64,000 nt of DNA from Selaginella moellendorffii (Eukaryota; Plantae; Lycopodiophyta): assembly GCF_000143415.4 (NCBI RefSeq), contig NW_003314394.1, forward strand, positions 37,694 to 101,693. The letters run 5' to 3'. A model generated the notes under the pieces. It saw only the letters and a list, made by a program, of their open reading frames with translations. It did no database searches and was not told the DNA's origin. Below, piece by piece: positions 1-64,000 of this stretch. The position numbers and the translations under genes are program-made. The stretch's first letter is position 1; every line of letters begins with the position of its first letter.

Positions 1-535
1 AGAACAAGAGTTGGCATAGAAATAGGGACAGTAGGAGCAAGCATAGGGATAGCAGTTGGTGTTGGAGCAGGCACAAGAGTAGGAGCGAGAATAGGGGGTT
101 ACTGGTTATAAGTTACAGGTTATAGGTTACAGGTCCCCAGTTACTGGTTATGAGTTACCAGTTACTAGCTACTCTAGCAATTACCCTATAGGTCAATGGT
201 TACATGTGCTTGAGGCCTACATCTCCTTTCATTTTGACCCTTATTTCTCTTCGTCACAGGCATTTTGGGCAACTTTGTGCAACTTGAGCACAAGTCTACA
301 ATCTTCTTGCTCCTATCAACCTAGTTGCCTTGACCAGGCATTTGCAGTGTTCAAGGTATTTGATGCCAATACAAATTAGACGTGCGACAAATTGCACCCT
401 TTCACCATACCTCAAGGCCTTAAGGTATGGAGTAAACTTTCTAACATCCAAAGGTAGCTTAGGTATGACACAGCACCTTCTTGAGCCAAGTCCTCTTTAT
501 CCTCGGAAGATTCCAGTGACTTAGATCTACGAGCT

Positions 536-3500
536 ATGGCACAGCCACCTTTAGCTCGACCTCAGCTCCATGTTTTGCAGAAGGGGAGTGATCTCCCGAC
601 CTTCTTGGGTGGTGGAACAGTCTCTCCAACATTGCATATCAGTCGCTTTGATTACTACTGCACCACAAACATGATCGTTGATGATGATCGTATGTGCCGC
701 GACTTCTTGCAGTTTCTCGAATTTAAAGCAGCAACTTGGGCAGATTCTCTCCTCCCAGAGGACCGAGCAGACTTCTAGACACTACTTGCTTCATTCAGAG
801 AACGTTTCGTTGAAGAAAACCCACAAATTGGCTACTTGTCAACCTCTTTTTGTTCCGGCAGGGTGCTTAAGAGTCTATTCCTAACTATATCACCCGGTTT
901 CGAGCATATTGGAAGCAATGTTGGGATCACAGAGTGGTCCAAGATGAGCAACAGGGGATCATGGCATTCACAGTGGGTCTGCATGGGAACTTGCAGTGGA
1001 AACTTCTTAAGAAGACATTCAGGTCTTGTCGCGAAGCATTTTCATTTGCCATGAAGCTGGAAAGAGAGCTTCTTGTCGACTTGGGGATTGCTAGAGTTGA
1101 TTCTGACCAAGCTATCACCCCGTCAGAGTCACCTTGTGCAACTGTTCACTCGTCCACACCAAAGCCTGTCGCTTTTGAGCATACACCTCTGGCTATTGAG
1201 AGCTTTGCCAACGAGATGCAGCAGCTGAAGGAGATCATTCTTCAGCAACAATCACACCATGACAAACTGCTCCAGGAGCTGGTGGAGTCCAAGAAAGAGG
1301 CTGCTACAGCCCGGGAATGCAGATTTAAGTCTCGTTTGTGCACTCACTACGAGATAAACACGCACAACACGCAGTGCTGCTTCAAACTTCACCTAGAGCT
1401 TCAGCCTCCACCTTCTCAACGTGTCCAACAATATCCCTTTACTGATAATTCCACATCGTCTCGGGGTCCAGAGATATATCAGGAGCAGTTGGAGCGACAA
1501 GCAATTGAGGCAGCTCCTTCGTCAAGTAAAGGCAAGGCACTAGCCTCATCAATCAACACGATTTTGGTAGCCGAGGAACTTTATAGGCAACAGTAGCAAA
1601 CCGCAGCCACTCAAGCCCAAGTGAAGAAGAACGCAGCTGCTCAGCCCAGCATCGATCCCCCAGCATCGATTGAGAGTGAATCTCTATCGGCACCTAATCC
1701 AGTGACACAGAGGGTGGCTTGTAAGCTCCCCTTCAAGTCACTACTCTCTTCTCCTTCTGAGATCTCACCAACAACTATTCCCGTTCTGGAGCCAGTTCTT
1801 CAACAGCTGGTTGACACTCCCGTCACCTTTTTGCTCCGAGACATGTTGTGTCTTGTCCCGGGATTCGGCCAGTGTTTAGAGGAGTTTGCATGGTCAAGCA
1901 CACTAGAGAGCACTCTCAAGAGAACTCCTCAATAGGTGCACATTGTCGACATGACAAAATATGGTGGAGATCTTGGTCCATTCTTAGTCCCGTTGCAGAT
2001 TGGTACTTCCTCTTGTAGGATGGATGCTTTGGTTGACTCCTGTTCTGGAAGCAACATTATCTCTTTCAAAGCTGCCCTTTCAGCATAGCTACAGATCACT
2101 GAGAGCTCCTCCATCGTGCTCAAAACCTTCACCAACCACACCATTCCTCCAGTAGGCATTTGCTGTGGTGTCAAGGTCTTAGTGCAGGGTGTTATTTCTG
2201 AGGTAGATTTCCTCATGGTTGACTACCAACGTCTTGGAACGTCCTCTTTGAAGGACTTTATCATCCTTGGCCACTCATAGCAAGTCACAACCCATTGCAC
2301 CATTGATAGTGCACAAGGCAAGATGGAAATTAGCAATGGAACCCATAGCACCACCTTTCTCAACAACCACGGCAGAGCTCTTTGTCAGCAAGCCTAGTAG
2401 GCTCAGACTAAGATGGCCTCCACACCACACTTCCCTCTTGAGTTCACATACATTTTTCCTGAGTTGGTGGTGGAGTCGACCATCTATATGATAGATGCTT
2501 TCTCATGCAATGCGATTGACATGGTTGGAAGTGAGTTAGATAGCTTGAGACATCTCTCAGCTTCACTCCCTTTATTTGAGAGTAAGGCCGAGCCTCTAGA
2601 CACGCCCTCTTTATTTGATGGCGGGGCTTATAGAGTACAGGCCCCCATATCCAACTTTTCGAAGTGTTTCTCGATAGAGGAAGGGTTTCTCAATTTGTTT
2701 CTTGCATGGGACCAACTCTCTCTTATGGAGCTTGATGACATAGTCACTCCAGACTAGGTCCATCTTTCACAGGACACAGCTGAACACAATCCTCCTCAGC
2801 AACTATCTGAGGTGTCACACAGCCCGCATCTTCCTACTAAAATTGCGGTAGCTAATGACTCCAAGCGTATTTTGTCATGCTGTTTCTTGGAGACAGAGGA
2901 TGACATCCAGACACAAAATTGGCAGAAAGAATCAAGCCAATTGGACATGTTGCATGTGAGTTATGGCTCTTTGAGTTCAGAATTTCCTACCATGGAGCCC
3001 CCGGTACTCCAACCACCAGAACGACAACTTCCTTTCAAAATTTACATCACGATGGGCACAGATGCTTTTAGATTATGCCTTTTCCAATGTTCATAGCCTA
3101 GCAAGCCACCACATGCAACATATTATGCCTCACATTCATTCAAGGAGACTGGAAAGAAGTATGTGGATGCAGAAAAAGAAGCGGTGGCTGTTGTTTATTC
3201 CTTGGAGCGATTTCATCACTTTCTCGCTGGAGCCTATATCCATTTCCATGTCTGTTTTACTGTGCTAACCTTTCTTTTACAGCAGCTAGTTCACAATCCT
3301 TGTACTTTATCTTGGATTGTGACCATCCAAGAGTTCCAGCCAACTTTTCACATGCAACATCTTCTCCAATGGCTGTAGATGAAGCACGTGAAGAGCAGCA
3401 GCTATTATCCTGAGTGCAATGGCCAGGTGGAGTCTAGCAACAAGATATTGAAGACAGTCATCTCAAAGCTTGTGGAGGATCACCCGAGGCGTTGGCACGA

Positions 3501-3910
3501 ACACTTGGTTACGGCATTGTGGGCTTTTCGGACGTCCTTCAAGACATCCATCTCCATGACCCCATTCTCCCTTGTCTATGGGACAGAGGCCATGCTTCCA
3601 GTGGAGATCCAAGTGCCATTACTCTCACTCTCACTTTGATACGCAGCAGTGATGCAGCTTAGCGATGAGGACAAACTTTATGCACGTGACTTGGAGGTTC
3701 TTGCCTTGGAAGAACAGCAACGATCCATGACTAAACATCTCCTTCAAGGCAAGTAGAAGATCAAGTCCATCATTGATCACCAGCAGCCTACTGAACCATT
3801 TGAGGATGGCAATCTTGTTCTACTCAAGGAATTTACGCCACCTTTGAAGTTCTCCCCTCGCTGGACCGGCCCCTACTCTATCCAGCAACACATCGGGGGC
3901 GGAGCATATG
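536..3910 (+). mobile_element. Degenerate Ty3/gypsy internal region (gag, protease, partial RNase H, integrase C-terminal half; RT apparently deleted)
   Basis: Broken gag-like frames 536-1600; aspartic protease motif DALVDSCSGSNII near 2020-2060; RNase H-like EKEAVAVVYSLERFHHFL (3163-3378); integrase YYPECNGQVESSNK...ALWAFRTSFKTSISMTPFSLVYGTEA (3379-3639) and KFSPRWTGPY (~3845). Many stops and frameshifts. Confidence 0.85.
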
Positions 3911-4834
3911 AGGTGGTGGGAGTGGTGGGGGAGAGTAGGGGGGAGGGGGGTGTTGTAGTTGCGGGAGGGCATGAGGAGGGGAGAGGGCAGACCTTGACAT
4001 TGGTGCAGGATGATGGGTGCTTGCTTTCACTCCTTTTCATACTCCTGTGCTGGCGCTGGTGAGGTGAGCTGTGGACTTGTCTTTTTTTGGCATGGGATGG
4101 AATTTTTATCGTCGGAGGCTTGTGGATGGTGACCGGGGTACGTGGCACTCCCCTGGGGGTGGCATGTGTTAGCGTGGGGTGTGTGGCCCACAAATGTGAC
4201 TGGCAATTAGATTTTGCTGATGTCCTTGATCCTTGGCTATTGTGCACAGGAATGTCTCGATTCTAAGGGGACGTTGTTAATGATTGGCTACTCAAGGGAG
4301 GCGCATAGTGACTCTCGAGGTACTTAAAATTGTGGGGGCTTAAATGCTCCAATCTATCCTTTGAGCATGATGGTGCCACCATTTGTCTAAGCCGTCCAAT
4401 GGTGTGAGAAGTGATCGTGGCCATCTGCAAGATTTTGGTATGATCGCTCCCTTGTGTCGGATCTTGGGCTGTAAAGGCATGGATCTGGGCTGACTGTGAG
4501 TTGAAATTGCGGGCTGTAGCGCTTACGCGTGGTCCGATTAGTGATCCAACCCGTCTGATGTGAGTGCAAGGCGCCGGTACAGTACTTCTGGCTTGGGCAT
4601 GCTCTCCAGCTCTTGTTGAGTGTTGGATGTCTTGGGCACCAATCCTGGCTGTTCCCGGGAGAAGGTTTATATAGATCACAACACTCTAAGGAAAACCTTA
4701 TATTATTCCCAAGACCCCAAAGTTGTCCCCTTATTTATCCTCTTTCTATCCACATGTAAGGAATCAACTCCCCAAGGTGTTGTAAGCTAAAGGATCCCTG
4801 AAAGCACAACCAAAATGATAAAGATTTCATTAAA

Positions 4835-5098
4835 TGAGATTGAGTCCGAAATCGAGTCCGAGACCAAGTTCGAGACCAAGTTTGAGATCGAGTTCAAGAT
4901 CAACTTTGAGACCAAGTTCGAGACCGAGTCCAAGACTGAGTTCGAGACTAAGTCCGAGATTTGAGATTGGGTCTAAGACTATCGAGTCTGAGACAGAGTC
5001 CGAGGTCGGGTCCGAGATCGAGTTTGAAACCGAGTTCAAGACTGAGTCCGAGGTTGAGTTTGAGATTGAGTCTGAAAGTGAGTCTGAGGCCGAGTCCA
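4835..5098. repeat. Degenerate 6/12-bp tandem repeat (GAGTCC/GAGACC/GAGTTC)n
   Basis: Directly visible reiteration, e.g. gagtccgagaccaagttcgagaccaagtttgagatcgagttc; explains the low-complexity ORFs on both strands. Confidence 0.85.
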
Positions 5099-5603
5099 AA
5101 TACTAACACAAGTCATGGGGTGAAAGCCCAAAGCGTGTGTCTCGAAGGGGGGAAGGCGGGGGGGGGATGGGGTTGAAGGGGTTCCAAAAATATAGTAGGG
5201 ATAGTGAGGTCTAGGAATCAATCTTGAAGGAACTCTTCAATGGTGCTTCCAAACTGACTTGAGGTTGAGGCTGGGGCTTAAGGGCCTTGGGTGGGAGTGA
5301 GCATGGACTCGGGTGGTGCTAAAAGGGCCACCCAAAAAAGTGCTCAAGAGCATGGAAGGGAAACTAACTATAGTGCTCCCGACTCATGTGGAGTGGTGCC
5401 CCATTTGAGTACTTTTGCAACTCATTGGTCCTCACCCTTCCTAAGGGCTTGGGCCTTTCCTTTGTTTGATTGCATTAATATACAAGGAGTAGAGCCTCAT
5501 GAGGCCTAAAAATCACCAAGGCATAAGTGCACTAAGGCATAGGTGTGGGGGAGGTAAAGGCATACCGAGACTGGTGAAGCCAGTGTTGAGGGAAAATCTT
5601 GGA

Positions 5604-6078
5604 GACAGGTGGGATGAACCTCAGCAAATCATAGTAGCAAGGCTACTTTGCCACTTACAATACCCTGTCCCTTATTTAAGTCGTCTGCAAAGAATTTATC
5701 TCTGAAGCCGTTCAGTTTGTATTTACCGGTCCAACACAAGCGGCAAGGTCAACCGCAAGCACATGCACAGGTCCTCGGGGGTGCACGTGCCACCCCTTTC
5801 CAAGATCAAGTAACAACGCGTGAGGTAGATAGTGCCACATCTAGCACAGATTCTGACTTAGAGGTGTTCAGTCATAATCCCACGCATGGTAGCTTTGTGC
5901 CACTGGCTTTTCAACCAAGCGCAATGACCAATTGTGTGAATCAACGGTTCCTCTTGTATTAAGTTGAATTATTATTGTGACACAAGGCATCAGTAGGGTA
6001 AAACTAAACTCATGACAGTCTAAACCCAGCTCAAGTTCCCTATTGGTGGGTGAACAATCCAACACTTGGTGAATTCTA

Positions 6079-6121
<43 letters not shown>

Positions 6122-6144
6122 AACATTGCTATGAACGCTTGGCT

Positions 6145-6176
<32 letters not shown>

Positions 6177-6549
6177 TTGACACCTCTAGCTTCAAACCCA
6201 GAAATACTAAAGGATCAATAGGCCATGTTTTCACAGTTTGTATCCGTACTAAAGATCAAAATCAAATGAGCTTTTACCCTTCTATTCCACACGAGATTTC
6301 TATTCTCATTGAGCTCATCTTAGAACACCTACATTATCTTTTAACAGATGTACCACCCCAGCCACTTGACAATGTCATCCGCCTAGATCAGCCAACAAGT
6401 TGCCCGCCTTAAAACTAGAAGAAGGGGCAAAGCCCTGTCTCCACCTCACAGAGTAAGTAAAATAACATTAAAAGTAGTGGTATTTCACTTGTGCTGAAAC
6501 TCCCACTTATGCTACAGCTCTCAAGTCATTTCACAAAGTCAAACTAGAG
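5604..6549 (-). pseudogene. 25S/28S rRNA gene fragment, 3' portion (decayed rDNA copy)
   Basis: Reverse complement matches conserved LSU motifs: gccacttacaatacc, ggaagagccgacatcgaaggatcaaaaagc, ctgccacaagccagttatccctgtggtaact, taaaagtagtggtatttca. The sarcin-ricin loop near 5945-5960 reads AATACAAGAGGAACCG instead of AGTACGAGAGGAACCG, indicating transition decay. Confidence 0.95.
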
Positions 6550-7444
6550 GGACTAGAGGAGAGAATGAAAACCCTAGCAGCACAGTGCCTTCTCTCTGAG
6601 CACCCACTTCTCTCATGCCCACGGCACCCAAGCACGCTCCTATCCTCGGCACCATGGATTTGCAGTTGAGCGCCTCGCTGTTCGGTGGGTTCTGGGCACA
6701 TCCGGTACACGCTTGGCGATCTCATTGGTGGAAGTGCCAGGATCCCGGTTCTTCCTAGCTCCCCCCCTGTCCGACGCAGTCACCACAAGCATGCTCTTGA
6801 TCACTCTCTCCTTCGCCACTTTCATTGGATCTACACTGGGTCCCCCTGATTCAAGCTTGCTCCACCCAACAATTGGTCCATGTGGATCCATTTGGGTAGT
6901 GAAGGGATCGTCTCAGGACCGATAGGATTGATGGCCGCACAGCCCAAAATCCTCTTCGCACACCTGCAAGGTTAAAAGAGGACTTCGGTGGGGAACCAGC
7001 GAGAGTTCCCCTCTCCTCCCCCCACACATCACAAAAAAAGAAGAAAACGCACCAAGCTGGATCAAGGGAAGGATGCTCCAAGCACTAAAAGGGGATAGAA
7101 GCACAAGAGAAGCAAATTGAGCATGTACTGCCACTTACCCTCTACCTCTTGAACATGAGCACCCTCAACAAGCACATCCAAAGGAGCTGGAGCAAAGAAC
7201 ATCCCCAAGCCACGAACATGCTTGGTTTCTTCCTTGCGCACCTCTTCATTTCAGCACCATGGTTGTGAACACGAAGTGTGGATGGATAAGCAACTCCCCC
7301 ATCTCCTCACGCAGCAGAACGCAACGATATGGCCTTCGATCCAACATCCTATTGCCAATACGCTTCTCACCGAGCCATGAATCCAAGCGACAGAAGATCC
7401 CAGGGGGAGAACTCCATGCTGATCTAGCCACCCAAAAATCAGCT

Positions 7445-9045
7445 AACTTAGTAAATTGGCTGATGTGGTTGTGGTAAACAACTATTGTTACAATCACAAT
7501 ATAGATAAAGACTCCAAGACAATAAAGGAGTCTCAAGATTATCCTCATATAGTTGAGGATGGTGCTAATGAATTTGATATTAGAGTTAACAACTGTGGGA
7601 AGTCAAATATAGATGAGGACATATATTCTTGAAATAGTAGCTTGGGCTACCTTTAATAAAAGTTTGAATAACTCAAGGAATTGGGGGGTGTATTTAAAGA
7701 ATGAATTGGTGTTCTCATCATATGAAAAGATAGTTTTAAGAGGTGAAAATAGCCCACATAGAACAAAGGATAATCAAGTGTCAGAGTAATATTTGTAAAG
7801 GTGGTCTTTGTGAATATGATACAAATACAAGAAGTTGTATTCAAGTGTGATGGCATCTCAAAAAGTAGCCAAGAGGATAAAACTTTATATAATGATGGAT
7901 TAGTGAAATCCAAAAGCTAGATGTAGAGTCAAGGGATGGTCCCAAAGGCTTGGAAGGATTTTATTTGGACAAAAGTGTGTTGTACCTTACAAAGGACTAG
8001 GAAGAACATGAAATTTAAGTATGAGAACAATTGGTATTTTATTGATGGCAAAATGTGCCATACTAAAGTTGTGGAAAGGCATTCATGGAAGAAAACAACT
8101 TTGGTGAGGAGTTATATATGAACATTATTTTGAGTGTTAATCGATAATTTACCATTGTTTTGGAAAAAACTTAGATACAAGTGGGAAGTGTCGTAAAGGT
8201 AAGCTTATAAAGCTAATGGTGTGAAAACACCAAATGTTCCAAGGTGTGATGTTTTGAGGTTGAGTTAGTTGGTTCATAAGAACCCCTTGCCAAATGAATC
8301 TCTATGGAAATGGGATGGGCATAGCCTAAGCTAGAAGGCATACAATTTGAGTGCATTACCCAAATAATGATGGAGGTGTGAAAGTATCAGTAATGAGTTG
8401 TACGACTTGATGATTATGAAGCAACTAAGCAAATGGTATGATATAATTAATTGGATTGGTAAAAGTTAACTTCCAGAGACTTTTTATTGGGATAAAGAGG
8501 TTAAATATATCCCTTAGGGGATAAATTATTTATGTAGTGATGTAGTGAATCAATGTGAAATGCTCATTGTCAAAGAAGGTCATCATTAGGAAGTGGTGTT
8601 TAGTATCATGAGGGCATTAGATAAGGCCCAAGGAATTAAGTCTTTAGCAAAAAAAATGGATAGGAGGTGTTATCTAACGTCTAAAGTTGTAAAGATAGGA
8701 TAAGTCTGTTTATTCGAATTAGATAAAGCTAAAAAGATTTTTGGCAAAGCTAGTGACAGGCATACAAAGCCCATGAGTAACAATGTTAACTCTGAGCTTT
8801 ATCCAATTCTAATAGATAGACTTATTAGACTTGGCCAAGTGAGGAATCTCCATACAAACGGCAATGCAACTTGAGCACGAAATCCAAGGGATGGGCCATA
8901 GTCTAATGGGCTCTGAAAGTAAGAAAAAGAGTCATAAAAGTAAAGTGAAAGAAAGGAAGAAAAAGAAGAGAAGAGGAATGCCTCACCGGATGAAGCGTTT
9001 AAGGTGAGAGTGGTTGTGAGCGTGTGGGAGCTCACATCCCTTAGC
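7445..9045 (+). mobile_element. AT-rich, heavily decayed LTR-retrotransposon fragment nested in the LINE 5' region
   Basis: Abrupt drop in GC relative to the LINE flanks; pol-like WYFIDGKMCHTK; ends with purine tract plus GTGGTTGTGAG (~9010-9020), the same PPT/LTR-start-like string seen near 53874. Confidence 0.5.
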
Positions 9046-9224
9046 ATCAACTAGCACATCCTTGCTGACGCCCCCCATCCCCCCCCCCCCCCCCCACTCT
9101 CCAATTTTCCCCCCAGCAAAATCTTCTTTCACTACAGTGCCTCCCTCCCCCCGCACCACTGCCCCTAGTCATTTTTTGGACACAGGAATCTTGCTTGTCC
9201 TCTTCGGCGCGGAGTCAATGGAAC

Positions 9225-11352
9225 ATGCCAAGAACAAAGCACACATGTAAACGTGGGATCCTCATGGATGAGGAGGGACACTCGGCAGGGGACATGATCA
9301 CTCATGCCCCTCTCACGGCGCACCCGGCGTACCCAGACACAATCCAGAACCTGATAGAGGACGAGGAACCACCTGAAGCAGTACCCGCCCCACGCTTGGC
9401 AACAAAGAACATGGGGATGAAGCTATCCATCAAGCTCAAACAACATCCCTTGCCACCACCAAAGCCTGATGCCCCCCTCGTGGAGAAGGAACCAGACACG
9501 GCGCAACCAACAAGCAATCCAACTCCCTCCCCAGCATTTTTAGCGGACACTGTCAAAGTTCCAAGGAAAAAGCCAATGGCAAAGAACCTCAGAAAGCCAA
9601 AAGGAGGAACTGCCGCATCCTCATCCAGACAAGCCCCGGCCACGAGGTCCATAGCCACACCACCAATGGCCAAGGCCCCTCCCCTCCTCCTGGCACTGGA
9701 AGGCCTTAGCACCTATGGGGACGAAGGCGCTGACGAGACCCAAGGACAACCTTTGGACTCACACGCCCCCTCCCCAACGGGCAGCGACCTCATCCTGAAC
9801 ACGCAGCAGAGGGACCAAGTCATTCAGGCCCTGCTGGGAGAACAAAGCACCGACGGTGCACATCACGGCTCACAAACCCCAAAGGGATCCGCACAGCTCA
9901 CTGCTCTAGTGCCACGCCTCTCCATTGGCACCAGCTCCGGTCCAACTCCTCCAACCATCCCGGTAGTCAAGCTCTCCCCTGGCCGGGACAGTCCATGACC
10001 AACGGAGCACGTACCAGCCTCATTGCCACAGCTTGCAAAAATGAAGGAATTAGAGGTGCTGTATCTGGGCTGGATGCGCGTGGAGGAACTACATGTTGAA
10101 GTTGACAAGGCAGCTTCCAACCGCTCCAATGCAGCGCCCACCCTGTCAAATGTCACGGTCCCAATTCCTGGGGAGATCTAAGTCGAAGCCAATGAGATCC
10201 TCATGGAACTACAACAACGCCAAGTCCTCGAAGCCAAGACACTCGTCCTTGCGATCTTCAAAGGGGGCAAACCAGATCGGGAGCTAGCCATGCAGTGGTT
10301 GGACGAATGTTTCCAGGAGGTAGGAGTTGCTTTTCGGGGCCGCTAGGTCACCTTTCTCAGCCGCAACTGTTACAGCATCGAAGTCTACACCGAGACAAAT
10401 CACCACACACTCATCACTAGACAACGAATCACACGGCCAACATACAAGTGCTTCTTCTACCGCTACCCGCTGGAAGTCAAAAGGAGACGATCCACCGGCC
10501 GACAATGGAACTAGACCTCATCATCGATGACCCCTCCGAAACCAACAACACCCCGGTGTTTCTGGCCATGATGGTTGAAGGGTTTGCGCAGTACCTGGGA
10601 AAAAAGGCCACTCAGGAGGAATCAGGTGGACAACTCATCCATGTCCTATTCATAGGTAAAGCTCCCATCTCCTACAAGATTCAGATGCTTGGCAAGGTCT
10701 ACCTAGTCCACATTATGGACTCTCATACAACGCCCATGACCGCACCAGAGCCATCTGGACACGTTGAGAGCCGCAAGCGCAAATGAAGCCTGGCCACACG
10801 GACTGGAACCTCGAGGAGACCACCCGGCCGAGACTAAGTGCACCACACCAGGCGTTCACAGGGCTGGAGAGCTTCCCCAATTGCTCCTCAAGATGGGGAG
10901 CCGATCCACTAGCCCAACATTTGCCCTCTCCAACCCAACCTCAACTGGAACAGTTTCGGGAAGTGTACACCCAATCCCATGCCAAGGAATCTGCCTCCAG
11001 GTCCTCTCAGCGCCTACAGGTCCGTCTCTAGATGCATGTCAGCACCTCACGACCGAGGAGGTACCTGCCGATGTGGCATGGCTCGCCCATAGGGTACACT
11101 TTGCCATCTTTCCATATGGCACGGAATCAGCTCCCGGACCAGGGCCTTCAAGCCTTTTTTCAGGCCTCTGAAATCATCAACGACATCCAGTACCGGGTGA
11201 AAGTGGACAAATGCACCATAGTGGGCAGCAACATGCACCTGTATGCAGCCCTCCTCACCAAAAGTGGCATCATCCCTGTGAGAAGAAGGAGAGATCGCGA
11301 ATTCTCGTGGGTGGAATGCAATCGAATCTCCATCAACAACGATAATGACTGA
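9225..11352 (+). pseudogene. LINE ORF1 (disrupted)
   Basis: ATG at 9225 (MPRTKHT), Pro/Lys-rich N-terminus, predicted helical segment, then an RRM/DUF4283-like block KTLVLAIFKGGKPDRELAMQWLDECF...FLSRNCYSIEVY (~10236-10390) and PVFLAMMVEGFAQYLGK. Stop TGA at 11350-11352 overlaps the ORF2 5' codons. Confidence 0.7.
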
Positions 11353-14300
11353 GCTACACACACTGTCATGGAATGTAGGAGGCATTAGTAGAGAGGGTGT
11401 GATATGGAGAGACAAGAAGGCAAAACTGAGACAGCACATTCGCCAACTAGAAGGAGTGTTTGGTTCTTGTGATTTCCTTTGCTTCCAGGAGCATCGAATA
11501 AAAGAACACCACCCGGTGTCCAAACTGTCCCTGGGAGAACACTACTGGAATCCAGCAAGGAATGGAAAAAGAGGAACATTGATCATTGCCAAAGGACCCT
11601 TACAATCCCTCTGTGACTCTCATCAGATCCTAATCCCAAGGCGTGCACATGTGGTCACCTTCAAGATACACATGTGAACCATAGGCCTATTGAACATATA
11701 CGTCCTGGCCTCAAACTCAACCAGCCGTGCACACTTTCTCCGAAAGCTCACGCACAGACTCCCACTAGGAATTGACGACTGGTTACTCATAGGCGATCTC
11801 AACTTTGTTGATCACAAAGCAGATAAAGAGGGGGGAATTCTCACGGATCACTGTACCCGAGCAAAGCGGCTTGCATGGAACTCCCTTCTGCTACACCTCG
11901 GAACATGTGACGCATATGAAATCCCAAGCTTTGCCGTCCACGAACCCCAATTCACTTGGCAAGAGCGCCAGCGCAGGTGCATCCAAAGGCAACTGGACCG
12001 ATTCTACCTCACCATGGAACTGTGCATGCAAGGTGGAAAGCTGGACATAGATACCTCATACCCAGAATTCTCATACCACTGTCCCATACGACTCATACTC
12101 CCACTTCAGAGATCGCTAGGACCCAAGAAACCTAGTGCCATACCCAGGAAGTTCTTCATGGACCCAGCCAACAACCTCTGACTACAAGAAAAATGGAAAA
12201 ATTACAATGGGGACTTGCATTCCTTCACGTTGTGACAAGTTGAGGAAATCCGAGCCAAAATACAAAAGGATAGACGAGGAGTCTTCAACACATGCAGACA
12301 GTCCTGAACTCAATCAACACAGGCCTCCAAGACAACCCCGATGACCCCTGGCTACAAGCCCAAAAGATCCAAGTCAAGCACCAACTTGACAAAATTGAAG
12401 CTGATAAAATGGAAGCATTCTTGCAAGCTGGACACATCCATTGGCATGCTAGCGAATTTTCACTTAACAGAGAGTTCTACCAGTCCATAAAACCCAAGAT
12501 AATCTCACCCCCAATGTTCGGACTCAAGGATGAACACGGCCACATTTTCACCGGCCTTGACGACATGCACGCCATGGCCGAACAATACTATACCCAGCTC
12601 TTCACTACTGAACCCTAGAGCAAGGATCGCCAGACCAAATTGAATTAGGTGTTGGACCACATCCCACAGAAGTACACCCCGACTATGTGCTCCAAGCTCA
12701 CTAAACCCTTCACAATAAGCGAACTGTGGGATGGCCTTCATGATCTCAAAGACAACAAGATGCCAAGAGAAGATGGCATGCCACCGGCGTTCAACAAAAC
12801 CAACTGGGACTAGCTAGGTCCAGCAGTCCTCAAGATGTGGGAAGAGGTCCTGATCATTGGACAATGGCCACCCAGTGCCACTGATGGCCTCATAGTGCTC
12901 ATCCCAAAAAAGGGAGGAGACATGTCCCTTCTTAAGAACTAGCGCCCCATATCAATGTTGAACACAATGTACAAGATCATAGCCAAGGCATTGGCCTCCC
13001 AAATCAAACCATTGCTCCCAGAGACAATCAAGGAGACACAGAACGGGTTTGTGGATGACAGGCAGATCATGGACAACCTCCTAACACTCCTACTAGCACA
13101 AGAACACACAAAAGACAAATTAGGCCAAATTGCTATCATACTGCTGGAATTCGAAAAGGCCTACAACCGAGTTGATTGGACAGTCCTCCAAGCCATAATG
13201 AGCAAGATAGGGATCCCACAGGCATACATCAGCTGGACAGCATCCCTATACCACTCTGCATCTAGCCACGTCACCATCAACGGCACTCTTGGCCAATCGT
13301 TTAAGCTTCAAAGATCTGTGTGCCAAGGCTGCCCCCTTGCCCCATACCTCTTCTTATTTGTGGCAGATGCACTGGCATACTACCTCGCCTGACCTGGAGG
13401 TCCAAAAGGGATGTCTCTCCCCAGCTGCCAAAAATCACTATAGGACATGACGCCAGCAACCAACGAGGATCTTCTCTCCTCAACATTCACGGACGACATA
13501 GGGATCATAGCAGATGGCTCACCAGCAAATCTATCACGCCTCAAGCAAGACCTTGACCATTGCAACGAAGGAATGGGATCAAAAGTGAACTGGTCCAAAT
13601 CCGTGGGACTATGGCTACCATAGGACCAACCGCCCACATGGGGAACTAAACTAGGCTTCAAGTGGGTACATCTAGGAGAAACCACTCGGATACCTTGGTT
13701 TCCAGATAGGGCACCACTATGATCTAGAACCCCAGAACCGCAAAGCTGTCACAAAACTACAGGACCAACTCAAATTCTGGGCAAGCAGGAAATTGTTCTT
13801 CTCAGCACACTGCATTGTCGCTAACAACATCCTACTCGGTGCAATCTGGTTCCTTGCGTCCTACTAGAACCTAGACCAAAGGACAATCCGAGAGATGAAC
13901 CAATTGATCAGAACATATGTGTGGAAAGGTTCATCCTGTGTCTCACGAGGCAGTGCCAAAGTGGACTAGCACTCGGTCACACTACCCAAGCACAAAGGGG
14001 GATTGAATACAATAGACATTGAGGAACAATGCAAGGCCCTTCTTTTCAAGATCTTCATGAGGATGCTCATGCCAGGAAACCTGGAGACTACTACTACGGC
14101 ACCAGTTCCTCAAGATCCTCCCAAATCGCCAAGAACACATGTGGCAAGACTGGGCCCCAGACGAGCAGTGGATGTTCTCAGATGCCAAACTCAAAATGCT
14201 AGGTGCCAACACCTTCACCAGAAAACTCTTCAAGATCTGGTCCCAACTCAAATCTAGGCTGCAACGCAAGCCACCATGAACCAAGGAATAACTGGACTGC

Positions 14301-15650
14301 CAACCAATCTTCCTCTACAAGTGGTTCCAAGCCGAAGGAAAAATGCTAGGTGCAACAGAAGATAGAGGCCTGGACCAAACCTACAGGGACCTACATGGGC
14401 ATGCACACCTTTGCAGAGGCTAATACCATGATCCAAGAACACTAGACAGCAAACAACTCTAACTGGATCAAAGCGTTCTATGGTCTGGCGATCTCAAAAC
14501 ATAGGATGTGGAAGTTCCAAACAGCCTTTCACAAAGCTTGACGGGCGTGCCTCAAGACACTACAGATAACCGACATGTCAACTCATCGCTGGTGGAGACT
14601 AAACGATACGATTATATACACACTCCCAGGCAGGACATCTAGTCTGATCTTTGAAGTGGGACACGCGGGATGCCTCCTTCCCCTCATTACCCTTGAATAT
14701 GAGGATCTCCTAGACATGTCTGCTGCTCAGCCTATCCGTGTCATCCAGATGGAGAAGAAAACTACATGTATAGACCCAACAATTCCAGAATGATAGTACT
14801 CCCGACTCTACTGGTTCTACCACCAAACCTTGGATGAATTACAATGGGACCCAGCAGAATGGGAGTGGAAGGACACATGCAAAGGGTTCTTTCAATATGA
14901 GACCAAGCTCGGCTAACAAATCTTCTGCCCCCCGGCCCACTCCACCTTCTTCCAAAAAGCAAGAGCTCAGCAGATCCTCCCCTTGAACCACTTACAATGT
15001 GTGAACAAGATTTGGAGAGGCCACTAGTCCGCCAAAAACCGCTATTTCATGTGGCTAGCCCAACAAGAACGACTACCCTCCCTTGCGGCAATACACCTCC
15101 TGAACACAGCATGCAAGCTATGTGGCACAAAGGAGACTCAGCGACATATACTATGGGAATGCTTGCTTGGCAGCACAGGAAGTTTGGGAGGGAGCCATGG
15201 CAATCCTCAAACGGACCTCACAAGGAGGCGTGGCCATCACCTACGAATCTGCACTCTGGGCAGCTTTCTCCAAGGGAAAACTAAACGCCCGGACACCTGG
15301 AAATGGAAGCAAATCGAAAACCCTCACTTTGACCAACTCAACCGATCACGCACTCATCTCACACATCTCCATTAGGAACTCTTCGACGCTCTCAGGGGAT
15401 GTACTTTAGCAGAGATCTGGAAGGCCCGCTACACCAGGACGTTCAATGATAAGAACCCCTCGGCTCGGGCAACAATCTCAAAGGTTTGGTCACGACTGAT
15501 CGTCGCACTAGCATCTAGAGTTGATACGCTAGTCAAAAGAGGACACAAAGGGAAGATTGCCTAGGAATGGGCTCTCTGGCAGTTCTTTAGACATGGAAAT
15601 GAGGTTAGTGAAGACAAATGGACTTGGAAACCACCAATATGGCTTTGGCA
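11345..15650 (+). pseudogene. LINE ORF2: AP endonuclease, reverse transcriptase, C-terminal CCHC zinc finger (disrupted)
   Basis: APE motifs LSWNVGG, LCFQEH, LIGDLN, LDRFY, SYHCPI; RT motifs RPISMLNTMYKIIAKALA, EFEKAYNRVDW, QGCPLAPYLF, FTDD (13486-13497); zinc finger CKLCGTKETQRHILWEC (~15112-15163). Many in-frame stops. Confidence 0.95.
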
Positions 15651-15864
15651 TCACTTGTCTAGGAACGACAGAACGTGTACCTCCCCAAGTCCTTCAACCT
15701 CCCCATCTGGGACGTCAACCACATGGACCATGACGGATACGATCTTGAGCTTCAATTTGTCCTCAGCCCCCTCACCACTCCCCTCTCTGCTCTTTTCCAG
15801 TTTTGAGCTTATCAAAACTGGACTTTATGGTTTTATAGAGAATAAATAAATAAAAACCCGGTTG

Positions 15865-16026
15865 ACAAAGTTGGACTAGAGTCAAGCTCAATAGGGTCTT
15901 CTTTCCCCGCTAATTCTTCCAAGCCCATTCCCTTGGCTGTGGTTTCACTAGATAGTAGATAGGGACTGTGGGAATCTCATTAATCCATTCATGCGCATCA
16001 TTAATTAGATGATGAGGCATTTGGCA

Positions 16027-16062
<36 letters not shown>
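15865..16062 (-). pseudogene. 25S/28S rRNA gene fragment, continuation on the other side of the LINE
   Basis: gactagagtcaagctcaa...gggtcttctttccccgct...tagatagggactgtgggaatctc...ccttaagagagtcatagttactcccgccgtttacc is the reverse complement of the conserved LSU region containing the animal R1 and R2 insertion sites. Confidence 0.95.
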
Positions 16063-16260
16063 TGTGGTGGACACTGGAGATTCTTCATCAACACCTACCT
16101 CCGATGCAATTATGATCAGTTCTTTATATATGGCAGTTTGATTTATCGGAACAATCTCCTCTACATCCCTGCTGGCACCCAAGGCTCCTCATTCTGCAAT
16201 CTTGTCATGACACCCTAGTAGCAGGTCATTTTGGTACACACAAGACCATGGAATAACCAT
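16063..16260 (+). mobile_element. Gypsy integrase zinc-binding fragment
   Basis: Translates to LLYIPAG and SCHDTLVAGHFGTHKTME, the typical HHCC integrase N-terminus; truncates the rDNA fragment. Confidence 0.75.
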
Positions 16261-16285
16261 CCTGTTAGCTTGAACAATCACCTAA

Positions 16286-16358
16286 CACTGATGCTAGGGC
16301 ATTGAACCCAGGTCACCTACATGACAAGCAGGAAGACTAACCACTATACTACATTGAT
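16286..16358 (-). pseudogene. tRNA-Asp(GUC) pseudogene
   Basis: Reverse complement tcaatgtagtatagtggttagtcttcctgcttGTCatgtaggtgacctgggttcaatgccctagcatc aligns with plant cytosolic tRNA-Asp, with many C>T/G>A changes. Confidence 0.8.
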
Positions 16359-16539
16359 AGTCAACCATGTGGAGGTTGACCAAGAATATTCACATGTGTC
16401 AATATAGAGTTTTATTTCACAATATAATACTTTGTGTGACCCATCATCAAATAAGTTCCACCCTTGCTTAGGAAGTGCTATTTGAGAAGTGGGAGAACTT
16501 GTTTCCAAACAAAAAGGATTGTCCTTCTCTTGTTTGATT

Positions 16540-16594
16540 GCATTAATAGTCCAATGGTTAGCAATAGACCTGGGTTTAACTCCTGGTTGATGCA
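16540..16594 (+). pseudogene. tRNA-Gly-like pseudogene lacking the anticodon arm
   Basis: gcattaatagtccaatggttag...agacctgggtttaactcctggttgatgca resembles the 5' and 3' halves of tRNA-Gly; the middle is deleted. Confidence 0.55.
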
Positions 16595-16749
16595 TTTGGC
16601 TACGATGTTTCATCAGTAAAATCATTTTCAAATGATGAGATCCCTTCTTCCCAGCAACCACAACCACTGTAGCCTTGTAAATAAAGGTCTATGCATTACG
16701 ATTGCTCCCAACTCGAAACCACTGATGCACCAGTGGTCTTCTCATATTT

Positions 16750-16821
16750 TGAACCTGATGCAAATTGAAAGCGCAACCTTTTGATCTTGAGTCAAACACG
16801 CTACCATTGCGCCACGGATCC
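16750..16821 (-). pseudogene. tRNA-Trp pseudogene (anticodon CCA changed to CAA)
   Basis: Reverse complement ggatccgtggcgcaatggtagcgtgtttgactCAAgatcaaaaggttgcgctttcaatttgcatcaggttca matches plant tRNA-Trp GGATCCGTGGCGCAATGGTAGCG...; T-arm/B-box degraded. Confidence 0.85.
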
Positions 16822-16865
16822 CCTAAAAAACTAACCTTCTTTCACATCCTCCATGTGGCTATGCT

Positions 16866-16927
16866 TCCCAATGCTGGGGATTGAACCCTGGTCACCTACA
16901 GAAATACTGACCACTATACTACATCGA
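16866..16927 (-). pseudogene. Second tRNA-Asp pseudogene (anticodon region deleted)
   Basis: atgctggggattgaaccctggtcacctacagaaatactgaccactatactacatcga is paralogous to 16286-16358 and shares its flanking sequence. Confidence 0.7.
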
Positions 16928-17347
16928 AGGTCAACCATGTGGAGAGACGGGCTCAGAATAATGATACTTTCCACCCTAGGAAGTGCTATTTGGGAAGTGG
17001 GAGCACCTGTTTCCAAACAAAATTAAGCTTCCCTTGGTCGATTGAGTCAATAGTCCGACGTGTCATCACTTGAACTGGGAGCATCGACCATTCGATCTCC
17101 CGGGGGAACTAGAGCCAGCTTGAGATAATCATTTGACGAGATCCCATCATTGTAGTTAGTGAACCTGTGAGCCAAAAGTTTGCGCCTATAATAGGACGTC
17201 AATTCCGATGCTGAATTGGTTAACTGATTCAGATCCTTTTCAGGATGGCTTTGACTTGCTGACATCAGCAAAAGGGATTAACAAAGGGAATATCATCGAT
17301 TTGGGGACTGCTTAAACGTGCAAAAAAATGAGAGTTCAAGAAAAAAA

Positions 17348-18640
17348 TGGCTGAGGCAGAAAGGTCAGACGACAAGGAGGGCGAGCGGAAGAAAGTCTTG
17401 CGAACTTGTAAAGGCAGATGGCTAAAATGTTGAAGATTGTTGATCCGGAGGTGGGCAACGAAGACTCTGAGCAAGATAGTTATCGACGGGACTTTCAACA
17501 AACACGTGACCTTGGAAAAGTTGCACTCTATCGATGTCTCCAACAAAGATCGCGTGCATTACCTCGAGACTTTGCTGTCGCTGGAAACAAAGGGAGGCCG
17601 CGAGCCTTACAGACTTCGTTCTCTTCAGGTCCTGGATTAAGCACTAAGAACGTCGGTTGTATTTGCTTGGTTTTAGTCTTGTCATTGATCGTGGTTGCAG
17701 GTTTTTACTGCTGCCATGGAATTGCTTGAAGGCTTGCGAGTATACGATGCTAGAGCCATTGTCACCAGAGATTTCAAAGACAAGTTCACGTGCTGGTACA
17801 ATGCCGGATTCGTAACTTGTGGGCATTGCATGTGGCAAGTGCAGACTTGTTTGAGGTGGACCAATCGGCTAAGAGGATGATTGCGAGGTATGGTTTCAAA
17901 GTTTCAGTGAGGATTTCACCTCATTTTTCCTGGTACATGTTCTCGCAGAATATCGAGCATCCACCTTTGATGGAGGCGTGGTATTGCGGGGATAATGAAT
18001 CCTCATACTTACTATGAAGATTTCAGCGTGGGAGAGAGCTTCGGTGCCTTTCTACCTGGACTATGGAGTACGCAAATTCCCGGACACTGAGAAAACTGTT
18101 TACGCGCAGCATGCTCGGGATCCCAAACAGTGGCCATTCGAGCCTTCAGCTGCTATGATGAAGTTGCTTCAGCGGATCCAGAAGGCAGCAACAAAGAGAA
18201 AACCTCCAGCGTCGAAAGCCTCTGTGGATGAACGTAGGTTCTTGCTGCCCAGCCTGTTGTGACGACGAGCGGACTTATCTACTTACCACACACCGACCTC
18301 GGATTGGAGGGTGCTACGGGTTTTGCATCCTTGAAGCTTGTAGCTGCTATTAAGGATAACACGGACACAGTGCTCTTGAGAGAAATGAAGACGTTCGTCG
18401 CTTCTCTTCCGTTGGGAATTCCGTGGGCAGATGGCGTGGATGAAGCTGCCGACTTGATCATCCTCGATCCTCCAAGCTTGTAGCAGATGACACCGTCCCG
18501 GCAACATGTCGCTACAGTGCTACCTTCTTCACCGAATTGATGGCGTGCCTGGTCGTGATGTGTTTAGAGAACAAGCTTATATGGCGGGGAAAGCTTTTTC
18601 TTTCTGGGCGTCGATGGAGGCTGGGGTTATAGCAACGTGA
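17348..18640 (+). pseudogene. Disrupted gene of unknown family
   Basis: Chain of protein-like frames (MAEAERSDDK..., LSKIVIDGTFNKHVTLEKL..., VFTAAMELLEGLRVYD after a TTGCAG acceptor at ~17700, VPFYLDYGVRKFPD..., GLIYLPHTDLGLEG...) linked by frameshifts and stops; no family recognised. Confidence 0.5.
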
Positions 18641-19293
18641 CAACAACGCTTGTGAAGGTGAGCATGCTCTTCATTTTATTCATGTCTTACTGAAGATCCT
18701 GTTTCTCCCATCACATCATGGACATCACCATAATGCTTGGTGAGTTTATATGGGCATTTTTGTTTTTTCTTACAGGCTTTATCAGCCAAAGAGTATGAGG
18801 CTCATGAGCTTTCTCGTCGACCATTTGACACCTTCCAAGTTGCTGGTCATGGATTTTTTGCCGTGGCTCTGAGGCGGCTCGTAACCACGGGAAAGTCACT
18901 CTTTATAAATTCCTAAATCCACCTGTATTTATGACTTCCAATAATGACCCCTTAAATACAGAGAATACAAGATTTCTGACCCTTCTATACAGTTACTTTT
19001 GGACAACCCTAAGAAAATGATTTTTTAAAGCTATCATTTCACAATGCCCTTTTCTAAGAATATGAAATCCCTTCCTCAATTTTCCTTGACATGACTGAGA
19101 GGTTAATGTGGAACAATTCTTATAACACCTAAATGATCCCCATCTGCACAAATCTTTGAATCTAACTTTCGATGTCACAAAGTAACTGTTATTACGTACT
19201 TGTGAACTGTCCTAGCAAGATGAGAATGTGGAAAAGTCTATATTGGTGAAGACTTTTCCACAGCCTCATCTTGTTAGGAAGGTTCACAACTGG

Positions 19294-19300
19294 TATAAAA
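19294..19300 (+). promoter_or_regulatory. TATA box of the cysteine-rich peptide gene
   Basis: TATAAAA about 70 nt upstream of the ATG at 19370; AATAAA at 19664-19669 after the stop. Confidence 0.6.
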
Positions 19301-19369
19301 CTAGGGCTTCAGATCTTCATGAGCTAAAGTTGTCCTTAAGCTTGTGTTTCTCTTTACAAGTGTGTAAGA

Positions 19370-19618
19370 ATGGAGGCCAAGAAGGTGATCATCATGTTCA
19401 TGGTCCTATCATTCATGGCAGCAGTATGTGCAGCTCAACGTTGCCGAGATTACAATGATGGCATTGCACAGTGTTGGGGAGCCAGCCCCGACTGTCGCAC
19501 CGCTTGCACCACTTGCCACCGTGCTTCGGATCGTCGCAGCTGCGTCCGATGCAGTGGTTACAAGTGTAGTGGAATACTCCGTACTTGCGTTTGTACTGGA
19601 AGCTGTGTTCCTTGCTGA
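19370..19618 (+). CDS. Secreted defensin-like cysteine-rich peptide (82 aa, 12 Cys in mature part)
   Basis: Signal peptide MEAKKVIIMFMVLSFMAAVCAA; mature 60 aa with CxxxC, GxxC and CxC (CS-alpha-beta-like spacing); intact ORF with TATA box and polyA signal. Confidence 0.85.
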   Translation: MEAKKVIIMFMVLSFMAAVCAAQRCRDYNDGIAQCWGASPDCRTACTTCHRASDRRSCVRCSGYKCSGILRTCVCTGSCVPC

Positions 19619-19734
19619 CGAACTGTATGGAGTGTGTGACCATATATATTATCTAGTGAGTTAAATAAAACCAAGTTTGAATTGTATCTAGCTGTACAAA
19701 TATACAGATGTGCTCCAGCTGATGAATCTTGGCG

Positions 19735-20185
19735 CTACACCCAAGCTTCAATCTTGATCCCCAAGTCCGAAGCTTCGATCTTGCTTCAATCTTGCTTTGA
19801 TCTTGGCCCTTCAAGCGCAGTCCGGATCCGCATTCTGCAGCAGTCTGCAAGCGATCGGTGAAGCTTCAAGCTTCAATCTCGCTTAAAGCTTCCTTCAAGC
19901 TCTCCAGTCCGCAGTCTGCGTAGTCTGCAGTATGCAATCGATCATGAGCTTCAATGGCTTCGATCTTCAATCTTTAGCGATTCATCCAGCTTCCAGCGTC
20001 AGTCCTGATCCACTCCGATTGCAAGCTATAATCTTTCACTACTGTACAAGATTAAACCCTCAATCTGCAATCTTCAATCTCAAACACGTCTCACGCCTCA
20101 ACCCTATTCGCAGTCTCAAGCTCGTCGCCTCAATCTTTAAGGTTCAGTCATGAAGCTTCCCCTCTTCCACTTTTCAATCTTCAAC
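19735..20185. repeat. Degenerate short-unit repeat (CTTCAATCT / CAGTCTG)
   Basis: Frequent reiteration of gcttcaatct, cttcgatctt and cagtctgc; probably TE-derived low-complexity sequence. Confidence 0.45.
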
Positions 20186-21599
20186 TAATCTTCGCAAGAA
20201 GAAACAGCAATTAAAAATCAACGGATCTGTATGCAAGTGTCAAGATTGATGACTTCGTCTCGCTCACAGTTCGATCTCCTCAGCCAGCTTGTCGCTAGTC
20301 AATAGTCAACGACAACAGATCAATTACACGGTAAGTTAGATTAGTCAGAGCTAAGTTTAAATAGTTTAAAAACTTGTAGAAATTCACGATGCGACGCATC
20401 TTCTTGTTCTTCCTTCCCTCTATCATAGTGATATCAGATCCAGCACTCTCTCCCCGTTTCCACTAGTCCTGGCAGATGATTCCTCTGTTCATGGTGAAGA
20501 CGATCACCGCATCTCTCTAGTAACTTTGATCAGCATCAGACTTTCACTCAGCTGCAAGAATTCATGACTAGTCAGCAAACTTTCATGTCTTAGACCTTGC
20601 AGCAGTTACGTCACATTTCCTTCCCCATAAATATGCATAAATAAAATAAACTAAGAACAATAATTAATAAAAAGAAAAAAAAAGAAAAATAGGTCATTGC
20701 CAAAATATCATAAGGTAGAAGTTGGGGTAAATGCCCACTAGAAAGTAACCAACCACTCATGGATGTGTGGGTGGCCAGTTTCTTCCTGAAACAACAGCCA
20801 CAAAGCTTCCACTAAACATCCTCGCTTAGTTCAGGTCAAACCTAATTTCTGACCAAGTCCTGCCATGTTTTGCTCCCGCCAAGTCCCTGCCGCATGTAAA
20901 TCCATTCCCTGGCAAAGATCGCGCCTTTGATCTGCCACCACAATGATTAGGGAATGATCCATCACGAGTGGATCTTCGAAAGATCATACAAAGCTCACCG
21001 TGAGCTCAGACTCCAGCAGACAGAAGAAGAGTTGTTCCTTGACATCAAATGAAACATTTCTTCTGGTTGTTTTGAGGAGCAAATCCTTGCAGCAGGATTG
21101 GGAGAAGCAGAGCCATCTTCAAGCACATTGAACGGCAACTGATCAGTAAGTGAAAAGAAAAGTAAAACTCACATTTTCTCTCGTAGCTTGCTCACCAAAA
21201 CTTGCATTTTTGGTCGCTCCATGTTCGCAAAAACCGATATCTTTTATCGTTGCGGCTTAGTGATGCAGATGTTATGCGCGATTACTAGGAGTATCTCCTG
21301 ATGTACCATGGAAACAGGCCGCCACTCCCGCTCGCGTGCTGGTTTGATTATGGACGATACAGGATGCAGAACGAAGAAAGAAAATAAAAGCGAGCCCCCA
21401 GAACTGTGTGGAATCAAAACTTAACTTTTGTGTGCGTCTCTCAAGAACCATAAACAAAATTAACCACGGAACCAAGCTCATTTGGAAATACATCTGAAAA
21501 CTCAACTCAGCATGCAGAGGAACCTGAAGCTCCAGAAGAACTGGGAGCTGATATGGAGGAAGCCACATTTTGCCTCCTGTAACTGAGATTTAAATAAAG

Positions 21600-23160
21600 A
21601 AAAGCGAAGAAGGCCAAGATTATCTGGTCGAAAAAAGATATGATGTTTGCTGTTGCTGCAGTGCAGAGTGGGAAAATGTCTCAACACCAGGCTGCAAAAA
21701 TCTTTGATATTGGCAGAACAAGTTTACAGAATTGGTCAGAGGGACGAACTGTGATCAGGAGAAAAGGACCTGAATATCATCTTAGTAAGCAACTAGAGCA
21801 GAAGTTTGCAGACTGGTCATTCACAAGACAACAGGCTGGACACCCTGTGACAAAACAAATCCTGGTTAACAAGGCAGGAGAATCACAGACATGGTCGGCT
21901 TACCTTTTGAAAACGAACTGTCTGGCTCCTCGTGGTGGTCACGATTCTGAAGGCGTCATCCAGAACTGTCGCTGAAGTCATCATAGGCACTCAGCAGATC
22001 CCACACTCATTGTTTCAGTCCCGAAGGTTCTACAAAATCCTCCTCAAAGGATACACTCCTGATTGATGGATGAGACCAGACTTTCAGTTAGCAGAGGCGG
22101 GGGCCTTCAGGTAATTTCTCGATGAGAAAGCAGGGAGGTTGTCGAAATTGTGCCCGCCTTAAAATAATGGTTGACCATCGTCGTTGCTGTGAGCGCTGTT
22201 GGTCAGTCGATCCCAAACTATTACATCTTCAAAGGAGCTCGGTACTCCATCAACTGGATTCCCAATTGCAACTCTCAGGCAGCTTTTGCAATGTCAAAGA
22301 AAGCTTGAATGAAAAATGCTCTCTTTGTCGACTGAATTGATCACTTTTGCCATTCGAAGTCCTTGGAAGAGTAAACAAGAAAAACCCGGATCATGCTCTT
22401 GTGGGATGACATGGATCTCACCTGACTTCTGAGGCAATAATAAAAGCATGGGAGGGCATGACGCCCATCCCTCCGCATACTAGCCACAACCCTCAGCCGT
22501 TCGATGTCTCCATCTCCAGTGATTCTCCACACCGAGTGAGTGAGATGGATGGTGGGAAACAATCAACATGAACTTATGAAGCATGAACTTGGTGGCATGG
22601 CATCCAGAGCTATTGGTCAAGCTCTTACTCTTTAAACATCATTACTTGATTCAAAGCAATTAGAATTTGCCGTTCGACTAAACGAAGATGGAGAAGGAGG
22701 TCAAAGTGCACCAGCACAATCCAGAACTTGCACTTGTTCTGCAACCGGACACACAGCAAAGTTCAGCAAAGAGGAAGCACAAAACCATAAAGAACGCTCA
22801 CCTGAAGCTGCACCATTCTACTATCCAAGAGTTGTTGCAATGAATAATCTAGTGATCCAGGCAGAGGTAGATGCTCTACTCCTCGTCTAAGTGACCACAA
22901 ATACACAATAAAAAAGAGTGAGGGCAAAGACTCTGAAAGCAACTCCTAGCTACAACATTTATGAAACAACTTACCTCACGGAGAAAGCTGCACAGGAGGC
23001 AGCATTTGTAGAGATTGGAAGAGTCGAAGGGAATGTGGAAAGCCAAACTGCCAAAGTTGGAGTAGCAAGGGTGACGAAAGAAGAGGCAGCCAAGTGTAGG
23101 GCTGCCAAGGAACTGGAGAAAGCTACACAACTACCACCTGCAAGAAGGAAATGACAGGAA
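21600..23160 (+). mobile_element. pogo/Fot1-like (Tc1/mariner superfamily) transposase pseudogene
   Basis: HTH-psq-like AVAAVQSGKMSQHQAAKIFDIGRTSL, CENP-B-type HTH LSKQLEQKFADW...AGHPVTK, and DDE-domain motifs MDET (~22066), SIPNYYIFKG (~22206) and PPHTSHNPQPFDVS (~22470). Frameshifted; termini not resolved. Confidence 0.85.
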
Positions 23161-24409
23161 GTGAAGACTGCCAGCTTCCCAAAGATAATTGTCCCTGCCA
23201 TCTGCAGCAATCAGCTCAGCAATCTCAGGCATCTACAAAGGGAACAGTCAATAGTATTGAGTTCACTGCAAACTAATGATTTCTATTTGTTTTAGCACTG
23301 TAAACTGTAAACTTATCAATGAAAAGTTTCGAAATTTAAGTTTGCCAGTTGCTTGTTTCTAACTGAAAACGTTCAATCAATCCTGACATTTTAAATTTGC
23401 CATATTCTTTCACATGGGGGAATGCTGGAAAATTAACCAAAGTGGGGCAACACTAAATAGTATTGTGCTAGTAACTCTTACCTCAGAACATGATTTTGCA
23501 TATTAAACTGAATATTCAGATTTGTAAAAAATATTTTATTAAAATAAATATGCAAAACTAATTGAATTAACTAAAAGATTAAATCTTTGAGAATTTTTGT
23601 TTGTTGACTGTTTTGGTTAATTTATTATATTGAGTAAGGACGTTCAAGTCTATCTGTCACTGACTGCATACAACGATAGCAGTTGGTTCGTCATACAGAC
23701 GGAATATGTAGCTTTGTGTCTAAACTGTCAGCTTTACATAACTACGTCTTTTTGATCGAAGCTAAGTACCACTTGACATCTGATTGGACAAAACAGTCTT
23801 AAACACTTCTGATTTATGTGACAGGAAATGAAGCATGGGCATCTGCAGTTGTAAAGTGTCAATATTGTTCCGGGATGATCTGAGGCCTTAGTAGTTAGAG
23901 CTTAACCTGGAGAAACTCTGCAATATCCTCCAGCTCCTCAGGCTCTTTGATCCAATATAAGTAGCACCCACATACTGCTGCCATGTCACATCCATGTTCA
24001 TGCTCTTTGTCAACGCATTACGACCTCGAACTATGAGCGACAACACCTTTCGGTCGTAGATGTCATGTCCCAAGAACACGGGGACTTGATCAGACTCATC
24101 GTCTGATTTCAGCGCAGGGAGATGAAACTCATTCCTCAGGAACAATGCCGCTGTACGCAGATCCATAGTGGCAAGAATCCGTTAATGCCCAAAAACACTG
24201 ACAAACCTGCCTAGCTGATCGTCTGAAGGGTTATCCTGGACTACTTGATACTTAGATGCGTCGAGGTCGAACCATCTTCCTCCTTGCACTGTGGTTTGGT
24301 TTAGCTTAAATGCCAGGTTTATTAGCACTGTGCCGCTCATTCCACAGAGCTGAATGAGTCGGTTCTATTGTGCATTTATTGATTTAGTTATGTTATAAAT
24401 GATGCTACA

Positions 24410-25245
24410 CTATGGGGCTGGGCTTCTGTTGAAGATTGGCTCATCACTTTTATCATCGTGATATGCATTCAGTTAATGGAGTATACAAGATTATCACGGG
24501 CAATGATACAAAACCGGCTATCAAGGCTGGTGATGAAGCCAGTTCAGAAGCTCTGCGGCAGCGGAAGATTCGTGATAGCAGGGCTGCAGGCTGTATCGTA
24601 TATCTTGTAAGCTTGCTGGTGGTGATTTTGGTAACAGCTCGTCCAGTTGTGATCAGGATACAAATTCTAGGTCATTATCATAATTGGTCTCTCTTGATTC
24701 TTTCACTCCGGCAAAGGCCGGCGAGCTGACGGTATTCTGCATGGTCATTGTTTCTCTTATCGTAAGCTTGGGTACAAAGTCATTAATTGTCCAAACTGTC
24801 TGGCACATTGATTCTGAGTAGGAGTTGGATGTTCATGGTTTCCAAAATGAAATTGAGGGGAACAGCTTCTTCTATTCTCTGCTGAGTGTTTTGAAGACCA
24901 TGGTCAAAGTTGCTGTCAACATTCTTTAACGCACTGCTTAAGTCATGTTTCATTTAACGTCTAATGAAGGTTTTCATAGACGGAATCAGTGGCATAAGTT
25001 TTCAGCAAAGTTTCAGAGGAGGTTGAGGGATTTCTGAAGAACCCAAGATTACATTATTTGGAGCTTTATGCTGCTAAATATGTGGATGCAAATGTTTGCT
25101 TGATTGGATCTTCGAGGCTTGGTTGGTGGGTTCCAAGAGTTCCTGCTCTATTGGACAAATGAAGTGTTATTCATCTCTGTTGTAAAGGTCACCAGCAGTT
25201 TTGAAGTAGTTCGTTATGGTCTTTGTGCACATGTGAGGGAGGGAT
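24410..25245 (+). mobile_element. Ty1/copia remnant (gag N-terminus, internally deleted)
   Basis: VNGVYKIITGNDTKPAIKAGDEASSEALRQRKIRDSRAAG fits the copia gag N-terminal pattern; purine-rich GAGGGAGGGA near 25234 resembles a PPT. Confidence 0.55.
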
Positions 25246-26389
25246 GCCTCTACTGGTGATAAGTTATAATTTTCAAGATGAAGGGACAGTCTAACTACTT
25301 AGAATCTCTGTTTAGGTGGTAATATCGGTGAAAGTGATGGTGACGGTAGTGCTTAAGTAAAATGAAGAACAGAATCAGTACCTGAATGTGCTGAAGAAGA
25401 TGGTGGTGCGCTGATAACAGTATTGATGGTGACAACTTGTGATGGAGGCGGTCTCCGTAAATAGGGAAGCTAATATTATGTAACCGTCTCAGTCGTCATT
25501 ATTTGTACACGGTTAATCTCAATCAGACATGGGATGATTACATGTCAACTGAGGTAAAAGTGACATGGACTGATGATTAGGCAGATTGAAATATGCACAT
25601 GATGAGTTTTTTTATTTTTGGAGGTTTTTGTTTTTACAACTCAAAAAATTGGTGGCAATTTGTTTTATTAAAAAAAATGATATGATATCACATAATATAT
25701 TTTTAACTACGTGTTAAAATATGTTTTAAGATGTGATCTCAACTTAGTAAAATTTATTAAAACCATTGATTTTATCGTTATACTAACTATATAATAAAGC
25801 ACAAAACGTAGTGATAAGGCCCTACATTAGGGATCAAATCAGATTTGTCTAAGTCAAACATCAATTGCCCCTTGTCGAGTAGCTCGACATACGCACAGTA
25901 CTAGTCTTCAATTCGTGTTGTATACCTCACCGTTGCGAGCAGACGAGCAGTGGGGTCTCATGATCACGACCTGACTGATGAGATTTCCCATTCTCATCAC
26001 GAGCTCCTTGGTTCTCATCGTCACTTCCCATTGTCACGACCTGACTTATGTGGCAATTTCTGGTATAAGATCTGCGTGAAGTTGCCATGTCTTGTGTTGG
26101 ATGACTAAAACCAATTATTTTATTGTTCTACTAAAAATTACAAACTCTTGTAAAATGGTAGGAAAATGTTATCACGTCCCTTTCTAGAACACGGCAAACA
26201 AACATACAGTAGTATCTCCTTATCTTCTGGAACCAAAGATTTCACATTTGTCTAAGTCAAACATCAACTGTTGCAATTGCTGCTTGTCTAGTGGATAGTA
26301 TTCACGTGAATGCGCGTTGAATACTCTCACCGTTTCGACTTAAAAGCTGGGATCGCAAGCAGAGGAGCAGTGTGTGTTTTGCATTCAGT

Positions 26390-27325
26390 ATGGGGTCAGG
26401 TCATTCTCACGTCCTTACTGATGATGATCAAGCCAATCTCGATCAAGCCAAGTTCATGTTGCAGGTTCTCCGGAACATCCCAGGCCTCAGCGTGCTAGAT
26501 GTCTGGATTCACTACCTCACCCTCGTCGACATGGCCGAGCTGCTACGCACTCGCGAGAGGCAAGGGCGCCGTGTCTTAGACGTGCTCTGCAGGGGCGTCA
26601 CGGACTCCGTCTCCGTCATCGGCGCAAGCTCAACGCTGAGGAACCACCTGGGAAAGATAACGCAGAAAGCCGCGGCTGTCCCCGACGTCGGGGCCTTCAA
26701 CGACACGGACAAGTCGAGGCTGGAGAAGGCCATGGAGGAAGCCCAAGAGGATACGTCCCGCGCGATACGCCATGGAAACTTCAAATGCTGCGCCGAGCAT
26801 GCCGTGTTTGAGAAGCTGGACAGGATGGGCAAGCAGGCCAACTACACGTACGCTGTGCAGAAGGTCCCGCTGAACTTCCCTGAGAACCGCGAGCTGGAGA
26901 AGCTGCCTTCGGGAGTTGTCAGGATTGTACCTCGCTGCGCCAACTGCAAGATCGCCGGTGGTGCCGCCAGTGGCTCCGGACCGTTTCCACGAACTCCACG
27001 TCTGGGTGCGGTAGTCACCGATCACCCCAACCTAGATGGACTGGTTGTCCCCGTTATGTCGCCTGCTGTCTTGTACTACATCAGGTGAGATAACGATGTT
27101 GAGGATTTCGTCAAGATTGTTTTGATGTGAGTGCATGCATGCAGGGTTGAACTTAGAGGTGTCAACGGAGCCACTCGTCAGGCTATCGTGCAGCGCTTCC
27201 CGAATGTCCGTGTGAGGCGAACCGACCCGCCCATCCCGCTGGCGGCTGAAAGGATCTTCCCACTCATGGATGATAACGATGATGACCTGGAAACCATGTT
27301 CGTCCGTCGGCACGACGAGCTCTGA
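26390..27325 (+). CDS. Putative zinc-dependent nucleic-acid deaminase (YwqJ/toxin-deaminase-like), two exons 26390-27084 and 27145-27325, 291 aa
   Basis: ATG at 26390 (MGSGHS). CAE at 26789-26797 and PRCANC at 26930-26947 fit the [H/C]xE...CxxC deaminase signature. A 60-nt phase-2 intron (AG|GTGAGA at 27085 ... TGCAG| at 27144) joins in frame to RVELRG...RRHDEL*. No disablements. Confidence 0.7.
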
Positions 27326-27479
27326 TTGATGAATCAGTCAATGCTAATAATCAAGTAAAAACAAATAAAGGCCAACAAGTTTGTCATTATTGTTAATCGC
27401 ATTTTACAGACAAAGTTAAACACGCTGTTCAAGAATCAAGAAAATATTAATCAATCACAATGGTGAGGCATTCTCTCGT

Positions 27480-28200
27480 GGATTTCTGCTGCTTGTTGCT
27501 AGGTTCTCAATCGTTTGACATTCTCGTTGTCTTCATCCTCTTCCTCATCCGTCTCCACCTCATCCTCATCGCCCCCCTCATCGTTATCTTCAACATGCAT
27601 AGCACACTAAGCATCTCCTCTCCGTTGCACCGCGACATTTTCCTGTGTGAAGGCCAAGGTCATCAACGCAGACTTGAGAGCCTTGCTCAATGGTTTCAGC
27701 TTTCCCAGGCCCTTCACAATGACACAGTCATCCTCCACCTCAAATGAGTCGACTTCAGATCTTACGTCGAAAATGAGGCTCATTTCCACCAACGGCTTTA
27801 CCAATGACCGCATCACGCTTGCTGCACTAGGCCTGAACAGGAATTTCACGAAAAACTCTCCACAGTTTTCTGGATCATGTAGAAATCAACAGCCCACGCT
27901 TAAGATGACGGCAGCACAACGGTCCCAGTAGAACTCAGTTCTGGGATCAACTGTTGTAGACACAAAAGCATTAAAATACAAATCCCCATCCATCTGGACA
28001 CTGTTTTTCCTCCAAGTTTTGCACAACTCAAAGTACAAACATTGCCGTCAGAAACGTTCTGAGTGGAATTGGCTCCATGTAGTCGTATGCAAGACTTACT
28101 CATGCCCAGTAACAGAACCAGCTTGGTGGCCAACTCGTCACTGAAACCTTCTGTGACTCATCCATCCTTGCATAGTGAAGTCAGGCCTTCGACATAGGAA
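27480..28200 (-). pseudogene. Fragment of a spliced gene of unknown function with acidic C-terminal tail
   Basis: LATKLVLLLGMSKSCIRLHGANS, a GT...ACAG intron (~27950-28040), FLFRPSAASVMRSLVKPLVEMSLIFDV..., then EDNDEGGDEDEVETDEEED; in-frame stops; cut off at the CACTA remnant. Confidence 0.4.
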
Positions 28201-28239
28201 AGAAGGGTCGTATCAGATGCATGAAGGATCTTGGGGGCT

Positions 28240-30055
28240 CCCACCAGAAGGAAGGCCCCCTTTTTCAGGGCTTCATTTTTCAGACCTGTTTATTCGCCTA
28301 TTTTCTCTTGCAAAGTTTGTTATGGTCAAATATTAATTTCTATTGCACGGTTTTTTTTTCAGGCTTTCTGTTTATTCAGGTATTTACCCTTGCAAAGTTT
28401 TCTAGCATTTCAGTTATCAAGTGTTATTCTCTTTTGTCAGGCTACGTTTTTCAAACTTTATGTTTATTCAGCAGTATCACTTTTTTTGCTGGGGTTTGTT
28501 TTCCAGAATATAAATTTGTTAACAAAATTATCCTGTGTTAAGTTTGCAGGCTTTAGCATTGCAAGTTTCAGTGATTTGATTTTCAGAAGTTTTGGTTTTC
28601 AAAGATTCAGTTGATTTGATTTTTACTGTTAGGGTGTAAGGGATAAGGATCCTAACAGATTATTACCTCTGCAAAGTGTGCAAGGTTTTACACTAGGATC
28701 CCCTTTTCAGAGCTTTGTTTACAAATTTTTATTTATTCCCTTTTTTACCCCTGCAAAGTTTGTTACGGTTTAAGTTATCAAATATTAAACCCTATTGCAG
28801 GGGAACCTATTTACCCTTGCAAAGTTTGCATGGAATTTAGTACCTGGGTTTTTTTTCCAAAGTCTTTGGTATTTAGGGATTTCAATAACTTTCTAGGCTT
28901 TGTATTTCTATATTTTAGTTTATCAAATTTGCCAGGCTTTAGTCATTTTCAAAGGTTTGTTTATCTAGAACCTGTTTTTTTTAAACAAGGGTTTATGTTT
29001 TAAATGGATCTTGTATCATGGCCAATTTAAATAAACTGTTCATATCTGTAAATTTTCTGTAAATTTATTTCATTACATTTAGTTTCATCATTCTCATCTG
29101 CCAAATGCAGCTTAGCATATAAGAAAGTAAACGGATTAAGGTCATTCAGAATTATATTGCAAGCGAGGTTACCTGGTAGAACAATGTGGTAGACTTCAGA
29201 CTGAAACAAATTATAAGCTGGTTGAAATCAGGTATACATTATTTGTGCTTGTAGAACTGTTTGTTGAGTCAATGTTGACTCGCATCACTATATAATTTCA
29301 TATAAAAATATATTCTTGATTTATAGCCCATGATTAACTGTAATATTTTAAAGAGTTCCCTTATTCTTGTTTCATTCATGGATTAGGTTAAAAAATTACC
29401 ATATCAAATGGTTACCCCATCTTATTAGTATCTGCTCTTTTGATTTGTAATGGTAACCGTTCACGACCATTGTTCTGTAACTTCTTCCCTGGAAAAATAA
29501 ACAATGTTAAATACATCACTTTGATACGTTTATAAGAAACCATTACCAAATAAGAAATTCCAAAAGTTCAATCTGACATGTGTTCTAAATCAGAATCAAT
29601 CACTCCAAGAAGTTTGATATCTCTATCATTTCAGTACTCGACAGAACAACTTGGACTCCCTTGCCCTCCACATGATCAGTTATACATTTCGAGGGTGAAA
29701 CTAATAGCAGACATTCCATCTTATTACTCCATTGCAAAAACAATAAGTTCCTTATGTAGACAATAGATCCTTCTGGTCTGGCATGGTTGAAAACCAGACT
29801 TTTTAACTCCATGAATCTCTTAACCGGAAACATAGATCTCGGACCCTACCATATAATTAATCCAGCTAGCAGCAGAACAGTTTTGCCTTGAACCCATGCT
29901 GCTGGTATTGATGATACTTCCTGTAGAGCTAAACGAAGAGACCAAATATTTAGTTCTGTTACACACAAACTGTAAATACCTCTAATATGATCCCACAAGT
30001 TTTCAGTGGTGTTTTTGCTGATATACATAAGTCATGATTGTGTCTTGGAACTTCA
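28240..30055 (-). mobile_element. CACTA/En-Spm remnant (Tnp2 transposase C-terminal part plus subterminal-type repeats)
   Basis: MFPVKRFMELKSLVFNHARPEGSI matches the Tnp2 MYPxERFM...NxARPEGSI motif; MYISKNTTENL resembles DVMHIEKN. Repeated (TTACCC)YTGCAAAGTTT units between ~28300 and 28830. Confidence 0.75.
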
Positions 30056-33000
30056 TCACTCCAGTACCTCAGGCTGTAAAATACACTCAACATGTTCATG
30101 CCCTAAAAGAGTCTGGAGTCCATTGAAAGATTTGTTGCTTTTTGAGCAACATTGTAATGGGCTTGCTGATCTTAGCAAAGTCCTTTATGAATCTACGATG
30201 GTAGTTCATCTTGCCCATGAAGCTGGGTACTCCAGATACATCATTGGGTGGCTTCATATTGACAATGGTTTCTGTCTTGGCTTTATCGATCAGGATGCCT
30301 TGTTTGCACACGACATGACCAAGTAGGATACCTGATAGGGCAAAGAACACACACTTCTCAGGGTTGAGAAGAATGTTGTTTTGCTGGCATTTGTCAAAGC
30401 ATTTCTAGAGGTGCTCCAGGTGATTAGCTTGAGTACCAAAGATGCTAAAATCGTCCATAAAGACACACATGAAATTGGTGAGGTACTCTTGAAAAGTTTC
30501 AATAATAATTCACTGAAACGTGAAGGGAGCATTTGTTAGGCCGAAGGGCATCTGTTGATAAGCAAAAGCTCCCCATGGGCTGATAAAAGCCGTTTTGTGA
30601 GTATCCTTAGGTGCAATATGCACCTGGTTATAGCCACTAAAGCCATCAAGAAACAAATACATTTCATGGCTGGCTACTAAATTTAGTATCTCATCAGTAA
30701 AGGGGATCAGGAATGTGTCTTTTACTGTATTGTCATTCAACTTTTTATAGTTCACACAAATGCAAAGTTTCTGATTTTTCTTGGGAACAATGACGAGTGG
30801 CGAAAGCCATTGGGCATTTTGTATAGGAAAAATGATGCCAACATGTAAAAGCTTGTCAAGCTCCACCTTGACTTTCTCTTGGAAAGTCGGATTCATGCGG
30901 TAAGGCATTTGTTTACGTGGAATAGCTCTGGGTATGAGTTCGATGCGATGCATGCAAAGCTCTGGAGGTATGCCTTTGAGATCCAAGTGCAATCTGCTGG
31001 CTGCCCCAAGTGAGCAATATCAGCTGATGAAAGCCAAGTTTGGCCAAGGAGAATCTCATAAAAGCCTTCACCTTGTGGCATTTTGAGAACTATAAAGTTC
31101 AGTTTGTACTTGTTGGCTTTGATTTGGATGGTTATCTGACAGACTATGCCAATCGGTCGGACCTCTCGTTGATCAGCCATTATCAAGTTAAATGGGGTTG
31201 GTTCTATCGGCCCAAGACCTAAGGCCTTGAACGTGCCATATTCCATGATATTTACACCAGATCCTCCGTCTATGAGTGCATTATGGATTTTGTTTTTGCC
31301 TATGGCAATTGTGATGCAAGGGGTATTGCCATCATAGTCAACAGGCTGAATTCCTGCGGCATAAACGGGACCTGGGGGTTGAATTGTCGGAGGATGTACC
31401 GCCTTGAGAATTGGTCGAGCAAGATATGGTGCTATTTGCAATATCTGCTGGAGGGATAGAGTAATTCCCTGTTGAAGTATGTGATCAACAAGAACAGAAT
31501 GTTCTTGCTGAGTGAATGGCTTGAGTGGTTCCTCAGCTGCCGGATCAGGTAAGCGATCCGCATCGGCAGGTAACTCAGGTGGCAGTTCCTGAAGATCTTT
31601 GCGGATCTGGTCTGCAACAGCCTTGGCTTTTTGCCATTCTGAGGGGCTGATTTCCTCTACGTTGTCCAGATTCTGATCTGATTGAACCTGTTTTGCTCGA
31701 GCTCGTGTGACGGCTCGGACAGCAGGTTGGGCAGTCGGCTGTTTGTCATAGTATTCTGCTACATCAACAGCTCGAGTTGCCGGTTGTGCTGGTCGAGGTC
31801 CCGGATTAGGAGGGGGTCCTTGATTTTGATAAGGTGGTCTCTGTCCTGCTGGGGGATGATTATCCCTGAGAGGCAGAAGGCTGCTGATTCTGATATCGGT
31901 TATCTCGTGGTATGTATCCACGGTTTTGAGGATAACCCGGATTGTAGTAACCCGAACCGTGATACGACTGATTTTGATAACCTTGGTTGGGATTTCCTTG
32001 GTTGGATGGTCCCTGTTGGGGTATCCCTGATCAACATAGCCTTGATTGGGCACAATTGTAATTGGGCCGACGCCAATTAACATTTTGGCGTTGATCATTG
32101 CGAGGTGAACCTCTGTTGTTCTTCCCTCGAGGGTTTTGACGATCATTCCGGAATGGTCCGACGACTTGCTGAACATCAGCATATTGTCTTCGTCGACATT
32201 GTTTGGCTGTATGGCCTTCAATATCGCAGATTTCACATCTAGGCATTTGGAAGCGACATTCCGCATTGGTGTGATCCTCATTTCTACATCGGGTGCACCA
32301 CACGCCGGGCTTTTTTCAGTCAATTTCTTAAGATAGACCTTGGGTCTCTTTTTTGAGTGAAAACGCTTTGAATGCGGTGATGATATCCTCATCGTGCTTT
32401 CCTGATCAAAGTACCGAGCTTTACCTTTGAGTGTATAAGGGAAAAGAGCTAGGTGATCTGCTTGTTAAACTTGAAGTGCATTCTTGAATCGGCGGATATG
32501 CAACTCGGGGTCCTCATGTTTGAGACCACTGAGTTCCGGGTAAGAAACTGTGAGACCATAGAGCATGGATGGGAAAGCCATCGGGTTGATGCTCTGGTAT
32601 GTCTTGAGGGGTTCTTGCCTTTCAGCCTCCCTTGGCGTTCGAGCTCAACTTGACGTCGAAGCTCGTCCTTCTTAATCTGTTCGAGGTATTCGTTTCTGAG
32701 CTTTCTGTTCTTCAAGCAATCACCGATTGATGCGGTCAATGAATTCGTCTGAAGTCTGAATTCGGCTTGCTAGGACTGCTAGGCGGTGGTGATCCTGTAG
32801 GGTTGGATCCAAACAAAGATGTTTGTCTAGACGTGTAAGTGTATTCGGGAAGTGCTTCCCTAGAGACTTCCTGCTTAGGTGGAGGAGTAGTAGCCCGATC
32901 CTGAGCAGGGGGTGTTGTCTCCAACGGTTTTGATTGAGTGTCAGAGTGCAGGAGTGTCCTTTCCAAGACAGTCTCTTGCGTCTGTTTGTCTCGGTTCTTT

Positions 33001-33264
33001 GCGTGTTCGTCGCGCTCAGCCGCCTTGGCGGGTTCACCTCTTTTAAATGGAATAGAACTTTTGAGGTTTCTAAGCTCTCGGTTCATTCAGAGGTGTCGAG
33101 TATTGTTCCAGGGTCATCTCCCGAGGGTTGACACCTTTTCGAAATGTTGGGTATGAGAACTGATTGATCGTATATATGAGTACCAGCTTATGTGGTTCGA
33201 TCAAGCGAAAGACGTCGTAGATGGCGCTCTCGATAGTTTGATATGGAAGGGAAGGAGCTGTTTT

Positions 33265-34041
33265 TCAGTCCCGAGCCGTGACTGGGGTACAGATGATCCC
33301 AACTCTTTTAATCAAACGCTCTCTATGTAGGCGGGTAGCCAAGTCGGTTGGTCTGGGAGCGGGAGGTGATTTTGGAGATCGGTGTCTCACAATCAGTGTT
33401 TCGCTCGCCCAGTCTATGGTGAGGTTGTTTGCCTCAGAATGTGAAAGCTCTCGGATGACAAGAATTCGTGTCTCAGCCCAAGAGGTTTCTTGTTCGAGCG
33501 GGTAGCGTGCACGCTTGGGTATTTGCTTAGTCGGATTTATCCAGGTGTCAAGTGCCCGGTTCCATGTCAGATTTGTAGCTTTGAGCTTGGGTGTTTGTGG
33601 ATGAACCCAACGAGTTCGTGCCCACACTCTAGTGCGGATATCTTCTGGCAAAAGCTTATAGTGAGTGGCGGGTGCTATGAACTTCGGGAAGAATCTCGAC
33701 CCAAGTATGCACCAAATTCGTGTGAGATTTGCAGGTGGTATCCGGGTATAAGTGTAAATCGCCGGATCTGGAGTGTACCACCAAGATTGCTGTGCTACAA
33801 GAACGTATTCTCGGTTGATATATATTTTTGCGACCAGGCCGATCTCCAAGAGTAGTCGACACATATAAAGGTCTTTTTGATTTTTCTCCTCTAAATACTC
33901 CTGGATGTGGAGAATTAAACCACCTTTGACAGGAGTAACAGCTGTTCTAGGAAAGCTATCTAGAATGTGATTGTAAATCAGCAAGGCTGCGTCCAAGGAA
34001 AGACGTTGTACAGCTTCAATTAGTCCTAGTGTTTCCGACAT
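33265..34041 (-). CDS. Additional 258-aa ORF upstream of gag in the Tat-like element, unknown function
   Basis: Uninterrupted ATG-initiated ORF between PBS and gag, on the same strand as gag-pol; no recognisable motif. Confidence 0.55.
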   Translation of the reverse strand: MSETLGLIEAVQRLSLDAALLIYNHILDSFPRTAVTPVKGGLILHIQEYLEEKNQKDLYMCRLLLEIGLVAKIYINREYVLVAQQSWWYTPDPAIYTYTRIPPANLTRIWCILGSRFFPKFIAPATHYKLLPEDIRTRVWARTRWVHPQTPKLKATNLTWNRALDTWINPTKQIPKRARYPLEQETSWAETRILVIRELSHSEANNLTIDWASETLIVRHRSPKSPPAPRPTDLATRLHRERLIKRVGIICTPVTARD

Positions 34042-34869
34042 CCCGGCGGGTAGTTTACCCGAATCTGGGTGGCGGGCTTCTGGACTGATATGTCAATCTT
34101 CATTGCTGACTCGTTGCTGCGGCTAATGTAGCCCGTAAGCAAGAGATTTTGTATGTCCTCGATCGGATGGCCTTTTGGGTGGCGTCTGTTTGTGTTGTGG
34201 TTTGCTATGCTTGAGGGTCCGCCGGGAATTATTCCTGCTCCAGATCTGGAGGGGAATTGCCCGGGCTGACGGATTCCTCGTCTGTCGAGCGGGTATTCTC
34301 GACGAATTCGGCGGGCGGTCGGGTCAAGTGCTGCTCAACAGCTACCCAGACGGCGGCCTACTGATTGAGATCTTCGAGCGTGGTGCTCGGCTGTTCTGCT
34401 CCACACGGGACACCCAATTTCTCAAAGGAGAAGGTGCCGTGCTTTTGGGCGAAGATGGTGAACGAATTTGAGAGAGAAGGGAAGAGAGATGGATGTGGTG
34501 CTCTCGTGAATAATTCACGAGAGGGAGGCGCGGCTGGGGAAAGAACTCGATCAAATCCGAGGCTTAAGCCTGCGCCACGTGGCGTCTTATGACTGGCCAA
34601 TGATTATCAAATTCTGAGAATGGAACTGCAAAAGAATCTTTTCTGAATTTTGCAGATTCTTTGAGGAATTTCTTGGATTCCGACAGATTCCCCGGCAGAT
34701 CGACTCGCGCTGCCAGCTTGGCGTCCAAGCGCTGTGCGCCCGAGTGTTTCTCAGAGATAAAGAATGTATAATCTTGGGTCTTACGTGGCTGCCCAACTTC
34801 AAAGCAGATTTTATACACCCGATCTGGGTCTTGCCTGAACTTTGGAAATAGAATTTCTCTTTTTTGCTT

Positions 34870-34966
34870 TTCCCGTGTGCTCGGATTTGTGCTTTTCCCG
34901 TGTGCTCGGAGGTCAATGCTTATCCCGTGTGCTCGGAATTGACAATTGCTTATCCCGTGTGCTCGG
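34870..34966. repeat. Four tandem CCCGTGTGCTCGG units in the retroelement leader
   Basis: tcccgtgtgctcgg occurs four times, 25-30 nt apart. Confidence 0.85.
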
Positions 34967-35277
34967 AAGGCTCTCAAGCTTCAGAATTCCGGCAATGCTA
35001 CTCGCTGTGCGGCTTTGAGTGTCGGCACAGTGGCAATGCTGCTCGATTCAAAGCGTTTACACAGCTCTCAGCGGTGCCTCTGAAAACTTGGGCTCTGAAA
35101 TGGCTCTGAAAAGGCCAAGAAATTCTCCCAGTTGCTCGGGTCTTAGTTGTATGCCCGCTTCGGAACAGGTCGTATCCGCCCAGGAGGGCCTTAGATCCTG
35201 AATTCCGGAAACTCCTGATCTTTAAACAAAGATCCTCCACGCTGTCTTCTCGAAATCTTCATTCACATGGCCTGCCA

Positions 35278-35294
35278 TCCCATTGTGGTCGCCA
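35278..35294 (-). promoter_or_regulatory. Primer binding site, tRNA-Arg
   Basis: Plus strand TCCCATTGTGGTCGCCA resembles the plant tRNA-Arg 3' end (CCCACTGTGGTCG-CCA); it lies one base from the LTR terminal CA. Confidence 0.75.
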
Positions 35295-35639
35295 GTGAAA
35301 ACCATAAATTCTACACTAGCTAAGTTCAAAATGCCGAAAACAGATCACGATCAGACAGATTGATGAGCCGGAACTGCTGTCAGACGCCAAGCCGAGTCCT
35401 TACGCTTTCGATCCCTGAAATGTGGGTAAGGATGGGCTGTGGCAATGTGAAGAGATAAAAGTAGAAAGGCGGAGGATGGTATTGTATTAAAGATAGAAAG
35501 TCACAATAAGAGTCGGGGATGGAACTAGATGGGATAGGGATGGAAAAAGGATGGACTCAGGCTACTAAGCCGGAGCCTTATATAGTGGCCGAAGCCTTCA
35601 GTTACTCGACAGGCCGGGTAAGCTAATCGACCTGTCAGA

Positions 35640-38070
35640 AAATCTCTCTATATGAATTCACGTTTCCAGTTTGGTCGAGCAAGTATTGGTGCTCGAATCA
35701 GATGATTCTTCAACGTATGGAATGCTGCATCACATTCGGGAGTCCAGTTGAAGGTGTGTTGTTTCTTCAGTAAGTTGGTCATCGGCTTGCTGATCCTTAC
35801 ATAGTCTTGGATGAAGCATCTATGATATCCCATTTTTCCCAAAAATCTTCTGACACTTGAGACATCCACAGGTGGTTTCATGTTGAGGATGATCTCTGTC
35901 TTGGCTTTGTCAATTAGTATCCCTTGCTTGCAGATTATATGTCTGAATAGAACTCTGGATCTGACGAAGAAGGAACATTTCTCCTTGTTTGAAGCACTTT
36001 TGTAGGCATTCCAAGTGCCTTGCTTGGTTGTTGAAAACACTGAAATCGTCCATAAAAATGCGCATGAAATCTGTTAAGTATTCCTGAAAAGTTTCGGTGA
36101 TAATCCTTTGAAAGGTGAACAGAGTGTTGGTGAGGCCGAATGGCATGCGAAGATAAACATACGCTCCCCACAGGCTAATGAAAGCTGTTTTATGTTAATC
36201 TTCTTGTGCAATGTGCACTTAGTTGTAGCCGCTAAATCCATCAAGAAAAGAGTACATTTTGTGTCCAGCCACCGAATCTAGTATCTCGTCGGTAAACGGG
36301 ATTGGAAATGTGTCTATAGTTGTGCTCTCATTCAGCTTTTTGTAATTGACGCATATGCATAGTTTCCCATTCTTCTTTGGTACTATCACCAGGGGTGATA
36401 GCCACCGAGCGTTTTGTATTGGATGGATGAATTAAGCTTCAAGGAGCTTATCTAGTTCGGCTTTAACTTTCTCCTGAAAGTTCGGATTCATCTGATAGGC
36501 TCTCTGTTTCTTGGGTGTTGCTCCTGGGATGAGCTGAATGTGGTGTGTATAGAGGTCTGGGGGTATGCCCCGTAAGTCTTTGTAGGACCAGGTGAACACA
36601 TCTTGGTTGAGTCATAAAAGCTCAATGCCTCGTTGTCTGAACTCAGGATCTAATTCCTGAGCTATTTGAAGATTTCTGGGTTCCTCGATGGATCTGATAT
36701 TCATGGTGTCAAGGTCTTCATTGACTTTGATCTTGTTTTGTAAAGCATCACCTTGTCTAACCAGTGCTGGAGTTTCATCCAGGTTCATTGTGTGCGCTAC
36801 TGGCTGTAGTGCTTCGGGTGTTTGATATCAGGAGGCTCACGTTAGGCAACCTTTGGTTGTGATTGAGTAGTGATTTCGGGCTGTTTTCACCTTGCTTGAG
36901 GTAGAATTCGTCGTAAGTCAACCTGTGTGATTGGCTGTAGTTCCGGATAAGCTTGGAGAAGTTGTTGTTCTTGTACATCATCAAAGCCTTCATGCCAATC
37001 ATAAGGTTTGATGTGAGTAGGCTTGTTGCATTGAAGCACTTGTTTTGTGCGTGTTGTTGATAACTGAGGGGCATCAGGGTGTTGTTGCTCCCCCAAAAAT
37101 GTAAAATATCAGCATTGCGAAGCCATGTTCGGCCTAGAAGGACGTCATATGCTCCCTCTGCGTCCGTCATTTTTAAGATGATGAAGTTCAGCCTATACTT
37201 ATTTGCCTTGACTCGTATGGGGACATTCTGGATGATTCCGAATGGTCAGACCTGTCGTTGGTCAGCCATGATGACGTTGAATGGGGCTGGCTCACATGGT
37301 CCTGCTCCCAGAGCTTTGAAAGTTTTGTATTCCATGATATTAACGCCTGAACCACCATCGAGTACGGTGTCAATGATCTTGTTTTTGCCGATGGTAATGT
37401 TAATGCATGGAGAATCTCCATCATAGTCACTGGGTTGTATTTTGGCTTGGAGTACCTGAACTTTCGGCTGGGTATTCCGAGGTTTTGTCTGTGACTGTGT
37501 GGCATTTAAGATTTGCAATGTTATTTCTTTCCACTTCGGGATTGTTTTCATCGTCGGACTCAGGTTTGGCTTGCCGAGCGCGAGCTCAGGTAATTGCTCG
37601 AACGACTGGTTGCTGTTCGTAGTATTCTGTTTGATCACTTGCTGGTGGTTCGACAACCTCAACCAACCGAGTTGTTGGTTACTCAGGTAATTGCTCGAAC
37701 GACTGGTTGCTGTTCGTAGTATTCTGTTTGATCACTTGCTGGTGGTTCGACAACCTCAACCGACCGAGTTGTTGGTTACTGCGGTCTAGGTGCCTGGCAA
37801 AGTATGGTGCAAGTTGGAGTATCTGTTGCAAGGTCAATGTAATTCCTTCCACTTCAGGATTGTTTTCATCGTCAGACTCAGGTTTGGCTTGCCGAGCGCG
37901 AGCTCGGGTAATAGCTCAAACGACTGGTTGCTGTTCGTAGTATTCTGTTTGATCACTTGCTGGTGGTTCGACAACCTCAACCGACCGAGTTGTTGGTTAC
38001 TGCGGTCTAGGTGCCTATGCCAGAGGTTGATCTCAGGTTTGATATTGCATTCTCTACCCAAGTGGTCCCT
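35640..38070 (-). mobile_element. Second, related gypsy copy (protease-RT region), degenerate
   Basis: VLDGGSGVNIMEYKTFKALG, YDVLLGRTWL, MPFGLTNTLFTFQ, FMDDFSVF, FLGKMGYHR; clearly paralogous to 30060-31400. Confidence 0.9.
37530..38016. repeat. Three near-identical ~100-165 bp duplications in the gag-protease linker
   Basis: acgactggttgctgttcgtagtattctgtttgatcacttgctggtggttcgacaacctcaacc recurs at ~37602, ~37699 and ~37920. Confidence 0.9.
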
Positions 38071-39905
38071 CTAGATCCACCATGTTGAATATTCTTTCAG
38101 AATATTCTTGCCCCACTTGTCAGCCACGAGAATCGAATTGGGCTCCAATACCAATGTTAAGATCCTATCCCTTATACCCTAAGCCAATTGGCTAAAGGGG
38201 TGATCACTTGATTGTAAAGCCCTTTCTTTATCTTATTATCTTGACCTGGTGCCTAACATTGTGGTTGTGGTATTCTCTCATACTGTTGGTAATTTGGAGC
38301 TTGTTGGTATGGTTGGCCTTGGTATCCATGATTTGAATATTGTTAGTTTTGTTGCATTTAGATACCTTACCGTTCCTTCCTTTGAAGCTTTCACCTTTGC
38401 TAAATTCAAGTATTTGGGAATCTATTTTTGGAAATATATTTCCTTTCCTACAATTTATTAGTATCCACCACATATATGTTCTTTCCCTAACTTATCATTT
38501 AGATTCCTTTCAATGATTTCTATAGCCCATTCTTGACCATTAGCCTTTTACTCATATCTTTTGATTGTTACACTATGTAACATAGAATCACTACCTTTAT
38601 CCTTGAGGTATCCTTTAGTTCTATAGCAAAGGCTCTACTTTGCTAAGTCTAAAGTTTTTAGTAAGTCTCTTTAGCATTTTTTACTATAAGTTTTATCTAT
38701 GACTCAACTTTGTGTCCTTTCTATGGGTCATTTTTAAAGACTACTTCCTTGGACTCATAATATTATTGCATTATCACATCTCATTTCCTTTAGGTGTCCT
38801 TTCCACTTTGTCATCTTGACCAAGTCATATTATTACCAATAGTTCAAATCAACACTTTGAACTAGGAATTTTATTCCTTAACCTAACAAAGATTTTGTCT
38901 TTGTTTTGCCATAAAATCATTTAGTGATCTCACTTTGACACTTTAACAAGTTTGCCAATAAGTATTAGGTCTACTAAACCTCTAAGTTGTTGACCATGAC
39001 ATTAGGGACATCCTTTACACTTAGCAGTAAGCCCAAGCTAGCCCTTTGGTTAAGGGTCAATAGCAATTGAGACTGGGTTCCCCCATCTCATTCACCATGT
39101 TCTCGTTGTCACATGCACCAAAGTGTTCAAATTAAATATGCCAAGCTTTCACTCTAACCAATTTAACCATGCATCACAACTCTGAAATGTTCCTCAGTTG
39201 GCAGTGTGCCCAAGCCAGGCTCCTTATTAAGAGTCCATAATCATTGAAAAGTAAGTGTTCTCATATTCCAAACCATCATCACGCCTTAGTGAGTTAGGAC
39301 TTGAACCCAATATAGTGCACGTCGTTTTCACCCTTTACTCTATGGTGATTAACCATAAGATAACAATGAAGCAAAACTTAAACCTTTGATGTGCCACATG
39401 TTATATTCCGCATGCCATGTGCCATATGTCCAAAGACAATGGAGTGAAACCTAAGTTTCAGAGCCTTGGGCTACTAAATGAAGGAACGGAGCCAAACTCT
39501 TAAGCAATAAAGCCAAGGAGCAAAGGTATTGGAGCACAGAGCAACTCCTATATGTATAGCCCAAGGAGTAAAGGGATAGGAGCATGAAGTGCATTGGAAC
39601 AGTCTTAGAGCATCTAACATCCCAATGCCAATACTAGCAAGCAAAATGGAGACAAACGGAGTTTAACACTATTTGAATATACTAGTGGATTAACATGAGG
39701 ATATAGATACTCCACCAGCTAGCATAGTGTGGAACTTGGGTTTACACCCAAACCGGATGCAAAACAAGGATAAGCATGCAAGCTAGAGATAAATTATACC
39801 TCAAGTTGATTAACCATACCTAACCTACCCACTATTTCTACTATACATTTGGAACCCCTTATAATGCCTCCCCCCCTAAGGACCACATCCTTTGGGCTTT
39901 CACCT
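38070..39905 (-). mobile_element. AT-rich decayed LTR-retrotransposon fragments
   Basis: iMet-type PBS (plus strand ggctccaatacca, 38141-38153) next to TGTTAA; Gln-rich gag-like frame at 38228-38473; ~39825-39905 is the reverse complement of ~5115-5210. Confidence 0.5.
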
Positions 39906-42111
39906 TTAGCCACCTTTAGTACCAGAAGTTAATCTCTGGGACAAACTTAAAACTTACTAAATATGAAATGGCATTAGATTGCAAATTTAGACATAGGACA
40001 AATACCATTGTGTTCAAGATAATCTTTACATTCCATAAATATGCCAAATTAGTAAATCTAGAGACTTTCTATAAATAACAATTAAGACCGAATAAGACTA
40101 ACACAAAGGGCATGATAGCGAGGGTGTTTAGTAAACACGGTAAGTTATTATCATCTAGCGATATTGAGGGACCAGTCTCAATACGTAAGAGTTTTTGTCA
40201 AGCCAATGCAAGATAAAGCAAAAGTGAATTAAGAGTTAGACCGAGTATGCTCAGCAAGAAACACATAAAAGTTCTTACCTTATGTTCATTTGGCTAAGTA
40301 TAGGTGCTAATACCAGTTTATTAACATTTGAATAAAAAGGACTAATAAAGGGTCTAGCAATATCGACCTCTTGCCGTTATAGCATAAGGAAAGAATATCC
40401 GAAAGGACTAGCTAATAGGTAACTTTCAATATCTATAGTCACATTTATGACACTCTCCTCCTCTTAAGGAAAATTGACGTCTTTGTTAATGCATAATGTA
40501 GTTTAGAACACCATCAAGGAAACAACTCTAGAAAAAGTTCATGGTATTTACACTTTATGAGAAATGCACCAATTTAAATGAGTTATGAGGCAACCTTTTT
40601 CTCTAATGCAAATGTGCTACTAACTCAAACACCTTTTGGTCATTGCCAATAAGGAAATGACCAACGGAGTTAACCACCCTTGCTACTTTGGATGTTATCT
40701 AGCTTACAAAAGTGTGATATGCCTCTGCCCATAGGGATATAGAGAGAAAAGCTAAAGGCTCCAGAATAAAAGAAATTAAACTCATTGGTAAGGTTTAGAT
40801 AAACTACTGTAAACAAGCTGTTAGAGTTGTTTACACGATCATGCCCTTTTAACTAAATAAGGAATATCGAGAGACAGGCGGGTGATGTGACCAATCCCCA
40901 TTACTAAAGATTTCACTATACACATGAAATATCAAAGAAAGTCTACCTATACTGGCCCAAACCCAAAGATCAAGAAATGGACAATATCAAAGTTAAAGAC
41001 AATGATATCAAAGACTTGATTATCAATGAATAAATCTTAGATTAAAACACAAAATTATTCCAAGTAAGTTATCATCCGATAAACTAGAATTATAGTATAG
41101 AAATCACTAAAATCATCATAATTGGAAAATATAGGATTCATTGTCCAACAAAATTCAATAGTCAATGTATCATCAAGAAAACTTAATGATAAACTTAACT
41201 ATCAAATATTTCAAATAGCATGCTAAACAACTTATGTAAAATAACTCTAAAAACACAAAGTATTATCAACTGGCAAGAAAAGTGCTTGCGAATGTATCAC
41301 CCAAAGGAAATAATATCTAATCTAACAAAACCAATTTAAATAATAATCAACAGAACAAAATAAATATAGTCCATAATATCCTCTTCCACACATCCACCTT
41401 TAGTACCAAAAGTTAGTCTCTAGGACACACTTGGATCTTTCCTGTGTGGCAAATTGAGATGAATAAACAAAAGCTAGAAGCGGAGAAAGAGGGAAAAGTT
41501 CTATCCCAAGGTTGTAGAGCGCTTGGATTCACGACCGATCAAATGCCACAAATGCGATGGTGGCAGCGACATCCAAATCACGGCCATGGCACCAAAATCT
41601 GGATCGATTGAACCCTAGAACCTGCGAGGAGCTGAAATCCTATAACCAAGGGTGAAATAGATTGCACCCACCTCTTGGTAGAAGAGCGCCATGGCGTGTG
41701 GATCATCCGCCTCCCTCGCGATGTGCTGCAAGCAAACCCCTGCTATTGGCGCCATTTTAACTTTGATTTTATCCGCCCTAAGCGTTCTGGACGGGACACG
41801 CGGCAAAGTGCATGCAATGTTACCTGACACTTTGTTTCAAAATTTTCTTCTTATCAACTAGGTTGTAGTGGTGTAATCTTGTGGATCTTTCTAATGTTTG
41901 ATTGCAAGATGATATTACTTTTGGTGCGATGTTAAATTTCTGTAAGATAAACTGAATTTCATGGCATTCATTCAAAAGCAAAAAGAAAAGTAAAAAATAG
42001 CACAAATATAGAAAATTTTCAAATTTTCTTTCGATTTGAATTTTGGCGCGAATCTAACCCATACCACTAGGATCGCGATTTTTTTTATTGATTTCTCAAG
42101 GTCAAACGGTG

Positions 42112-43583
42112 ATGGCCATCGCCTTGAGCTCCGTCGGCGCTGGCACTGTGCGGCGCTGCGATGATTCTCACAGCGGCGCGGCTGGAATTCGATCGGGAGT
42201 TGGAGCGCGGGTGAGCTGCGCGGCTCGCAAGGTCAGATTTCTTGCCCTAGGTTCCGCGTCGATCGATCAGTTTGAAGGTAGGAATTCAAGCGCCAAAGCC
42301 GATGGAGGATTGGCGACGAAGGAGCTGCTAGCTTGTCCGATTTGTTTCGATGCACTGCTGTGCAAGGGTCCTCCGGGAATCACTCAGTAAGTTCTGGGAA
42401 GATTTTAGTACCGTTCTAAAGGAGTTTGCGCCCAGGTTTGCGATATCAAAGTCTGAATTTCAATGCTCTACGAGCAAGCGATCGTTTCGTCTAGAAACGA
42501 GTATCTAGATTTCATTTCTCACAATATTTGTGTATAGACCATAAAACTTTTTTTGTATCAGTATATATAACAAGATTTCCATCAATTTGTAAAATAAGTA
42601 CACAATTGCCTTCATAAAAGAAAATATTTTCAGGTGGCAATGACTATGTGGAAGTTCCTCCCGAGTGGCACCGAACTTTTCAGGTTTGGTCGTAGAATTT
42701 CTGGATTGTGAGTAAGAGCTAACGTGAGGTTTGGCGTAGAAATCCTCTTGTTTCTTTGATTTATGAGCGAGGCTGGCGACAAAACTTCGAAAGGAGTGGA
42801 TTCCCTGGTCAGGTTTGCGAAAGAATTTTGTTATGTTTGAGATTGAAGAGTACGTGATGTGTTTCAGCTTAAAATGGCCTTGGAGTATCTTCGACCAGCT
42901 TTTGGAGGTGTCATAGTGGATGTGAGCTGTGGGAGTGGTCTCTTCACTCGTCGATTGGCATAGTGTGGTTCGTTTGCAGCAGTAATCGCATTAGACTTCT
43001 CCGAGAGCATGCTACAGCAATGCGCTGAGTTCGTCAAACAGGACAAGTCTCTGAGAACAGCGTACGATTCGAACCACCTGTGGTCTGTCGTTCTCTTTGG
43101 ACAAAATGGTTAGTGATTCTTCGTTTTTTTCTGTCCGCAGAGATATCGCCTTGGTTCGAGCGGATGTTATTCGTCTTCCTTTTGCGTCCGGAACCGTTTC
43201 TGCTATTCATGCTGGTGCTGCATTGCATTGCTGGCCATCTCTTTCATCCGCAGTGAGTGTTTGAGCAGTAAACACGTTTCCTTAGTTAAAGAAACGTGAA
43301 AATTTTGAGGTGGCAGAGATATGCAGAGTCTGAAACCGGGCGGAGTTTTTGTAGCGACAACGTTCTTGTCGAACTCGATCTTTTCCTTCCTACCTGTAAG
43401 CAAGTAAACGCATAAAGTTCGAAATTCTGGCTTACTTTGAATGCCACGCAGAAACGAAGATCATCGAGTTTGAGATACTGGACCGAAAAAGAACTCGAAG
43501 AACTGTGCAAGCTGTGTGGACTAGTCGACTACCAGAAGAAGATGAAAGGAAACTATATTATGCTCTCAGCTCGAAAACAATAA
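42112..43583 (+). pseudogene. Class I SAM-dependent methyltransferase (plastid At2g41040/At1g78140-like), pseudogenised
   Basis: Transit-peptide-like start, LACPICF...GPPG, motif I VDVSCGSGLF, ALDFSESML, RADVIRLPF, HAGAALHCWPS, KPGGVFVATTFL, YWTEKELEELCKLCGL; short GT-AG introns. Premature TAG at 42961 and an apparent 1-nt deletion near 43330. Confidence 0.9.
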
Positions 43584-43769
43584 AGATGTTCGGTAAGGCT
43601 CGCTTTACGCCTGTAGAACCAAACCTTCGCTTCGTCCATTGCAGCTGAAGAAGACACAGTCCATTCTTGCAGCCGAGTTGCGATCGTGCAGCCCTTTCAA
43701 AGGACTTGACGAGAGCGAAGAAAATTCACCAAGCCATTCTCAGGAACGAGCAACACAGGAAGGACAGGT

Positions 43770-44090
43770 AACTCAACAATCTGGTCATTGAAACTTATGG
43801 CAAGTGTGGGAGCTTGACAGAAGCGTGCAATGCCTTCGACAGTCCCCCAACGTTTTCAGCTGGACCATCACAGTCACCGCGTTTAGGATGCGCTTGACTC
43901 AATGCCCGAGAAGAACATCGGGAACCGAGGTGGTGGAAAGTGATCCTCAAAGAATTCGATGGTGGCTGGTTATCCTCAGGCTGGGAAACTGGAAGAGGCT
44001 AATGTGGTTGAAGATTACTCCGAGCTCCGCGCCAAAAAAGATGCTTTTCGAAATTGTCGATCTTGGCCGTCGGATTGGAAATGTATCGGA
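43770..44090 (+). pseudogene. PLS-class pentatricopeptide repeat fragment
   Basis: NNLVIETYGKCGSLTEA...FDS-PNVFSWTI, MPEKN and MVAGYPQAGKLEEA motifs, frameshifted. Confidence 0.75.
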
Positions 44091-45559
44091 CGGCTAGGAT
44101 CTGATAAGATTCAAAGAAGCAATGCCCTTGGAAAAGATCCAAAGTGATCCAAACCCTTTTCCAAGGGCATCACTTTGGATCAGGAGTGTGAGTTCTTCAG
44201 GTTAAAATCAAGCCCGTTGCTTCTCCTCTGCCGCAAAATTCACAAAACGACCAGGGATGCATATATAGGTAGAATTATGATTTTGGATTTTTTTACTATG
44301 AAGGATTGCATGATATGGCTTCTGGAGTCACTTGAGCATTGTGAAGTATTATTTCATTTGAACGAGGAGAAGTAAGTCGTGTAGCAAAAGGGATCTTAGA
44401 AAAAGTTTTTGATCGCTCGTCTTCACAGAATGTTAATGGCGGGGCTGCTCTATAACAGGATCTATGTAATGCCCAGCTCGTGGAGAACACGAAGCCTTGG
44501 AAGAAGAGACTGTTAAAGTCTGCCCAGAAGTGAGCTGTGGAAAAATCAATCAACGTAATAAGCCAGTATGTAATAAGCCAGTAAAGGACTGGCACTTGAA
44601 TATTCTTTATGAATATTTTTGATAATTTGCAGATTCTATCATCAAGTAATTTACATTAATCTCGTGTTTATGATTTCTAAAAAACCTAATATATTCCAAT
44701 TTGAACCATTTATGTAATTAGATTAATCTTGAATTATAAATATTTCTATACTAAATAACCAAGCCAGAAAATTATTATAATAGGACAAAAGTCTTTCTTA
44801 GGTTAACGTTTACGAGATGAAGTGGAGCGAGGTTCCTGAGCACTCTAAGATGATGTTTGTGTTAGCGAATCTCTCATGACTTGTGTGCAGGTCAAGGATG
44901 ACAGATCGCTCCTTGATCCAATCGTGTTAGTGAGAGGCATGGCGGACAGTCAGTTTTGGCTCTCCATGGACAACTATCGTAAGAGGTGGAGAGCGATGAA
45001 TGATCCCTGGTCACTTAAGTGCTCACACGATGATGAGCCCGTTCGTAGAGGAGATAGTGTGCTGGCTCCGGTGTTCACTATTGTAGACGACGCTCACCAT
45101 TCAAACCCGGGAGCAGGCACAAGCCAACCTCATGAGCTTCGCTGTCGTGTTTAATGCCCCAGGAGAGGGCAGCGGCGCTAGTGCAGCTTCACGCAAAGTC
45201 TAGTGGAGCGGTGACCATTGCTCCGCTTTTTCCAAGTCCTTGTGTACTCCCTCGGCGTCTACCATCTTCACAAACACAGCAAGCATTGCATTGCAGAAAA
45301 CAAGATTCTTCTTGTGCATCAAATTGAAGGGATTTTGAGCTTGCTCCAGATAGCATGACGGGGCATATGCAGCAAACATGAGTTTTAAGAGACTAGATTC
45401 TACCGTGGCATCCTCTCAAAAGCTTCTTAAATGTACCCAACTCTTGTCTACGACCACCAAGGCTAGGAGCTCCTTGCAGTCGAGTCACCAACAGCGTTCG
45501 TTCCTCGCCTCATCCGGGCGGCTGCAGATGGGAGCTCCAGGCTCTAACCTTCGGCGGGA

Positions 45560-46300
45560 GGTTGGCGCGACTCGTGCAAGCCATCACGGAGTCAGACTTG
45601 GAAACTGCGTACGCAGCCGTAGATCTCTTAGCAACTTGAACATGCTGATACAAGACAGCAGAGAGGCCCCATTGCTTGAAAGTGGACGAAGATTCGAATT
45701 TGGGTGACATTTCTTTCTTGTCACCACCTTTACATTCTCACTCGTATGGTTGGCTCTGTTTCCAGTTCTACCCACCTGGCCGTTCCTCTATGCCAGCGCC
45801 CATCAAATGGATGACTTGGTCAAGCTCTTCAAGCCCATGGCGCAGCCTCTCGAGACTCTCACCAGCTGGCACTTCTGCAACGCTCGCGATCCCGAGCATC
45901 TGGAGATCTTGCTCAAGCTCCCCCATATGGATCCCAACCGGACCTCGCCGGAGGGCTCGCTCCCCCTCATCGCTGCACTGTATCGACTAGAACTGGAGAA
46001 TGTCAAACTGCGGATAGCTGCTGGGGCCGATCCAACGCTGCCGACTTACGATGGTATACTTTGCCCACTCGCCAGAGCGGCATATTCGAATGAGGATGAC
46101 CAGATATTGCGAACCATGGCAGCAATATCAACGTGGACGCAGGGTATATTCTCTGGAGGGCCTGCTTGTCTCGGAAGGCTGGAGTGTGTCGAATCTTACT
46201 TTAGTGCGGTCGATGGACGTTGACGTGGATTAGACTTGAGGTCTGCTTTCAGAGATCTCTTCCACTCGTCCAACACGCCCATGCCGGATTGCCTGCTATC
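45560..46300 (+). pseudogene. Ankyrin-repeat gene fragment
   Basis: MDPNRTSPEGSLPLIAALYRLELENVKLRIAAGADPT and CPLARAAYSNEDDQILR follow the ankyrin consensus; surrounding frames are broken. Confidence 0.65.
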
Positions 46301-46901
46301 CACAGGAGGTAAGAAAATGCTTGTTTCTTCATCTTTGGTTCTACGTTTGTGTTTTTTGTAGAGTGCAGCAACGAGGTGCAGGGCGCACAGGCACCTCAAC
46401 ACAGGAGCCAGCAAAAGCAACCAAGATCGTCAAGACTGCCCAACAAGGTCGAGGAAAGTTTGCTTCCAAGTCCTATGAGATTGGAAAGGTGAAAGGTTTG
46501 TTGATTCTAATGTCCCCCCAGACATTAGAAAAGATAGATTAACAAGAGCAATTGGATTAAAAAATATCTTTAAATATACTTAGATACTTTAGGTATATCC
46601 TAGGTTAAACTAAAAAACAGTATATAATTGGTATAAGCATTTTTATTAATCTGTCAGAATTTATACTGAGAAAAATACATGAATAAAAAATTACAAAATT
46701 TGGTGATTTCTAGTCAAATAGTCTAATATTCCACTCTTCCTCGTGACTTCCCTTCTCCTCATGCATTGCTCTCTAGGAGATGGGAAAATTTGATGTTGTA
46801 AATCTATTTAATTAATATGTAGTATTCTATACCATTAACTCAACACTAATTTGATTAATGGCTGTATAATTTCTTGTGCACTTAATTGTTGTCAAATAAC
46901 C

Positions 46902-47465
46902 ATGGCTTTCACTTCATTCACTTCACTTGCTTCATTCATTTCATTTCTTGCTTGCATCTTAGTCCTTATTTCAGATGCCTAAGGCACACTAGCAAGCATA
47001 CTAGCAAACAGTAATGTCAATATTAATCAACTCGTTATCTTAAGATCTTTCTTTCTTTCTTTATTGCAGAAGTGCTACTTGTTTGACGCCACAACTCTAT
47101 TCCTCTTTGAGAATTCATTTGGCATTAGTCCTGCCACCTTACAGAAATGGCTTCACAGTCTATATCAACAGCACTCTCAACATCATGGCTACTTACAGGG
47201 CGTGTTTTTCATCACCAGCAATATGACCCTCTCACATCTTACAGCAGAGCTTGAGTTCTTGCCTGGATTTCCATATGCTAGAGCACTTCTCATATGGTCA
47301 AGAAAGGTCAACTTTGCTGCAGGCCTTGCTATTACTGGAGGATAGGGCACATTTGAAGGAGCAACTGGATCAGTGATTGATACAAGGCTCTATGATTCTT
47401 TTATTGGTGAATCATGGTTACTTCATGCCAACTTTTGTATCCCAACTCAATGGCAGAAGTTAAGT
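46902..47465 (+). pseudogene. Secreted dirigent/allene-oxide-cyclase-fold protein pseudogene
   Basis: Signal peptide MAFTSFTSLASFISFLACILVLISDA followed by TAA (46980); short intron ~47012-47069; LAITGG*GTFEGATGSV matches the dirigent/AOC AITGGTGxFxGAxG motif, with TAG at 47343. Confidence 0.65.
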
Positions 47466-48756
47466 AATCAAGTAACTCAAGAACAAAACAATAAATTATA
47501 TAAAGTTCTATTTTCTAAATGCATCTGTACTTCACTTGCTGTCTAATCAATTTTTGTTTGCTAGGCAGAAATTTTTTTTTCATCTAACAATGCTCAAAAC
47601 CTTAATGCAAATGTTCAATTTGTTTTTACTATTAGCGCTGTAACAAGCTTGACAAAGGCCTAGCAAACTCTGAAATAAAAATATGTTATTGCGTTAGCTC
47701 CTCTTAGATAAATGTTGTTAGATTTGGAAATGTTTAAGTTTTTAAATCAACGAGCAATAGAAATGGTAAGTTTGAAAGAACCCTAAGTAGGTGATACTTT
47801 AGGATTACTTCCATACTTATAAACCTAGATCAGATTAGTCGCAAGTTAATCTTATTTACATGGTATATACTGATACCATATATAGAGAGTTCACAAGTTA
47901 ATTTTTTCTTATATGGACGAATAAACATTGTGGTAATTGATTTGGAAATGACATTCTTTTAATGTAAATGTACCTGCTAGAGAAGACATGATTATCTATG
48001 ACAACATTATAAAGCTGTTGGTTGATTCTGAACTGTTTAAGTCTGAAATGTACAAAATACAAAATTTAAATTTTATCTCGTCAAACTTTTGAAAGGAAAT
48101 ACAGTGATAAACAGGAAATAACAGTCATAATGGAGTTCAAGAGGTGTCAAAGAAGTCTAGATTGTAGCCCAGAAATGGCCAAGGATGATGTTCTACCAGG
48201 CTTTATCTTTTGGTCGGAGAAATCACCACCTATAACTGCAAGGGTTTATAGGTCTTTTGCACCGCTGAGCTGTGCACAACGTGGAGCTACGAAATCGCGT
48301 CTATAACCAAGGCTCAGTTAAAGTGTGATCAATATGAGGGAAGTCACAACCATCTCATTCAACATCCTATCTATCTAGAAGCTCGATGAATATCTCTCCA
48401 AGAAGCCACGCTGGTATTGCCCAGAAAGAAAGAGAAACAGGCTGGGAGACGGATGCTGCTGGTGAAAAAAACTGAGAGGAACCGCTGACGCGTTGGCGAT
48501 GGCGCTGCCACCGACGCCATTGCTGCTGGAACGAAATTCGAGCAATTCAAGCAGGATCGAGCAAGGAGATGGATAGATTTGGTTTCTTCCTGGCCGAGCT
48601 CAGCGGTGTCTCTCTCGGGGGACCTGACCGACGACTTCATAAAAAAAAAACCAAAAATATGAAAAAAAGCTAAGTGATATCCTGGCCGTCCGTGCAAGGT
48701 GGATGGCCAGGATTTGGTGGGAACAGAGATTTTATTATAGAGGATGATAGTAATCA

Positions 48757-48942
48757 TTATTTCCCTCCGCCACCGCCACCGCCACCGCCACCACCGCCAC
48801 CGCCACCACCACCGCCGCCACCTCCACCGCCACCACCGCCGCCGCCACCACCGCCGCCTAAGAAACGGGCAGCCATTGCTACATTACAAGCAAGGAGGAG
48901 CAACACAACAAGAGTGAGAAGAAATCGTGCATGTCCAGCCAT
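48757..48942 (-). CDS. Secreted glycine-rich protein (signal peptide plus 32 consecutive Gly)
   Basis: MAGHARFLLTLVVLLLLACNVAMAARFL-G32-K*; hydrophobic signal peptide; mixed GGN codons; TATA-like TATAAAG upstream on the minus strand (~49000-49006). Confidence 0.75.
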   Translation of the reverse strand: MAGHARFLLTLVVLLLLACNVAMAARFLGGGGGGGGGGGGGGGGGGGGGGGGGGGGGGGGK

Positions 48943-49029
48943 GTTGTGATGCTTGATTGATTTGTGATAGTGGCATACGCTGTAGTGCTCATTTCAGGCC
49001 TTTATATCCTTTGTAGCGTTTCAAGTTTC

Positions 49030-49392
49030 CAAGTCAGTCAAGAAACAAAGTCAAGCACGGCACTGCTGCTGGTAGTAGAAATCTATAGACGAGCGAGGCA
49101 AAATAAGTCGTGATTACTAGAGATCTGTATGCGCTTCACGCCAAATGTAGCACGCCAGTCGTGCTGGTGGTTGGACGAGGGAGGCAAAACAAGTCGCGAT
49201 CTGTGTGCTTGACTGAACAACTGGTTAATTTCGTCTCGAGCTTGACCGACTTGCGATACTTGATTCAAGTCTCCGAGAAGCTGAAAGTCAGTCAAGCACG
49301 AGACGAGATGATCAGTTGTTCAGTGATCAAGCACTATCTCGTCTCGTGCTTGACTGACTTGCAGCTCCTCGGACACTTGAAACACTATAAAG
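49030..49392. promoter_or_regulatory. Candidate bidirectional promoter with six W-boxes and a 45-bp-arm inverted repeat
   Basis: TTGACY/RGTCAA at 49036, 49049, 49209, 49242, 49290 and 49350; arms 49265-49309 and 49336-49380; TATAAA at ~49387. Confidence 0.6.
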
Positions 49393-49404
49393 GACAGAAC
49401 TGAA

Positions 49405-49500
49405 ATGAGCGTATGCACCATCAAAGTGATCATGGCGAGGATGGCAGCCCTGATCTTGTTACTACTCATTCCAGTGTCCTCTGTAGTTGGCCAAGGCGGT

Positions 49501-49531
<31 letters not shown>

Positions 49532-49710
49532 GCGGAAGCAGCCCTGGTGGAGGCGGTGGAGGTGGTGGAGGCAGCAGTCCTGGTGGAGGTGGAGGTGGTG
49601 GCCAGGGTGGGCCTAGTTGTGGGGGAGCTCCACCTGGTGCTTCTGGAGGAAGTGGAAGTGGTGGTGGTGGTGGCGGTGGAGGAGGAGGTGGCCGTGGCTG
49701 CAAAAAGTGA
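49405..49710 (+). CDS. Secreted glycine-rich protein with GnSSP repeats and C-terminal Cys
   Basis: Signal peptide MARMAALILLLLIPVSSVVG, Gly runs separated by SSP, ends RGCKK; intact ORF with TATA box (start could be 49405 or 49432). Confidence 0.8.
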
Positions 49711-49889
49711 ATTCCACCATATCTGTCTCCTGTAGAACCGTCAGCTCAATCAAAACGTTTCCCCCCAGAAGTTCAAATTTATACTTTTCACTGGCCCTGT
49801 GCTTGGAGAATTTTACCTTTTGCTTAACCATTACATTTTCGAAAGTATTCTTTACTTAAAAAGGTTAAACCAGAGGTTTACTTAGTTAT

Positions 49890-50960
49890 CTCCACTTGCA
49901 ATGGCGTTTGTGGCCAAGCTACAGCTTGTCTCCTCAAGCTAGTAGCTCCTCTCAGGAATATAACTCACTGTGGAAAAAGTTTCAGTAGACATTTTTCAGG
50001 CCCAGTGCCATTCCTGGACATATCCTTCTCCCACACCAGCTCAAAATCCTGATCAATTTTGGATCAAGGCCAAAACCTTGCTGGTTCCTCCCAGAACCGC
50101 AGATCTCTCGCAGACAATAGTTGTGGCATCTTTGGGAACATTGTAACCAGCCAGAACACAATCTTGAGTTGACATTCTTGGCAACAGCAGCGGTGTAAAA
50201 GCATGAAGCCTGACTGTTTCCTTGACAACAGCTCTGAGGTATGGCAAGTTCAGAAAGTCATACTCCGTCACCATCTGGTTTGCCACCACAGCACCTAATT
50301 CCTCCTGTAACTTGGTCATGACATCTGGATTGTTGAGAAGATCAAGCAGTGCACAAGAACTGGTATCGGATCCCGCTGCTATAATTTCCTACAAGAGCAA
50401 TACATACATAATTTAAAATTGTTTAAAAAATGCATTAATTTTTTCCGGTTGGATTTGCGTCAATTATTTTTTCGAGGAACTTGCTTAGTGACAAGTTTTC
50501 GCGCTCGGAGTCTGCTCCAGTCTATCCATCTGAGACAAGGTGGTAAGAAATCACTTATATGGAACTGAAGAGCAATCCAGGCCGATTCATCTATTACTTC
50601 CTTCAATACTTTAGCTTCGGCTATGTCATCATTGGTTGCATGCTCCTTGAAGAATCTCTTGCTCATAACGATTTGTGATATCATGTTGAATGACATGGCT
50701 GCAATAACTTCCCTCACATCGATTACACTTTGCTGATCATGAACCTTGATTATTAGAGATGAGATTGCATTGGAACCTCTTTAAGTTGGAAGCTCCAGAA
50801 AGATTGTAGGTGTCTCGTCGTGAAGAGCTCGGTGCTGCAAATCTTCCTTATGTTCTTCCACTGATCAGCTGTTGCCAATGTGACACCCTTGAAGTTGTAG
50901 GTGGTGAATTCCCCAGCTCGAAGATAAGGCTTGGAAGCAAATGTATCATTGTGACCGAGA
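49890..50960 (-). pseudogene. Cytochrome P450 (A-type, CYP71 clan-like) pseudogene
   Basis: WKNIRKICSTELF, I-helix AAGSDTSS, K-helix KETVRLH, PLLLPR, heme remnant GRRICPGMALG (~50000-50035); deletions and frameshifts. Confidence 0.9.
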
Positions 50961-51124
50961 AGTGAAGCAAGAGTTTGAGTGTGATATAGAGGTTGATGCG
51001 TTCATGCAACTTTACTTCTTGTAGGGTTTTGATCATGTCCATATTAACTTTATTTGTTAAATTTAAAATATAAGTTCTTTTAATTATACCTATATAAACA
51101 TTTTGGTTTGCTTAAACATTTTGG

Positions 51125-54050
51125 TTGTAGGGCATGACGGGAGAATCCGCAAGATATGCAGGGGTGATTCAGGCAAGAAGTCGACAACATCAAGAGATCT
51201 TGGGCTGGGATGTGGCAACAAAGGGTTAGGTTGTGTCTCACCTCTTTTCACCGTGATTAGTGGATAATTAGTAGAGTGAGAGAGAGCGATCAAGCTTGTA
51301 AGCTTGCTCTTTACTGAGGATCTGGAGTAAGAGTGTTGTAGGTTGCGGTAAGCCTGTGGAAACAAGGTGACCCCAAGCCTTTCTACTCAGTTCTTTGGAG
51401 TGTGCCAGATTGGAGCTCGTGGGATTTTTGCCAGCAGAGGTGGGGTGCTGCTGATGTCTGGGCAGGAATTTTGAGAGACCCAACTGGGTTTCTTGGCATT
51501 TCCATCAGCTCGCCATCAATGGGAAAGGTGGGGTGAATTACTATGTGCTACTTGTTTTCCCCTTATCTATGAGGTAGCTCATTGTGCACCACATGGACAA
51601 GAATGGGTCCGACATGGGAAAATGGCAATTACGACCATCCCTTGGTATTAGAGGGTTAGAAGATAAAAATATCGTTGAAATAAGCTTGGAATAGAAAGAT
51701 CCTCAAGATTGGCTAATGACATTATTTATAGCAAAATAGGTCAATGGGTGGTCAGTTTATAGCAAGTTGTTATGGGCTAAGAGCACCATAGCCACTAGGC
51801 TAGCAAGAGTTTGGTGGAATTCTTCAAAATCTTCTATCCTAGGGAATCCAAAGGGAAGTGAGATTAGGCTGAATTGGTTTGAATGTAAGTTTGGGGATTG
51901 TTTCCTGAGCCAGCGGAGTAGAGGTGCATGGTGGTCAAGGAAACTGCTGCACGAATTGGCAACTAGGGAGAACAAGACAATTTGAACTTTTGCAGTTTAG
52001 TAAGTTGAAAGTATAGCTCTGGCCATCAATGTCACGAATTGGACTCAAGGAGTATTTTGTGGAGGGACTGCAAACACCTTTAAAGGATTGCATAAAAAAT
52101 ACACTCCCCCAAGCAGTAGAATTTGAATTGCGAGAATGGTTCTATGAAACAGAGATACCTTGCAGCAATAGAATCTTCAAAAATGAAGGTCTCAGAGGAT
52201 GCAGCGACAAAGAAGTTGAGGGAGGAAGTCAAAGGGTTTACCACAACACTCACACATGAAATCAAGGCACAACTCACGAAGAGGGATCATCAATTGGCTC
52301 CATTGGGCAAAAAGATGGTAGATTAAGGGCAAAGTGGTAGGAAGACTTCAAGTGTGGAGGAGATCATTGGGCTTGGGACTACTTGTAGTGGCAATAGACC
52401 TTAACAACCAATGTGCCTTGATTAGGGAGCCAATAGAAGATGAAGATGATCTGGAAGAGTTGATTGAGCAAGAAGCCTCTAGGGAGGAGACATCTGTCTC
52501 TATGCTATAAATTGGGGAGTAGAAGAGGATGGATGAGTGGCTTAAGAAGGCCATGGCTGATAAGAAAGAGGTTGCTGCAAAAGCTAAGTTCATGAGAGTC
52601 AAAGCCAGAAATGCAAGAAATGTTGAAGGAGTCACCTATGCAATTGCAGCTATAGAAAATCTTAACCACAGATGATGGTTGAAGGGCTTAAAGACTCTTG
52701 GTGAAACAGGTTGATGAGGATCGATACTAGGACAAAGTAGAATGGAAACAAACTTAAGTAGAGAAGATAAAAGGGCATTTGTATTGTTCAAAGGGAATTT
52801 GCCTATGTGGCCATATGGGATCATAGAGACTACTATTTGAGGTTGGAAGGTGGAGACACTCTTGGATTTAGGGGCAAACCATGATCAATGCTCAATTGAA
52901 CAGCTTGTTGAGCTTAAACCAGCAATAGTTCTGGGGGCCAATGGTGAACCAATGCATACACTTGGTTCCATCATAGTTTTTAAATCTAGGTAAGCCTAGT
53001 AGAGATTAGGATCATAGTTGTTGTGAACAACCAAGATTGTTTCTTCATGCTTTTCGGGTTGGAGGCTCATATACTCTTGAATGGGTATTTAAAGCCTCAT
53101 AAGCAATTGTTCTGATTATACTAGTGATGGGAAGAAGTTCCAAGTACTAGTAACAATCTATACATATTACAACATCAAAGAAAGAACCATCTACCTAACC
53201 AGTAGGACTATAGAATTTACCCAGGCTAAGAAGGCAATGGAAGTTGCAATGGAATATTGGCAGGGGCAACTGCAAATAAGATCTCCAATTTATTACACAA
53301 GGTTGAGGAGAAGCTACACCATGACTCAAGTAGCTAAGAAGAAGAAGGAAATCTTTAAGAAAGGTGTAAAAGCAACAGTTGAGGAGGATGAAATGGCAAT
53401 AAATGTGAAGATTGGGAATTTGGTTGTGACAGATGCAGAATTGATGGAACATGTATAGGCCATGATTAGTGAGCATAAGGCGGTGTTCCAGCAGGTGGGA
53501 TGGGAATTCCGTTGGTGGAACACAGAATTGGCACTAGGGATGCCACACCAATTGAAAAGGCAGCATATTGGTACTTGGAGATGGAAACTAAGGCAATTAA
53601 TAATAGTGTAGACATAATGCTATAAGCAGGATTGGTGGATGTCAGTGGTAGAGATTGTTTTTTTTTTTTCCAGTAAGTGAAGAAAACAAGAAGAAAATGA
53701 GAAGATTCAAAAAGAATATATGAATATTCTAAAGGAATCTGCATAGTTACTTGCGGAGGTGGACAGTGTTGTTAGGGGGTGCATGCAAAGAAGGAAGGAG
53801 CAGGAGAGATGTCACCTAAGAGAGAAGGCAGTATAGAGGTATGGGCACAGGAGAGAGCTAACAGAATCACCAGGTGGTTGTGAGTAAGGAGACAAATGGA
53901 GCACACACGTCTTGTTGGTGAGTAGAGGGTGGAGACAATCTGTTTGCATTGTGGGCAAGTGTGGCTGAGGCTTCTGGCTGATCTATTGGTTGAGCTTCTT
54001 TATGATGAATAGAAAGCCTCTTGCTCACCCCTTTTTCTTGGGTTTTATTT
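51125..54050 (+). mobile_element. Decayed gypsy element (LTR, iMet PBS, gag/protease remnants)
   Basis: TGGTATTAGAG at ~51643 (iMet PBS variant); gag-like LKEYFVEGLQTPLKD; protease-like TLLDLGAN near 52857; GTGGTTGTGAG near 53874. Confidence 0.65.
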
Positions 54051-57000
54051 TTTTTAGTGTTAGTGGAACCTTCAGTATTGTGCTTCCCAGGCACCAAAGT
54101 TAGATGGCAGCTTGTGGATACAAACCCTTAAAACAATATGACTTCCAATATATTTAAACCACAAAAAATCACTACCACATGTGATAAACTGAAACTCTCT
54201 TGAAGGGAAGAGAGCATGGAGATGAGAGGGAGAACAAACAATCAATGCTACAACTTTTGTGATTGACTAGCGCTAGATTTTTAGTTTCTAGTTTAAGAAA
54301 AATTGTTTTATACCACTTAAATTTTAGTCATTAAAATGAGAGTAGTTGTTATTTGTGACTCAAAAAAAAAAAGGAATTGATGTGCATTAAAGAATTTAGT
54401 TGGAAAATGAAGTCATTAAATTTAGTTGTTCTTTATAACTAAAGAACTAGCTATAAAATAAAGTTGAAAATAGTAGCCATAATAACAAGTGAAAATATTT
54501 ATTCATAATTTATATTAATTTGTTGAAAATTATATTCATAATTTATGTTTGAATTCTATACTATCATGTTGAAAAATTAGTCATAATTTATATTTGATTT
54601 TATATTATCTTTTTGAAAATATTAGTCATAATTTATATTGTGATTTGAATTGTTAAATACAAATTTTAGTTAAAAAATTAATTATTAAAAGATTTAAATA
54701 TTAATTTAAATTATTATTTCTTATATGAATGTTGTAGCCATAATTCTCAACCTAAAATAAAATTTCAGAAATTTGGAAAAAAAATTAAACTACTTACAAG
54801 CTTATTTCAAAGACTTCCAATTCCTCTAGAGCCATTTTTGTTGATATTTTTCACTTGTTGTTATACTACTATTTGCTTTAAATTGTTTTTTCCAACTTAC
54901 TTTTCCACATACCTTTTAACAACTTCAAAACCTTCTTCATTGAGTTTTAACCACAATCCTCCACCTTCCTTTGTTTAATCAAACAATACATATAAAATTT
55001 TGCTAAAATTTTAAATTGTTCTCCCATCCAGCTTTTGCTAATACCACCACCAAAACAATCTTTTATATATTGTGGCCAAGTGTTGAGGCTGTTGGGCAGC
55101 AAAAACAAAGAGTAAGAATCAAAAGTCTTTTAAAAGTGCTTGTGATGGCTGTGAGTGTCGAGGTTGGAGGGATATAACTGGCTACCTTAGGGCTAAGACC
55201 AAGTGGAGAGGCTGTTCGGCTGTAAAACAGAAATAAAAATCAAAAGTTTTTTAAAAAACTTTACTTGAGTGTGTTGGAGGGTTATTGGCTGCTCTAGGCC
55301 TAAGACCAATGTTTGGCTGCCAAAAATAAAGAGAATCAAAAGTCTTTTAAAAAACTTTACCTGGGGCTACTTGTGATGACTTTGTTAGGAAGGCTGTGTA
55401 GAGCTAGCCACCCCTAGAAAAAACCAAAAATTAAAGGTGACAAAAAATTAAAAGTTTTATTTACCTAGACCTGAGTGTTGAGGGTGCTCTAGCAAGTGTC
55501 TAGGTTGCTGGGCTGCACAAAGAAGAATTATAAAACACAGCAATTTTAAAAAGCACTTTACCTGGAGTTACTACTAAGTGTGATGGTTGTTGGGAAGGCT
55601 AAGAACTCCCTAAAAACAAATGAAATCAAGGTGAAAGTTTGAAAGTTTGTATCATTTAGAGTAAAAAATGGGAAAACACTTATTCTCAAACAAGTTTATC
55701 AACTCAAGTTCATATATCTTTTGAAGATGTGATGAATTTACTTCACACTCTTTCAAAGATATTCTTGGTTGAAGTGTAGTAAGATTTCTAAGTTCAACCT
55801 CTTATGTACTTAGAAATAATATTGGATCTTTATTAGTATTTATGGTCTTAGAGCTAGAAATGTCAACTCCAACTAAATACTCAATTAACTTTTTTTTCTA
55901 CAAATAGATAAAAATAAAAAATTATGATAACTAAATAGTTACTTACTATTTAAATCTTGGAGGAGTTTTTGAACTATTGGAGATGGATTTTTGACTTGAG
56001 AAATTTTGAAGCAATATTTCGTTTGGATAATATAAATAGTAAAATGAAGAATAGAAAAAAAAATTACCTTCATTGTCATTTTGATTTTGTTTATAGCAAA
56101 ATATCTAATATTTGAGATGTAGCTTTGTCGGAAGTAGGATTAAAAAGAGTTTCTTCTAAAACCTCCTCATGTACCTCTTGTGAATTCTCAATAACATCTA
56201 AATAATAACAATTCAATAGAAAATAAAAATTCTAATCAAATTTATTACTTGAGAGGGATCCTGCTTTTTATTTTTCTAGTTTACAAGGTTTTTACAATTA
56301 CTTTTACTTTATTTGTATGGAATTTTTTGGTTCACGTACCTTGAAAGTAAAATTCAAAAGAACATCATAAGTGAATCTCCAACATAAACCAAAAAGCAAA
56401 ATCTAAAGTTCATATTGATCTAGACCATACCTCAATTGTTGCTGCAAAATTCCTATTGATCTCTAGATCAAGGCATGGAAGTGTTCAAATGCAGCACAAG
56501 TGATGGCAGCCCAGTGTGATCAGTTGTACAATCTCATGAATTCTCTGTAGATTATTGCCAAAATCCCTAAATTACATAACCCTACCACTCACATAACTCA
56601 CAAAACCATAGTGGGGATTGAGGACAGCAGTGATGAGAGGATGGTGTGCTTTGACCAAGCCACCTATGTAGTGACATCATCAGACATATGCACATATGCA
56701 ACAGCCTTTAGATCCTACTCATGGACACAAACCTTCATAGCATATAAAAAGTTAAAACTATTTTAAAACTGTTATTACTCTGGAGCTTCTCTCAATTTTG
56801 TGTCACCATTTTATTTAGCCTTCCTGTGGACAAAGCAATCTTGTCTAAAGTAAGATGTGTGCCACTTGATAGTTTTGAGGAAGAGAACTATACCAATTGG
56901 TGGCATAATCCTTTTATGGAGCTATCAAACGAGAGTTTAAATCCAGCATCACTTGGGAACAGAGAAAAAGTGCCATTGATATTGCATGCCTGACTGCAAA

Positions 57001-57984
57001 CACAATTAGTGAGACAAAGCCACTATCACCAGCTTGACATATGCTAAAGTTGGGAAAAAATTCCCAACAAACAACATGTCACAAATAGAGAGGTCAATAG
57101 GCTTGATTCAATTCTTTTTAGTTATGTCTTACCATGATCAAATTTTATTGCAATGCAATTGCAAATTAGTAAAGATTATTATTTTTAAACATTTGATAAA
57201 TAATAATTACACTCTTAATTAGTACCTAGAATATTCAAGTATATTCTAGGATATTTCTCAATCAAATGCTGATTTACTCCCGTTTTTAATCAAGGCTTAA
57301 CATTCAATGGTGCTGGATTGCTGTAACACAACAATCCTCTCCACACTTGCCTCACATGGGTGGCAACTTATTATATACATCAGGGTAAGTTTTGGCTATG
57401 GCCCATCTCCTTGGGTGCCAAATGTATGGCCAAAGGAGCAAGAGAAGGAGAGAAACTCTATAGCTCTTCCATGCCATAGGATAGGGATTTGGAGATTGGA
57501 GCATGCTTGCATTGTGGTAGCTGGCTACAATGGAGGGTTGTGCATAGTGGTGCTGGTGATAACAAGGAGAGCTTTCTTTTCATTCTTTTTTTCAAATTTC
57601 ATGTATCCATATATGATTCATGTGTAATATTTTTTCTTCTCATTGTTGCCTGTATTTACTGGAGGTATTTTTGGCTGTATTTGCTCCTTACAGGATTCGA
57701 ACCCTAGATCTGTGGTAAGATCTACCATGCATGTGCATACATGCATGGGCATCCAGGATTGGTATGGACCCATGCCTAAATTAGTTTCTTGGATTAGCTG
57801 CAAGGTTGACCAGATTAATTTCCATATAAAAGTAGGGTTTCTAGGACTTTGTACTTAGAGTGTTCAACACAATTCTTTCTTCCTTAATCTTTTCCTTTGT
57901 ATTTGTCTTTTGATTTTGTATTTTTCCTCGTCATCTCCTTCTCTCGCTAACAAGCTCCTAACAGTTTGAACACTTTGATATCTA

Positions 57985-60900
57985 TGGCTTCCTCAGATCC
58001 TCTTGTTCAGCTTCAATCAGATCTTGATGCTCTATGGAAGTCATATCAAGTGTTGGAGCAATCCAACACTGCTCTTCAGTCACAGCTTCAACAAGTTCTT
58101 TAGTACTAGCAACAGCTCCCTTCCTCTGAGCCAAAGATTGGTATGCTGGCAAAGTTTGATGGCACATGGTCTGAGTTTCGTGGTTTCCTCAACCAAGTGA
58201 GGCTTTGGATTGCTATGCAGCTTGGCCTTTATTTGACTCCAACTTCTTGTGCAGAACTGATTGGATCTCTTCTCACAGGGACTCCTCTTTCTTGGTTCTT
58301 CACTCTTTTTGAGAAGAATGATCATGTCCTCCAAGATTTTGATCTTTTTGTTTAGTGTTTCACCAGCATGTTCAGCGATTGAGAGCACACTACCATCAAC
58401 AAGCTGCAGCAATTGCGTCAAAGTTCTAAGTTTGCATCTGCCTATGCTTCTAAGTTCTAGATGGTTGCCACCGACATCTCGTGAGATGATGCAGCTCTCA
58501 AAGAACACTTTTGGCTTGGTTTGCATGATGATGTGAACAATTTGATGCTTTCTCATCCAGATCCTACATCTCTCACAATGGCCATTGATCTTGCTGTTCA
58601 GTGGATGTGTTGGAATATCTGTTGGAATGTCGTCCAACTTTTGTTCCACATCAGCACCCCCCAAATGCCATCACCTCCACAAACTCAGTCTTATGTGTGA
58701 TAATCCTTGATGAAATTTTTCGACTGTCCACCACTTCAGCACAAGTTGGATGTTGTGTAGATTGAATATGAATACCATGAGAAACTACAAACTCCATATC
58801 GATGAAGTTTGCATTGGCAACACTATCTCCTAAGACCCAAAAAGAAAACTCAGTGTTAGAAGTCTGAAAATGAGTGGTGGTATGAAAAAGGTTGACAGAT
58901 GCAAGAAGAAGGAACTGTGTCAAGATGAGGGAGAGAAGATGAGTTGTCCAGTCGAACAACTCTTAATTTGACTGGACATCCTTATTTTCCCAAAACTAAT
59001 GGTGCAGCATCCACCATGCAAGCTTGGGGTTTTTGTGCTTGTGATCTCGGTGGAAGACGAGGACACTGCTGCCAGATGTGATCCACATCACCACAATATA
59101 TACATAAATGGTTCTTGATCCGATGTTGTCTCTCAGCATGAGAGAGACATCACTGTCAAGTAGCTCCAATCTCCATTGGAACTACACCTAGCTCATCTCG
59201 TTGTAGCATCTCCTTCGACATTGTGTCCATCTCAAAAACCTTTGTGATCCTTGGTCTTCTTTAGTTTGAGCTTGTGAACTCGATGGTAGATTGGAAGTGG
59301 CGTGAGATTGATTGGACAATTCTTCCCTTTTCTAAGTCCTCTTCTCATGCTTCTCCAATGTAGATCTCTCATATCTCTCTTCATGAGTTTCGAGATGCAT
59401 GCCACCAAGATCTTGATTCTGTCTCCGCCATTGCTACTCATCTAGCATCATCTTCATCTGTCAAGAACAAATCCACTTTTCCCTCCAAGTACACTGACTT
59501 CGAGGATGTTTTTGACAAAAGAAAGCTAATCTCTTGCCACCGCATTGATCTTATGATTGTCTTATTGATCTTGTGGAGGGGAAGTCACCACTTTTTGGTC
59601 CCATTTACATTCTTTCACTGGCAGAGTTGGAAGCATTACATGGACACATCAAGGAAAACTTTTCCAAAGGTTTTATTTGGCATTCTCAATCTCCAGCTGG
59701 TGCACCTGTCTTCTTTGTATCCAAAAGGGATAGGTCCTTTCGTTTGGTGGTTGATTACTACGGCCTCAAGAAAGTCACCATCCCAAACTGGTATCCACTT
59801 CCATTGATACTGGAGATGTTGGCATGACTATCCAAGGCTCGATTCTTCACCAAGATCGACTTGTGTGGTGCTTACAACCTTATCCACATTCAAGAGGGTG
59901 ATGAATGGAAGACAATATTTCGGACATGCTATAGACACTTTGAGTACATGGTGATGTTTTTTGATCTGACCAATGCTCCTACTATCTTCCAACATATGGT
60001 GAATGATGTCTTTTGTGATTTTTTCGATCTCTTTGTTGTCATTTATCTTGATGACATCCTTATCTTTTCAGAGACTCAAGTCATGTTCACCTTATGCTCC
60101 AACGTCTTCGACAACATGGATTATTTGTGAAGCTAGAAAAGTGCTTCTTTGATCAAAATTTGGTGGAGTTCCTAGGTTACATTGTCTCCTCATCACTATG
60201 GATCCTACCAAGGTTTCTACCATTCTTGATTGGTAGCATCCGACTTTTGTTCGTGAGGTTCAATGCTTCCTCAGCTTTACGAACTTTTATTGGCGTTCCA
60301 TTTGTGACTTCTCCAAAATTGCGTTTCCTATAATGCAACTTACCACAAAAGCTACTTCTTTTGTATGGTTTGTTGCTGCTCAAATTCCCTTGACTTTTGA
60401 AAGGTTGCATTCACTTCAGTTCCAGTTCCCATTCATCCGAACAATCCAAAGCCTTATATTGTGGAAGCAGATGCTTTGGTATGGTAGAAACCTTGGTAGG
60501 ATCCATAATGATGCCACATGAGGAGACAATGTAACCTAGGAACTCCACCAAATTTTGTGCAGTTGCAGAGATCAATTATGATATATTCAACAAGGAGCTT
60601 CTTGCAATTGTTGACTCTTTCGAGGCTTGGTGTCATTTCCTTGAAGGTTCTCCTCATGTGACCATTGTTTACAGTGATCATAAGAACCTTCAATATTGGT
60701 CCTCAGCACACATCTTCAACAGATGTCAAGCTTGTTGGGCACAATCACTTTCTCATTTCCGGTTTGTGATTACACATCGTCTGGGAAAAGCCAATGGTAA
60801 GGCTAATGCTCTCACTCAATGCAGCTTTCTTACTCTATCTCCAGGGGAACCTGCTTTTGAGATGCAATAGTGATCATAAGAACCTTCAATATTGGTCCTC

Positions 60901-61261
60901 AGTTTGCATCCTCAATAGGCATTAGGCTCATTGGGCACAATCACTTTCCCGTTTCCGGTTTTTGATTATGCATCGTCCGGGAAAAGCCAATGGTAAGGCT
61001 GATGCTCTCACTCAACATAGGTATCTTACTCCATCTCTGAGGGAACCTGCTTTTGAGATGCAACAACAAATCCTTCTTGATTCTTCTCGCTTCCAAATCA
61101 GCTCCATTGCTCAATTTTTTTCTCCTCTTGATCTTTCTCTCAAATCCCAAATCCAAGTGGCTCAGGCAACTGATCTGTTTGTTCATGATGCTTGCCAATC
61201 CATTTCTCCTAGTCCTCCTCCAGCTCAGCATAGCAATTTCCGATTCCTTCAGTTTTGGAAT
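57985..61261 (+). mobile_element. Chromovirus-like (Tcn1/sushi-type) gypsy element, rearranged, running into the gap
   Basis: gag EPKIGMLAKFDGTWSEFRGFLNQV...LLTGTPLSWF; [41 protein letters not shown]; RNase H YSDHKNLQYW, HRPGKANGKADALT. Zinc knuckle and protease N-half lie on the minus strand (58650-59210). Confidence 0.92.
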
Positions 61262-62107
61262 NNNNNNNNNNNNNNNNNNNNNNNNNNNNNNNNNNNNNNN
61301 NNNNNNNNNNNNNNNNNNNNNNNNNNNNNNNNNNNNNNNNNNNNNNNNNNNNNNNNNNNNNNNNNNNNNNNNNNNNNNNNNNNNNNNNNNNNNNNNNNNN
61401 NNNNNNNNNNNNNNNNNNNNNNNNNNNNNNNNNNNNNNNNNNNNNNNNNNNNNNNNNNNNNNNNNNNNNNNNNNNNNNNNNNNNNNNNNNNNNNNNNNNN
61501 NNNNNNNNNNNNNNNNNNNNNNNNNNNNNNNNNNNNNNNNNNNNNNNNNNNNNNNNNNNNNNNNNNNNNNNNNNNNNNNNNNNNNNNNNNNNNNNNNNNN
61601 NNNNNNNNNNNNNNNNNNNNNNNNNNNNNNNNNNNNNNNNNNNNNNNNNNNNNNNNNNNNNNNNNNNNNNNNNNNNNNNNNNNNNNNNNNNNNNNNNNNN
61701 NNNNNNNNNNNNNNNNNNNNNNNNNNNNNNNNNNNNNNNNNNNNNNNNNNNNNNNNNNNNNNNNNNNNNNNNNNNNNNNNNNNNNNNNNNNNNNNNNNNN
61801 NNNNNNNNNNNNNNNNNNNNNNNNNNNNNNNNNNNNNNNNNNNNNNNNNNNNNNNNNNNNNNNNNNNNNNNNNNNNNNNNNNNNNNNNNNNNNNNNNNNN
61901 NNNNNNNNNNNNNNNNNNNNNNNNNNNNNNNNNNNNNNNNNNNNNNNNNNNNNNNNNNNNNNNNNNNNNNNNNNNNNNNNNNNNNNNNNNNNNNNNNNNN
62001 NNNNNNNNNNNNNNNNNNNNNNNNNNNNNNNNNNNNNNNNNNNNNNNNNNNNNNNNNNNNNNNNNNNNNNNNNNNNNNNNNNNNNNNNNNNNNNNNNNNN
62101 NNNNNNN
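61262..62107. other. Assembly gap (846 N)
   Basis: Run of n characters. Confidence 1.
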
Positions 62108-64000
62108 TGGAGAAGAGGAAAAAAATTAAGCTTGGAAGTTCAAGCTTAGGAACACAAACTTGAGAGGTTCAAGGTTAGGATTGTATTCCTAACCCAATAG
62201 CAACTATAAAAGTAGGACTTAGAATGTTTTTAGACTTATCCCTAATACAAAATACATTGCAATACATCGTTATTCTACTTATCTCTTTGGCTCTTCACAG
62301 CAATGTTTTACTTACCCACCGCCTTCAAGGGATCAAAGGCGTGGGACTAGCACCTTCAAGCTCGTGTTCACAGTCTCTACTTGGTTTGGCATAGGTAGGT
62401 AAGTGCATTCTTCTTGTAGTGTAGTTTTAGATCTAGGGACTAGATTAGAATTGAAACTTCTAGGAAGATCTCGTGTGGACGTTTCCCTCCCAGTTTAGAG
62501 ATTCTAGGAATTTTCACTGGCGACCACTGTGGGATAAGGCGACGTGAAGAGTTCGTGGGATAGAGCAAACCAAGATAATCATTTCCCCCAAAACTTCAAG
62601 GAAAACAGACTAAAGATGCACAAGAAAATGGCATAGGAAGAAAAAGACCAAAAAATCAAGAAAAACAAGACCGTAAAACAAAAACGGTGGAAGAGCATGA
62701 AAGAATGAAGAAAAAAATGGAGCGTAAGACCAAAAGATGAAGAACACTTGAAGATTGAAGCCACCCAAGTCATGGAAAACTTGGAGCGTACGCGTAATTG
62801 TTTTTGGCGAGAGGTTGAAGAAAGTGAATATTCCAAGAATCTGCGATAAGGAAACGACCAAGGAAAAATTCTAGTGGCTAGAGATGGAGAAAGAATGAAA
62901 AAGCATGACTGCCCATTTGGAGACACAAGCTGTACAAGATACAAGGATTGTCTTTTGTGTGGTTTCAGAAATTGTGCAAAACCATACAAGCAATGCTATC
63001 CAAAATGGCGATGCGACACTTGCAAGTAAGGAAAAGCAAGACTCTGAATCAGGGATGAAAATGCCACAGCGGAGGAGAGAAGGAAACGAGAAGAAATAGC
63101 CCAAGAAAACGACACTAAAAAGAGAGATGATAGTTTAGAACAAGCAGTGAAACAAAGCTTCAGTTGCTTACAAAAACTTCAAGAAACAATTTTGCAACTT
63201 TTTTACAAATTGTCTAGCAAATAAGAAGAATGCAAAAATGAGGAAATGTTGAAAGAAAAATATGTTTACTTCGATTTTTTTGCAACTTGAAGAACCCTGA
63301 CTTGGCTGTATCGTGGATACCTCTTTCAACAAACAATTGTTGAATTCCTAGGCATACACAAACATGAAAATTTTCAACCATTAACACTTGCTTTCAACAT
63401 TGATTTGATGAGAGTCATAGCAGCAACAGAGTGTAGAACTTTTGAACCACAAGTTTGTTGGTTTGTGGACACTCTTAGATTTAGAGATTTTGAAAAGAAT
63501 GTGGAATTATTTTACCAACTTCTTCAAAGTCCTCTTCGTGTAATGCTACCAACAAGCACTATAGCATATTGGCGCCATTTAAGACGGACGAGAATAACTG
63601 AAGAATTAAGAAATCAAGGACAAGGCCATTAACAAATTCAAATTTGGAATTCGAGTTTAAGAAACTGACAGGAACCTAAACTTGAGTCAAGTTCAAGGGA
63701 ACGACTTGAAAACTCAAGGATAACAAGTCGAAAGAGGAGAAATTTAAGACAGAATCACAATGGGCCAAGATTAAATACAGTAACAAACTTCAACTTTAAC
63801 ACTGAGCTCCAACATCGAAACCCCAGCCTAGAGCTACATATCACTCGCAACCAACAAGGAAGAGTGCGTCCAAGCAAATCTCAACATTTTAAGGAGTATT
63901 TTAGGAGATCCTACGTAAAGATTTCAAACGTATAATGCAAGAGTATTGATTGAGACTATCCCTTGGGAAGTTTGTGAATGATCGACTCTGATCGTGAAAG
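62108..64000 (+). mobile_element. 5' LTR end, tRNA-Arg PBS and leader of another Tat-like gypsy element
   Basis: TATAAAA near 62206; LTR ends ...TTTTCA at 62516; PBS TGGCGACCACTGTGGGA at 62518-62534, same type as 35278-35294; long leader with decayed protein-like frames. Confidence 0.75.

What the first reader, a model, noticed from the sequence alone, without database searches (positions are those of the whole stretch)
26390..27325. Intact plant gene with a bacterial toxin-type deaminase signature
Seen: a clean two-exon 291-aa gene, visibly GC-richer than its flanks (by eye), with GNFKCCAEHAVFEKL, a strand-like YTYAVQ, and RIVPRCANCK 47 residues after the Glu; a hairpin-like VLDVLCRGVTDSVSVIGAS precedes them. 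Known: Zn deaminases use [H/C]xE...CxxC; CAE with PxCxxC recalls YwqJ-like polymorphic-toxin deaminases and differs from the plant DYW (HSE, CxDCH), TAD and CDA families. Inference: a possibly horizontally acquired DNA/RNA deaminase acting in defence or editing, intact while neighbours have decayed; potentially useful for base editing.
Basis: partly seen in the sequence, partly recalled or inferred. Interest (0 to 1): 0.8.

Follow-up and report, generated by a model that had tools for sequence, protein, structure and literature searches.

The report
Unnamed zinc-deaminase family in spikemoss
This expressed spikemoss (Selaginella) gene belongs to a small, unnamed protein family of lycophytes and ferns that is predicted to fold like cytidine deaminases and keeps their zinc and catalytic residues, so it is probably a new kind of base-deaminating enzyme, inherited vertically rather than recently taken from bacteria.

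Summary
A two-exon gene (26390-27084 and 27145-27325, + strand) encodes exactly the 291-aa Selaginella moellendorffii hypothetical protein SELMODRAFT_430527. Contigs from two public studies carry the spliced form, with the 60-nt GT..AG intron removed.

No Pfam, NCBIfam, PADLOC or PDB sequence search, single or profile, recognises it. An exhaustive HMMER search of 1.84 billion proteins finds seven other cluster representatives: three named Selaginella and one Diphasiastrum (lycophytes), two Adiantum (fern), and two from unlabelled transcript-like contigs.

Within the family, C134, E136, C183 and C186 are invariant. They are the only conserved Cys of five. They sit at the N-ends of two successive helices, as in zinc deaminases.

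AlphaFold models of two divergent members match blasticidin-S and cytidine deaminases best (Z 6.5-8.4). About 30 of the top 33 rows for the second model are deaminase-fold chains.

YwqJ membership and recent horizontal transfer are not. The defining YwqJ signatures fail, the Pro of "PxCxxC" is not conserved, the high GC is confined to exons, and a duplication predates the lycophyte-fern split.

Substrate and activity are untested. Two other first-reader notes in this genome flag apparent paralogs.

The parts
26363..27084 (+). Exon 1. The transcript contigs start at 26363 or 26377. The CDS starts at ATG 26390 and this exon encodes residues 1-231 plus 2 nt of codon R232.
27085..27144 (+). 60-nt GT..AG intron, GC 0.417
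   Evidence: Skipped in contigs of X1 and X3. Composition.
27145..27362 (+). Exon 2. It encodes residues 232-291, with the stop codon ending at 27325. The short 3' UTR is seen up to 27362, and an AATAAA lies at 27364-27369.
26582..26626 (+). Residues 65-79: predicted beta-hairpin, strands 1 and 2 of the deaminase core
   Evidence: DSSP of the model
26630..26788 (+). [quoted passage not shown]
   Evidence: The length varies within the family.
26789..26797 (+). C134-A135-E136 at the N-end of helix 135-145: predicted zinc ligand and catalytic glutamate
   Evidence: C134 and E136 are kept in 10 of 10 members that cover the site. Helix position.
26843..26863 (+). Residues 152-158 (YTYAVQK): core strand 3. 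Y154 and Q157 are invariant.
26933..26947 (+). R182-C183-A-N185-C186 at the N-end of helix 184-189: the two further predicted zinc ligands
   Evidence: C183 kept in 10/10, N185 and C186 in 11/11. Helix position.
27002..27055 (+). Residues 205-222 (LGAVVTD...LVVPV): strand 4, an invariant T-D, a loop, and an invariant V-P that forms a bridge
   Evidence: Invariant columns G206, V209, T210, D211, V220, P221. DSSP.
25839..26050 (+). Degenerate partial duplicate of the gene's promoter and 5' end. It is not part of the transcript.

Best explanation
The gene encodes a stand-alone zinc-dependent hydrolytic deaminase of a previously unnamed clade of the cytidine-deaminase-fold superfamily. The clade was found only in lycophytes and ferns. 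Proposed mechanism, inferred from the fold: C134, C183 and C186 hold one zinc ion, E136 shuttles a proton to the zinc-bound water, and that water replaces the exocyclic amino group of a cytosine-type base. [quoted passage not shown] With the invariant T210-D211 they probably choose the substrate. I judge a nucleic-acid or nucleotide-linked base somewhat more likely than a free nucleoside, but that step is inference. The protein has no signal or transit peptide, so it probably acts in the cytosol or nucleus. The gene is an old resident of vascular-plant genomes, not a recent bacterial import.
For: Shown. The gene is intact and equals SELMODRAFT_430527. The spliced form is present in contigs of two studies. 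The family comprises P0001-P0008 from Selaginella, Diphasiastrum, Adiantum and two transcript-like Logan contigs. C134, E136, C183 and C186 are invariant, and these three are the only conserved Cys of five. CxE and CxxC sit at the N-ends of consecutive helices separated by one strand, after a beta-hairpin, in both models. Best structural matches of the window protein: 3oj6 Z 6.5 and 3b8f Z 5.7 as ranks 1-2 of 48,161 chains, and 2z3j Z 6.8 with 106 of 125 residues at 2.9 A. The Diphasiastrum member gives 3oj6 Z 8.4 and 3b8f Z 7.6, and about 30 of the top 33 rows are deaminase-superfamily chains, including SsdA, TadA, DddA and DddB. The Atlas's own ESM model and my model both retrieve deaminase clusters. 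Vertical history: two clades at 100/100 support, each with a lycophyte and Adiantum, and an AT-rich intron.
Against: No sequence method links the family to any deaminase family, singly or as a profile. Z scores of 6.5-8.4 lie in the range that the tool calls common for unmatched models, so the case rests on how uniform the hit list is and on the motif positions. The models are of middling confidence (pLDDT 67-70) and come from only 11 sequences, and the two models share one alignment. I could not read model coordinates, so the co-location of the three Cys and the Glu is inferred from topology, not measured. CDA's ribose-binding N-x-E element and the PCxxCR motif are absent. No activity, zinc content or substrate has been measured.
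Confidence: 0.75

Rival explanations
1. It is a small-molecule deaminase acting on a free nucleoside, nucleotide or secondary metabolite, in the manner of blasticidin-S deaminase or tetrameric CDA, and not a nucleic-acid enzyme.
For: The best structural matches are blasticidin-S deaminases and homotetrameric cytidine deaminases. The CAE motif is the CDD/CDA form. No nucleic-acid-binding domain is attached.
Against: BSD and CDA are the minimal form of the fold, so divergent members tend to match them first. CDA's PCxxCR motif and the N-x-E element after strand 2 are missing. Large inserts around the pocket and fast divergence between paralogs of one genome (38-40% identity) are features that Iyer et al. 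2011 link to nucleic-acid and toxin-type clades.
Confidence: 0.3
2. It is a recently acquired bacterial YwqJ-like polymorphic-toxin deaminase.
For: The nearest Pfam-named clusters by language-model features are YwqJ-deaminase clusters at 0.85-0.88, which the tool rates as a lead only. The family has the two inserts listed for the YwqJ clade. The exons are GC-rich.
Against: Gx[CH]xE is not met, because K, Q or E stands at position -2. No His is conserved in the insert. There is no PF14431 hit. No bacterial, plasmid or metagenome relative was found. The gene has a spliced intron of host composition. A duplication predates the lycophyte-fern split. A homolog's transcript from another sample has similar exon GC (0.595).
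Confidence: 0.07
3. [quoted passage not shown] 2011 reported in Selaginella as SELMODRAFT_427619. In that case the family is already in the literature.
For: The paper lists a 'strongly divergent' Selaginella OTT_1508-like deaminase. The window protein has G-V-V-R before the CxxC, a long conserved loop after strand 4 (TDH...VP) followed by a helix, and a helical Str-2/Hel-2 insert like the fungal members.
Against: SELMODRAFT_427619 is not among the Selaginella family members recovered. GxxK is not conserved in the family: G occurs only in this copy, and the P0003/P0004-type Selaginella paralogs lack the basic residue. The loop has no aromatic-xx-P. There is no PF14441 hit. Helix-4-division enzymes score lower (Z 3.9-4.9) than C-terminal-hairpin ones (5.5-6.8).
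Confidence: 0.12
4. It is a catalytically dead deaminase-fold protein used as a binding or regulatory module, or the motif is a chance match in an unrelated protein.
For: There is no activity data. Inactive deaminase domains are common in eukaryotes. The models are of modest confidence.
Against: All four catalytic or zinc residues are invariant across both deep clades, whereas the other Cys are not. Inactive paralogs usually lose them. A chance match is contradicted by the uniform deaminase hit lists from two family members.
Confidence: 0.08

Closest known systems
CDD/CDA cytidine deaminases and blasticidin-S deaminase (PF00383; PDB 3oj6, 2z3j, 3b8f)
   Same: These are the best structural matches. 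Z is 6.5-8.4, with 106-110 residues aligned at 2.9-4.0 A, covering nearly the whole target. Helix 2 carries C-A-E and helix 3 carries CxxC. All three zinc ligands are Cys.
   Different: There is no sequence-level match. The family has R-C-x-N-C instead of PCxxCR. The N-x-E element after strand 2 is replaced by an insert of about 50 residues. There is a second insert before the CxxC, an extra N-terminal helix, and a C-terminal extension of about 70 residues.
YwqJ-like polymorphic-toxin deaminases (PF14431; Iyer et al. 2011, PMC3239186)
   Same: CxE is allowed in this clade. [quoted passage not shown] YwqJ clusters are the nearest Pfam-named clusters by language-model features, at 0.85-0.88.
   Different: Gx[CH]xE and the conserved insert His are absent. 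The protein has no toxin delivery domains and no immunity gene. It is a stand-alone plant protein with an intron, and it has no HMM hit.
Plant DYW deaminase domain of PPR editing factors (PF14432; PDB 7o4f, 9kfx)
   Same: Both belong to the C-terminal-hairpin type of the fold (Z 4.3-5.5). [quoted passage not shown] Both occur in plants.
   Different: The family has CAE[H/Q] rather than HxEK. It has no CxDCH or DYW tail, no second zinc site, no PPR tract and no organelle-targeting peptide.
OTT_1508-like deaminases (PF14441), reported in Selaginella as SELMODRAFT_427619
   Same: Both are sporadic, strongly divergent eukaryotic deaminases. The fungal members also have a helical Str-2/Hel-2 insert. 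Both have a long loop after strand 4 containing a polar residue and a Pro.
   Different: GxxK and aromatic-xx-P are not conserved. There is no HMM hit. The named Selaginella protein was not recovered as a relative.

Membership tests
Deaminase superfamily (CDA fold, zinc-dependent) | [H/C/D]xE at the N-end of helix 2, after the strand-1/strand-2 hairpin | tested here: met
   C134-A-E136 precedes helix 135-145 and follows hairpin 65-79. The arrangement is the same in the Diphasiastrum model. The residues are invariant.
Deaminase superfamily (CDA fold, zinc-dependent) | CxxC at the N-end of helix 3, after strand 3 | tested here: met
   C183 and C186 lie at helix 184-189, after strand 152-158. They are invariant.
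Deaminase superfamily (CDA fold, zinc-dependent) | Overall fold superposes on solved deaminases | tested here: met
   Ranks 1-3 of 48,161 chains are deaminases for both models, with Z up to 8.4. About 30 of the top 33 rows for the second model are deaminase-fold chains. Atlas searches agree.
Deaminase superfamily (CDA fold, zinc-dependent) | Significant sequence or profile match to a deaminase family | tested here: not met
   Pfam, NCBIfam, PADLOC, and PDB phmmer and hmmsearch gave no deaminase hit at E<=10.
Deaminase superfamily (CDA fold, zinc-dependent) | Zinc binding, co-located ligands and hydrolytic deamination | not testable with these tools
   Model coordinates are not readable and no biochemistry is available.
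YwqJ-like deaminases | Gx[CH]xE in helix 2 | tested here: not met
   Position -2 from C134 is K, Q or E and never G.
YwqJ-like deaminases | Conserved His in the Str-2/Hel-2 insert | tested here: not met
   H86 and H128 are each present in 1 of 10 members.
YwqJ-like deaminases | Inserts between Str-2/Hel-2 and between Str-3/CxxC | tested here: met
   Residues 81-133 and 159-179.
YwqJ-like deaminases | PF14431 match | tested here: not met
CDD/CDA and BSD | C[H]AE in helix 2 | tested here: met
   CAE in 9 of 10 members and CSE in 1.
CDD/CDA and BSD | PCxxCR in helix 3 | tested here: not met
   The family motif is R-C-x-N-C. Pro occurs only in the window copy and no Arg follows.
CDD/CDA and BSD | E at the end of strand 5 | tested here: inconclusive
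   Strand 5 is only a one-residue bridge at V-P 219-221 in the models, and no conserved Glu is seen there.
OTT_1508-like deaminases | GxxK before the CxxC | tested here: not met
   G-V-V-R occurs in the window copy only. K stands at -5 in P0002 and in clade B, and V in the P0003/P0004-type paralogs.
OTT_1508-like deaminases | Extended Str-4/Hel-4 loop with a conserved polar residue and aromatic-xx-P | tested here: inconclusive
   The loop T-D-[HQS]...L-x-V-P is conserved, but the residue three before the Pro is Leu, not aromatic.
DYW deaminases | HxE(K), C-terminal CxDCH/DYW and a PPR tract | tested here: not met
   The family has CAE[H/Q], and no PPR, E-motif or DYW Pfam hit.

The most novel reading that the evidence does not exclude
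Seed-free vascular plants carry a PPR-independent, cytosolic or nuclear nucleic-acid deaminase family, comparable in role to AID/APOBEC. It would mutate or edit DNA or RNA of viruses or transposons, or edit host transcripts. It arose before the lycophyte-fern split and was lost in seed plants. Its compact Cys3 active site with two unusual pocket inserts could offer a new base-editor scaffold.
Probability: 0.3. Interest if true: 0.85.

Novelty: new variant of a known kind. Interest (0 to 1): 0.62.

Why it matters
Deaminase clades that sequence methods cannot see have been the source of new biology, such as AID/APOBEC immunity and DYW editing, and of new tools, such as the DddA, SsdA and Sdd base editors. 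This family is annotated only as 'hypothetical' in every record recovered, and no locus tag of it appears in the searchable literature. It is conserved with an intact catalytic set across more than 400 million years of lycophyte and fern evolution (a date from general knowledge) and is absent from seed plants. If it acts on nucleic acids, it would be a second plant nucleic-acid deaminase system, independent of the PPR-DYW machinery. If it acts on a small molecule, it marks an unknown piece of lycophyte and fern metabolism. Either way it is directly testable with standard assays.

Tried and rejected
- Sequence families: Pfam, NCBIfam and PADLOC scans of the protein and of all family members found no deaminase family. 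Only chance-level hits appeared, such as CoA pyrophosphatase at E 0.06.
- PDB by sequence: single-sequence and profile searches gave only chance hits.
- Word-index protein searches: the exon-1 protein, the family alignment and P0003 found no member beyond those of the exhaustive search.
- Bacterial and archaeal genomes, JGI metagenomes (pattern scan plus tblastn) and plasmids (tblastn): no relative found. The scans used one narrow peptide pattern, so these blanks are weak evidence.
- Foldseek against PDB: no significant match (best E 0.1), although cytidine deaminases filled most of the top ranks. The VIA aligner was needed.
- Raw RNA-seq runs X23 and X24: no reads laid on the locus from the 12% sampled. 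The tool itself calls this no test.
- Transposon cargo: no terminal inverted or long direct repeats bracket the gene.
- GC-richness as a sign of foreign origin: rejected, because it is confined to exons.
- Supplementary alignments of Iyer et al. 2011 are not held, so SELMODRAFT_427619 could not be compared directly.

Full report
**1. The observation**

The + strand of the window holds an ORF from ATG 26390 that runs to a GT at 27085. After a 60-nt GT..AG intron (27085-27144) it resumes in frame to the stop codon ending at 27325. The spliced 876-nt CDS translates exactly to a 291-aa protein. That protein is identical to NCBI's hypothetical protein SELMODRAFT_430527 of Selaginella moellendorffii (P0001).

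The CDS has GC 0.587 (GC3 0.70). The intron has 0.417, the 5-kb flanks about 0.41 and the window 0.428. So the "GC-richer than its flanks" remark is true, but the contrast is confined to exons.

The neighbours are transposon wreckage: RVT_1 at 30510-30992(-), RT_RNaseH_2 at 35648-36040(-) and an HTH_psq fragment at 21640-21975(+). No repeats bracket the gene.

**2. It is transcribed and spliced**

Assembled contigs of two public runs from two studies (X1 and X3) lie on 26363/26377..27362 with no mismatch. Both skip exactly the predicted 60 nt, GT..AG. The tool only guesses these runs to be RNA, but an intron-less contig implies cDNA, unless a processed DNA copy exists. Two raw RNA-seq runs gave no reads from the 12% sampled, which the tool itself calls no test.

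**3. Relatives**

The word-index search found only the protein itself. The exhaustive HMMER search of 1.84 billion cluster representatives found eight proteins at E<=0.001:
- the query itself;
- P0002, at 48% identity, from an intron-less 1189-nt Logan contig;
- two Selaginella paralog clusters, P0003 and P0004. They cover SELMODRAFT_448059, 442274 and 445532, and LOC9656643, 9662428, 112351202 and 112351222;
- Diphasiastrum complanatum, P0005 and P0014;
- another Logan contig, P0006;
- two Adiantum proteins, P0007 and P0008, plus A. nelumboides P0015.

Every named member comes from a lycophyte or a fern, and every one is annotated as hypothetical or uncharacterized. Nothing was found in bacterial and archaeal genomes, JGI metagenomes or plasmids.

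A maximum-likelihood tree splits the family into two clades at 100/100 support. Each clade holds a lycophyte and Adiantum (midpoint root, P0007 is a fragment). The simplest reading is a duplication before the lycophyte-euphyllophyte split, vertical descent, and loss in seed plants. Two Diphasiastrum isoforms diverge at the position homologous to the Selaginella intron. That fits a shared intron, but I did not check it on DNA.

**4. Conservation**

P0001 has five cysteines. Only C134, C183 and C186 are invariant (10/10, 10/10 and 11/11). E136 is kept in 10/10. C67 and C133 vary. Other invariant or near-invariant positions are E141, K142, R145, Y154, Q157, R182, N185, L205-G206, V209-T210-D211 and V220-P221.

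**5. Fold**

Sequence methods see nothing. Pfam, NCBIfam, PADLOC and PDB searches, singly and with the family profile, gave no deaminase hit.

Structure prediction does see something.
- The AlphaFold2 model of P0001 was built on an 11-sequence alignment (pLDDT 69.6, pTM 0.74). It places a hairpin at 65-79, then a partly disordered helical insert. C134-A-E136 sits at the N-end of helix 135-145. Strand 152-158 follows, then a second insert. C183..C186 sits at the N-end of helix 184-189. Strand 206-208 follows, then a conserved loop with a bridge at V-P, then helix 225-236. This is the canonical placement of the [H/C]xE and CxxC motifs in the deaminase fold.
- An all-against-48,161-chain VIA search ranks blasticidin-S deaminase 3oj6 (Z 6.5, 109 residues, 3.4 A) and the cytidine deaminases 3b8f (5.7) and 3dmo (5.0) first. 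ADAT2/3, PPR-DYW, guanine deaminase, the T6S toxin SsdA (9c63) and TadA follow, mixed with helical noise.
- The second look at Foldseek's candidates gives 2z3j at Z 6.8 (106 of 125 residues, 2.9 A) and 38 chains at Z>=5, those shown all deaminases.
- A model of the divergent Diphasiastrum member P0014 (pLDDT 67) gives 3oj6 at Z 8.4 (108 residues, 2.9 A, 19% identity) and 3b8f at Z 7.6. About 30 of its top 33 rows are deaminase-superfamily chains, including DddA and DddB.
- The ESM Atlas's own model, and a shape search with my model, also return cytidine-deaminase, DYW and toxin-deaminase clusters.

Taken singly these Z scores are in the range the tool calls common. The weight comes from four things together: the uniformity of the lists, near-complete coverage of the small target domains, agreement between two family members, and coincidence with the conserved motif. 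I could not read coordinates, so Cys-Cys distances were not measured.

**6. Which deaminase?**

I used the clade synapomorphies in Table 1 of Iyer et al. 2011 (PMC3239186).
- CDD/CDA and BSD: CAE is met. PCxxCR and the element after strand 2 are not.
- YwqJ: both inserts are met. Gx[CH]xE and the insert His are not.
- DYW-like: the Asp at the end of strand 4 and the insert are met. HxEK, the DYW tail and the PPR tract are not.
- OTT_1508-like: GxxK is not conserved, the loop motif is only approximate, and Helix-4-division enzymes score lower (Z 3.9-4.9) than C-terminal-hairpin ones (Z 5.5-6.8).

That paper reports a "strongly divergent" OTT_1508-like deaminase in Selaginella, SELMODRAFT_427619. 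This tag is not among the family members I recovered. It is therefore probably a different protein. However, a member shorter than 186 aa or longer than 591 aa would have escaped, and the paper's alignments are not held.

I therefore file the family as an unassigned clade of the superfamily, probably in the C-terminal-hairpin division.

Language-model neighbours are leads only. They are unnamed Ascomycota clusters and one Bacteroidota cluster at 0.90-0.91, and YwqJ clusters at 0.85-0.88.

**7. Mechanism and function**

Shown: an intact, expressed, conserved protein with a deaminase-type predicted fold and a complete Cys3 plus Glu set.

Inferred: zinc-activated water, with Glu as proton shuttle, deaminates a cytosine-type base, and the two inserts and T210-D211 shape the pocket.

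The substrate is open. The pocket inserts, the fast divergence between paralogs of one genome (38-40% identity) and the small lineage-specific expansion lean towards a nucleic-acid target. The closest structures are small-molecule enzymes.

There is no signal or transit peptide. P0001 and P0002 start MGSGxS, a myristoylation-type consensus that the other members lack.

**8. Horizontal transfer**

Recent transfer is not supported. The gene has a spliced AT-rich intron, an exon-only GC contrast also seen in a homolog's transcript from another sample, a deep duplication within vascular plants, and no bacterial relatives. An ancient bacterial or fungal origin remains possible and untested.

**9. 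Novelty**

None of the four Selaginella locus tags appears in the searchable literature, and no paper on such a lycophyte and fern family was found. Two other first-reader notes in this genome describe orphan ORFs with the same CAE/RCxxC signature on other pieces (s1-402735 and s1-418909). They are probably the paralogs. I did not test them.

**Verdict:** a real, expressed gene and a credible new clade of a known enzyme superfamily. Activity and substrate are unknown.

Noticed in passing
window 25839-26108: A degenerate partial duplicate of the gene's promoter and 5' end lies about 400 bp upstream. 25839-25867 matches 26242-26270 at 93%, and 25956-25980 and 26026-26050 resemble 26399-26423. 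A short ORF at 25950-26108 begins MGSHDHDLTDE, like the gene's MGSGHSHVLTDDD.
   Followed up: partly
window 26390-26410, and P0002: The window protein and its closest homolog P0002 begin MGSGxS, an N-myristoylation-type consensus (MGxxxS). The other family members begin MAS, MAG, MET or MDP. This may mean membrane tethering of this sub-branch only.
   Followed up: no
window 30510-32392 (-) and 35648-36040 (-): Retroelement debris: an RVT_1 fragment at 30510-30992 and RT_RNaseH_2 at 35648-36040. A 499-aa ORF (30893-32392) overlaps the RVT_1 fragment and has no Pfam hit at E<=0.01.
   Followed up: partly
window 21640-21975 (+): A 111-aa ORF with an HTH_psq domain (E 1.6e-10), probably a pogo/Tc1-type transposase remnant.
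   Followed up: no
P0010, P0013 and P0015 (other loci and genomes): Older gene models of paralogs or orthologs (SELMODRAFT_442274 at 419 aa, SELMODRAFT_445532 at 635 aa, Adiantum nelumboides at 623 aa) carry long unconserved C-terminal tails after the deaminase core. These are probably annotation read-throughs past the conserved splice point rather than real fusions.
   Followed up: no
ESM Atlas clusters (no ids available): Unnamed Ascomycota clusters (225 and 241 aa) and a Bacteroidota cluster (168 aa) are the nearest language-model neighbours, at 0.90-0.91 with 174-187 shared features. They may be unannotated deaminase-like families related to this one.
   Followed up: partly
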